Source of the DNA: Rhina ancylostomus
Taxonomy: Eukaryota
Direction of reading: 5' to 3'
Length of the DNA: 64,000 nt
NCBI GenBank assembly: GCA_030265395.1
Contig: JARFYF010000052.1
Location: 115,108,781 to 115,172,780, forward strand
A program made the translations under genes and the position numbers. Shown piece after piece: positions 1 to 64,000 of this stretch (position 1 is the first letter of the stretch; every line of letters begins with the position of its first letter). The notes under the pieces are model-generated. The model saw only the letters and a program-made list of their open reading frames with translations, made no database searches and was not told where the DNA came from.

Positions 1-179
1 CGATAAGAAGGACTATGTCATAAACATAACGTATTCAAACTTTAAGTTGTGGATATAAGAATGGAGGTCAGAAGCTGAGAGGAAGGCAGGAAGGATTCAG
101 CACAACAAAAGAACTTTGGCAAGGTTGGCGTCAGTGAAATTAGTTTTGTAACTATATTCTTAATGATTTTCATTCAGAG

Positions 180-392
180 TTCACTCAGAGGGTGGTGCAT
201 GCATGGAACGAGTTGCCAGAGGAAATACAGGTACATTGACAACATTGAAAAGATATTGGATAAGTAGATGGATAGGATAGGCTTGGAGGAACATGGGCCA
301 ATGCAAGCAAATGGGACTAGCATGATGGGCACCATGGTCGGCATGGACCAGTCAGGCCGAAGGGCCTGTTTCTGTACTGTATGACTCTATGA
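180..392 (+). mobile_element. CR1/HER1-type LINE, 3' end (5'-truncated)
   Basis: ORF2 C-terminal motif (ttcactcagagggtggtg..tggaacgagttgccagagga = FTQRVV..WNELPE), CR1 3' UTR (ggccgaagggcctgtttctgtactgt) and atgactct-type terminal repeat. Confidence 0.9.
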
Positions 393-639
393 GTTCATTG
401 TCAACAGGTGAATTTTGCTGACGACGTCAATCTAGAAGGGGAAGCAGCTTGAGAAGTACAGAATAGGTTAAAGAAAATAAGCCAAGAAATGGTGGTGGAA
501 ATTTATATAAGCAAATGTATAGTGTTGCATATGCGAAGAAAAATGTGCATCGTAAGTGCTCTGTGAATGGTGCTGACATGGCTAGGAGTGAATGTAAAAG
601 TGATCGAGACCTTTTGATAAACTCAATACTCAACATGTT

Positions 640-940
640 CAATAACTTCAGGGTAACATTCAAGAGGCCAAATGGAATGCGGAATTATATCACCCAGAGT
701 TTCCCACAGTAGTGGTGAGGGGCCTCAGAAGGAGTACAATGAGTTTATCAGAGGAGGAGGACGAGCTAGTGCCATTACCAGAGTTAGCCCTGCAGATTCG
801 TATCAGTGGTGTCGGCAGATTATGAGGTGATTCCAACACAGTACAGCTTGTTTGAGTCCCTGTTGATATCTGGAAGCAGAAATGCCTGCTGACACTATGA
901 TTGTGGATAAGCAGCAGATCTTGACAAATGATCACTGTCT
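640..940 (-). mobile_element. Degenerate PIF/Harbinger transposase fragment (tentative)
   Basis: Minus-strand translation IICQDLLL...FCFQISTGT resembles the HARBI1-like N-terminal ELCxLL...ASGSFQxxTGD motif; heavily decayed. Confidence 0.35.
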
Positions 941-2041
941 GTTTAATGCCAATTTATTTTTCCACATTTTGATAAGATTAAATGTTGGAAACAAAAAAAT
1001 GGTTTTACCTGACAGCAGCCCAGCTGTGTACAGATGTGAGAGTCAAATCACTGTTGCCTGAGTTCATAAGTCTAAATAAAGCACAATCCATAGAGAGTCA
1101 GTGGCAACAGAGATTCCAGAGGATATAGATTTTTAAATCTGCAGTCAGATTAAAGGTTGCTGTTCCAGTAAAGTGATTCTTCAAGAAACAGTGCTGCTCA
1201 CCATTAGCCAGGATCCAACACTGAAATTATCATAGTGAAAGAATGCAGCACTGAGAGGTAACACCAAGAATGAATAGTAATCAATAGCACCTATACTGTC
1301 TGGCTTGAGTCAAAGATCAGTAAGCTATAATGCAGTGAAACAATGAACACTTTCCACTACCAACTCAAATTATGAGGCCTTATTTCCCACTATTCAGGTC
1401 AAAGCCATTATGTATGAATGAGGAAGACCCTTTCCCGTTGAACCATGAGCTTGTCAGATTTAGGTTGTAGTTTTGACTTCATAGCTCTACACTTGTGGAA
1501 TGTCAATAAATCAGTATGATGGCAGGTATGGCTGCAGGTGGCATATTTGTTTACTCTTTGAACTGGTTTGCTTTACAAGACTAGTTAGGGGAGCAGTTTC
1601 CAATTCCTTGCAGGGGCTTTGCAACAATTACTGTGACAATGTGATTGGAGAGTGACTGTTGATACAGTGATTGTAATTGGGTGCTATTTGAGACTTTGAC
1701 CAAGGATTCTGACTAAACACTTCACAACATATTCAAAATAACAGCCACTAGTAATGAATTTGCAAGAGAAGATCTTCAAAGGTAAGTTCAGAACAAAACT
1801 TTGGGCTAGCTTTCATTCTTTTCAAGAGTTAGGCATAGTAATTTGTGAACTATGAGGGTCTTTGGAACTCTGAAGTGGTGACTTCAGTGCAGATGCACAT
1901 TCATAGGCCCATTATCTTGATCAGAATATAGGTGGGCATCGGGGAAGTACTCAGAGTAGGCTGATCATGACATTGAAAATACATAGTGTGGATTTGAAAC
2001 CAACGCTGCACCTTTGGAGTTGAGTGCTCCAGTTTATAAAT

Positions 2042-2315
2042 ATATTTTATTTACAGCGTGGTAACAGGCCCTTCCGGCCCAACGAGTCCACACCACCCAT
2101 TTTAAACCCCAAATTAACCTNNNNNNNNNNNNNNNNNNNNNNNNNNNNNNNNNNNNNNNNNNNNNNNNNNNNNNNNNNNNNNNNNNNNNNNNNNNNNNNN
2201 NNNNNNNNNNNNNNNNNNNNNNNNNNNNNNNNNNNNNNNNNNNNNNNNNNNNNNNNNNNNNNNNNNNNNNNNNNNNNNNNNNNNNNNNNNNNNNNNNNNN
2301 CCCGGCAGCTACAGC
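2042..2315 (-). mobile_element. SINE with CR1-derived 3' tail (HE1-like), mostly within an N gap
   Basis: Reverse complement ends ...gactcgttgggccggaagggcctgttaccacgctgtaaataaaata, a CR1-type tail on a SINE-like body; 2121-2300 is N. Confidence 0.65.
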
Positions 2316-2479
2316 ATGACTGAAGGAGTGAGAGGTCACACAGAACAGCACAAGTTGCTGGAAGCAGAGGGCAGAGAGCAGGTGCTCTCAGCTGGACACT
2401 ACATCCACCTCGAGTGTCCAGACAGCTAATATGCTACCAGAATTTCATTGACAGAGTAAGACACCCACACCTTAATAAC

Positions 2480-3250
2480 AATGGCCTCAGTCGAGTCTGC
2501 CACCTGCAGCCACACCTGCAACCTCAGAGCAGGTCAAGGACTATACTGCCAAAGTAATTTGTCAATGAGCATTGTTTCACCTTGCCCTTTTCAAGTCACT
2601 GCTGGAAATAATTGAAACATTGTGAAGTTTTCTGCCAACTGTTGTGTAAAGGAGGGTCTCTGGAACTTTATGTTCAAAGGGAGCTGCCTGCATTTCACTT
2701 CCTCATGCCAGAACACCAAAGACAGATAGATGAAGAAATGCAGGCTTCCCATGATGCAGGTTGCCAATAGTTGCATGCATAGTACTTTGCCGGTGCTATT
2801 TGTCAGTTCTGTCAAGGTAATAGAACTAAAAATGACTTGATTACCTCAACACTCCAATCATGTGTGCACCATTGGAATCAGTGAATCAGACTGGTCANNN
2901 NNNNNNNCCTGCTTCAGACCACAGCTCCAGCTGCAAGTCAGCCACAATGGCAAACTATTTGGTTGCGGTTAGGAGACGAGGACCAGGTACTGACAACGTT
3001 TTAGATGACTGTGGAGCACAATTACATAGCATGCATGCGATGAAAGCCATCCAGCCATGCACTGTGAGGTGGAGAATAGGAGTGTTGAAACAATGCTTCC
3101 ACTGCTTGGACCAAGAGCCATAGAGGACGCAGCGATGTGAGTGTTGAAATCTGGATGATCTTCTGTTTGCTGCTCATGATCATGAAGGGGAAGACCATGT
3201 CACAGGCTACATTGCAAGTCGCTGGGGATGAGGAGAAAGAAGATGCAGAG
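2480..3250 (+). mobile_element. PIF/Harbinger transposase remnant (HARBI1-like DDE)
   Basis: ORF 2860-3123 contains IGVLKQCFHCLD (consensus IGxLKxRFRCLD). Upstream ggcttcccatgatgcaggttgccaatagttgcatgcat resembles GFPxVQGAIDCTHV. Acidic C-terminal tail; multiple frameshifts. Confidence 0.75.
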
Positions 3251-4084
3251 TAAAAGAGGTAGAAGAGGAAGAGGGATAGAGGAGGTAACCTAGCCTCTCC
3301 CATCCTATCAGCCATGTACATGGACCAATTTCTCATTCACCAACAGAGCCATATTTTACTTTCCTTCTTTGACAGACAATGGAGCATGTGCTAAATCACA
3401 AGGCAAAAATAATAGAGTACAACAAAATAAACCTAGAAACGAAAATAAAATCATAACAAGTTGCATACAAAATTAAACCAATCACTCTCATGCATTTCCT
3501 TACATCTTCTGTGTGCCTTTGCCTGTAAGAGTGCTCCATGTATGTTACCTGAGTGGCTACTGATTTTTAATGAAGGACACGGTGGTTCATCTCAAGAATC
3601 TATGGGCCTAGAACCCTTAGTAATAGAAAATGGATGACAGGTGACATCAAGGCCACTGAGAAGGTTGCAAGAAGAATGCTATCTTCCAGAGTGAGAACAA
3701 TCAGCTTTCAAATCTCTGGAGCAGCATTTGAACAATCCAATTTGTGTGCTGGACATAGGGAGAGCCAACAATCCAGGGCAACAGCCTGAGCTCTTGACTG
3801 ACGGCTCATATACTGGGTGGCTGTGCAGGTTCTGCACAAGAAGCTGTAACACTAAACATCAGTTGCTACATCACATTTGTGAACTACATTGACCACTACT
3901 TCTGCACTGGAAAGGATGCATGTCAAGATCTGCTCAGAGCCCTTTGCCGAGTTGATTGTGGCCTCTTCATGTTTATTGTCTTTCTGGCAGACCTGCTAAT
4001 TCACTAAGTATTCCAATGCATATCAAACTTCAGTCTGCTCTGTAGCAGAAATCCTGTGTTACCTTGCTCCCTGCACCCCTGTAC

Positions 4085-4207
4085 AATCCTTGCCATCTGG
4101 CCACTTGAACACATGAAGGGTTTCTGACTTGAAACATTGCCTCTGTTTCTCTTCCCACAGATGCAGCTTGACCTGCTGAGTATTTCCAGCATTTTCTGTT
4201 TTTGTTT
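4085..4207 (+). mobile_element. Penelope-like pLTR fragment with decayed hammerhead motif
   Basis: atgaagggtttctgacttgaaaca...cacagatgcagcttgacctgctgagtatttccagcattttctgttttt is homologous to 32753-32856. Confidence 0.75.
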
Positions 4208-4689
4208 AAGATCTCTTCCATGTGTTATGCTCTAAATTACATGGAAAGTGGCTGAGAGAGTAAAATTACATGAAAGTATCTTGAGGACTGTTTTCCCACT
4301 GTTTTTCTAAACTGAGGTTCTGTGGTAACTGAAATAAAAACAATAAAGGGGCAGGATTGTATTGCATCAAGTGGGGAATATAAGAGGTAACTGGAGCACG
4401 CCTCTCATAATAGTACTACCTCTGCAGAAGCCTCCAGACAATCAACAACCTAATTACTTCAGCTGGATGCTGAAATCATTTGAAAGGCACCAGAACACAT
4501 GATTTCTGTGTTGGTGGCATTGCAAACAACAATACTGGTTCATGGTACTTGTAATCCCCATGGCCATTTTGGAAGCTATCAAAATTAGCCCCCAGTGTTT
4601 CTTAGAAAAACAGCCGTGAAGCTCTAAAGGGGATTTGAGCCAAAAACATCCTGCAAACCTTAATCATAACAAAACATAAGTGCATGTTA

Positions 4690-4910
4690 AAAAGCTGACA
4701 TATAAAGTGTGCTATACCCCTATCAAAGAACAACTTGAGGAACGTGCCCAGCTTTTTGGTTAATGGAGCATAAATAAGACATCAGAACTGCAGAATTGGT
4801 GCATTAAAGAGCCACAAGCATGGTTCCTAGAACCAACTAAATTTTTCGCAGGAATCTAAAGAAATTAAGTCACTTCAACCTTGAAGTAATAGATCTATAG
4901 AGTTGTATAA
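4690..4910 (+). mobile_element. Old CR1 reverse transcriptase (RT) C-terminal fragment
   Basis: Decayed LYxxxxRxxLEYCxQFW..KDI..LE.V..RAT.MVP pattern. Confidence 0.5.
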
Positions 4911-5149
4911 TACCAGGCTCCTGATTCAGGCATTTTACTTCAAGCTTCTTTCACAGCAAGGAATTACAAGATGGACAGAGAAAATGCATCAAATGTTTTC
5001 CCAAAGCTTTCTTAACAAAGTGTAATTTTCTTATTGACATGAGAATCCGAGCCTATGCCTGCTTAAAATGGAGATGGAGAATTCACGGAGGACCTTGAGT
5101 CTATTGGAGCAGATTTAAGAATGGCAGGAGTGCAGAACTTCTCATACGG

Positions 5150-5290
5150 TCCACCTGCATATTCAAGCATCACCTGTCCTGCTTGTGGCAGAGTCTGTGG
5201 TCCCACACTGGCTTCATCAGCTGCTTCAGTACTCACAGAACTGGAGTGAAAACACAATATCCTCAATCCTGAGAGTCTTCGAAGGAATAG
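5150..5290 (+). mobile_element. RTE-clade LINE 3' end
   Basis: acctgtcctgcttgtggcagagtctgtgg encodes TCPACGRVCG (C-terminal C2H2-like motif), followed by an actggagtg..atcctcaatcctgag 3' UTR as at 33340-33470. Confidence 0.7.
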
Positions 5291-5589
5291 CATAAACAAG
5301 GTTCACAAATAATGAGGGAAATTAAATCATGAAACCAGATTAGCATACCTCAAGCTCAAAATGAGCCAAATGTAAAAGATCTTTCATTTAAAATATTAAT
5401 TCTACAAGAAAATGAATTGTCTTCAGTATGACCAAAAGCAAATATTGTGGGATACTGACCTTGGGTGTAATAGCATTGTTATCTAGTGTTAGAAGGATGG
5501 AATGGATGAATACATATTATATGAATATTATATGAATACATATGGTGATATCAAATACTTTCTCTTATATGTTGAGAGTATCTTTTTAA

Positions 5590-6060
5590 GCAGTCCCTCA
5601 AGAATCAAGAATTATTTCCTTTCACCACAGTTTTGTGACAAATGAGGTCTATGTGGTTACTGTGGACAAACGGAGCAAGTGGTGGCTGATGGGATGGGTA
5701 AGGGGGAAGGTTGTGAGGTGGTCCACTCTTTCAGCAGGTTATGTAAGTCCTCTGTGATCTCCTGATGTATGTCCTCAAGATTCTCAATACCACCCCAAAT
5801 GCTCCTCCTTCACTTTGAGTGGTCAAGGGCCAGAGATTCCTAGTAGTCAGTGGGGATGTTGCATTTCTTCAAGGGGTGTTTTGAGCATATCTCTGAACAT
5901 TTTCCTCTGTCTGCCTATGAAACTCTTCCCATGAAAGAGCTTGGAGAAGAATGTCTTGGGAGTCTGGTTTTGGGCATGTCAATGAGGTGGCCTGCCCAAA
6001 ATAGCTGACCAAACATAACTAAAGCTTCAGGCCTGGGGCTATTGGTCTGAGAGTGGTCTC
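5590..6060 (-). mobile_element. RTE-clade LINE ORF C-terminus
   Basis: Reverse translation QLFWAGHLIDMPKTRLP...LKKCNIPTD..ESLALDHSK.RRSI matches RTE QLRWAGHVxRMPDxRLPK...WESLAxDRxxWR. Confidence 0.85.
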
Positions 6061-6639
6061 CTTATTAGTTGGAGTATCTTGTGGTGGCAATATTGATGAA
6101 AGTATCATTCAAGGGTATCATACATATTGACATAACATTGTATTGGAGATTATAGGTATGTTTTAAACCCTTACAGGAGATGGCACTTAAGGCAATGTTT
6201 AATATATTATGGATAAATATTGATACATGGTGCTCCCTGATTTCAAAATAAATATGGTTTTTCCTAATGTGTCCTGTGTAAAGCAATGCTCTAAACAGCT
6301 GAATTTAGAATTCACATTGAAACCTATGGAGGATTAATGGTTCGTACAACCACATTCCTGATTCAAGATTCATGGACCTAAGAGTTATGATGAGGGAAGA
6401 GAGATGATTCCCTCTAGTACAGTGTGAATAAAACATTTAGAAAAACAGCAGTTTCCAATGTAAATAAAATACATTAAACAAAATTTCCTATGCATTATAG
6501 GAACTCAGACAAAGAAAGATTTCTCTTTTCTTTGTCCATGACTAATGCAATGGGAAATCAACAGGTAATTCATAAAAATATAATCGAAAAAACACATCAA
6601 AAATAACATTGCAGAGAAATATGAAGCCAAGATCAACTA

Positions 6640-7120
6640 ATTCAGCCTCCACTATTAAGGGATAGTGTTATGCCCTCAATGCAATAAAGCTGCAGGATGT
6701 GAATGAACAGAAACACTCAGCAGTTCTAATATATCCTGAGAATGTGATTATACATAGGTTAAGGTAGGTAAAAAAACACACTGAATTTTATAATTGGGCC
6801 ATGAAGTTCAAGAGCAAAAAAAATAACGATTTATGGAAGGCAACCGTTAAACTACATGAATTTTTTTCTACATTACTCTATGGAAGGGCATTAAAACTGT
6901 AGAGAACCTACAACATAGATTCACCAGAGTGATATCAGCATTAACAATCCATAATGCATAATGGGATTTGAGATATTAGGTAGAGAGGCAAAGGGGAGAT
7001 TCAAACAAGATCCTCTACATTGTAATGAATACACAAGGAAGGACCGTTATTTCTGGTTGGGCAGTCAGTGCTAGAGCCATTATCAATTTAATATTTTCAC
7101 AGTGAATGTCAGAAGATGCT
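6640..7120 (+). mobile_element. Old CR1 RT/3' fragment
   Basis: Decayed CR1 motifs (agagcaa.., acatagattcaccagagtgata, aggcaaaggggagatt). Confidence 0.5.
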
Positions 7121-8064
7121 AAATAGAAGCTTTTGCCATTTTACTCTGAATGTACCATGTGCAGACATGTGATTCATTTCTCCTGGATCAGCACTCTGAA
7201 GCTACACATCCTCAGACTGTTTATTCAACATGAATAGTTTTCAGTGCAAAACAATTCACTTATCATTTATTTTGCTATTGTCAAAGGAAGTGCATGTATC
7301 AAAATGATAAATACACTTCCTCTGAGCTATCTTTCAGCAACTTTGAAAATGAATGTTGCCATACTGCAAAGACTTAAACTTGCACAACCTCTCTGCTGGC
7401 TGCAGCTTTGTGTGGGAACCCAATATAACCATTTTAGTTGGAAACAAATCATAATTACAAAATTGCCCTGCAAAGCACTACTGAAGATCTTTTGTGCCAC
7501 CCTTGTCAACAGATTAAACCCTCTATGTTCACTCCAGACACAGCTGTTGAAGAATTACCATTGCACAATGACTAGTTCAGACAAGATACTAATTCAAATG
7601 AAACAAGAGATACCAATATGCTAACAGACCTCTCACGCACATCCTCAAAGTGCAGCTTGGAGCATTTGTTCCAATTTTGATTAGAATTTAATCTTTTTGC
7701 CATTCAAATGACAGAAAGGAACCTTGAAATTCAATTGTGCAGTGTTTATTTTCAATGTTATCGATATAAAAATCAATTACTTTTCTTAATGAAGCATAAA
7801 TGTGGAAGATTTTGGGAGGGAATGGGCCACCTTGGATATGTGACTGGGCATATCGAATGCACTGATAATGTGTTTTTTTGTATGTATCCAAGATGACCTA
7901 ATTCCCCAGGAAACCCTTGTTTAGAGCATCATTGGATAAAATTGGTTGAAATTGGGCACTGCTACTTATGGAATAGCATAATTTATATGGGCACCTCACT
8001 AAGCAGGCCTAGCCCAGTGCTGGGAACATAACTCCAGATAGTTTCCCTCAAATTTATTTACTTA

Positions 8065-8300
8065 CCATGATACTCTCACCCCTTTGGATACCACCATCTC
8101 CACCTGACCTGATTGATCTTCTGAACCCTTACACGCCCAGATTCTCTGCTCCAACTACCAACCACACCTCACTCCCAACATCTCTAGCTTCACCCACTGG
8201 TGATCAGCATTCAACTCAGCAACCTAACCCTTTCTCCCCTCCTTCTCAATCCTGAGCCCCTCTCCTTGTGATCCATTAGTCTCAGTCCCAAACGTATTCA
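8065..8300 (+). mobile_element. L2-like LINE 3' remnant
   Basis: Translation PPDLIDLLNPYTP resembles L2 APxYLxDLLxPYxP. Confidence 0.4.
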
Positions 8301-8880
8301 TTTTCTTTCATGTGTTCTTCACCAATGTAGCACACTGAGAAATGATCCCTCCCATACATAATGCTGATCAAGTACCACCCCTAACAGGAACTACTGGATG
8401 CTCAGCATCTAAACTGTTGTTGGCACTCACTGGATGTCATGGATTTCTAAGCGAGAGTCCTTGTGACACCTTCCATTTTAAATACAATAGACTGATAAAA
8501 TTACTTTTGTTTCAATGAGAAACTATCAAAGAATGACTATAAGATGGATATTATACCATTTTTGCACAACTTATCTAGGTTCAGATTTAAATAATTTAAA
8601 TATGTGTCCTTGACATACTGAAAGTAGTAATAAAAATCAGAAGGCACATGAGAAGTTAAGGAAAAAGGCTCAGAGAAGGATATAAGTGCAAAGAGAGCCA
8701 ATGAGGAGATAATTTTGAAATTAGAAGAATCATAAGTCAGGATCACTAGGAAAGCATTAGAAGAGATTCTGGGTAAGGTGAATTAGGATTTCAGATGGAA
8801 GCTAAGATATTAGGCACTAACACCATCAATGGATTCAGCCCCACTACTGCCTACGATCATAACAACTATCCTTCCAATGA

Positions 8881-8977
8881 TAGCAAAAAAAAACTGCTAA
8901 AGAAACTCAGCAAGTTAGGCAGCATCTGTGGAGGCAGAGGGATTTGTTCCAGATTCCAGAATCTGTAGTCCCTTGTG
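8881..8977. mobile_element. ~97-bp inverted Penelope pLTR mini-insertion
   Basis: Minus-sense pLTR piece (actgctaaagaaactcagcaagttaggcagcatctgtggagg) fused to a plus-sense pLTR end (ccagattccagaatctgtagtcccttgtg). Possible 11-bp TSD tccttccaatg (8869-8879) / tcctttcattg (8978-8988). Confidence 0.7.
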
Positions 8978-9374
8978 TCCTTTCATTGTGGTCTACAACT
9001 GATTCTTCAGTGGCAGTTAGAATATGCAGGTAGATCCCTCTCCTTCTGGTTAGTACCTGCTGCCTCTAGTCATTTGTTAACATTCCTGTATGAGAGAGTC
9101 TAGTAATCTGTTGAGGTGATATTGTTGTCTTGCTGGCTAACTGATGACAACACAACTGATGAGTTGTGAACCTTACCTCACCCTCATACACTGAGCATTG
9201 TTGTAAGTACAAGACTATCAGAGTTGAGAACCGATTGATAGAGACTGCTTACTTGTGGGAGGTAGGAATGCAGTGAATTGATTTTTCAATAAGGTTAATG
9301 GTGCAACTGGTAGGATAGGACATTGAAAGATGATCGCACTGACCTTGATGACTCATGTGAGATCATTAAATGTC

Positions 9375-9465
9375 AGAGTTATACAGCGTGGAAACAGGCC
9401 TTTTGATCCACTGACTTGGCACCAAACTTTGGATAACCTAGTTGCACTAATTCCGCTTTATTCTA
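9375..9465 (-). mobile_element. 3' remnant of a CR1-tailed SINE
   Basis: atacagcgtggaaacaggccttt...gcactaattcc..ttattct resembles the tail at 56862-56970. Confidence 0.5.
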
Positions 9466-10051
9466 AATGCCTTTCTGCTTTGCTTGTTTTTTGACACAGC
9501 ACTGCTGGCATTGACCAAACTGCTATTTTTTTCAATAGCCCTCTGACTCAAGATATTTTGTGTCAATACCTTGACTCAGAAAGTCTTATTGATTGCTCTC
9601 ATACAATTAGCTGTTGCTCAAAACATGACAGTCCAACTATCATTTCCAAACAAATCAAAATGGTTGCAGCCTTTCTTTAAGTGTTGCTTCTGATATCAGG
9701 TGCCCTAATATTGCACATACACCATGGACAACATGGGTAGTTCTAGTTACATGCAGCAATCACTCAAAGCAGGAGACAGAAGCAATTGAACATGCTGCCT
9801 GCAGGACAATGGGTTTGTGCAGAATAATTACATACTGGGATAACCGTTCCTGTTTTAACAGTCACAAGACCTCTCACATTTATCCATGGCATCTACCTAC
9901 CCAGCAGAAAATAACAATAAGAAAGCAAACTTTTATAAGAAGTAACATACTCTTCACTGTTGGAAAACATAACCACTGAGCTTGCTATGAATAGAAATGT
10001 AGTTTTCTGATTCAAAAACTCAGTTGACTTCTCGTATTTCTTTACCACACT

Positions 10052-10436
10052 GAACAAGACTATTCGGCCATCGAGTCTATACTACTCCCAACACAAATCC
10101 TATCATTTCCATTCGGCTGTTCACCTCATTATAACCCATTCTCTTTCACTTGCCCATCAACGCCCCAACTCCCACCACCCACTTATACCATAGAACAATA
10201 CAGCACAATACAGGCCCTTCAGCCACCATGTTGTGCCAACCTTTAGACCACAGTAATTTACTATAACCAATTATCCTGCCAGCCAGCAGATCTCTCAGAC
10301 ATGGGAGGCAACTGGAGCAGCTAGGGAAAACCCACATGCTTATAAGGAGAACATATGAACTGTATGCAAACAGTACTGAAGATTGGTATTGAACCCAGGT
10401 TGCTGGGGCTGTGAAGCAGCTGTACTATCTGCTGCA
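10052..10436 (-). mobile_element. tRNA-derived V-SINE (HE1-like) with nested CR1 3' tip
   Basis: B-box-like gaacccagg and V-domain tgggaggcaactggagcagctagggaaaacccacatg on the reverse strand; CR1-type tail; 10191-10242 is a separate CR1 3' tip. Confidence 0.8.
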
Positions 10437-10493
10437 AAACTGTGGAATCCTTGCACTTTGCTGATATCAGAATTTTGTTGCAACTCATGTGAC

Positions 10494-10892
10494 TGTCACA
10501 CTGTTGAGCAAACAGCGAGCTTGTGGAGAACCCAAATGCAGTGCATTGGTACAAGACTGGAGTTGGGATGCTTTCTCAGAACCAAACACAGGCAGCAACT
10601 GGAATGAATCTTGCCTCGGGGCTCTGAGGTGGGATCCCAACACAAAAACTGGATATCCTAAGAGGATCAGTGAAACCAGGACTGCTCTAGAGTAGCCAAC
10701 TCTAAGCAGCTGGAAGACAAAGTATACACAAAGATTGACAACTAGTGCTAGAGAAACTAGGGCTCTTACGCTAGTCTCCTGATGGGGCTCAGGTGTGTTG
10801 TTATGCGATTAGTAGTGCATGGACTCCATGTGCTGCACAACGAGGTACCATCAATGGAGCCGAATCGAGGGCCAGCACTCAGAACCATGACA
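10494..10892 (-). mobile_element. Solo LTR (Gypsy-like)
   Basis: Termini TGTCA...TGACA, perfect 5-bp TSD GTGAC (10489-10493 and 10893-10897); homologous in reverse orientation to 55584-55891. Confidence 0.85.
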
Positions 10893-13074
10893 GTGACAAA
10901 GAAATGCCACAGTCCTTTTGTTATGACATCAACTTTAAAAGATGGTCCATGGATGGTAATATTTTTAAGAAGACAATCAATGTTTTGAGGTTTCTAGGTA
11001 ATTTTGTTGTGTGCTGGCATTCCTATGTAGAAGAAAAAGAAATAAAGTGATCCGTGGAAAAAGATATTGATGTGCTGTCGATGTTTGATCAGCACAGGGG
11101 AAGGGAGAATTATGGGAGGTGTTATCACCATGTCTATTGTAAAATCATGGACACGATTTTCCACTTTCAGAATACTAAGAAACTTCCATCCTTTTCATAA
11201 AACCTTGGATCTCTGTTCTTTCTCTCCCATTTCAGCATTTGGGTGCACTTTCCACAAATCCTCCAGAGCTCTTTTAATGTTTAATTTTACAAAATTCACG
11301 TACTGTGGGCTAAATAATTGTATTAAAGGGACATCACCTCTGGCATGTGTGTGCTTCACAATCTTTTCCAGCTGAATTCAGCTCCACTGAACAGTTGGAG
11401 CTCAGCAAAATTTATTGCCCAAACCTGCTCCAACGGCCAAATGATACATCTGGCTGCCTGACAGCAAAGCATATGTGGAAAGGACATTCTCCATTTACTC
11501 GGTCCTCCTTAGGGACAACTGGAGGATTCACAGGAGATCATCCAAAGCTGTTACTGATGTTGAAATTTAAGAAATATCAATCTCTACAATTCCATAATGC
11601 TTATTAAATTGTGTAATTATTCTTACTCATGGTTTATTTGACTCACTTTTTTGGTCATTAATAAAGTAGGTGAGCTTCTAAGAATTTCATCAAGATTTAA
11701 ATATTTATAAAGATTTACAAGTTTTTTAGAGAAAACAAGGGATCTAATCCAAGCATTGCAGTAGTTTATTGATCCCAATCATAATAGTCACATGATAGAT
11801 AGAACATGCAGTTAGAAATAGGGGAACAGGATTGCCCTAAAGACAATGTTGGGTGACTGGGTACTTTGGAATTGTACTCAACTCACATGAAACAAGAAGA
11901 TGCTAAAAATTGAAACCATTGTAATATGCTTGTGAACAGCATTAAAAATGAAACTATTCAAATTAGTATGCTAGCTTTGCTAGCCAAGATATAATGTTTT
12001 TTTTAAGCTCAACACATAGAATGGACCCCAAACCTACTGGATTCATGTTTCTTTGCATCTTGTGCTCCTTACAATCAAGGACTGAAGGTTTAATGCAGAA
12101 TAGCAGTTTCTCAGATTTCTAATAAACTTGTCTACTACTGCACAAAATGCTTCTCTACATCTGGTGTTGTTTTATTCTAATTCAACACCAAGCAATCAGT
12201 CCCAGGTGTTGTAGTAAGGCCAGAGAGTTTGAATCTCTGTTTAATATCTGGGCATCCTAGGAGCTTTCATAAAATTCAGCTACTTCCTGATGCTGTCCAA
12301 AGCACCTCCTCGATGTCAAACTTGTTAGAACAGAGCATTGTTGCAGTTAAAAAGTAACCACACCCCAACAACCTTTGCGCAGCGGAATCAAGGTGTAAAT
12401 ATCCATCAATCCTGTGACAGCAAAACTATGGAAAACCCAAAGAGATGAATTTTAATCCGAACCACTTAAACATATATAAAATTGCATATGGTTTGCAATC
12501 TGTTATGCCATAAAGGCTCAGAATGGGTCTGGAATGCACTCAGGAGATTGAGTAATTCTCAAGAGACACAACCCATGGAATGTTCTTACGTTTTCCTCTG
12601 CAATTAAAGTTACTTCTTGCTTCTATGATTTTCTATTTGACCTGTGTATTTTTTACCCGAGTTTCTGATAGAATTCAATTATAAGCCCATTGGTCAAACT
12701 CTTTGTAATGCCTCCTTACAAGGTGTTATTTTGTTGATGGTGTTGAGGACTGTGGTGTGGAGGTTATCACTGGGCTTTTATGAAAAGAATCTCTCTGTTA
12801 GGGAGTCCATTATTTCCTATGCAGCCAGTTCCTCCCTCCCATGCTCAGGTAGTAGGTGAGGCTGCAGATGTTGAACAGGGTCATCCCCCAACAGCCTTCT
12901 TCAGCCTCCTGTACTTCTTGCTCCTGCTGCTCTTCAACCTCCACATCTTGGTGTTCAGCCTTTCTTGGTCCATGCCACTCTTCCACCAACTGCTATCCCT
13001 TTGGTTAGGTTGTACAAATGCAGCCAATGAAGACGGAGTATCTGAATCAATTTGAGGTGTACTTTTTGCATGTG

Positions 13075-14144
13075 AAGTCACGGCTCTTGAATCTGATGGA
13101 GTTTTCTGAAGAAGTAACTGAGAGGATTGATGAGGGCAGGGTGGTAGATGTCTACCTGGACTTTAACAAGGGCTTTGACAAGGTCCCACATAGTAGGCTG
13201 GTCGGGAAGGTTAGAACAGATGGGATACAGGGTGAGTTAGCCAGATGGATACAAAATTGGCTTGGTGGTAGGAGAGAGAGAGTGGTAGTGGATGGTTGAT
13301 TTTCAAATTGGAGGTTTGCAACCAGTGGTGTGCCATGGGGATTGGTGCTGTGTCCTTTATTGTCTGTCATATATATTAATGATTTGGATGAGAACATAGG
13401 CAGCAAGGAAGTTTGCAGAAGACACCATAACTGATGGTAGAATGGACAGTGAGGAAGGTTGTCTCAGGTCACAACAGCACATAGTTCAACTGAGAAAGTG
13501 GGCAAGGGAATGACACAGTGGTAAGGAAGGTATAAGGCATGCTTGCCTTCATCAGCAAGGCATTGAGCATAAGAGTTGGAGTGTTATGCTACTGTCGTAC
13601 AAACATTGATTAGACCACACTTGGAGTATTGTGTGCATTTCTGGTTGCCACACTTTTGGTTGGATGTCATTAAGCTGGAAAGGAGACTGAAAAATTCACA
13701 AGGATATTGCCTGGATTGGGCAGCTTGAGGAGAGATTGGATGGGCTACATCTGTTTTCATGGACCGAAGGAGGCAGAGAGGTGACGTGATGGAGGTACAT
13801 AAAATTATGCGAGGTATAGATAGGGTAGATAGTCTGTGGTAGGGGTGTCTAAACCTGGAAGGCATAGGTTTGTGAGAGGGACGAGGTTTAAAGGGTACCT
13901 GAATGGTAATTTTTTTCACACAAAGAGTAGATGGTATCTGGAGTGAGATGCCAGAGAAGGTGGTGGAGCCAGGAATAGTAACAACATTTAAGAAGAACCT
14001 GGACAGGTACATGAATGAGCAGGTCCAAGAGGGATATGAAATTAATGCAGGTGAATGGGATTAGTATAGATAGGCATTATGGTTGGCATAGACATGGTGG
14101 GCTGAAGAGTCTGTCTCTATGCTGTGCAACTCTATGATTCTATG
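13075..14144 (+). mobile_element. CR1 LINE, RT domain to 3' end (5'-truncated, disrupted)
   Basis: LNLMEFSEEVTERIDEGRVVDVYLDFNKGFDKVPHSRL...WIQNWL; SGVP-like motif; CR1 3' UTR ending ctatgattctatg. Confidence 0.95.
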
Positions 14145-15888
14145 TAGTGTGGGACTCTGCCTGAATAATTCTGGCATCACAATCTCATCTTGTGGAGATT
14201 AATGTTGTTTCCAGCTATTACCCTGGTGCTTAGTTGCTGTGGCTGGAGAGGCACTGGTGTGCACAGTGTGAGAAATAGAGGTTAGTTCTTATCCTCTCAG
14301 GATTCATTCCTTTGGGCAGTGCTGACCACTGAAAATGTCTGACAACCTGGCAGTCTCGGAATGAAGGAAACATTCTGCGAAAATGGCATNNNNNNNNNNC
14401 ACTGAGGGAGTGGAAACCTCTCCTGCTCCTGAGAAGTTATTCACGTGAGCCTTTATGGGTAAGTGGATGAAGCTAATAGCTCTCTGATTCATAGGAAGCC
14501 AACAATACTGTGTCTGAGATTCATCACATCCTTCACAGAAATCAGAGTAAATGAAAGCTTTTCTTCATGAATACAAAAAGAGGAAGAGATGAAGGAAAAA
14601 TAAATACCCGGAAGATAAAATGGCCCATTTGGTACAGCCTAGGTAATAGACAATATTAAAATGTCTTTGATCCCAGCTGAAGTAGGAAGATCAAGTTTAT
14701 GAGGTCGACCTTTAAACTTAAACTTTTGAAAGTGCTGGTTAATATTTCCTGGCAGGACCAACAACTGAACACCAGCAGTTGGTGGGCTCCTTGGCTATCC
14801 TGTGGCTGTCTCGTGCAATTTCTCCCCCCTTCTGCCATATGGGAAATTCAGTTGCCCATTAACACATATTGAACGCTTGGCAGAGTGCCCGAATTATGCT
14901 GATGAGATGTGAGCCTGAAAATGTTTCTGGCTGCTCTGTCAACTCAATGTTAAATCTGGGTGAAAGTTGATCTCACCCCCTTCCCGCAGCTCTCTTTAAA
15001 GGGAACAATATAATTGGGTCAAGTGCTTTCATGAAAAAAATATTACCAACATTTATAGGCACCCTGGCATATTGAAATCTCTCAAAGACTTCAAACAGCG
15101 ATTACTTTGGATATACAATGATAATTGTGTACTTTACATGTAAACTGCTCCCTATTGCAGTCTGTTTAAAACAGCCTGGAAATTCATGTCTCCATTCTAC
15201 TGCCACAACAACAATGGAAAAAGGATTATAAAGCACTGGAGATGTGCTCACTGGAATTTCTATGACCAGCATATTTTTTGTTACCTACCCATATTGGTAG
15301 TGGTGCAGCAGATCATATGGTGAGTGTAAAATTGTACAAACAATTGTACAAACACATTGCACAAAAGACCCTTCATTGTGTGTTGCTATACTTCTGGGTT
15401 GAAGTCCCTTTTAACAATCACCCATTGTTTTCAAATTAAAACGATTGTCCTTCAAAAGTATCCTGAAATTCCATTGAGCATCCATGTTAAACTTTCATAG
15501 CAGACTGTAAGGNNNNNNNNNNTCAATGCTGTTTTCAGCATTTTCTATTGTTCCTGAGTCTCCCAGTTCCAGTCACACCAACATCCTTGGAAAATCCATG
15601 CTCACTATCAAGACCAATTTGCCTGGATGATTCACAGGAAACAATATCCATTGCCTCAAGCTGAATTGATATGCAAAATCCAGAAACCTATTTTGTCTAC
15701 ACCAGACATGATCTCTCATCATCTGTCAGCTGCCCAGGGGTTTAAATCACTGTAAGTTAAATTTGAATTAATAACATCATTTTAATAAAAGTTGAACCAA
15801 AGTTCTTCTATGGCTACATTGTCTAAAATCATGAAATGTGACAACAAACTGGTTGCTTTTGAGTCCAAAGTATAAACAGTACCAGCAA

Positions 15889-16105
15889 TTTGCATATGTA
15901 GAGCTCTTTTCATGAAATAAACTGTCCCAAGGCATTTCAAAGGGCAAGACTTGACAGTGAGAAGTCTGGGCAAGCAGCCAAAAATATGGCCAAAGAGATA
16001 GGTTTTAAGAATGATTCTTAAGGAGGAGGAAGAGGGGGAGACAAAGGTCTTAAGAGAGGGAATTCCAGAGCTTAGAACCTTAGCAACTGAGGACGATGTT
16101 GCCAA
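15889..16105 (-). mobile_element. L2-clade LINE 3' end
   Basis: Reverse strand has ctctggaattccctc...cttaaaacctatctcttt and a tail gccttgggaca..tgaaaagagctctacatatgcaa, typical of L2. Confidence 0.7.
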
Positions 16106-16152
16106 AGGGGTAATAATAAAAGCAGGGTTATAAGAACAAGGCAATGGATGCA

Positions 16153-16372
16153 TTTTTAAGATCTGGGCATCACTCGCAAGGCTAGAATTTATTGTCCATT
16201 TGCAATTGTCTCTTGAGAAGGTATGGTCACATCTGAGTGGCTTGTCAGGGTATTTAAAACAATTAAACACATGAGGTGGGTCTGGAGTTACATATAAGCC
16301 AGACCAAGTAAGATGGCAGATCGCTTCCTGAAGGACATAGTGAAGCAAATGGATTTTTTTATAACAATCTGG
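16153..16372 (-). mobile_element. Deu-domain SINE (SacSINE1/AmnSINE1-related)
   Basis: Reverse strand gattgttataaaaaaaatccatttgcttcactatgtccttcaggaag..atctgccatcttacttggtctggcttatatgtaactccagacccac matches the recalled Deu domain; tail ggacaataaattctagccttgcgagtgatgcccagatc. Confidence 0.8.
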
Positions 16373-17605
16373 TGGGTATTTTTTATATAGTCATCATTAC
16401 ATCATTCATCAGAGGCATGACTACAATGATTACAATCTCATTTAATATTGTTCCAGATTGATCTCACCTTCAGCTGGCATTTCTGTTGAGAAATGTCAGC
16501 AGTAGGCAGGCCACTACTATTCTGCCACCAGTCCTGTTGCTGAGTTCCTTTGCAAGACACCAATGTGCTGAGCAGAGGAGAGGCTAGCCGAAAGACAGCA
16601 ATCCCATTCATTTGACTCAGTTTGCTGACCCTGTGAGGAAAAATAAGTGAAGATAAGAAGTTTACTCATTTTACTTTATTTAATTATTGTTTTTAATTAT
16701 TTGCTGTAATTTTTAAATATTTTGAATTAATTTTGATCTTTCTTAAAATATTTTACTGATATTTAGAACAAACATTTAAAACTATTTGAACAGTTGTTTT
16801 AAGTCTCTGAATATATTTATAAACATTTCCAAAAGCTGTCAAAGGCTATTATAGCATTTCATGGGCATTCTGGAGCATTCAGGATCCAGTGCCTGAGACT
16901 TGTTCACAATATGAGCCCACTCCACTGTACAGCATGCCTTTCCGGTAAGAGGGTTTAGCTTGGCTGGTCCTCCTCAGCAGTGCAGGCAAGTGCACTTTAC
17001 ATCTTTGGGCAACGTTGGATCCAGGATTCACCCCAATATCTTCCCTGAAGACAATTCATGTTGATCCTCAGTAATTTACCAACAATACACAGAAGGGCAA
17101 GAGGGGTTGGATATACAAACCACACCTCAGGGAGTAGTTAATCTGAATAAACAGTCATAAGTAAGTATATCTTCTAGGAAGAGTATTTTGCTTTCCTCTC
17201 ATTTGAAGGAAAATTATTGGTCTTGGACCCCATGAAGTCAAGGCCTACAATTCCAAAGAGAGGAACAAGCCTACAGTATTGGAAACCTTGAAAGAAACAA
17301 AACACAGCTGAGTTGTTTAGTCTCAATTAACAGAACATTTATTCCCAGTGCTAAATTAGCATGAAAAATTATTTTTAAAATAAGCTTTAGCATTATTTCA
17401 TCATTTTCCCTTTTTATAACAAATATGTTCTTCTGCTCATTTCTGTTTTCATGTTTCATAATATTTTTCTTATTAGCTGTCTATGAGGGGAGGGATAGAG
17501 GATAGAAATGGGGAAGTTCTGAGGGTGTGGAAAGTTACATTTTAATCTTACCCATTTTTGCTAATATAATCAATCTGAGCTTTGGAAAACATCAAATTTT
17601 TTGTA

Positions 17606-17895
17606 AGATATCTTTATCAGTCATATGTACATCGAAACACAGTGAAATGTATCTTGGCGTAGAATGTTCTGGGAGCAGCCCACAAGTGTTGTCATGCTTC
17701 TGGCACCAACATAGCATGCCCACAACTTCCTAACCCATATATCTTTGGAATGTGGGAGGAAAATGGAGCACCCAGAGGAAACCCATGCAGACACAGGGAG
17801 AATGTACAAACTTCTTACAGACAGCAGCAGAAATTGAACCCGGGCCGCTAGCGCTGTAATAGTGTTATGCTAATCGCTACACTGATGTGCCTGCC
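17606..17895 (-). mobile_element. V-SINE with Rex1/Babar-like tail
   Basis: Full-length reverse copy of 21629-21926 with tRNA-like head (A/B boxes), V-domain and gatgtacatatgactgataaagat tail. Confidence 0.9.
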
Positions 17896-19329
17896 GTACC
17901 GTGAACTAACAAAATCTTTGAAACCTCTGCCTGGGGCCATGAATAATTTTACACTATGGATGAAAGAACTTCCTTCCCCACCTACGTAAATAGCTATTCT
18001 GTTAATCTCTTAAATGACCCACTGTCCTCACAATGTCAGGGATTGTCATGGGACAGAGACACAATCAAAGGCTGAGAAGACAAAACTGGCTAAAATTCTT
18101 CTGCCATAAATGTAATTTAATGGAGATGATAAAACTGACATTTATTATTAATGTATCTATAGTAATAAATATTGAGTGCATTCAAAATGGCATCTTGGTA
18201 ATAAGTTATCTATTGCATTTTATAAGAAGTTCTGCATTTACGATGGGAAATTCTCATGTCAACATCATGCTGATAGCATAGGCTGGTCATGTACATAAAC
18301 ACCATTTACTTTCCCTTGTGATTGCCGGAGAAAAAAATGTTTTAAATGTGGATTGACATTGACACCATTCAGAGAATCAAATGCTGCCAAGATCTTATTG
18401 CAAACACAAAATAATCAGTGGGGTGGATAATTGTGTAGTGTGCATTGAACTCCACAGACAAATTGCTGAAGTGAAGTTGTGATCAAGTGAAGCTCTGCAC
18501 TGGCTGTGCTAATTTGTAAAAGCCATCACTGCAAATAAATCCAGCTTCAATTAAACATGCTTTCAAATCCAGTACACATATCTCAGATATCTTTGTCTCC
18601 TAACAAACATAACACTGGGAAGAAAAAATGCAACTGCTGACTTGGCAACAGCAGTGAAAGATCAGTACTGAGGTGCATTGCATATGCACAGTCATCCTTA
18701 TAGGCTTACTGTTCACAGGACCAACGTTATGTTTTAATACTGCTTGCAGTGCCCACTGATGGAAGAATCTGCAGTGTGCGGACATTGGTGAATGAAGAAG
18801 ATGATTTCACTTTAAAATATCTATTTGTTTGCTTTACTTTTACTATAATATATTCTTAACCCGGTAGTCTTGATTTGCAGTGGAAAGCAAGGAATAGAAA
18901 GTATCAACAAGCATGCTACCAGCTTCTCGGTTAATCGAGAGTTAAGTGAACTTACTGTCAGCTGGCTCAGAACTCGTGGCAATTAGTAATATAAATATCT
19001 AAATTCTATCTAACAGCAGGGTGTTTTAGAATAATATCCAGTGTCCCCTTTATGCAGTGTTTTTGGAGGATGGACTTTGGTGAGTAGGGAACATTGGAGA
19101 AGCAAAAGCAATATTTCAGCTTTGTACTTGAAACGTCAAATAACTTATTCTTCTTTCGGTTTAGTGAGCTTATCTTAGCAGAAAGGCGCATGGTGNNNNN
19201 NNNNNNNNNNNNNNNNNNNNNNNNNNNNNNNNNNNNNNNNNNNNNNNNNNNNNNNNNNNNNNNNNNNNNNNNNNNNNNNNNNNNNNNNNNNNNNNGCTTA
19301 TCTTAGCAGAAAGGCGCATGGTGGGACAA

Positions 19330-21628
19330 CCCAACATCTTGTGCTGTGCTGGAACTTCAGAATACTTCCCGATTCCCGAACAACTGCAGGTGCAGGAATC
19401 ATTGTCAGCTAGAGGAGCTTAAGTTCTGGGTTTTAGAGCCTAAGGTACATCTGATGTCACTGCTGTCTATTCGCAAGGCTAAGAGTTTTATGGATAGCAC
19501 TTCAGAAGGTGGTCACCCAGCATCTTAAGAGAGTGATTGCTAGGCAGACAAAAATGAACAGGCAAGGGTTTCAAAAGACCTTCCAAGGGCATCTTGCTCT
19601 GTAACTATTATTTGGTTTTGAATATTGATGAGGGAGCCTTTTCCTTGGGTTGTGTAGCCAGAGCACAAGCCATGGTATTAGGGGTAGCTCAACTGCACAG
19701 GGAAGGGGGAGGAAAGTCAAGAGAACATTAGTTACGTGGAATCCTATATTTAGTAGACTGACACACATTTCTGCAATCGCAGCTGTAATTACAGAACTAA
19801 ATGTTGCTTCCCAGGTGCTAGGGTCATGGATGTCACTGAGTAGTTGGAGAACATTCAGGAAAGGGAGGATGAATGATCAAAGGTTGTGGTCCATATTGTT
19901 GCCAACAATCAAGGTACAAAAAAGGAATGATGCCCTGCAGGCAGATTTAAAAAGGTAGGAGGGAGATTAAGAAGCAGGACTTCAAAGTAATTTTCCCCAG
20001 ATTGCTTCTGCAGCCATGAAGTATAGAAATACGAAGGTGGTGTAGGTGACTACGTGGCTGAAGAGATGATACAGGAGAGATGAACACAGGGACTAGCTCT
20101 GAGAACGTGAACCTGTACAAGCCTGACAAGTTGCACTTCAACTGGGTCACGACCAATATCCTCACAGATTAGCTTCCAAGTGCTGTTAGTAAGGTTTAAA
20201 CTACAAGGGGTACAAGGAACTACACTTCCTGGAATCTGGGGGCAAAAACAAACTGCTGGAGGAACTCAACGGGTCAAGCAGTATCTGTGGAGACAAAGAG
20301 ATAGTTGACACTTTGAGTCAAGACCCTGCATCAGGACTGGTGCTGGAGGAAAGGATGGGACTTTCCTCCAGCAGTTTGTTTTGTGCTGAAGGTTTAAACT
20401 AACTTAGCAGGGAAATGGAAAAATGACCAAAAATTCACAGAGAGAAGGGGAAATGGAAATGGAGGATATAATATTAATAAGAGAGTTTAAAAGGCAGAGA
20501 AAACAGAGTTCAGATGGTAGGCAGAAAGGGAAAATAGCTAAGCTTAATGGTAAAAGTAAGGAATATGGTGAATAACACAGATGAAGTTGAAGGATCATAT
20601 TAAACCTGTTACAGAAACATGACTTAAAGAGGACCAGGGCTGGAAGCTTAATATTCCTGATTACAGAGTTTTCAGTTGAGATAGACAAGGGAACAACAAA
20701 GGAGGTTGGTTTGTGGGCAATATTGTAAAGAAACAATTACAGCTGTGAGAAAATATAATACCTCAGAATAATCATCAAATAAGATTATGTTGGTTGAACT
20801 AAAGAACAAGCAATGGGTAATCACAATGCTGTGCGTGTATTACAGATGGAAGACCAAATTTGCAGGCAAATTTCTGACAGGGGAAAGCACTTGAACAGTA
20901 AAAGTGGAAGATTTCAATTACCCTATTAACAGTGTAAAACATATAAAGGGCATACAATTCCTAAACTGCATTCAGGAGAGCTTTTTTTCTAGCCAGTATG
21001 TAGCAAGCTCAACCAGAGGAGGGGAGTAGTTTCGGATTTAGTCTTAGGGTATCAACTTGGGCAGGAACCTACAGGGAGTATCAATGGGACTGATCATAAT
21101 TTAATTATATTTAACATTGTTATGGGAAAGGACAAATATAATGCAGGAGTTCTAAATTGGGGTAAAGCCAGTTTTATGAGACTGAGAAGCTATTTAGCAA
21201 AAGTGAACTGGGAAACAGCTACTTAAAGGTAAATCATTCTCAGAGCAATGGGAGATATTTAAGAAGGATATTCAAGGCATTCAGGAATAAGCCAGTTCCC
21301 ACAAAGAGAAAGAATGGGACTGTTGAACCTAAAGTTTCCTGGATGACAAGGTCAGACATCAAAATTTTAATAGAGAAGGCAGATACAGAATAAGAAAGTG
21401 GATGAGTTAAATTAATAAGGATATTTGGAAAACAAAAAGACAATATGGTAAATCTTCTGTCAAGAAAAATCAAAGATGTTTTGTAAGCACGAAAAGAACA
21501 AAAGAATATTTAAAGAGAGAGTAGGGTCTATTAGGAATGGAAAGGTAACCTCAATATGAAGGCAGAGGATCTGGGTAGGGTTCTTAATGTATAATTTATG
21601 ACTGTCATTACAAAGGAGGGATATGATG
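19330..21628 (+). mobile_element. CR1 LINE 5' part: ORF1 (zinc finger + SGNH esterase) and ORF2 APE endonuclease, decayed
   Basis: MLELQNTSRFPNNCRCRNHCQLEEL (ORF1 zinc-finger-like); tgttgcttcccaggtgctagggtc = CCFPGARV and gtggtccatattgttgccaac = VVHI.AN (esterase); agatttcaattacccta = DFNYP (endonuclease). Confidence 0.9.
20204..20388 (-). mobile_element. 185-bp Penelope-derived mini-element nested in the CR1
   Basis: Perfect 13-bp TSD aaggtttaaacta (20191-20203, 20389-20401); pLTR sequence with a degenerate hammerhead on the minus strand; internal inverted repeat aaacaaactgctggaggaa / ttcctccagcagtttgttt. Confidence 0.9.
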
Positions 21629-21926
21629 TGCAGGCATGGTAGTGTAGCAGTTAGCGTAACACTATTACAGTGCTAGCGACCCAGGTTCAATTTCGACCGC
21701 TGTCCGTAAGGAATTTGTACGTTCTCCCCATGTCTGCGTGGGTTTCCTCCAAGTGCTCCGATTTCCTCCCACATTCCAAAGACGTACGGGTTGGGAAGTT
21801 GTGGGCATGCTACATTGGCGCTGGAAGCATGGTGACACTTGCAGGCTGCCCCCAGAACACTCTACACAAAAGATGCATTTCATTGTGTGTTTCGATGTAC
21901 ATGTGACTAATAAAGATATTTAATCT
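21629..21926 (+). mobile_element. V-SINE with Rex1/Babar-like tail
   Basis: Head ggtagtgtagcagttagc (A box), ggttcaattt (B box); V-domain tttgtacgttctccccatgtctgcgtgggtttcctcc...cccacattccaaagac; tail gtacatgtgactaataaagat. Confidence 0.92.
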
Positions 21927-22620
21927 TATAATTACAGAAGTTGGCTTATTAGATATAAACATAGGAATATAAAAGATAGACTTAAATGCAGTTTGCAATT
22001 TTGCAGGATGTACATCAGCAGGAGCTGTGGGTTCTGGCATTTTTGCTTGCAACATTTTGATTCTACAGACTTAACTGAAACTTGTTAGCAAACTTTCTCT
22101 TACACAAATATCCTTTATGATAAAAAGTAACATAACTAATAACATTAACTATGATGGCAATGGATTCCTCAGGCACTCCAATGACTTAATCTGAGGCATT
22201 TGGTGTAAGTTTCCAATTCAGACCACTGATTTTCTGTAGTCTCCTTTCCATTTTATACCTATTAGGCTATCCTATTCTGACACATTGTTCATACCCATTA
22301 GGCTTTCCCATCCTAATACATGTTGATTAAATTTTTCCAGAGGACTTGGTCATGCTTACAACAAAATCTCCTTTAAAGTATTATTTTGACAGGGGTTAAG
22401 AAATGGTCAATGAACTGATATTTCCTCAGTTAGTTCCTCATAAAAGCATAGCTAAAGGGGTAAAATACTAGAAGGCAGCTAGAAAGAAATTTAAAAATAC
22501 CAAAATGAGAACAGCATTCTACCAGGAAAATTGAAACAAAAAACACCTGTGACATTTCAAAGAATTCCAGTTACCCACATATCTACTGCTTCACAACATT
22601 CACTTACCAATATGTAAATA

Positions 22621-23017
22621 CATTTAAACTCTGATAATCCAACATCCATCCAATTGTTTGGAAATCCAGATGGTTTGGCATCTGACTCGCTCACATTAGT
22701 CAAGAGTGGGAGCCCAGAGTGAGCGCAGGCGTGCAGCCAAAACTAGCAACAGTAAATTTGACGATGAAGCTGGGGTGAATTTGAGGATGAAGCTGAGGTG
22801 AATTTGTAGATGAAGCTGGGGTCTGGAGTACTTGTATATTTCCTGTTCCCTTTAAACTCAGTGTTCACTGCAGAATTTATTACAGCATTGCATAACTGTA
22901 CAAAAAGTGAAATAATTGTGTTTTGGTATCAAAAGGAGTAACATCCAATAGTATGGAAAACTTGCTGGCCCGACATCACCGAAGTCCAAAGGGTACTGGA
23001 TTATCAGAGTTTTATTA
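22621..23017. mobile_element. Tc1/mariner (Tigger/pogo-like) MITE
   Basis: Terminal inverted repeats with a 16-bp perfect core aaactctgataatcca / tggattatcagagttt, TA on the left flank; internal ~21-bp tandem repeat gatgaagctggggtgaatttg. Confidence 0.75.
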
Positions 23018-23911
23018 CATAAATTGCTGCAATGACAATCAGGTCTTTGAACTGATACTCAAAATTGATGCAGTTTGGTATGGTAAACAACTCTTACAAT
23101 TCAGGTAATTGGCTTGCTATACTACTTTGCACTGACAAACCAATTATGCTAATATTTGTGAGTATGGAAATAATGAGTAATTTTAAAGAAACTAAGAGCA
23201 CAAAGTTTCTGGCATTTCAAGTTACCAGGCTGAGTTGGAGACCTTAATCTGGATTTAAGATAACAATTTTTGAAAGAAGCTGTTTGATTAGCTGGTTCAA
23301 GTCAAACAGTAATAAATGGAATTGATGCAGTCTGGATGCCATTTCCTACATGGCACAAAAGATCCTGTTCCAGTGGACAACCCTGGAAAACAGCCAAGCA
23401 AAAGGAAAACTGCAAACACATACAATCCAAAGAATAAGCTTGGTTCAATTTATAACATACTAATTTTCAAAATTAGTAGATTTCAAGTTTCATCCTTGCT
23501 CCATTACCCGAACATAGGGTGAAGGCTTAATTGCCAAAGGTGCTATCTACAAAGATGGTAAACTAATGCTTTGCATGCCTTTTCAAGCCAAGCTAAAAGA
23601 TCCTACATCACACCAAGGAAAAAAATGAATTTTCCCAGTGTTCTAGGCAACACTTCTGTCCCAATCAACATTTGATTCTAGCATGCTCATTTCGAAAATA
23701 ACTTTTGATTGACTTCATCTCTCATGTTTCTCAACTATCCTTGTAATGGAGAAATTTAGTATGTGTTATAAAGAGCCTGACTATTGTTTATTTGTTCTTG
23801 TAGGTTAGGTGAGTGTGGTCTGTTTGATAACCTGGGACATTACAACTCTAGATCACATAAACCCTCTGAATGCAATATAAGAGCAGAGTATTCATCATTT
23901 TGACTTCTTAA

Positions 23912-24115
23912 GGTATAGCGGTGGTGTAATGGTTACATTACTGGATTCATAATTGAGAGGCCTGGAGTAATGATCCAGAGACTATAGTTTAAATCATACC
24001 ATTGCAACTGCAGGATGTACATTTAATTTAAACTCATCTCAAACCAAGTAGGGATGGACAATAAATGCTGGCCTTGCTAGTGACACCCAGATCGCAAAAA
24101 TGTATTGGAAAAAAC
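23912..24115 (+). mobile_element. Internally deleted SacSINE1-like SINE
   Basis: tRNA-like head ggtggtgtaatggttacattactgga and tail tagggatggacaataaatgctggccttgctagtgacacccagatc; Deu domain missing. Confidence 0.75.
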
Positions 24116-24300
24116 TCCTTCATCCACCTTCAATCAGATGGAAACTGAAAAGTGGGCGGATTGAGTGTCCTGCATACGCAGATAGAACTGCATTTGAAGA
24201 NNNNNNNNNNNNNNNNNNNNNNNNNNNNNNNNNNNNNNNNNNNNNNNNNNNNNNNNNNNNNNNNNNNNNNNNNNNNNNNNNNNNNNNNNNNNNNNNNNNN

Positions 24301-24360
24301 AAAGATGCATTTCATTGTGTGTTTCGATGTACATGTGACTAATAAAGATATCTTATATCT
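24301..24360 (+). mobile_element. V-SINE 3' tail following a 100-N gap
   Basis: aaagatgcatttcattgtgtgtttcgatgtacatgtgactaataaagatat is identical to the tail at ~21869-21919. Confidence 0.9.
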
Positions 24361-26108
24361 TCTGTTGATGCTGTAGTTGAGGCAAATGGGTGTGAAATAT
24401 TGCGTGTGCTAAATATAGTAACAAGGGATTTATCATCTTTAAAAATGGATAAACTACCAGGCCCAGATGAAATATAATCTAGCCTGTTTTTTAAAAAAAG
24501 GAGGGAAATTGCAAAGGCTCTGGCTACAAATTTTTAATCCTCTCCAGTGCAGGAAAATTGGAGGATATTGCAGTTGAGCTGTTATTTCAAAAAGAAGTAA
24601 GAGGTAGCTACTAATCTGGCTACAAATTTTTAATCCTTTCCAGTGCAGGAAAATTGGAGGATGTTGCAGTTGAGCTGTTGTTTCAAAAAGGAGTAAGAGG
24701 TAGCCAGTTAGTTTAATTTCAATGGTGGGAAAATTACTGAAAACCATTCAACAGGATGTCATGAAGCTGAATTTATCAAGGCACTAACTAATTAAGGACT
24801 TGTTAAGGGGAGGTCATATCTGACTAACTAATTGAATATTGGAGGAGTAATGTGGATTATCAATGAGTATAATGAACTTGATAGAGTCTAAATGGATTTT
24901 AATAACATTTTTGTCAAGGTCCTAAATGGTCAAAATAGTAAAAGCTCTTTGTTCTAAACTGGAGTGGAAAACTAGATCCATAACTTGTATAGTGGAAAAT
25001 TAGATCCATAACTTGTACGTTGTTTCAAAAAGGAGTAAGGGATAGCCAGTTAGTTTAATTTCAAGCAGGAAGGCAAATGATTATTGGATGACTAGAAGGC
25101 TTCACAGGGCTCAGCATGCTATTCCTTTTTTTTTGTGACACATATTAATAATTTAGATATAAATATAGAGAGCAAATTAGAGAAGTTTGCAGAAGACATA
25201 AATATTGGCCATTTGGCTGACAGTTAGAAAGAAAGCTCCAGATCACTGGAATATAAGATGGTCTGATCAGTTGAACAGAAAATAGCAAATGGAATTTAAT
25301 CTCGAGAAGGAGTGAGCTAATGCATTTGAGGACATATAACAAGCAAAGGATGATACAATAGCTGTCAGAATACTGAGTGGTAAGGAGGAATGAAGGAACC
25401 TTGAGAGAAGGTGCTCAGCTCCTTAGAGGTGACAGGGCAGGTCAGTAAGGTGTTAAAAAGGCACATAGGATGATTTGGCTGAGTGGTCCAAGGCATTAGA
25501 TATAAGACCAAAAAGATTATGCTGAAAGTGTCTGCAACACCAGTTAAGACCATATCTTGAGTACTGCGTATAGATCTAATCACTACATTACAGGAAAGAT
25601 TGCACTGGAAAGAGTGTAGAAGAGAGTAATGAGAATGTAACCAGGACTGGAAAATTGTAGTGAAGAGGAAAGATTGAATAAACTCGGGTTATTTTACTTT
25701 GGAAGAGAGGAGGCTGAGGAGAGTCTAAATTAAGGTGTATTAATTACTGAGGGACCTAGACAGAGTATGTAGGAAAAACCTACTTACCTTCTCAGAGGCA
25801 TCAAAAATCAAGGGGCATAGATTTAAAGTAACTGGTAGAAGAATTAAAGGGAAGGCGAGGAGAAAGCTTTTCACCCACAGAATGGTAGGGGTCTGGGACT
25901 CACTGCCTGAAATGAGAGTAGAAAAATAATCCATCATTACATATTGATAATACTTGGATCTACATTTGAAGAGCTATGCTCTGCAGAGCTAAGAACATAT
26001 TGCTGGAAGGTAGGATTAGATTGGCAAACTATTTTTAACTGGGACAGACACAATGGGGCAAGTGGTTTCTTTTTACGTCGTAAAATTTATATCATTCTAT
26101 GATTCTAT
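24361..26108 (+). mobile_element. CR1 LINE 3' part (RT to 3' UTR), probable continuation of 19330-21628
   Basis: atggataaactaccaggcccagatgaaata = MDKLPGPDEI; aagtttgcagaagacataaa ~ KFADDTK; FFTxRxV-like ttttcacccacagaatggtag; terminal attctatgattctat. Confidence 0.9.
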
Positions 26109-26770
26109 AATCTTGTTTTACAGCAAAAGATACCTAACCATTAGACTTGTTATTTTGTGCAACTCCCTGCTATCCCACCCTCCCTCAATACATCGCTGAG
26201 CTAATTATTTTAGTTTGTGATTATTCTTGCAGGAGCTGGCTGTCTGCCCTCTCATAGAATTTTAAGCTGGCCAGGTGTTTGCCAGCAATCTCAGAAGACA
26301 TGACTCAGGGTCAGTGGTGAAATAGGCAAAGCAGCAGGGAGTTTGGTACAGTTTGGGCATGCTGCCCATAGTTACTCAATGCTGCTTTGAAGTAGCAGAC
26401 TTGATTATGAGCCATAATTTATACAGCAACCTTACAAATAAAAAGGAACAAAAGAACACTTTGGCGCTTTAGAATGCTGTGGTGCAGGACATCAGTTGGC
26501 AATCATTTCATCATATCCCCACTCTACCCAATCCCACCACTCAACCCAGTCTCTCTCTGCAACTGCTATCAGTGAGATAAAACTGATAATCCTGGAAATA
26601 CTCAGTAGGTCAGGCAATGTCAATGACCTTTCATTGGAACTGAGAAAAGTTACAGATGAAATAAGTTTCCAGATGTGAGATAGGGGAAGGCAGGACAGAG
26701 CACAAGGGTAGATCTACAATCGGTGAAGGGCAGGAGAGTATAAATGGCAGAAGGAGGAGATAAAAAGTGA

Positions 26771-27862
26771 GTGATAAAGAGATTGAGAAGCAGAGGTGAG
26801 GTGGGAGAGATTGCCCTCGATATCAAGGCAGCATTTTACTGTGTGTGGCATCAAGGAATGGGTGTAAGACGAGTCNNNNNNNNNNNNNNNNNNNNNNNNN
26901 NNNNNNNNNNNNNNNNNNNNNNNNNNNNNNNNNNNNNNNNNNNNNNNNNNNNNNNNNNNNNNNNNNNNNNNNNNNNNNNNNNNNNNNNNNNNNNNNNNNN
27001 NNNNNNNNNNNNNNNNNNNNNNNNNNNNNNNNNNNNNNNNNNNNNNNNNNNNNNNNNNNNNNNNNNNNNNNNNNNNNNNNNNNNNNNNNNNNNNNNNNNN
27101 NNNNNNNNNNNNNNNNNNNNNNNNNNNNNNNNNNNNNNNNNNNNNNNNNNNTAAGATTAAGTAAAATAATACCACAAATTTAGTAAGCAATGTCCATTTC
27201 CAAAAGCAGAGAGTCTAACTATCTACCCTTGACATTCAGTAACATTACCATCACTGAACCCCCACCATTAGCATTCTAGGGGTTGACCAGAAATTGAAAT
27301 GGATCAGCTATTTAAATAACTGTGGCTACAAGAGCAAGTTGGATGCTGGGTATTTTATGGAGAATAATTCACCTCCTGACATCCCAAGACCTTTCCACTA
27401 TCTACAAGGCCCAAATCAGCAGTGTAATACCCTTCATATGCCTGGATGCAGCTCCAAGAACTCTCAAGAACCTTGAAACTATCAAGAACAAAGCAGCCCA
27501 CTTGACTGCCACTCCATTCACCGTCCTAAACGTTCATTCCTTCCACCAAAAATATACAATGGCGTGTACAATTCTCTAAAGGTGCTGCAGCTACTAACCC
27601 AGGCCATTCTGACAGCAGATTTCAAACCAAGAAGGACGAATGCTTCCAGCGCAAGGAAACATTATCACCATGTTCTCCACCCCACCCCATCCCTATCAAA
27701 GTCAAATGGCCACCTGAATTGGAAATATTTTGCTGTTCCTTTGTAACAATGGGTCTAAATTCTTGAACTCCTTCCCCAACAGGATTGTGGGAGTACCTTC
27801 TCCAGACTACATGTGTTCAATGGCAAATAGGATGCTGGCCTTGCCTATGAAGCCCAGATTCC
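26771..27862 (+). mobile_element. L2/CR1-group LINE (DeuSINE-partner type), RT to 3' end
   Basis: LRSRGEVGEIALDIKAAFYCVWHQG; LLTSQDLSTIYKAQISS; tail ggcaaataggatgctggccttgcc..gcccagattcc. Confidence 0.85.
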
Positions 27863-28154
27863 AATCAAGGGAGTAAGTGAAAAGGAAAGCTTAGTCTGGA
27901 GGAGGTGTAATTGGGGAGATAAGTTATCTGAAATTCCATGAAGAACAAAAAGCCATTAATGTGGGAAATGTGAAAAGAAGTCTCTGGGAATGCCACTTAC
28001 CTTAAAATGTTGAACTTGATGTTGAATCCAGAAGGCTGTAAAGACCCATTCAGAAGATGAGGTGCTGTTCCTTGAATTTATATTGTGTTTTGTTAGGACA
28101 ATGCAGGAGGCTGACAGCAAAGAGGCAGAATAGATTTGAGAGAGGTAATTGCAC

Positions 28155-28607
28155 AGAACATAGAATATTGCACAGCACAGAAATAGGCCTTCTGCCACGA
28201 GGTTGTTTCAGATTAATTCAACTAATGACACTAAATTAAACTAATCCCTTCTGCCTACACTTGGCCCACATTTCTCTGTTCTCTGTATATTCATGTGCCT
28301 ATCTAAGAGCCTCTTAAGTGCTTCTATTGTATCTCCCTCCGCAACCACCCCTAGCAGCACATTCCAGGCACCCACCACATTCTATGTAAATAAACTTGCC
28401 CCACACATCTCCTTTGAACTTTCCCCCTCTCCTCTAATAGATATTTTGACCCTGTATAAAAAAGATACCAGCTGTCTACGCCTCTCATAGCTTTATAAAC
28501 GTCTATCAGGTCTCCTCTCAGCCTCCACCACTCCAGAGAGAACAACAGAAGTTTGTCCAACCCCTACTCATAGCACATGCCTTTTAATCCAGGCAGCATC
28601 CTGGTAA
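28155..28607 (-). mobile_element. CR1 LINE 3' end nested in the Penelope element
   Basis: LLLFSLEWWRLRGDLIDVYKAMRG; (catagaa)n-type tail on the + strand. Confidence 0.92.
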
Positions 28608-31600
28608 AGTGCTGGCAACTGGAAGTCCTGTGTCACCCTTGCAGGCTTGAAGGAGTTGTTCCACAAAGCAGTCACCTGTTATGTGTTTGGTTCCTCAAAT
28701 GTAGAGGATAAGACCATATTGTGAGGAGCAAATGTAGTATGCTAAGTCTGTGTTTCATGTGTAAGTCCTTGAATAAAGGGAGGGGAGGAAGTAAAAGGGC
28801 AGGGGAGACTGTTACAGAAAGAAGTGTCGTGGGAAGAGAGTATTGCTCAAGATGCAATCTGAATCAGATCTTCCCAAAGGGATCTAGTCCTTCAGAATGC
28901 TGAAAGGGGAGCAGACCAGAAGCTGCATCTAGTGGTGGCATTCCATTGGAAGTGTTGGAAACTGGGAACAAGGATCTGTTGACTATGGAGACTGATAGGG
29001 TGGACAATGAGGGCAAAAGGAACATTATTCTGATTCTGGGTGGGAGGAAAGGTGATGAGAGCTGAAGTGGAATGGACATGATTGAGCGTCCTGTTGACTG
29101 TAGTGGAGGGGACCACAGGTAAAAAGAAAGGGATACATATCAGAAGGACTGAATGATGGTGGCAACGTCAGACAGATGGACTTGGAGAAACTGGGAGAAT
29201 GAAGTTGAAGTCTCACTGGAAGTAAAGTGGGAGGAAGTGTTAGTTGTAGGAAACCGTGGGCTTGCGAGAGCACGGGTCTCTAGCCTAACTCCTAACATGG
29301 AGAAAGGAAGTTGAGGATGGGAATAAGCAGAAATGGATCGTTTGAAGGTCAGAGTAGGGTGGAAATTGGCAGTGAAGGTGATGAAACTTTGCTTTTGCTT
29401 CTCAGTGAAGTTCATCCGAATTTTGGCTCCAATGTAAGCCACTGGATTTTGCTCGGTCGGGACTTCAGACAGTCACGAGCACATGGAGTTAGTTTAAAAT
29501 AAAAATACTCAAGGGAACAGAATAAGGAAATTGGCATTTGATCCTTTGCACTTGAAAACAACTCAGGCTGTGAGCAGAAGTCCAAAGAAAACTCAGTGTG
29601 AGAAAGACAACTGAATGACAGGTCTAAATATTGTAGGTATAACAGTTCCTTCATATTAAAATTACTGGAGGAAGTACCTTAATAGGCTGGTTCTCCTGAA
29701 TAGATGTAGTCTAATACTACTGGTGGACTTCTGACTCCACCAAGACTGCAGATCCTTTTTGTTCTTCTTGGTTGTGAAATCATTCTTATTTACAAAAACA
29801 GTGGAAGAGCTTTATTCCAATATATTCTCCTATCATGCATTCCTTTAACTAACGGAAAAGTCGTGAATTTAAACAAAAACATCAGCAGTTCTACTTGCTA
29901 GATAATTTATCATTTATTTACAGAAAATTGTTTTTTCAGACATTTTAGAAAAGAGAGATGTTATTCTGAAACCTGTAGAGATCTCATGAAGCTCAAAGGA
30001 TTCAAACAGTCATATTATATCAGCTGGCAGGACCCGTACTGAGAGATTTTATGCATATTCTTGAAGATTAGGAGGGAGTGTGCAAATTGGGTTTGAGCCA
30101 ATGATTTCAATGGCTGCCCAAGTCCAGTGAAGTGTAAGAGGAGCAGAAGCTGCTGGAGTTCACTGCACTTGCCTTTCTCCGTTCACTTCAAGAATCCAGT
30201 ACTTCCTTATAACAGCTCTTTCAGAATAACTTGATCCTATAAAAACCTGCTGTTGCCATAGAAATGGGTTTTGTGAGGTCTGTTGAAACTCTTGCCCTAT
30301 TTTTCCAGTCTTTGTTGCATTTATTTTTCCACGTTTTTGGCTGTATTTCTTCTTTGGTCCTGACAGCCTCCATTCTCTCCAAGTTTGTTATTTTTGGAAG
30401 GCGGTGTTCTTTCATCCCAGTCAGCTTGGCACCAACAATTAATTCAGTACTCTTTAATTTCCTTTCGAACTACTGAAGATATTAATGGTGGGCTGGGGAT
30501 GAGAATGTGACCTTAGACCATTTAAAATAAATTATATTGGCACAAAGTCCCTCTTCAGGAATTTTGCAGAGGGAGTCAATGTACTTTAAATATCCATTTA
30601 AAGTGATCAGACTTTTGTATTTTGAAATGTATTGGATTACTTCAATCAAAATTGTTCATTAAATTAGCTTAACATTTGTCTGTCTAATACATCAAATGAA
30701 AAAAAGTAAATTTCAATTACATTACTCATAAAATATTTAGCCAGTTATGTTCAAAAGAACATAATGTTTGTGTTGTGAATGCAGCAGGGTAAATGTGTGA
30801 TGAAATACATTATATTTTGCTTCCAAAATCTGGTTCTGCTGAAGTCAATGGTAGCAAATTTNNNNNNNNNNNNNNNNNAGAGGCAGGATCTTTATTGTTG
30901 TTCTTCCTTTGAATATGAAGGGGATCATGATATTATTGGGAGAGTGTGAGTAGTTGACCAGCCCATTTGTGTTTTGCACTCGATGTAAAGCAATGAGAAA
31001 GAGTGACAGCTTTCAGTGGTCTGATAAATATTGGTGTGTAATCCTGGGTATTTACCATGTTTGCACTTCTATTCTGGCTCAGCTGATTTCAACTGCTCAT
31101 GAATTGCAGCTTCAATGTAGTTGAGACATTGTCAAATAGAGTAATCATTAGGAAGATCCTCCCAAGATTCCAAATCAATGTTGAAAGAATAACTTAAGGA
31201 CTCTTTGAAATGTTTCTTCTCTTCTTCATTTAGAACACTTATCCTCCCTCAGCTCTCTCATCCAACATCCTGGTGACATGGTTTTTCACCCCATCAGCGA
31301 CTTTATCCACAGCATAGGGCCAGTTGGAAAGCTGCAGCTATGACAACTTCAATGTTATCTCATCAAATTATCCTTTGACAGTCCAAATGGAAATTATAGA
31401 GCTTTGTTGTTTGGAATCTGTTAACCATTGAGGTTTCACGTACATGGTCAGGGGTCAACAACACAAGGGCTTTGATGGCCTTCAGTTTTGTTTGTTGAAG
31501 GATGCCTCTGTGCTCCCACACATTTGTATGTCATCTTCCAAAGGCCACAGTGAGTTCGAATATTTAGTGATGATTTCATTGTCAGAATTTCAGAGACAAA

Positions 31601-32109
31601 GCAATACATTTAATGAGTGTGAGTTTGGACAAATTTCTCCAACACTTACTATTCAGTAGCTGAACAATTGACTGAGAGTAATTAAGTGCATTGTTGAAAA
31701 CTGCAGGATCATTTTACAATGACAAATGAAACAGCATATGGCTGTGGGTGCCAATACTTTCAAACTAGAAGTAAAAGTACCACAGCATGATGGAGAAAGA
31801 TCTCATGATAAGGATGTTTGGGTCTTACCAAAACCTTCTTCTTGCAGACTTACATATTCTAGAATGCAGTCAAGTCTAATTGGTCATATTCTGAAGAGCA
31901 TATTTGCTGTAAGAACAGAGTACATTTTCAGTAATGTGTCTTGGAACTAAACTCCTTGTTCCTTCTGGTCATTATCTTGTGGCTGATGGCTTCAGGCTGA
32001 TGGCTTCTGATTCAAAGCTGGTTTTCATCAGGTATGGATTATGCCCCCCTGTTGGCCAAATTATAGAATGTGCAAAACAAGTAAACAAGATTTCCCTTCA
32101 TTCATTTTT

Positions 32110-32650
32110 CAGGATGTAGACATTGGTAACTAGGTCAGTATACTTTATTTATTGTACTGTTGTCCATCCCTCATTGCCCTTGAGAAGATATTGGTAAACC
32201 TGCTTCTTGAACCATTACTGTCCTTCTGGTGAAGATACTCTCTCAGTGCTTTTGGAGAGGGAGCTCCAGAATTTAGCAATGATGATGGAATGGTGACATA
32301 TTTCCGTCTGGATGGTCTGCAGCTTCAAGGGAGAATTGCAGCTGGTGGTCATTCTATGTGTCAGTTGCTCTTGTCTTTCTTGATGTTGGATGTGTGTTAA
32401 GGAGGTGCTTGTAGAGTAGCCTAGGCAAGTTACACCATTTTATTTTTTAAATGGTCCAGACTGCAGCCAGAGTAAACTGACATATGAGGTTCCATTCAAG
32501 CAGGGTGTTTTATTTTGGATGGTGCAGAGTTTCTTTTGGAACTGCATTCAGTCAGCCAAATGGAGAGTATTCCATCATTCTGCTGACTTGTGCTTTGTAT
32601 ATGCTGGGAAAGATTTGGAGACTAGTTACTTGCCATGGGATACCAGCAAG
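32110..32650 (-). mobile_element. L2/CR1-group LINE 3' part (same family as 26771-27862)
   Basis: Reverse translation IFPSIYKAQVSRMMEYSP; reverse tail ttctcaagggcaatgagggatggacaa. Confidence 0.75.
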
Positions 32651-32727
32651 TGACCTACTGATTGACCACTCTGTGGCTATTATTATAGGCATAAAATTCA
32701 TGGTTGAACAGACAGCAGCAATCTTTG

Positions 32728-32858
32728 ACACAAGAGATTGCTGATGCTGCAAATAGTCCTGATGAAGGGTCTCGGCCCGAAACGTCGACTGTTCATTTCC
32801 CTCCATAGATTTTGCTTGACCTGCTGAGTCCCTTCAGCATTTTGTGTGTGTGTTGCGT
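32728..32858 (+). mobile_element. 131-bp Penelope-derived mini-element carrying a hammerhead ribozyme
   Basis: Inverted pLTR tip (acacaagagattgctgatgctg) joined to a sense pLTR segment; 13-bp TSD gcagcaatctttg (32715-32727) / gcagtgatctttg (32859-32871). Confidence 0.9.
32753..32792 (+). ncRNA. Minimal type I hammerhead ribozyme motif (Penelope-associated)
   Basis: atagtc CTGATGA a gggt-ctcg-gccc GAAA cg TC gactgt: 6-bp stem I, core CUGAUGA, 4-bp stem II, GAAA, palindromic ACGU stem III, GUC triplet at 32784-32786. One extra A follows the core. Activity not shown. Confidence 0.75.
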
Positions 32859-32929
32859 GCAGTGATCTTTGCCCCATTTTATATTTCTGAGACTTGAACT
32901 ACTTGTTACAGACACTTCTGGCTACTTGA

Positions 32930-33470
32930 AAGATACCACCAATGCTGTCTTCACAAAATCTTCCAAATTCACTGGAAGTATAGGCAAATCGAGATCAGTG
33001 TCCTCTCTCAACCATCCCCAGTTCTGAAGAACTAATTACACTCAGTCAACTATGTGGGAAATCTATGCCATTTATATGCCTGACACTAAAAATATACTCT
33101 ATTCCACCTCCATCACAGAAAGAAATTGCCAGGCAGTCAAAGGGAAAGATTTAAGGATGTGCTTGAAAAAACGACATCCCCACTGACTCCTGGGAACCTC
33201 TGCCCCATGGCTGCTCAAAATGGGGAAGGAACACTCAGGGTGGGATTGAAAACCTCGAGGCCATGCATCAGGAGCACACAGAAACCCTGTGATAAATGGT
33301 AAAAGGGATACATCACCTCACAAACTACCCAGCTGTCCTTTCAGATACATTCTGTCCAACTGTGAAAGAGTCTGTGGTTCACGTAATGGTCTCAGCAGTT
33401 GCCTCAGAATCCAGAAAATTTGAGTGTAAGTAAGTCATTCTTGATCCAGGGGGACTGCCTAAAACAAGAG
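32930..33470 (+). mobile_element. RTE-clade LINE 3' part
   Basis: taccaccaatgctgtcttcacaaaatc ~ YHQxCLRKI; caactatgtgg, atgcctgacact, aagatttaaggatgtg ~ KRFKDV; zinc-finger remnant tgtccaactgtgaaagagtctgtgg. Confidence 0.8.
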
Positions 33471-35994
33471 AATACGAGAACGATGTACAACTAATGTGAT
33501 GGAAGTGTGCTCTGTATCAGTAGACATGGATGCAGTTCTTGTCTCCTTGAAGCTCGTTGTCTCAAGATTCATCTCTTAGGCATTGCTGTCTGCTAACGAT
33601 ATCCAGCAAAGCAAATTCTGTAAGAATGAAGTTGTTTCCTGAGCCTTCAGGAAACAAACCATTGATGATTACAGGAATTTTCTCAGCCAATGATAGAGTG
33701 CATGACAGTGGCCTGGAATGCTCCAGAGGCCAGGAAGTTGAGAGACACGATGCCCATAACCTCCACTGTGAGAATGTTCCAGGTCTAATTCATGGCTGGG
33801 GATCATTCTGCTGGAAGTCACATATTTCAGTAATGAAAGCCTTTGAAAACAATTTGGAATTGATCTTGGAGAGATTATGATAGGATCTGGTGTGTCTGAA
33901 ACTCTGCTCTCACCAGAGCCTTCACTTGAGTGCTTTGCCAAGCATCCTGCCCCAAGGTCCCCAAGCATCACTAAGTTGCCTGAGATACCTAACCCAAATT
34001 TACTGTTCAAAAGGTACTGCCAGGGATCTTGTCCACTGAGCCACCTAATGAATGATTTGCTCAACAAGCATTACTGAAGAGGCATTTAAACAGTCTCCAT
34101 CATTCCCGGAGCTGCCTCGTGAAATATTCCAATGTGAATAAGTAATCCTTTATCTGGTGCCTGATTTATGCTGGAAGAGGTGGAAATGTGATGTATGTTG
34201 GAAGCGGTCAAAATGTGCATTGCAAGTATTTGTTTGTTCCTTATTTAAGGCAATTTGGTTTCAGACTAAGTGGTAAATTATGACTCAGATGAACGTTAGG
34301 TTGATTTAAGGCAAAAATGTTAAAAGGTATTTTTATTTTTACTAGATGCCAGACTAATATTTTCATCTTTTGATATCTAAAGATATCAAAAGTGTCTTTT
34401 TCTCAATGCACATATTGGACAACAGTCAAGCCTACTTGTTCCCATATTTCCAGTGAGTGCAAATTCACAATGTTATGAATGGAAGCCAGAGGCAGTGTTA
34501 TTCATTAAAAGGATTGTACAGGCTTCACCTCTGGGATCATTCAACTTCCCCAGCAGTTAAATATTGCATGAGCCCTTTACTAAACTTCCAGCTTTTTTAA
34601 AGGTCCATTAGCCAGAAAATGAGGTTGGAAATCATGGATTGATAACAATTTGTGTTAGACATAAGATTCTCTATGTTGCCTTTTATTGGTCTATTTCTGA
34701 TTTAGAAACAAAAGAGTTTTCTTCTCTTGCAACTTATCCAATATTGTGCAGATAACAGGAGAGAATAACCTGAATGTTAATCAAGAGAAAACTACAGCTA
34801 CTTCGTTACTCATTTTGGGCTTTGCCTCACCCTATCCCAATTGGGAATACTGCAGTTTGCACCTACCCAATAGTGCAAGCAACTGGGAGGTGGGTCCTGA
34901 TTGGTCTAGCGGCCCATGTCATTGCCCAATGTCCCTGGCAGATTTGTTCCCATTCACCTATATTACCAATGGTCATAGATTTTGGGAGGTAGCAAGAACA
35001 ATGCTGAGATTTCTCCTATTTCCCCTTGCTGCCTACAACAGTTATATACTTAAGGCCCAATCATGCAGAGGTTTTCATTGAAATGTAACTTGGAATTTTT
35101 GGAAGTTTCGGCCCTTTACAGGCAGTCTTGCCTCTTCTTCTGAAGTAGCATCCACGCCAAGATTTCTCATCCTTATGCATGCATGTCCTTGTCAGTGAGA
35201 ATCCCACAGCAGTTTTCTGTTGATGTTTATGGAAACTCCTGCCTGAAAAAAATATTGGTTGAGTTCCAGAAAGATATGACAAAGTGTGTAAAAATGTCAC
35301 CTGGNNNNNNNNNNNNNNNNNNNNNNNNNNNNNNNNNNNNNNNNNNNNNATCATATATATTTCTTATGTTAAGATACTTTTGCAGGATCTTACTTTCCAA
35401 TATTCAGATTAACCTCTGTGGACGAGAAAATTTTAGAATCCTANNNNNNNNNNNNNNNNNNNNNNNNNNNNNNNNNNNNNNNNNNNNNNNNNNNNNNNNN
35501 NNNNNNNNNNNNNNNNNNNNNNNNNNNNNNNNNNNNNNNNNNNNNNNNNNNNNNNNNNNNNNNNNNNNNNNNNNNNNNNNNATTGCATTGGATTTGCTGG
35601 TTCTTTTTCAGATTTCATTCCAGCCAAATTCTTTTCCCACAGATCTGCCATAAATTTGTTTTTTTGATACCATGAGTACACTTGTGATCACTTCTTGATA
35701 CCCAAATAGAATACTTTTCTTACTATATAGAGGCTGACAACAGATTTGTAAAGTTGATTTAATATTTTTAATTGAAAATTGGACCTAGAGATATATCCTG
35801 ACGATAATATCCATTCCTACCAATGAGAGATGATGATTACATGAGTTTAAAGATGCAATGACTTTATACATTAAATTGCCAAGTAGAGAACATCATTCAG
35901 TTGTAAAGGATGTTAAAAGTTTTCCTATTTGGGCTTTGACAATGGAAAGATTCATTTTAGAACTGTCAACATTTACAGGTGGTATNNNNNNNNN

Positions 35995-37090
35995 NGGCAT
36001 TCAGCCACTTAAGTGTTTTCTGCCATTCATTTAGATCATGGGTGATCTGAGCTGAAGTCTATCCAGAAGCCTTGATTTCATAAACCTGTGCCAAACCAAT
36101 CCATCAAGCTCAATGTTGATTTTTTCACTTTCTAGCATCAATAGTTCTTTGGAGAGAAAGTTGCTGATTTCTATTACCTTTAGTATGAAGGACTACTTTC
36201 TGATAACAACCCTCAGCAGCATAATTCTAATTTTAAGACAATATATTCCTGTTTTGAAACACCAGAGGAAATAGTTACAGTATCTACCTTTACAAGCTGC
36301 TTTATTCATTCAAAATGGCTCATTTAGATCATCCCTTAAGTCTTTTTGCTCAAAGGAATACAAGTCTAGTCCATGCGATCCGTGCACGTAATTTAATTCT
36401 TTTAACTTCCAGTGAACCTCAGATGATGTTCTGGCAAACCTGACTGGAATGTCCTTACAGACCAATATATCATTCCTGGGATATTGTCGTTTGAACTGAA
36501 CACAGTCCAGGGTTTAATTGGAGCTTTGTACATCTTTTCCATAGTTCCACCAATTTGTACTCCAGTTCCTTGTATAAAGGGCATAATTTTGTTAGTTTTA
36601 CATGCTATTTTTGTCCTGGTCCATTAGAATTTAGCAATTTTAGTACTTGGATCCCCTAGGTCAATGTATTCTTCCACAATTCCTAGAGAAGAGTCTAATC
36701 TATCTTTCTTCAGGCCAAAACAAACAAGTACTTACTTCTTCACATTGACATTCATGTGGCATGGTTGACTATTCACTTAATTTAATCATACTGCTTTGAA
36801 ACTTTCTGCTCTGCACCATCTTTTGGTATTAATAAATGTGGCATTATGACTCATCAAAGACATATATAATGAAATTTGAGTCTCCAGTACTGAAGCATGA
36901 GAAATACCATTAGTCAATCCTAACAATTTGAGTGTATAAGCATGAACCTTTGTTCTGAGAACAACCTCCTATTCAGATCCTTACCTACATCCAGAAGTTG
37001 CTGCTAATTCCATTTTTTGTCAACATATCTTTACCTAAAGCATTGTCAAATGCCATCAGGAGGTATCAATAAACAATTCTGCAGGCATTT
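35995..37090 (-). mobile_element. Old CR1 LINE fragment
   Basis: Reverse 3' UTR (cattcagcc...tgccattcatttagatcatgggtgatc) and RT motif tacctcctgatggcatttgacaatg ~ YLDFxKAFDKV. Confidence 0.65.
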
Positions 37091-40000
37091 TCCTATCAAA
37101 CATTAATCTTATTGATAAACCACCACCGCAGAGAAAAAAATTAGATGTATTAGTCATGGTTTACCATTCACAGGATGGTGCTATGTTTGATGTATATTGT
37201 ACAAATACCTGCAATTTAATGAGAGATACAAAGGTCAAAACAGAAAGAATTTTCAAACCCTGAGATTGTCTTCTAGCACAAAATTAATAAATGCCGGCAC
37301 AGAATTACAAGTAAACCTTAGGTAGCAGATAATTATCAGAACAAAGAAAAAAATTACCCCACAATAATTAAATTGTATCATTTTGCTTTTTGTCACTAGT
37401 GCTTCACAATAATCAACCACAGATTACTGATAGATTAGCAGTTCATTTCCTTTTCACTTGATTGTCCTCCTTGCTGGCAAAGATTTCATTCGCACCCGAT
37501 TCATTGACTAGAAATTCTAACTTTGCAGCCTCCCCTCCATCTGGCTCAGTGGGTCGGACTGTGCTATTCCTCCTCCCACTGAAAGGACTCTCCAGAGAGT
37601 GCAGTATCTCTCCACCTTCCTTCTACCTTCCTTTTCACACTGCCCAACCTCAACAACCTCTCCTCTTCAATGCATTGTTTCCTTATATCCATTTTCTCTC
37701 TCTCTCTCTCACATATACTCTCTCGTTTTCTCCTTCCCCTCACCATTTCTTATGACTCTAATAAAGAAGATCTAACCAGTTCTCTGGTATTAAGTGACCC
37801 AATGTAATAAGTTACATATAGTGGCTTTAGAGCATCACCTGCATTAACTTTGATTACAAGTGAGAATGATTTTTTTAAAAATAATGAAATTGAAATTGGA
37901 TTTTTAAAATTGCTTTTGCAATATGTCAAGGAAGAAGGAAGACAGAAGAAATAGTACAACAATACACTATTGAATCCAGTTAGGTCCCAATAACACTATA
38001 ATCCTCATATTTTCAGCAGAGCTTGAAGGATTATGATTGCTTTGGACCAAGTAATTTTGCTTGTTTTCAACTAATACACAAGGGACACTGGAATAACAAA
38101 ACCACTCCAGTCATAAACATATTCAAATATTGAAAAGCTTTATTGGTGTAATTTTAGATTGTCACTAATGAACTCATACAATTTTAATTTAAGAACACGG
38201 TTTATATCTGTTCTTGCATTTGCAATACTTACCTAAGGGAAAACTAATACTTGACTTCCTTTCTTCCTGCTCCCTGGCTCCCATTGTTCATTCTGTGACT
38301 AGGGAAAGATTTTTTTTAACTGCCAAAAACTGAAGTTAAATATTTTTAGGGCTAAATTGAACAGCATCAGGAAAGGGAGCAAGGAGTCTAATGCACATAA
38401 TCTTCACCAGTCTCTCGCATGCTCATAATTATAATATATTGGTCCAGCCATCTTTAACCTTGCTGATAATTGCCTGAGTACATCAGTAGGGAGACCTTAT
38501 TTCATGAGTAGCTAGCACCAATTCAAGCTGTTTGATGTTTCTTAAAGCCAGCTTGCCTATCTCAAAGGTATATGGATTGTAGCTGCAGCAGGTGGTAAAG
38601 ACATTTGCAAATGTATGAACAATAGGGAGAGATTATGTTCCAAGACCTCCTGCTTCCCTTCAACCTCCCTGCACAACAATATCAGCCTTCCGTATTTTTC
38701 CTTTCAACCAGCCAAGGGCAGCAATATGGTCAGGCAATTGAGAAGAATGGACCGAGTACAGTACAGTTGAACTGAGGGATGGCCGTTGCATGTGGTAAGT
38801 CAGCAGACATGATACTGAGAAGATGCCATCAAAATACCTTTACATATGACTTCTGCTATAACAGACTAAGGTGAGGACTCTGCTAGTTAAAAAAATGTGA
38901 TGAATCTGCACAGAAAGCATGTGTGCAATCTCAAGGAGCCCACTAGAAACCTTCCACAAGACTTTGTAAAGAGCTTAGAGGCCATCCTTTCCACATAGAC
39001 AGAATGTACCACTCTATTAGCCCATGTGCAGTGCCAAACATCCTGTAGCATCTGATGGCTAATACTCCAGTTTCCATTGTAGAACAAGCAGCAGGGTACT
39101 GTGGTACAGTTAGTTACATTAATGGACTAGTGGTCAGAGTTCTGACCATTTCAGAAGGCTTGATGCAAATACAAATTGCTTGACCTCCTGGCATACCATT
39201 CCTTGTAAATTTTCAAAACCCCGTGGAATTTAGAAACATCAGGTAATGGTTAACTCATACCAACATTCTGTAGAAATGATCGGCAACTAATCTGCAAGCA
39301 TTGGATTAATGGAATTAGCTCATGGTGATGGGATGTGAATTATTGTTGGCTGCTGAATGTTTGACCTTCTATGTGCCTTACACACATGGCATTAGTTACA
39401 TTATTGAGAAGCAGTTTGGCAGCATCAGAGATACATCAGCATTATGTTAATTGATTTCATTATCTACTTACTCTGCATATTTCTAACAAGCATAAGAATT
39501 ACACAAGAAAGCACTCTTCCCAATGTGGTTCATGCAGCAAATACTTTCACTGATATTGGACACTCAAAATGAGAAACTTCTCCTTTAATGCATGCTGACA
39601 CTAAAAATAACTTTGTGCTTCAGTGCTGGATTACTCCTGCCTGTATATTTCTCCTATTTCATAGAAAAGAAGATTCATCAACAGATCAAATCCAGACCTT
39701 CAAGTGTGTTCCTAAATATAATAACTAAAATGTTTTGGATGTGCTTCAATTGGCAATAGTACATTACACTGAGCTTAATACTCCATCCCTCTGAATTAAT
39801 ATTAACCTGGCCTGTTTCAAGTTGTTCATCTCAAGAGGTCAAGGTGATATTCGTTCATCATTTCACAATTGAGTGTTGTTCATTTCTTTGGACATCAACA
39901 GTTGATCAAGAGTATTATGTTTCTATGTCAGTATGAAGGTTTCATTGCATTAGGCAGAAAAAATAATCAGACCGACTTACAGTGGAACCAAAGTTCACAA

Positions 40001-41624
40001 TTATAATGTAAAATTGCTTGAAGGTGATTTGATGTCGATATTTCTTTGAAATTTGACTTTTTTTTCCCAATAAATGTTTCTCCTTGCACCCACTGTGTTA
40101 GAGTCAGTGACAGTGAACAATCACCTGCATCCCACAAGCACCATTTTGATTCTACTGAGCAACAGAACAATCTACACAATGACCCATATTTAGCGAATCC
40201 TCTGAAAAATACAACTGATAAAAATTACTTTAATCAAGGTTTACTGTGCACCAAAAGAAATAAGAAATGCAGTTCAATGCCCTGTTTAATCCATGGACTC
40301 CTTGGACATATTTTTGAGTGTCAATCAGGCCTTTACCTGAGCTCATCTGATGCCCTCAGATCCCAACAATGAATGTAAAAAGGTTTTTGTCTTTATTAGT
40401 TCTCAATTTGACAATTCCAAAGGGTTCCCAACAAATGTTGTATCTTCCATCCTTTGTAAGCGGACAATCATTCAAAATTCTGGACAATCCATTTGCGTGC
40501 CAGGAGCCAAAGGTTCAATGTTCAACACACGTCCAAATTTGAGCTTATTACCGAAATTACAGCAAGTTGCAGCTGCTATTGGAGCAATTGGTTTCCTGTT
40601 GTCAGCTTGTTATGGATCAATTTTAACAGACACTGATGCTGGCCAGAGTACTCAAGAGGGTCTTGGGGTGGCAAGGTTCCATGGGGACAGGGATGGGCTA
40701 ACTGCAAAGAGGCAAGCTCACATCAAGTCCTAATGTAGAAGTAGGAAGAACAATTCAGCTTCTCCTATCTCCATATTGCTAAGGTAAGTTAAAAATTAAA
40801 AAAAATATTTTCTTCTTTTAATATCATGGCTGAGGTTATAAAATAACCCATATTCTAACAGCAGCATGCTCTAATAAATGTTGTTACATTTTGAAGCAAG
40901 TTTCATAAACACCCATTAGGCACTTTTTAGTGCAAGAGCCAAATGCCGGTTTGAGGAGATTGTCCAGAATGCCTAAATAATGCCTGACACAAAGCGGTAT
41001 CAGGTGTGCTTCTGCCTCTCTATGGATATAAGAAATAACCCAAAAAATTGACAATTTTACTTCCAAAATATGGGCACAATGTTTTACTTTCCCCCTTTGT
41101 AGGCATTAGCCACTTACCCGGAGAATTGGTCCAGAAGAGCTATTACTCCCCACAGTGAGAATTAACATATAATTGTTTAAGTGATATAATTATCAAGTCC
41201 TGCAGGCATCCTGATATGGATGTTTCTGTCATTCATTCAAGCACAGAAACTTCCACTTAAAAGGGAGAAACTAAGAAATAACAAGTATACCAAATAGATT
41301 TTTTGAAGGAACACTGAAAATTTGCTTACAGGTTTGGATTTTTTCTTTGATCTGCTGTAATTTTCAACAGTTAGAGATGCACAGTGGAAGATGAAATAGT
41401 TTCCTCCTGATTACTCAAATATTAAACACAACTTCCTTCAAAACTGTGCAAGAACAAGGAGAGGCAATGGACTGGATATTGCAGGGAATTGATGACAGTT
41501 CTACACATAACCGGTAACGTTTCTGCACGCAAGTTCCAGCAGGTCTGGTATATCTGCGCACTTCTGCATAAACATGGCCCTCTTGAACAACATGCTGCTG
41601 TTATAAGGCAGGACATTTTGTATG

Positions 41625-41968
41625 AAAAGATGGACTCTTGACCTCACAATCTTAACTCAGTATGGCCTTGCACCTTATTGTCTGTCTGCACTGCACTTTC
41701 TCTGTAACTGTATTCTGTTCTGTTATTCTGCATTCTGTTATTGTTTTTCCCTTGTACCACCNNNNNNNNNNNNNNNNNNNNNNNNNNNNNNNNNNNNNNN
41801 NNNNNNNNNNNNNNNNNNNNNNNNNNNNNNNNNNNNNNNNNNNNNNNNNNNNNNNNNNNNNNNNNNNNNNNNNNNNNNNNNNNNNNNNNNNNNNNNNNNN
41901 NNNNNNNNNNNNNNNNNNNNNNNNNNNNNNNNNNNNNNNNNNNNNNNNNNNNNNNNNNNNAATAATAA
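41625..41968 (+). mobile_element. Rex1/Babar-like LINE 3' UTR (partly N gap)
   Basis: ctcttgacctcacaatc...ccttgcaccttattgtctgtctgcactgcacttt; near-identical to 47882-48000. Clade assigned from recalled tail motif. Confidence 0.65.
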
Positions 41969-44076
41969 GTTTTCTCAAGCAATTTACTCAAAGAACATGG
42001 TTAGATCTAATCCAGGGTCTGCACCTCCATTTTCTTCAAAGAACACATCAATAATATTAGACCTTTTAAAATTATCTCAGTTCATTTAATAATAAAAATG
42101 ATCTTTATTTGTTTAAATATTTGTTTCATATTTTTAATAATTTAATTAATTTTTAACTTTTGGAATGCTTTTAAAAGACTCAGAAAATATTCAGAATATT
42201 TTGACAGTTTTGACAGCCAGTTAAGTTTAGGGATATAGGTTAGACTGGTACCCAAGTTCTTTTCCTCAGCTCCATAGATAATGTTTATTTTGGCCTCACC
42301 TCATGATGGCATTTCCAAGAGAAAAGTTGTTCCCAGTCATACCAGCGAGCTTGGAGCCAGTATGTCGTTACAATGTCACACCGAGGAAACTGCACAAATA
42401 GGCCAACCGCGAGCTTGGCTCAATTGCCACCAACTGCAAGTTCTCAGCCAGTAAAACTGGAGTCTGCTTTACGGCTTCACCAATTAAATTCCTTAGTATA
42501 TAGAAAATAATCAATGCTGTAAGTGCTAATTTGTCTTCATGGATTTAGTAATATAAATACATGAATCTCACTTTGATTTCATGCATTTTCATTGCTACTG
42601 CTTTGGTGACTGTTAAAAGGACCAGTGCTGGCATGAGCTTGCAGCACCTTTACTAAGCTGAATTTTCTTTGCTGGGAACTAAACAGCATGCCTGTCAATG
42701 TACTGTAACCTTCAAGATTACTGATTGAAAACAGCAGTTAATTCTGTAGACAATTTCTTAAAAGCTACATGGTGTGCATCATTGTGACAAATTTGTTCAA
42801 CCACTTGTTAATTTTATGGTTATTTGGAGCAAATACACAATGTTATTTCCAATATCCTGCTGCTCCACTGGATGGAATTATGTGTTGATGTAATTTTTTG
42901 GCGGGTACTTATTGTCCAGTTCATATGGCTTGTCATTTGATGACAATAAGCTTGGAAATACCATTTATAGATTATTGAAGCACACGCAACCCAAAATTAT
43001 CTCCAGCCCATGAATCACAGAGTATTATCTTCCAAAGTTGCCTACCAATGAAAGAGGCTCTCCCTTTTATGAGGCAAAAATAACTTCTAAACTTTAAGAT
43101 TTTGGAATAGGTGTTACTTTGCACAATGCAATAAACAGAACCATCCTACTTGGTTATTAAGAGCAAAGATGCTATTTTGCGATAAGAAAGCCTGGTTTTT
43201 GGTTGAATATCTGATCATTAATTGATATGCAACAGGCCTGTGCTTGAGCTGTGAGATGAGGATTTTAGAATATTAACTACCTCCAATCTTGATCTAGCTA
43301 GTGCAAATGAGATTAAGAATTATCAGATGGCCTTTAATGTCATGACCACAGAAATAGACAGAAGAACAAGAAGTAAATATTGGCTAGGCTCCCAGAAACA
43401 ATACAATCCAATTAGTGTTAATAATGCTAGATAATCTCTGATGCTATTGATCCTTGTGATTGGGTTGCCTAGCAACCAAGACAAGCAATACAAGCATTGT
43501 CTCCAATATAAAAGGAGCAAAGAAGACTTGCTTTTTTATTGTTCCTGAAGCAGAACAAGAAGATATCAGTGAGATTATGGCACCAACTAGAAAGTAATTT
43601 GTGCCAATATTAGTTGATTTTAATGCTATTAAATACAGTACTGTAGAAAATCATTGAATTTGCAGCCATTCTGTATGCATTAGATGAATACTTAATATCT
43701 AAAAGGTGCATCATCTGGTGTTATGACAATGATTGGTCCTGAGTGAGCTTTTCTGATTGCATGTTTCCACACTCTGGATACTAAGCGCCTAACAACATTT
43801 AAGTTGATGATTTGACCATCAAACCTCTGATCTCCACCTGCATTGTAAATAATGGACCTTACTGAAAAACATATGAACAGGATATGAAATGTACACCTAT
43901 TTATTAAATAATCAGGTCACTGAATACTCACCATCTATGTTTGGTGTGCAAACCAACGAGGAGCTGAGACAATCCGATTAAGCAGTCACACTGTCTTCAA
44001 TTGGCCATCAAACTCAACATAAACTTTAATTAACGTGCATCTTGTCTACTTTTGTTTGCCTTAGTCATACAAGAGA

Positions 44077-45078
44077 AGAATTGGTCATACTTGTTGAGAA
44101 TCTGTCGTAACTGGGAAGAAAAGTGGTATTGGCAAGTTGAAAGGTAAATAGAGAATAACAAAGGGTCTGCCTAAGGTTCACCTTCCAATCATTCTATTAA
44201 ATTAGTACGAGTGAATCAAAGCAGACATTCAAGGCTAAAAGCCTAATTTTACTTTCAGAGAAACTGAGAATTGGAATTCATTGTCACAATCAAAATTTGA
44301 AAATCGGTTATTGGAGAAGGCAACATCTGGATGTGACTCTAAAGGGCAAAAAATTAAACTTACAACCATCTGTTAAAAAACGCAATAAATTTAGGGATAC
44401 AACTCTAAGGAAGTTGGCAATTGTTCAAGACGTCAGCAAAGGAATTTAAAAGAAGAGTGAGGTATAGACCTATTTTGGTCAGTGTTAAACTTACAGAAGG
44501 GAGAGAAAAGGAAGAATCAGGATGAATGCGAAACAGGAACTCCTTTCCTGAGTTGTTCCTCTTCCTGTAAATCAAGCATTATGTTAAAGAAAACAGGGCA
44601 AAAATAAAAATAATGTTTTTAATTTTAAAATGTTAATCTAGGCTGAGCTCAGACAAGCTGTGACCAAGGGGAACCTGAAAAGAGTGAACTTCAGTTGAAG
44701 AGACCTTACCTGAGGAAAAGAAAGGTGATCTAAGTTACCCAGCTATTGAGAAGAAATATGGACTGCTGGANNNNNNNNNNNNNNNNNNNNNNNNNNNNNN
44801 NNNNNNNNNNNNNNNNNNNNNNNNNNNNNNNNNNNNNNNNNNNNNNNNNNNNNNNNNNNNNNNNNNNNNNTGTACTGCTGGAGAGAGTGAATTTGTTGAA
44901 ATTGATGGAATAGTTTATGCTTATAGGATATCCAGGGATTAAAGGAGTATGAAAGCAGAACCAAGCCAAACCATAAAAATCCTTGTAATGGAGAATTGGT
45001 CATACTTGTTGAGAATCTGTCATAACTGGGAAGAAAAGGGGTATTGACAAGTTGAAAGGTAAATAGAGAATAACAAAG
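44077..45078 (+). repeat. 87-bp dispersed direct repeat (44077-44163 and 44992-45078)
   Basis: Two copies 915 bp apart with 3 mismatches. Confidence 0.95.
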
Positions 45079-45127
45079 AGTTATTCTCTTTGTTAAACTT
45101 TAATCTAACTTAATGAATTCTTTTATT

Positions 45128-45830
45128 CATAGATTCATAGTTATATAGCATGGAAACAGGCCCTTCAGCCCAACTCATCCATGCCGATCAAGATCTCATT
45201 TGCCTGCATTTGGCCCATATCCCTCTAAACCTTTCCTTGCTATGTAATTGGCTGAATGTCTTTTAAACTTTGCAACTGCACCTGCCTCTACCACCTCCTC
45301 TGGCAACACTTTCCATATACCCACTACCCTCTGTGTGAGAAACTTACTTCTCGGATCCCCTTTAAACCTTTCCCCTTTCACCTTAAACCTCTCATTCCAA
45401 GAATGAGACCGGTGAATCTCCCTTGGACTGCCTCCAGTGCTCCAAGTAAGGAGATCAAAACTGTGCACAGTGTTCCAGGTGTGACCTCACCAACATCCTG
45501 CATAATTGTAACAAAACTTCCTCATTTTTAATCTCCAACCCCTTTCTGATAAAGGCCAGTATACCATTTGCCCTCTCATCTATTTGTTCCACTTCCCTGC
45601 TAAGTGTTTGTGATTCTTGCTTTGAAACACCTCAATCCCTCTGTACTTCACTCATTTGCAGTTTCTTTCCACTTAGATACTAATCTGCATTTTGATTCCT
45701 CTTGCAGAAGCGCATTAAAGCACTATACTCCATTTGCCAAGTTTTTGCCCAGTCACTTGCCCTTCCACTTTTTATCATTGTATCGGCACACCTGGATTTG
45801 CCACCTCCTTCAGTGCCCCAGTACAAATAG
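45128..45830 (-). mobile_element. CR1 LINE 3' fragments
   Basis: RFKVKGERFKGDPRSKFLTQRVVGIWKVLPEEVVEAG; further upstream WAKTWQMEY; attcatag tail repeats. Confidence 0.9.
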
Positions 45831-47071
45831 TAAATAGTAGACAGTGAATCATAAAAATGTTGCATTGTTGCATTATGATCTCCCTTGTACTGTTTTTTTG
45901 CTGTAATAATGTACAATAGAAGTCCAAAGGTGCTTTAAAATTTCTACTCATTTTCCACCAAACATAATTGGATTCTGAGCAAAAGATCCTGGACAATCTC
46001 CCATGGGTATGAACAAATCTCTCTGGTTTTTGGATGAGGAAGATCATGGTGTGTTGTAATTATAAATTTAGCACTTGGAGATTACTCCAATCATTTAGTT
46101 GGTTGTTGAGATTATTATTTGTTTTCTGTGAATTTGGATTCCATCCAACAATAGAATTTAGACCAACTCAAACTCTGATTTCAAAACTCCCACAAGATGT
46201 AACACTTAATAAGATTTAATTTGGTATACACATTCATAACCCTTGGTTTTCGTACATAACGCTGAGTGCCAACATTCTGTAACTAAAACCTCATTACTAC
46301 TGAAGTCAAATCACCTCATCTGTCGAGAAATGTTGCTTTGTAAAATAAAATTATTAAAATTTTTGAGGCTATGACAAATAACTTGTATGAAATATATAAT
46401 GATTCAGTCCAAAACCATGTCTTATCCTGATATGCAGGAGACACAATAAAAAGAATTTCAGTTTAGCAATGCATATTCTGGGGCAAATTGCAAGCATGAC
46501 ATTAACTGTAAATGAAAATCAGTTGTAGCCTAGAAAAAGAGAGAGGCAAAGTCAGTGATGTGACCATATTATCCCAAACAACATAACAATAATCACCTTA
46601 GAAATAATTTTTATAGACACTGCTTTTGCTTCAATTTTTCAGTCTTGAATATTAACTTTCATTTTTCTATCCTTGATTCTGTTTTATCAAAATTGCATTC
46701 ATGATGTAACTTTCACACTGGCCATATATTTTATAATTTATATTAGATAAACATTAATAAGAACTTCTTAAATACTGTAGTGTAAATATTGCAACATTAG
46801 TGCTCAGAATATGAACAGATAATATTTTTGAGAGGAAGAAGAGGTAATATCTTGAACATTATGCTTTAAATGCTAAGAAATTTCATTTTACTGTCTTAAT
46901 GAATGCAGTGGGATGTTCTCCAGTGGACACCCATTGGATCAAATGCTTCGGATGCTAGGATATGATGTCTCTGTATTTTCACTTCTCAGAATGGGGTTTT
47001 ATCCATAGAAGTGAGTCAAAGGACATTCCACAAAGTTATGATTGGTTATTAATGGAGTGAAAGGCTTAGTG

Positions 47072-47292
47072 GCATTGCTACGGTAGTGTAGTGGTTAGCT
47101 ATTACAGCGCTAATGTCCCGGGTTCAATTCCTACTGCTGTCTGTAAGGAGTTTGTATGTTCTCCCCATGTCTGCGTGGGTTTCCTCCCACATTCCAAAGA
47201 TGTATGGTTAGAAGTTGTGGACATACTATGTTGGCGCAAAAAGACATATTTCACCATGTGTTTTAATGTCCATGTGACTAATAAATAAATAA
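47072..47292 (+). mobile_element. V-SINE (internally deleted) with Rex1/Babar-like tail
   Basis: cggtagtgtagtggttagc..cccgggttcaattcc..tttgtatgttctccccatgtctgcgtgggtttcctccc..catgtgactaataaa. Confidence 0.88.
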
Positions 47293-47621
47293 GTACATTT
47301 TAATAAATTGATTCTGTATGCAGATAGTGTATTGCAAAATATTTTCTTTCTTTTTTCACCTCATTTTCTTTCCTTCCAAATATATTGACTTCCATGCTTT
47401 GCAATTCTACTAACTATGAGAATCCTCCTGCTTTTTGCCTTTGTAGCCAATTTTGATGAGCCACCAAACAATCTTCCTTAAAGGCTATCTCAGCCGTGGT
47501 TACGTCTGTCTATGTGTATTTATCAGCCTAGTGACCTTGAATGACTGTTGAGTGATGATTAGGAGACATTATCTGCTCTAACCTTGGAATACAATGGGCC
47601 TGTGACCAACCGTGAAAAATA

Positions 47622-47720
47622 ATTTCTGGGAAGGATCATTGACCTGAAATGTTAATTCTGTTTTTCTCTCGAGAGATACTATCTGACCTTCTGAGGTCTT
47701 CCAGCATTTTCTGTTTTTCT
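47622..47720 (+). mobile_element. Penelope pLTR fragment with decayed hammerhead
   Basis: ttctgggaaggatcattgacctgaaatgttaattct...tctgaccttctgaggtcttccagcattttctgtttt. Confidence 0.7.
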
Positions 47721-47881
47721 GGCTTGCATTATTTGGATGGCAAGGACAAAAGTTTGACAGTGAACAAAGCCCAGTGCAAAAACACAAAACAAAATAAGTT
47801 CAGTAACATATAATAATGTGTCTGTTACGATCTCCTTCATTAGCAAGACATCATAGGAGAGAAAGTCAACTTAGAACTACC

Positions 47882-48100
47882 CTCTTGACCTCACAATCTA
47901 CCTTGTTTGACCTTGCACCTTATTGTCTGCCTACAATGCACTTCCCTGTAGCTGTGACACTTTACTCTGTATTCTGTTATTGTTTTCACCCTGTACTACC
48001 TCAATACACTGTGTAATGAATTGATCTGTATGAACGGTATGCAAGACAAATTTGTCACTGTATCGCGGTACAAGTGACAAAAATAAACCAATACCAATAT
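47882..48100 (+). mobile_element. Rex1/Babar-like LINE 3' UTR
   Basis: Ends tcactgtatcgcggtacaagtgacaaaaataaaccaataccaata; homologous to 41625-41760. Confidence 0.7.
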
Positions 48101-48491
48101 CATTTTATAACTGAAAGGTAGAAGTCAGCAGTTGAAAATTAGAGGTGGAGGTGGAAGGTACTTTTCTGAACTTGCTGGAGGTTTGCCTCTCCTCCACTTC
48201 TCCTCATCAGATGGCCTGTTGACTCTCACAGGATAGCACCATCTGATGAGCTGACAGTTTGGCAGACATGATAACCACAGTTCACTTGGAAGATTTAAAT
48301 AATAACCTAAATCAAATTGGCTTTCATGACAGCACACAAAGGTAGAGTGCCTGGTTTGCTGCATTGCATAGAATGTGAATTTCTTGTCCATTTCTCAAGT
48401 AGCGTTGACATTACATCTTGTTAACTTTCTAGCATTTATAGTGAGGATAGCTATGTCTCATGCTACAAATGAAAAAAAGACAGAAAAATGT

Positions 48492-49375
48492 TCACAAGAG
48501 ATTCTGCAGATGCTGGAATCTGGAGCAACACACATAAAATGCTGGAGGAACTCAGCAGGTCAGGCAGCANNNNNNNNNNNNNNNNNNNNNNNNNNNNNNN
48601 NNNNNNNNNNNNNNNNNNNNNNNNNNNNNNNNNNNNNNNNNNNNNNNNNNNNNNNNNNNNNNNNNNNNNNNNNNNNNNNNNNNNNNNNNNNNNNNNNNNN
48701 NNNNNNNNNNNNNNNNNNNNNNNNNNNNNNNNNNNNNNNNNNNNNNNNNNNNNNNNNNNNNNNNNNNNNNNNNNNNNNNNNNNNNNNNNNNNNNNNNNNN
48801 NNNNNNNNNNNNNNNNNNNNNNNNNNNNNNNNNNNNNNNNNNNNNNNNNNNNNNNNNNNNNNNNNNNNNNNNNNNNNNNNNNNNNNNNNNNNNNNNNNNN
48901 NNNNNNNNNNNNNNNNNNNNNNNNNNNNNNNNNNNNNNNNNNNNNNNNNNNNNNNNNNNNNNNNNNNNNNNNNNNNNNNNNNNNNNNNNNNNNNNNNNNN
49001 NNNNNNNNNNNNNNNNNNNNNNNNNNNNNNNNNNNNNNNNNNNNNNNNNNNNNNNNNNNNNNNNNNNNNNNNNNNNNNNNNNNNNNNNNNNNNNNNNNNN
49101 NNNNNNNNNNNNNNNNNNNNNNNNNNNNNNNNNNNNNNNNNNNNNNNNNNNNNNNNNNNNNNNNNNNNNNNNNNNNNNNNNNNNNNNNNNNNNNNNNNNN
49201 NNNNNNNNNNNNNNNNNNNNNNNNNCCCAGAATGGTGGTGAATGAGGAGGTGTAAGGGCAGGTGTAGGACTTAGTGCGGTTGCAGGGATAAGTACTGGGA
49301 AGGTCATCTGCAGGGAGGGACAAGTGGACAAGGGAGTCGCGGAGAGAGCAATCCCTACAGAAAGTGGAGAGAGAA
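48492..49375 (-). mobile_element. Penelope-like element 3' part (mostly N gap)
   Basis: pLTR end cacaagagattctgcagatgctggaatc...gctggaggaactcagcaggtcaggcagca; reverse translation STYPCNRTKSYTCPYTSSFTTI (Cys motif preceding the GIY-YIG domain). Confidence 0.85.
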
Positions 49376-49698
49376 TGTTCGTATGTGTTTTAGCTGGTGT
49401 AGATTGTAAATCAATTCCATAAATTTCTTATTAATTTGATTCAAGATTGTATTAAAGTTGGTACCTCCATGAATACCATTTGTATCTTCTGATGCCTCAT
49501 TGTAAAATATGCATGGTATGAACAGTAATTCTGTATGAAGAACAGTTGGGCAAAGACAAGCGTTTCGACATAGTACAAGGTTAGTTAAGCACTATAAAAA
49601 CCTGGTTTGTATTGGAGTCCTTTGCAGGAGTGCCATTGGAGTTCTACGTTAATTTACTGTGCTTTAGTATTTTTAGTTGATGGTTAATAAATGTTATC

Positions 49699-50412
49699 AT
49701 GATGGTAAATTTACATGAGGAAGTAAAGCATGATTTGCTGGGTTCATTTGAAGATGCTGCCAAATTAAGAAATGCAATAAAGGGTTTGTGTATTGATGAA
49801 GATGGCATCATTGAAGTATTGGCCAAAAGAACTATCACCCAGAGGCAGCAGATCAAACTGGATTTCAAGACTGCCTTCGGTAGGGACTTGATTAGTGATC
49901 TTGAGTCTGAAGTATCTGGGAACATTGAGAAGGTGGTTCTTGGATTAATGATGACTTCTGCCTTGTATGATGCACATGAAATGAAGAATGCAATAAAGGA
50001 TGCTGGCTCGGATGAAGGTTGTTTGATTGAAATTTTGGTTTTGTGGAATAATTGTGAAATCCAGCAGATTGTTGCCACATACAAGAAAGAGCTTGGCAAG
50101 AATCTGGAGGATGATATCTGCGGGGACACTTCTCACATGTTCCAAAGAGTGCTCGTGTCTCTATCAATGGGAGAGAGAGATGAAGAAGGTCATTTAGTTG
50201 AGCAGCAAGGCAAAAAGGATGCATCGACACTGTATGATGCTGGTGAAAAACAATGAGGAATGGATGAAGTTCCATTCTTGAGCATTGTCTGTATCAGGAA
50301 CCCATTGCATTTGAAAAGAGTATTTGAAGAGTGTAAGAAGATTCCTAACAAGGACATTGAGGCCAGCACTGAGGAAGAGATGTCTGGCAGCCTGGAAAGT
50401 TCTTTATTGGCC
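49699..50412 (+). pseudogene. ANXA4: Processed annexin pseudogene, best resembling annexin A4; covers repeats I-III only
   Basis: Intronless 238-codon frame with EDAAKLRNAIKGLCIDED, GRDLISDLESEVSGN, AGSDEGCLIEIL, DTSHMFQRVLVSLS, LYDAGEKQ*GMDEV, SGSLESSLLA. TGA at 50254-50256 replaces the Trp of WGTDE; homology stops after LLA. Confidence 0.9.
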
Positions 50413-50827
50413 CAGTCTGAAATCTGTCAGAATAGTTTCATACGACAAACAAAGCTGTTCTCTCGGTTGTATGTTTTCCCCACAACTATGGTGCAGTCAG
50501 GAATCTCCTCAGCTGCATAGATCTCGATTGGGAGCAGGGGGTGTAAATTATTGAAAATGCACAATTGAGCAATGAAAGTGTACAGGATGCACATATCAAC
50601 ATGTGTCAAATTCAAGTAGATTGTACACAAATCAATTGTACTCTCTTGGATGAGCATCTCTGGCTGTGTAACTTGTCAGATGCACCTGTAAATGTTTAAA
50701 TTTTGCAAGAGTACCATTTTGAAAACTGGAAGCGGTGAGCCATTGCCGTAACATACCTGTTGTATTTCAAGGTTGTTCTGTTTAAATGGTACATTCCATT
50801 TTAACTGTACTGACACTGTGACACATT

Positions 50828-51092
50828 ACAATCTGATTAGGCTGCACTTGTATAGTTTTGGTCACTCTGTTATTGGAAAGATGTGGTTAAGCTAGAAAGA
50901 GTGCAGAAAAGATTTACAAGGATGTTGCCAGGACTAGAGGTCCTAAGTTATAGGGAGAGGTTGGCCAGGCTAGGTCTTTATTCCTTGGAGCGTAGGAGAA
51001 TGAGGGGTGATCTTATCGAAGTTTATAAAATCATGAAGGGCATAGATTAGGTGGATGGTAGCAGTCTTTACCTCAGGGTAGGGAAGTCTAAA
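50828..51092 (+). mobile_element. CR1 RT C-terminal fragment
   Basis: KDVVKLERVQKRFTRMLPGLEVLSYRERLARLGLYSLERRRMRGDLIEVYKIMKG. Confidence 0.92.
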
Positions 51093-51899
51093 ATGATAAC
51101 TCCACTGAAGGACAGAGTAGGTGCTTATTCTAAAAGTTGCTCAGAAATGTCCCAGAATGTCTTGATATTGGAATTGGTGACAGACAATCTCCCTTGTCAT
51201 TGCTTGACACACTCAGAAATTGGCAACTTACAAAGGTTTGCTTCAAATTTCAGTATCAGCACGGGGCCCATTTAGTTTTCAATTTTGCTCCCTATTAGAA
51301 TTTCCAGCTCGGGTTTTTTAAAATCATTTTTCTTCTTTTTCCCATTATCTTTTGAATTCATTTTTTGAGTTAAGGTGTAGGCTCTTGTTGCTCATTTCTG
51401 AGTGTGTCAGGCAATGACGAGAGATTTTCTGTCATCAGTTCCAATATCAAGAGATTTTGGGATATTTCTGAGCAATTTTTAGAATAAGCACTTTCTAAGG
51501 TGTTCACTAACAAATTGACCTTTGCATTTAAAATAAATTATTAATTGCATATAAACCCTCACATACCTATTGTTATGTATTGTGTATTGCTCACATACCC
51601 ATTGTTGTCTACTTCCCAGTGCAATAAATTGAGAACAAGGGTGGGGAAACAGTGGGTGTGGGGAGATGAGGTTAAACGAAGTATGAGAAGAAGATGAGAT
51701 GTTACATTTTTATGCCTTTCAAGTCCACGGTTACAGAGACATATCTGCCACCAATCAGTATGAAATCAATTAACTGGAGAGAAATGATGGGGCTTTCCTA
51801 CCCCATTTGCTGTGCGCACAGCCAGGTGACTAAGTTAAGCACTGAATTATCTAGACCATAGCATACAGATTAGGCTGATATTTTTTTGGAACAAATGAG

Positions 51900-52212
51900 T
51901 GAAGGGAGATTTAATTAACTGAACTGGAGGGAACTATTTCCTTTGGCGAAAGTTTGATTATGGGGGGTTAAATCAATTGGTTGAAGGACTAGAGCAGAAT
52001 TGAAGATTTTTTTTACCAGTCAGGTGAGCCCTGGAATTCATTTCCTGAAGGGCAGTTGAGCCAGCACCTTGACTACTTGGTTGAGCAGCTGAAGAGTCAT
52101 AACCTATAAGGTTGTGAACTGAGCAACATAAAGAGTTCTGTTTTTGGCTGACATGGACAGAATGGGCCAGATGACCTTCTCCAGGACTATGAATTTATAA
52201 GATTCTATGACT
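51900..52212 (+). mobile_element. Old CR1 3' end
   Basis: ctggaattcatttcctgaagggcag; gacatggacagaatgggccagatgaccttctcc; gattctatga tail. Confidence 0.7.
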
Positions 52213-52959
52213 GGTACATTGTATCTGGCATTCTGAGTATTCACTGAATTTATCTGAACACCTCTGTGATTTTCAATTTCCAAACCTTCACTTAGTTTGT
52301 AATCTAGCATATTACCAGAAACCAGAGTTCATTTTGTGGAGAAGCATAGGAAGTTGTTCAAGTTTCTTCTTTTGGGACGTTAAAGTGCACAACTTAGGCA
52401 AACCTCACCAAATAAAAGAAAGACACATACTTGTACGACTCTCCCAACTTCACTTGGCTACTGCAGGGAGATGGTATTGGAAGACAAAGGCACAAAATTT
52501 GGTTTTAGTGATAATTTTATGAATGCTACTGATGCCAGTTTATATTTTGCAAGTTGTAAGATGCCAATGCACAATTAAAACAAAAGTGCCAGTTTCCAAG
52601 TTGGGAAGGATATTAGTACTGAAAGTATACAGAGTAAATTGAAATTTATCAGTCAAAGTGCAATACTGATTTAATGGCAACACCACAAATTGGACCTTAA
52701 TGATGCACTTAATTCCATGTGTTTGGAATGCACAGAGGAAGAAGCTTTCAGCACCTGGCTATTTAAAAGGATTAACAATTACTTACAGATTAGTTGCTGA
52801 TTGATTTTTACAGTGTTGTTTCAAGCAAAATAGCATTTGATGTTTCCAGACTTCTTTCCTATTAATAATAGTCATGGTAGCAATGTGGCAGGATATCAAG
52901 GAGTTTTCATTGACATCAGGCTTTCTGCAATTTCCAGTTGCTCACAGATGTGGCCATCT

Positions 52960-53600
52960 TCTCTGTGTGTTGTATGACCGAGAGAACTAGCAGAGGGTAT
53001 GAAGAGCAGAGAAATCTGCAGGAAGAAGGAAGAGGAGGAATGGCAGATGGGCTGAAGCCATCAACATTCTTCAAGCAGCCAATCTCCCACATCCATTTCA
53101 ATGAGGAACTACAGTATGCTTGAGTTGCATTTGATCAGGCAACTTTCATCATGGAAATACGCAACAAGCTCCAGGAGCTGGCAATATCTGCAAGAGTTTG
53201 CTGTGTAAGCTTGCCATGCTCTCTCACATCAAGGAGGTCATGGACAACGCTCCCCACCTGCAGTCCCAGTCCAAGAGAACTAATTACATTTCATTGTCAT
53301 TGACAATCTTGTCTCAGGCAGAGCAAGTAAGCAGTTTCACCAGGATTATAAGCTTCCTGGTGGTTTAAACTACACACATGCAACTTTGAAGCCACCTCTT
53401 ATTAATTCACAGTAGAATCACAATGGAAAGGGATTCCTTTCCCTGAGCATCCGACATGAGTAGTAATATACAGAGTCTATGCCCAGTATCCAGCAGTCAC
53501 GATGCATTATGCTATGAAAATCCATTGATATTTGATGTCTCACAGGAAACCAAAGGGTGGCTACTGGGCAACAACCACCTTCCTGTGACCACATGGTTCC
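52960..53600 (+). mobile_element. PIF/Harbinger transposase remnant
   Basis: Ordered decayed motifs: ggcaatatctgc (GDIC), atcaaggaggtcatggac (IKEVTD), ttcaccaggattataagcttc (FxRIAGF), actacacacatg (DCTHV), aagggattcctttccctgagcatc (KGFHSLNV). Confidence 0.7.
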
Positions 53601-55583
53601 TGTCTGCAGTGAGATAAAAGCCAGGGTACAGATAGAATGTGACAGATCAAAGATACTGGAGGATGCTAGAAAAGCCTTACAATACATGCCAGATCATGTC
53701 TTGAGATTCATCAGTTTCTCAATATTAACTTGTTTCAGCCCCTGATACAAGGTAAACATACATTTAGGGCATGTTTAATTCCATTATTAAACATACCATA
53801 AAATGGAATCATTTCTTCAATTTTTTTCGAATAAAAATATGTCTTAACCTCCCTCAAGCTTTGAATTCCAAACAGAAAGCTTAACAAATGTTAATTGGAA
53901 AAATAAGAACTGATTTATTGTTTCATATAATTAAGCTCATCATATGTTCATATAACTTGCATTTAAATTGCTATAAAAGTGAGAAATCACAAACATCAGA
54001 TATACCTTTACATTAGTCAAAACTGCATAGGCAGTTCTGAAGTGAACACATGGAGCTACTGAAGAGTTTCAGTGACTGAAGTCGTGTAACTTTCCAGCAT
54101 ACATGGCAATGTATTGCACTTTCACAATCTAAAGCAGTACATCTGTCTTTCTTAAAGCAAATGGTACATTGAAAAGAAAATAAGTGTTACTTTTTTGGAT
54201 GCAGTTCAGTTATAAAGTGTCTGTTTCTGAAGTGCCTCCCTTCAAGTCTGAATAATCCCCTTGTTAGGTCTTTGTTCCACAAATTCGTTTTTCAAAAATC
54301 TTCCATTTTCAAATCAGTTAGTAGAAAATTGTGCAATTTTGACAGCTCTTTTTAAATATGTTCTCTTCAGCCAAAGACTATTTCAATAGCAGCACAAGAT
54401 AAGCTTGCATCTAATGAAAACAGTCATTCAAAAATAGGTATTATGTTTGCTGTTCAGAAGGTTTGAGATTATGGCAGAAGTCACGCACAATAAAAGTGAC
54501 AAATATTCCTGATCTTGCAAATGTTTTTACTGAAATACAGCCTGCAGAAATAATTGATCAAAAATTACAGTATGAATGAAGGAGAATGAAGGATAGTCTT
54601 CTCATTTATCCATTGCCGATTACAACCAGACACTTGCCCAAAATGCTAGCCTCCTGAGAACTGGAAGTCAGGGGGTTTTGACATCAGCATCTGTGAAGGA
54701 TGTTGTTGAAGCATTTTATTTCCAAGCACTGCAAGTTTCTTTAGCAGTGCCAATAATAGGGAAAATATTGGCCTAGAAATTCAAATATGCATTGCTTTTT
54801 TAAGATGTTATGGTTCCCATTTGTGCACAATTTCAATGGCAAATTGTAATTACAACACTGTAACACACTGGTTGCTACTGGTAACAAGGAACCATATGGT
54901 TCTGCGTATGCCCAAAGTAACATTGCTCGTTTGATGCCTGTTGTGACACATTTGGCTTTGTATATGCACTTAAACACGCAGGGTGAACCATGCAAAGGAA
55001 ATCAAGTTTGAACAGCAGGATGAAGAAGGTTATTGCAGTGCTAAAGAACAGAAATGAAGGAGACTTCATTGTATTCAAAAGGGCTGTACTTTTGACATTG
55101 CCAAGATGGCACAGAATTTTTTGGCAAAATATGAATGTTTCATGGTTCCATACTAAATATGGTTCCACTATCAAACATGGCTCAACTAATCAAGTGCAAG
55201 AGAAAGAAGGCGGCTAAGGGACTCTTTCCTCAAGGAAGCTCCCGAAGGTATTCTCTTATCTTCACATGACTGAGTAACAATGTACCTGACATGAAAATAA
55301 GGGATCAGAAAGATCCAATACTTGCTGCAGGCTGAGCAACAATTGACTCATGGCGGGACTGTGCTGCCTGCCAGCAACCAATAATTAATCACGTCTAATG
55401 CATTCCCGTAGTGCCTGTGTATGCACGTTCTTTTCCTTCTTTATTACGTTTCCTTAGTGTTTCTTCAGTGGCTGAGTTAAGCTTTTGAAAGGATGTCTAT
55501 TTGTAGTGGAGGATGCTGCTGATAGCCATGATGAATGACCTCCAACTGTGTGAGTCAAGATAGCCTGTTTTCAAACAGCACTG

Positions 55584-55891
55584 TGTCATGGTTCTGAGTT
55601 CTGGGCCTCAATTTGGCTCCATTAATGCCTTGTTGTCCAGCACATGGATTCCATGCTGGANNNNNNNNNNNNNNNNNNNNNNNNNNNNNNNNNNNNNNNN
55701 NNNNNNNNNNNNNNNNNNNNNNNNNNNNNNNNNNNNNNNNNNNNNNNNNNNNNNNNNNNNCTGATCTCCAAGGCAAGATTCCTTCCAGTTACTGCCTGTG
55801 TTTGTCCTAAGGAAGTATCCTGACTCCAGTCTTGTATTGGTGTGTCGCATTTGGGTTCTCTGTGACTTTGATCTGGATCAACATTGTGACA
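55584..55891 (+). mobile_element. Solo LTR (Gypsy-like), contains a 100-N gap
   Basis: TGTCATGG...GTGACA termini; perfect 5-bp TSD CACTG (55579-55583, 55892-55896); gcatttgggttctc near the 3' end; homologous to 10494-10892. Confidence 0.8.
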
Positions 55892-56375
55892 CACTGTTGT
55901 ATTATGACCAGCAGTCAGGGCCAACAGGTTGATAGGAAGTGGTGAAGGCATTAATATAGTGGCACAAAGTGGTTACAGCAGGGAAGGATACCATTCAGTT
56001 GATTGAGTTCATACCAGCTCAATGAGAGAAGAGTAACCATAATGTGATTGATTTCTTCAATGAAAGTGGGGTAGATCAATAGGATGAGGGTCCTAAATCT
56101 AAGCAAAAGAAGCTGGGATAATATGAGGAATGAATTGGCAATTTCATTGAATATATAATTGCAGTAAGTCATCCTTGCTTCTGTACTCAAATCCTCTTGA
56201 AATGAAGGCCAACATACTATTTACCTCCTTAATTGTTTGCAGTACCTGTATATTTGCTTTGAGTGACTGGTGTACCAGAACCCCCTTATTCCTTTATATA
56301 CTGATATCACAGGTCCTATCCATCACTTTGCCCATTGTTCTCCAAGTTAAAACTGGCTTGTTTTTCACCCATAAA

Positions 56376-56470
56376 GGTTTGATGAAGGGTTTTTGACCTG
56401 AAAAGTTAATTATGCTTCTCTTTCCACAGATGGCACCTGATTTGCTGAGTGATTCCAACATATTCTGTCG
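56376..56470 (+). mobile_element. Penelope pLTR fragment with decayed hammerhead
   Basis: gtttgatgaagggtttttgacctgaaaagttaatt...tccacagatggcacctgatttgctgagtgattccaac. Confidence 0.75.
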
Positions 56471-56861
56471 TTATTACACTTGCAACCTTCCAACCTGCAG
56501 GTGACATTGAGGAATTTCAGAAGATGTCAACTAGTGCATCAATTATCTCTATATCCACCTCTTTCAAAACTGTTGGTTTATTAACTTTCCCATTAACTTT
56601 TCCAATACCTGCTTTATCCTGATGCTATTTTCTTTCAGCTCCTTATTTTTCCCTAAACGTGCTGTTCTCTATTATTTCAAGGAGGTTTTCTGTATCTTCC
56701 ATGAAGACAGATAAAATTATTTTTTCCCTTTCTTAGTTTTTCCTTATTCCACGATATAACTTCTCCTGACTGTGAGCGACTCACAACAACCCTTAGTAAT
56801 TTTTTGTTTTTTTTATATTTGTATAGAAACTCTTACAAAGTTTCTTGCTCAATCTCTCTCA

Positions 56862-57200
56862 GAATCATAGAGAGATAACACAAACAGGCCCTTCAGCCCA
56901 TCGAGTCCGCACTGACCATCACCATTCAGTTACACTAATTCTACATTAATCCCATTTTTTATTTTCTTTACATTCTCAGCAGCTATAGATTCCACTAATC
57001 ATTAGGGGTAAATTACAGTAGCCAACTAACCTATCAACCAGGACACCTTAGATATGGGTGGAAACTGGAGCACCTGGAGGAAATGCATGTGGTCACATGG
57101 AAAGCATACAAACTCCACACAGACAGCAGCTGAGGTCAGGACTGAACCTGGGTCTCTGGTGCAGTGAGGCAACAGCTCCACTAACTGTACCACTGTGCTG
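56862..57200 (-). mobile_element. V-SINE with CR1-derived tail (HE1-like)
   Basis: aaacaggcccttcagcccatcgagtcc (reverse CR1 tail); ggaaactggagcacctggaggaaa...caaactccacacagacagc..tgaacctgggtctctgg (V-domain and tRNA head, reverse). Confidence 0.88.
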
Positions 57201-58375
57201 CCTTGTGTGCTGCCTTGTATGCTGCCTCTTCTTGGCCCTCCTTTTTGAATTCTGATATGTTCCCATTCCTTAGGTTTACTGCTCTTTTTGGCAACATTAA
57301 AAACCTTTTCCTTAGTCCTAATAATATCTTCAATTTTTCATGTCATTCCCAGTCAGACTATTTTTCATGTTGCGTTTTCATTTCTTAAAGGAATATATGT
57401 ATTCTTTTAACCTATGTATTCATTCTTTGAATGTTAGCCATTACTGTCTACCATCATACCTTTCATCATTTTTCTGTACTTTTGACTCTAATTGGAGGAG
57501 ACTCCTTATTTTTAAACACTGACTCCCAGTTCTAGATTCTCCCACTAGAAGAAACATTCTCTTATCTACCTTGTCAAGACCTCAGAATTTTGTATTTAAG
57601 TCAAGTTCCCTCTCAATCTTCTGAACTGGAATGGATACAGGTCTAGCCTGCCCAATTGCCTTTCCATGCCAGCTATTAATCTGGTGAACATTTTCTGAAT
57701 CGCTTCCAATGCATTAACATCCTTCCTTAAATATAGAGATCACTAATGCACACAATACTTCATATATGGTCTCATCAATATCCTATAAACAGGTGCTTAA
57801 TCTCCTTACTTTTGAACTCAGTTCCCTAGCAATGAATGATAACATTTTGTTGGCTTTCCTAATGACTTGGCTTCCCCACATAACAGCCTTCTGTGAATCA
57901 TACTCCATTCACCCAGCTCATACAAGAAATAATATTTGTAATGCATCTGGGCCTTTTATGCCCCATGATTGTTTCTGGCAAATTTGGACTGATTTGTTAA
58001 GCAGTCACTGTTCACCTTCTCCAGCATCAAACTAAAATTGCAATTTATTTTTGGTAAAGTCATTAGAATTGGTCATCTTATTTATAAGTGATCCCACTTC
58101 TGCCTTGTGGCTGTTCTGTTTGACTACTTAAAAGAACAGGTTAATATCAAGACTCAAAGGGGAGGTAGGATGATTAGAAAGGTTAAATTGCTGGTGCCAA
58201 ACTAATTGCCTCATTGACTGGTTTTAATTGGCAATGAAAATCAGGACCTGAGTTTTAATGCTTTTTCTATATCAAAATGGAATTTGGAAAGATTTAAGAG
58301 AGTAATAGAAAATAAATTTAGAAAGGCCTGAAAATAGTAGCAATTCAGATTATTCAATGGCTAAAAAAAGTAGTC

Positions 58376-58465
58376 TGTTTATTTCTGTCTCCATAGAAGC
58401 CATCTGACCAGCTGAATATTTGAGTTTAATCTGCTTTTATTTCAGATTTCCAGTGGCTTTAATAC
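58376..58465 (+). mobile_element. Penelope pLTR 3' fragment
   Basis: ctgtttatttctgtctccatagaagccatctgaccagctga...ttttatttcagatttccag. Confidence 0.6.
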
Positions 58466-58519
58466 TTTTATTTTGTGCAAAAAATAAATTCATGAATCTC
58501 TCCATGGTTAAGTTGGTAA

Positions 58520-59105
58520 GTATAATGGACTCTCAGACCTGGAAGATTTCAAGATTTTGGTATATGTTGTCATCCAGTCTTGAACAGAGCAACATCAGGG
58601 CTGATACAGTTCTACAGGTCCATGGAGGGGATAATTATCCTGGGTTGCTCCTCCAAATCAATAATGAGTGATCCTTTTCTGAACAATATACAGCTGAAAA
58701 TTGGATTTTTGGAAAGTGCTATCCCTGAGTCTCATTTCTTTGGAATTGAAATAAAACATGTAAAATTCTTGGAAGATTTGATGTGCTACATGCCAAAAGA
58801 CTGTTTGTCTTGGCTGGAGGCTCCCTAGAGCTTGGAGTCAAAGTCTTAGGATAAGGTGCCAGCCACCTAGGACTGACAGGAGAAGAATATTACTGATAGT
58901 TAGCCTGCAGAATTCTGTGCCACAGTGGATCGTGTCAATAAACTCAGTTGAAAGAATCTGTAAAACAGAAACTGATAGTATTTGACAACTAATGGAATCA
59001 AGAGTTATGGACAAAGCACAAGAAAATGGAGTTGATGCAGAAGATCGCCTTGATCATATTGACAGTGGATCAGACTCTAGACATAGTTTGACCTCTTCCT
59101 GTCAT
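58520..59105 (+). mobile_element. Old CR1 3' fragment
   Basis: agtcttaggataagg..cacctaggactga..gagaagaa; gaattctgtgccacag; ggaatcaagagttatgg; gatcatattga. Confidence 0.6.
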
Positions 59106-60319
59106 TTCTTAAAAAGCAAATGCCAGTGAATAGTACACAGATGGTTTAAAATCAGATATCCAAAAGTTGTTGCCTGTTTTGCACCACTGTTGTTAGCTTC
59201 ACAAAAGCAAGATCGCCCCATTTACCTTTCCATTGAAATGCATGTCAAATATAATATTTCTGCATTTCTTCCATGGACACAAACTAAACAAGTAACAGAA
59301 AGTTAAAGGTTCTCATTTCAAATAAGATGGGCTGGATTTCTCCATGGCTTCCGATCTGTACTGTAAATTTGACAGAAGAGTTTCCTTACATGATATTCTT
59401 CTGGTTTTTCTGTAATTCTTCAGTAAAAAATTATAACTAACAATCAGAACTGGACTGAAAATTGATTCACTTCTCATGAATTCAATAAATTCTTTTCCCC
59501 AATTCTATAGTTCTAGGAAGAGAGGGTTTCAGCATATGGAAATAATATGAAAAACACATGCAGTGATGGAATGGGGTTGTGCAATAAATAAAATACACCC
59601 ATGCAATGATCTGATTCAAATCCAGGTGCTTTTGTTAGAAACATGAAGTTGATTTTGAAGACATAAATCTCATCTCTTATGCAGATATACTCTTCTCCTG
59701 AGAATTCTTTCCTTGTGCATTTGAAATTTCTCATCCTGTGAAAGGTTATTTGGCCAGTCACATCTGAAGCAAAAACCACATTTTTCTCCCTCAGTTTTCC
59801 AATGAATTCATTCAGTTTGTGAGAGTTTTCAACCGGAATTGTGGATGATGTGTGCACAGATCACTGAGTGGTGGGCAGAGGAAAACCGTGGATGCACATG
59901 AAGGCAGAACAGTGGACGTGCAGAGATCCCAGCTGTCCATAGAATTTGGAAATGGTCAGAGTAGGAAGTGATAAAGCCATGGAGAAATGACCCAGGTTGT
60001 GTTTGACCTGGATTGTGCCTCATTTTTGCCCCCGCCCCTGCAATCCCTCAGCATCACTGACCTTTCACAACACTGTGGATCCAATGCAGTTCAAGACCTT
60101 GCTGCCAGACCCATCCTATGAAACTGAGTTGTCTGCTAGGGCTGACTAGGCCTCAATTACCAGGCCCTGATCCCTCAGCCTTGGAATACTCTATTGTCTT
60201 TTTGACAGCTTGTGCTGGGATGACTGACATACGGTGCCCAAAACTGTGATATATGACTCCAACCAGTGGAGAATTAGAAACATGGAATCGTTTTGGAACC
60301 AAGGACACTATTCATTCCA

Positions 60320-60525
60320 TCATTTTAGAACTACCTCTTTGTAGAGCAGTCCCATAGCCAAATTCCCACAATGTTTCTCCATAGTCCTATAATACTTTCC
60401 TTTCAAGTTGCTATCCAATTCCATTTTGAAAGCCCTGATAGAATTTGCTTCTGCCCCTGTTATAGGTGGTAAGTTTGAGATCATCATCACTCTTTGCACA
60501 AAATAGAGTTTCCTTACAATTCTCA
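60320..60525 (-). mobile_element. CR1 3' fragment
   Basis: YFVQRVMMISNLPP..AEANSIRAFKMELDSNLK. Confidence 0.75.
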
Positions 60526-60824
60526 TGGTATTCATTTAAAATTTACCCCATAATTTCATTGACATCAATTTTATTATGATATCTTGATACCATCAAGATA
60601 TGATCTTGATGCCATTGAGTCGAATGCTGTCTTAATGTCTGGAACACACTGCCAGGGTAAGCAGTGGAAGCAGATATGATGGCAACATGAAAGATGCCTT
60701 TAGATGTGCACATGAACAGGCATGGGATAGATCATGTGTATCTATCTGGGACACTGGGAGGGGTATTGTATTTCTTTATTCTCACCTGACTTCCTTGCTT
60801 CTGCACAATAGAAAAGGCCTTGCA

Positions 60825-61715
60825 TGTGAAATTGGTGGAGTTGCGGACAGTGAAGAAGGTCGTTAAAGGATACAGCAGGATATAGATCATTTACAGTAAT
60901 GGGTGGAGAAAAGGTCGATGGAGTTTAATCTTTGCAAATGTGAGGTGTTACACTTTTGGAGGTCAAATGCAAAGGGAAAGTACCCAGCTCATGGCAGGAC
61001 CCTTAACCCTTGATGTACAGAGGAATCTTGGGGTCCAGGTCCATACCTCCCTGAGACAAAACAAGTAGAATAAGTGGTAAAGAAGATGTGTGGCATGCTT
61101 GCCTTCGTTACAGGGGGAATAGAGTATAAAAGTCAGGAAGTTATGTTGCATTTGTTTAAAACTTTGGTTAGACTGCTCTTGGAGTATTGCATGCAGTTCT
61201 AGTTGCCCAATACAGGAGAGATGTTTTGGAGAGGATTCAGAAGAGGTTTACCAGGATGCTGCCTGGATTAGAGGGTATTAGCTATTAGGGGAGGTTGGTA
61301 AAACCTGGATTGTTTTCCTTAGAGCATCAAAGGCTGAGGGGAGACCTGATACAAGTTTATAAAATTATGAGAGGCATATATAGGGTAGATTGTCAGAATC
61401 TCTTTCCCAAGGTAGCAATGTCGAATACTAGAGGGCATCTCTTTAAGGTACAAAGAGGAGAGGTTAATGGGGATGTCCAGAGCAAGCTTTTAATACAGAG
61501 AGTGGTAGGTGCCTGGAATGAGTTGCCAGGGGTGGTAGTAGAAGCAGATATGACAGTGGTATTCAAGAGGCTTTCAGATAGGCACATGAATAGGCAGGGA
61601 ATGGAGGCAGAATCATGTGCAGGCAGAAGGGATTAGTTTAAATTGGCATCACACTTGGCATAAACATCATGTGACGAAGGGCCTGTTCCTGCGCTGTACT
61701 TTTCTATGTTCTATG
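60825..61715 (+). mobile_element. CR1 LINE RT C-terminus and 3' UTR
   Basis: GLFSLEHQRLRGDLIQVYKIMRG...RVVGAWNELPGVVVEAD; tail ttctatgttctatg. A second short plus-strand CR1 fragment lies at ~60620-60740. Confidence 0.93.
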
Positions 61716-62404
61716 TAATATTTATTTGTAACTATGAGATTTTTCTGCTCTTTGGTAACAACTCAGTTATTAGCTATACTCCCAGTGAATTACACAGGTA
61801 ATGAATATCTTTACCAGAAGGAAGTATCAATACATATCAAGAAGACATTGGTTTGTGCTGGTTAGAAACTTGCCTAGTGAGGAATGCACCTCCTTTCATC
61901 AGAACACTTGCAACAATATTTCAAATTCCCTCATTGTATTCAGTTCAGCAATCATTTAATTTAATTTCATGCTCTAATTTCAAGCATATCAATAATTATA
62001 TTGTCTAGCATTTTCAAGGAGTGCATTTTAGTTTAAAAGTGTCCTCTGCACTAGGCAGCAATGACCCAACAAATTATCCAGGTTGTGACCTTTTAGGTAT
62101 TAAATATTACATTGATTCAAAGGACAAAATTGAAGAAAAACTGTCCAAAATTTCAGACAAGAATCAATTGTAAATTTCACCATTTGTTACACTAAAATAC
62201 ACACGTTGTCTAAGTAAATGATAGAATTGGTTGAAGGTTTCACTTCCACTTACTTCAGCCGACAAGAGTTATTGAGATACTCAAAAACACAGGAATAGCA
62301 ACAGGGAACCTCTAACAATTTAATTCAGCCTTTTTAAGCTTCAAGAGAAATTGCTAATCCTTTATACTGTATGATTAAATCTAACAGGTATTTTCACTGC
62401 ATGT

Positions 62405-62992
62405 TAGAACATAGAACATAGAAAAACTACAGCACAATTCCGGCCCTTCGGCCCACAAAGCTGTGCCACACACGTCCCTAACCCAGAAATTACTAGGCTT
62501 ACCCACAGCCCTCTATTTTACTCAGCTCCATGTACCTATCTAACAGTCCCTTGAAAGACCCTATNNNNNNNNNNNNNNNNNNNNNNNNNNNNNNNNNNNN
62601 NNNNNNNNNNNNNNNNNNNNNNNNNNNNNNNNNNNNNNNNNNNNNNNNNNNNNNNNNNNNNNNNTTGTAGAATGCCTTGGGGTTTTCCTTAATCCTGCCC
62701 GCCAAGGCCTTCTCATGTCCCCTTCTGGCTCTCCTAATCTCTTTCTTAAGTTCCTTCCTTTTAACTCTTCCAGATCTCTAACATTACCTAGCTCTCTGGA
62801 CCTTTTGTATGCTTTTCTTTTCCTTTTGACTAGATTTATTATAGCCTTCGTACACCACGGTTCCTGTATCCTCTCATGACTCCCCTGTCTCATCAGAACA
62901 TGTCTATGCAGAGCTCCACACGAATACTCCCTGAATATTTGCCACATATCTTCCGTACTTTTCCCAGAGAACATCTGTTCCCAATTTAATCT
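62405..62992 (-). mobile_element. Young CR1 LINE collapsed across an N gap
   Basis: Left of the gap is the 3' UTR with a (tagaaca)n tail. Right of the gap is the ORF2 linker MFSGKSTEDMW...AGRIKENPKAFY. The intervening RT domain is missing. Confidence 0.9.
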
Positions 62993-63624
62993 TGTTTATG
63001 AATAACAAAAAATGTGCTGTGTATTTTAATCATTTATGAACTGAAATAAATTTATCTGTTGAAATGAATATCCTATACAGTCACATAAAAGTATTTTTGA
63101 TGACATTGGGAATTTCAGACTTGCAAATCCAACACTGGAATTTGTGGAAACAACTGCTTTTGATTAGTTAAAAAAAATTGATGCAAGTGTTTCAGTAGAG
63201 ATGTTTTGGAAGGGTAGAAAAAGTGAAGTCCTGATGCAAAGTATATTCAACACTAAAACATACATCATGTGGATGAGGGTAGAAGCTATATGCCATTTTG
63301 ACTAGAAACATTTGTGTTTGGATGTAAGATGCATTAGCCCTGATTTTAACTTAGGGTAACCAAACAAAAGAGCAGCAATCTTGCAGGAACTTGTAAGCAC
63401 AGTGTCAGGGTGATTTTAACACCTGGTCTTCATTTCCAGCTGATTAATGGACTACTTTGCACTTATGTCAAGTTTTTAAAGTGGAGGATGCATCTCTCAA
63501 AGTGAGCTAGCACTCCCTATTTCCATTTTGCTTGAACAAATAAGAAGAATACTGATGAAGCATAGATAAGTTTCAGGGGCATACCTTCTCTTTTCAACAC
63601 ATTACAAGCAGAGGTTGCGTGTAT

Positions 63625-64000
63625 AGAACACAGAACTTAGAACAGTATAGCACAGCAACAGGCCCTTCAGCCTACAATGTTGTGCCGAACTAAGTAAATT
63701 AGTAATCAAATGCCCAACTAAACTAATCCCTCTTGCCAAAACAATGTCCATACCCCTCCATTTCCTGCATATTCATGCGCCTATCTAAGAACCTCTTGAT
63801 CACCTCTATCGTATCTGCCTCCACCACCACCCCAGGCAGTGCACTCCAGGCACCCGCCACGCTGTGTAAAAAAAATTACTCCGCACATCTCTTTTGAACT
63901 TACCCCGTCACCTTAAATGCATGTCTTCTGGTATTAGACAATTCAACTCTGGGAAAAAGATACCAGCTATCAACTCTATCTATGCCTCTCATAATCTTAT
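63625..64000 (-). mobile_element. CR1 LINE 3' end, continues past the window
   Basis: tagaacacagaacttagaac tail, caggcccttcagcc, cctccaccaccaccccaggcag..ccaggcacc; same subfamily as 28155-28607. Confidence 0.92.

Follow-up and report, generated by a model that had tools for sequence, protein, structure and literature searches.

Does a 131-bp insert carrying a seemingly complete hammerhead ribozyme represent a truncated and inverted Penelope insertion, or a non-autonomous, ribozyme-bearing family in its own right? In this work the locus was analyzed within the 64-kb stretch of Rhina DNA that contains it (the window, to which all positions refer) and was compared with related copies across the genome. 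The insert is very probably the 5'-truncated end of an abundant Penelope-like retrotransposon that bears an endonuclease; it is likely dead and would have arisen in one integration where both cut strands primed reverse transcription on the RNA of the element. For comparison between copies the C3 of the hammerhead (window 32759) was numbered 0, which makes A32755 position -4 and places the predicted cut between +27 and +28.

Anatomy of the insert and its hammerhead

The features of the locus are collected in Table 1. The non-coding insert lies where the first-pass annotation had located it, and so does its 13-bp TSD, although the two TSD copies are not perfect repeats. Both of their mismatches (CA versus TG) are decay products of one CpG, and 0.8% of 200,000 random window pairs reach at least 11/13 with 2 nt of slack at both ends. 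The inversion junction had been placed at 32752/32753; the family alignment moves it to 32754/32755, such that the left 27 bp are the family tail in inverted orientation and the forward arm has no tail. A contig of the X2 run spans the right junction without difference and shows 11 differences over 388 bases of its left flank; the insertion is therefore likely to be common to a related organism. No empty site was recovered via the flanking repeat among 19 loci, which counts against reading the insert as a stub.

Table 1. Coordinates of the insert, its hammerhead and its surroundings in the 64-kb window
Feature	Position	Strand	Remarks
Older interspersed repeat, unrelated	32420..32683		left flank, outside the unit; 70-81% to other copies
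Left TSD copy	32715..32727	+	13 bp; 11/13 versus right copy; final G possibly the element's
Insert	32728-32858		131 bp
Family 3' tail, inverted	32728..32754	-	27 bp; aligned to natural tails; layout matches nine other loci
Minimal type I hammerhead, predicted	32753..32792	+	
Stem I	32753-32758 / 32787-32792		
CUGAUGA core	32759-32765		
Extra A	32766		
Stem II	32767-32770 / 32775-32778		
GAAA	32779-32782		
Palindrome ACGU (stem III)	32782-32785		
Predicted cut	after 32786		
pLTR 3' part, 5'-truncated	32755..32856	+	begins at A32755, the modal 5' start of the family; 3' end without tail
Two bases separating element end from TSD	32857..32858	+	
Right TSD copy	32859..32871	+	

Core, stem II, GAAA, ACGU palindrome and cut site were each found where they had been claimed. 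The 6-bp stem I is correctly positioned but partly accidental: 32753-32754 derive from the inverted tail, the family stem is of 5 bp, and position 32753 is an unpaired C in 33 of 59 copies. The extra A, first taken for a departure from the canonical motif, is the family norm (58/59 copies), an extra nucleotide being conserved in Penelope minimal hammerheads according to the accessible text of PMC4209133. Core, extra nucleotide, G10.1-C11.1 and palindromic helix III, which define the minimal type I hammerheads of Penelope-like elements (PLEs), are all present. The metazoan PLE examples described in the same text share with the Rhina motif the CUGANGA/GAAA core, the extra nucleotide between 9 and 10.1, the G10.1-C11.1 pair, the palindromic helix III, a 5-bp helix I and a mostly solitary occurrence; helix II is of 4 bp here, in contrast to 7-8 bp in the Schistosoma examples, and we did not find cartilaginous fish named in the accessible part of that survey (PMC4209133).

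A search of Rfam, at gathering cut-offs and at E<=10, returned nothing. The fold of the 46-nt unit has a z of -2.0, with 6 of 200 shuffles folding equally well. The optimal monomer fold pairs core G5-G8 with CGUC on the cleavage side, a helix III with a 2-nt loop is impossible for a monomer in the energy model, and the cofold of a dimer gives an extended duplex rather than the active form. The monomer is predicted to bury its core, and cleavage would require a second copy or the protein of the element. For Penelope minimal hammerheads, the accessible text of PMC4209133 reports a monomer without cleavage and low cleavage of the dimer. The hammerhead is inherited cargo and is probably silent here.

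Every hammerhead feature is kept in 3 of 59 sampled copies, and the window's copy belongs to the best-kept few percent. Changes in the stems of the 59 copies are one-sided U-A/U-G exchanges (35 versus 19), with no common two-sided change, the rest being CpG decay. All four hammerhead CpGs are retained in the window's copy, which counts against a dead stub. It is exceedingly unlikely, all the same, that selection has kept this hammerhead to cut a host transcript. Such a role would fit its intact features and the presence of its right junction in the somewhat diverged X2 contig. Against it, the genome holds 184 identical cores, so that some of the many thousands of copies should be intact by chance, and the window's copy was singled out because it looked intact; the monomer would have no helix III and a mispaired core in its best fold, with no partner nearby; and no host exon was identified nearby among ORFs of at least 110 aa. 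Elsewhere in the genome, one stub with an intact core (L097, G000:C52:59591773-59593400) lies just 3' of a GC-rich stretch that resembles a promoter, and it may be transcribed.

The parent element and the question of a separate family

Bases 32755-32856 matched a very abundant repeat, with 3,345 candidates, 40 of which were scored. Exact copies of the CpG-rich 28-nt core numbered 184 and those of a 32-nt downstream motif 6,731, with 0 for the reversed control in both cases. Many copies run upstream into a pyrimidine-rich tract and then into coding remnants. With an RT piece from the locus L027 as query, 8,758 candidates were obtained and 20 loci fetched. A PLE-type RT lies upstream of the repeat in L133, L134, L145, L148 and others. 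Several of the 20 carry RT, thumb, linker, tract and hammerhead on the same strand, and in L133 the series of RT, thumb, linker, EN, pyrimidine tract and hammerhead is gap-free on a single strand; the hammerhead belongs to the pLTR and has the same sense as the ORF. Intact copies are preceded by a long pyrimidine tract (e.g., L133 4420-4640) whose CAG end abuts stem I.

The RT of L133 matches 51 long proteins with RVT_1 and/or PF26215, some of them also with GIY-YIG, and its best named match is from the shark Chiloscyllium punctatum (59%). The EN of L139 is 36% identical to the Pfam-positive GIY-YIG region of protein P0010 (E 2e-16). On the decayed pieces themselves Pfam stayed below its cut-offs (RVT_1 fragment E 0.002, GIY-YIG E 0.066), which counts against the assignment. 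A C-x4-C-x2-C linker is present in L133 and L150 and decayed in L139; CX2-5CxxC between RT and EN is described as a Neptune and Nematis motif in the accessible text of PMC8557442. By the definition given there, and as judged from sequence motifs rather than an RT tree, the element is an EN+ PLE of Neptune or Nematis type. Translation of five copies gave GIY-YIG with the C-x4-C-x2-C linker, and all five have stops or frameshifts, a count that refers to 20 loci fetched of 8,758 RT candidates with many assembly gaps.

Parent copies with RT, EN and pLTR exist, and tail, inversion and TSD agree with published PLE insertions, which bears out the earlier suggestion of a truncated, inverted Penelope insertion. 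The insert is a 3' pLTR fragment of an abundant Neptune-type PLE, which is a known kind of sequence, and its truncation, inversion, tail, TSD and extra A are already published Penelope traits. EN+ Neptune-type PLE insertions, as far as the accessible texts of PMC8557442 and PMC3846280 describe them, have in common with the Rhina family the RT with C-terminal GIY-YIG and Cys linker in the parent, the pLTR hammerhead, 5' truncation, an adjacent inverted copy, a 30-40-bp tail at a single end and a TSD. Unlike these, the window insert is near-minimal, with an inverted arm made of the tail alone, and we did not find a fixed start or an excess of G described in those texts (both are treated below).

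The window contains further members of the family. A longer copy at 48493-49430 (-) has an EN linker remnant, an N gap and a tailed pLTR end, and older, more decayed pLTR remnants are found at 20212-20340 (-), 4113-4199 (+), 8891-8979, 26592-26616 and 47683-47714, the two matches at 8891-8979 being on opposite strands. A 241-bp inverted pair (17654-17894 / 21630-21870; 82% complementary, 3.7 kb apart) belongs to a different repeat family. An intron-less 191-aa frame at 49681-50256 (+) has two Annexin repeats (E 3e-39) and resembles an annexin mRNA that was processed and retrocopied.

The layout of the insert is not unique. A gapped pattern combining the inverted tail with the -4 start was searched genome-wide and gave 11 matches, window included; nine of the 10 others have the same layout, six of those nine with clear 9-16-bp TSDs at both ends. 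The predicted recurrence of both ends was thus confirmed, the layout being a stereotyped product found at nine other loci. Such recurrence, together with a TSD that abuts the start in 6 of 33 non-inverted fixed-start copies, is what would be expected of a SINE-like or retrozyme-like family whose units, about 130 bp long, are transcribed in their own right and copied in trans. This explanation is nevertheless improbable. The junction that the members of a non-autonomous ribozyme family had been proposed to share differs in its letters in 11/11 genome-wide matches, the units do not begin at the cut site, and the 25 copies with the fixed start form no cluster separate from the 30 long ones (p 0.62 and 0.45), in a test whose power is low with 55 copies, 96 columns and heavy CpG decay. 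No tandem array was found at the insert locus, where 12.4 kb separate the insert from the nearest family copy, which is on the opposite strand, nor was a same-strand partner with a hammerhead core found near the insert. Elsewhere, same-strand core pairs (L050/L051 and L061) have N between them and so show no tandem. Because every junction differs and no tandem array was found at the locus, we conclude that the layout is re-made at each insertion.

A non-LTR retrozyme was considered and ruled out, there being no tandem array or nearby same-strand partner at the locus, which is the criterion used in the accessible part of bioRxiv 10.64898/2026.07.22.740005. As described there, animal non-LTR retrozymes are likewise non-coding, pLTR-derived and equipped with a type I hammerhead; they are tandem arrays with a hammerhead in each unit, whereas the window insert stands alone as a dispersed copy and has an inverted tail and a TSD.

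The fixed 5' start and the base that precedes it

For the analysis of 5' ends, copies were selected by the downstream motif alone, giving 95 copies in the first part of contig C1, of which 74 were N-free and 61 ended between -60 and +48. Twenty-five of the 61 end at -6..+1, that is in 8 of 109 positions (mode -4, p 3e-13), and a second sample, selected by the core, had 19 of 36 at this fixed start. The 5' ends do not pile up at the predicted cut site (4 versus 4.5 expected). The flanks of fixed-start copies are unrelated in 33 of 44 cases, 10 of the others showing the copy's own inverted arm and 1 an internal deletion; another subfamily as the cause of the fixed start was rejected, the flanks being unrelated. 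Genome-wide, 6,518 copies have the start motif, 4,681 of these with four upstream pyrimidines and 3,966 with eight, meaning that 28% are lost in the first four bases and 15% in the next four. The resulting excess of about 15% of copies is below the share in the local sample and counts against the start; the local share is overestimated, since dropping N-bearing copies preferentially loses long ones. When the X1 and X2 contigs were compared with the pLTR copy L067, the fixed-start place was absent from the best 12 of 645 loose-end rows, and it is estimated to lie below the level of these. No printed account of the fixed start was found in the openly accessible literature searched.

We slightly favor the reading that A32755 is a capped transcript start and that the stubs are run-off ('strong-stop-like') copies of the 5' pLTR. 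The bases around -4 agree with the vertebrate initiator consensus. Among the observations that count against this reading, the ends scatter across -6..+1 instead of marking a single base, and these bases can equally be taken for a 3' splice site or for the border of stem I. The D. virilis Penelope transcript begins inside the pLTR, 46 nt ahead of the intron, according to the accessible text of PMC2377424, which is unlike the start proposed here.

Two further explanations were considered. Splicing to an exon of the element or the host, at an acceptor-like site formed by the pyrimidine tract and the CAG that precede 32757, would produce fixed ends, and intact copies do carry tract and CAG just ahead of stem I; moreover, the D. 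virilis Penelope intron terminates at the 5' end of helix I in the accessible text of PMC4209133. We consider splicing highly doubtful all the same, since no upstream exon is common to the 44 copies, the TSD abuts the start in 6 copies with no distant TSD above the null in 12, and the window's copy retains the AG beside its inverted tail. A shared spliced leader was searched for and not found, nor were distant TSDs beyond the null.

The other explanation, which is possible if rather unlikely, keeps the insert as a PLE stub and makes its 5' end structural, through RT stalling or folding back at stem I or through 5'-3' nuclease trimming down to a protein-bound hammerhead. The modal end (-4, -5) coincides with the first base of stem I, the inverted arms of L034, L112, L041 and L177 stop at stem I's 3' strand or where they meet a short match to it, and protein-assisted folding of the hammerhead is described in the accessible text of PMC11167929. 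A stalling RT, however, would be expected to stop at the 3' strand, which it meets first and where there is no excess (4 versus 4.5), and neither version predicts that G should exceed A before the start.

Such an excess is what the junctions show. Immediately before the -4 start, 467 copies have G and 233 have A, while composition predicts a G share of 0.39 (about 0.64:1); with G twice as frequent as A, the pattern agrees with a copied RNA cap. By eye, 28-29 of 30 G loci and 26 of 30 A loci have true junctions. At a control site 19 nt upstream there were 24 G and 67 A among the matches listed, the A count probably being inflated by short repeat-mediated deletion. L280 combines a perfect 13-bp TSD with one extra G and in L293 the G lies inside the TSD, but these are the 2 of 13 direct G-junction loci with a clear TSD; the other 11 have none clear, and this counts against a cap-derived base, as does the T which the window's copy carries ahead of A32755. 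An extra, cap-derived G marks full-length L1 junctions, and twin priming is known in L1, according to the accessible text of PMC11702581. No earlier account of the G excess was found in the literature searched.

3' ends, inverted arms and the proposed integration

The 3' ends were analyzed in 86 N-free copies out of 91. Two ends are preferred, at +127..133 (38/86) and at +90..101 (26/86), and the distance between them is the tail, of about 33 nt. A TSD was found in 14 of 67 copies, versus 0.7% of 1,500 shuffled pairs. Inverted arms were surveyed in 114 pooled copies, those with N near the junction or with more than 150 nt of upstream match being left out. Among the inverted copies 13 of 26 have an 11-17-bp TSD, compared with 11 of 88 non-inverted copies, a low figure that counts against the stub reading. 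The tail is present on exactly one arm in 21 of the 26 inverted copies, on neither in 5 and on both in 0 (p 0.002). An inverted copy, a one-sided tail and a TSD are traits of PLE insertions in the accessible texts of PMC8557442 and PMC3846280.

Several loci illustrate the range of these products. L027 (G000:C94:61320810-61323906) has about 1.2 kb of inverted RT joined to a truncated pLTR. In L287, L292, L294, L295 and L300 the arms are head to head and both reach the fixed start; in L294 and L300 a C comes next after this arm when it is inverted, which mirrors the extra G. The inverted arms of L034, L112, L298 and L315 run as far as stem I's 3' strand (about +32) and are joined to the forward arm via stem complementarity; a few arms of this kind may reflect cleavage or joining by microhomology.

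One parallel concerns PAc, the Poseidon element of Anolis, for which the accessible text of PMC11167929 describes two internal RT starts, extension of both target strands and uncleaved RNA as template. PAc likewise has two preferred 3' ends, which lie 3' of the hammerhead and are separated by the length of a tail, and ends at the cut site are not seen. It differs in belonging to another clade and in an ORF that begins at stem II, and we did not find genomic 5' ends discussed in that text. Twin-primed inversions of L1 (accessible text of PMC11702581) also keep discrete TSDs, and full-length L1 copies carry an extra G at the 5' junction. Priming in L1 takes place at the poly(A) end and through microhomology, whereas the Rhina family appears to use two fixed internal starts.

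In the mechanism we consider likely for the window insert, the GIY-YIG endonuclease would make a 13-nt staggered cut. One strand would then prime at the tail-less internal start (about 32856) and be extended to the RNA 5' end at A32755, the other would prime at the end of the tail and copy 27 nt, and the two cDNAs would be end-joined head to head. The two arms of the window's copy do not overlap, so that a single RNA would be enough; overlapping arms, as seen in most other inverted copies, would call for two RNAs or displacement. For the family as a whole the corresponding model is about evenly balanced: the transcript would be capped at the first base of stem I, the internal RT starts would lie about 100 and about 135 nt downstream, and the commonest short product would be a strong-stop-like copy of the RNA 5' end, which would integrate either by itself or, through twin priming, together with an inverted tail.

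The single insertion is of little weight, being one among many thousands of decayed Penelope ends, and it is the family statistics that bear on Penelope-like transposition and on the role of the hammerhead. They suggest a transcription start at the edge of the ribozyme, which can be tested, as well as two fixed sites primed from both target strands, and they speak against cleaved RNA as the template. If the model is true, the ribozyme would sit at the extreme 5' end of the mRNA, uncleaved RNA would be shown to be the template in vivo, and a capped start at stem I would account for the minimal hammerheads that occur singly, in their thousands, in animal genomes.
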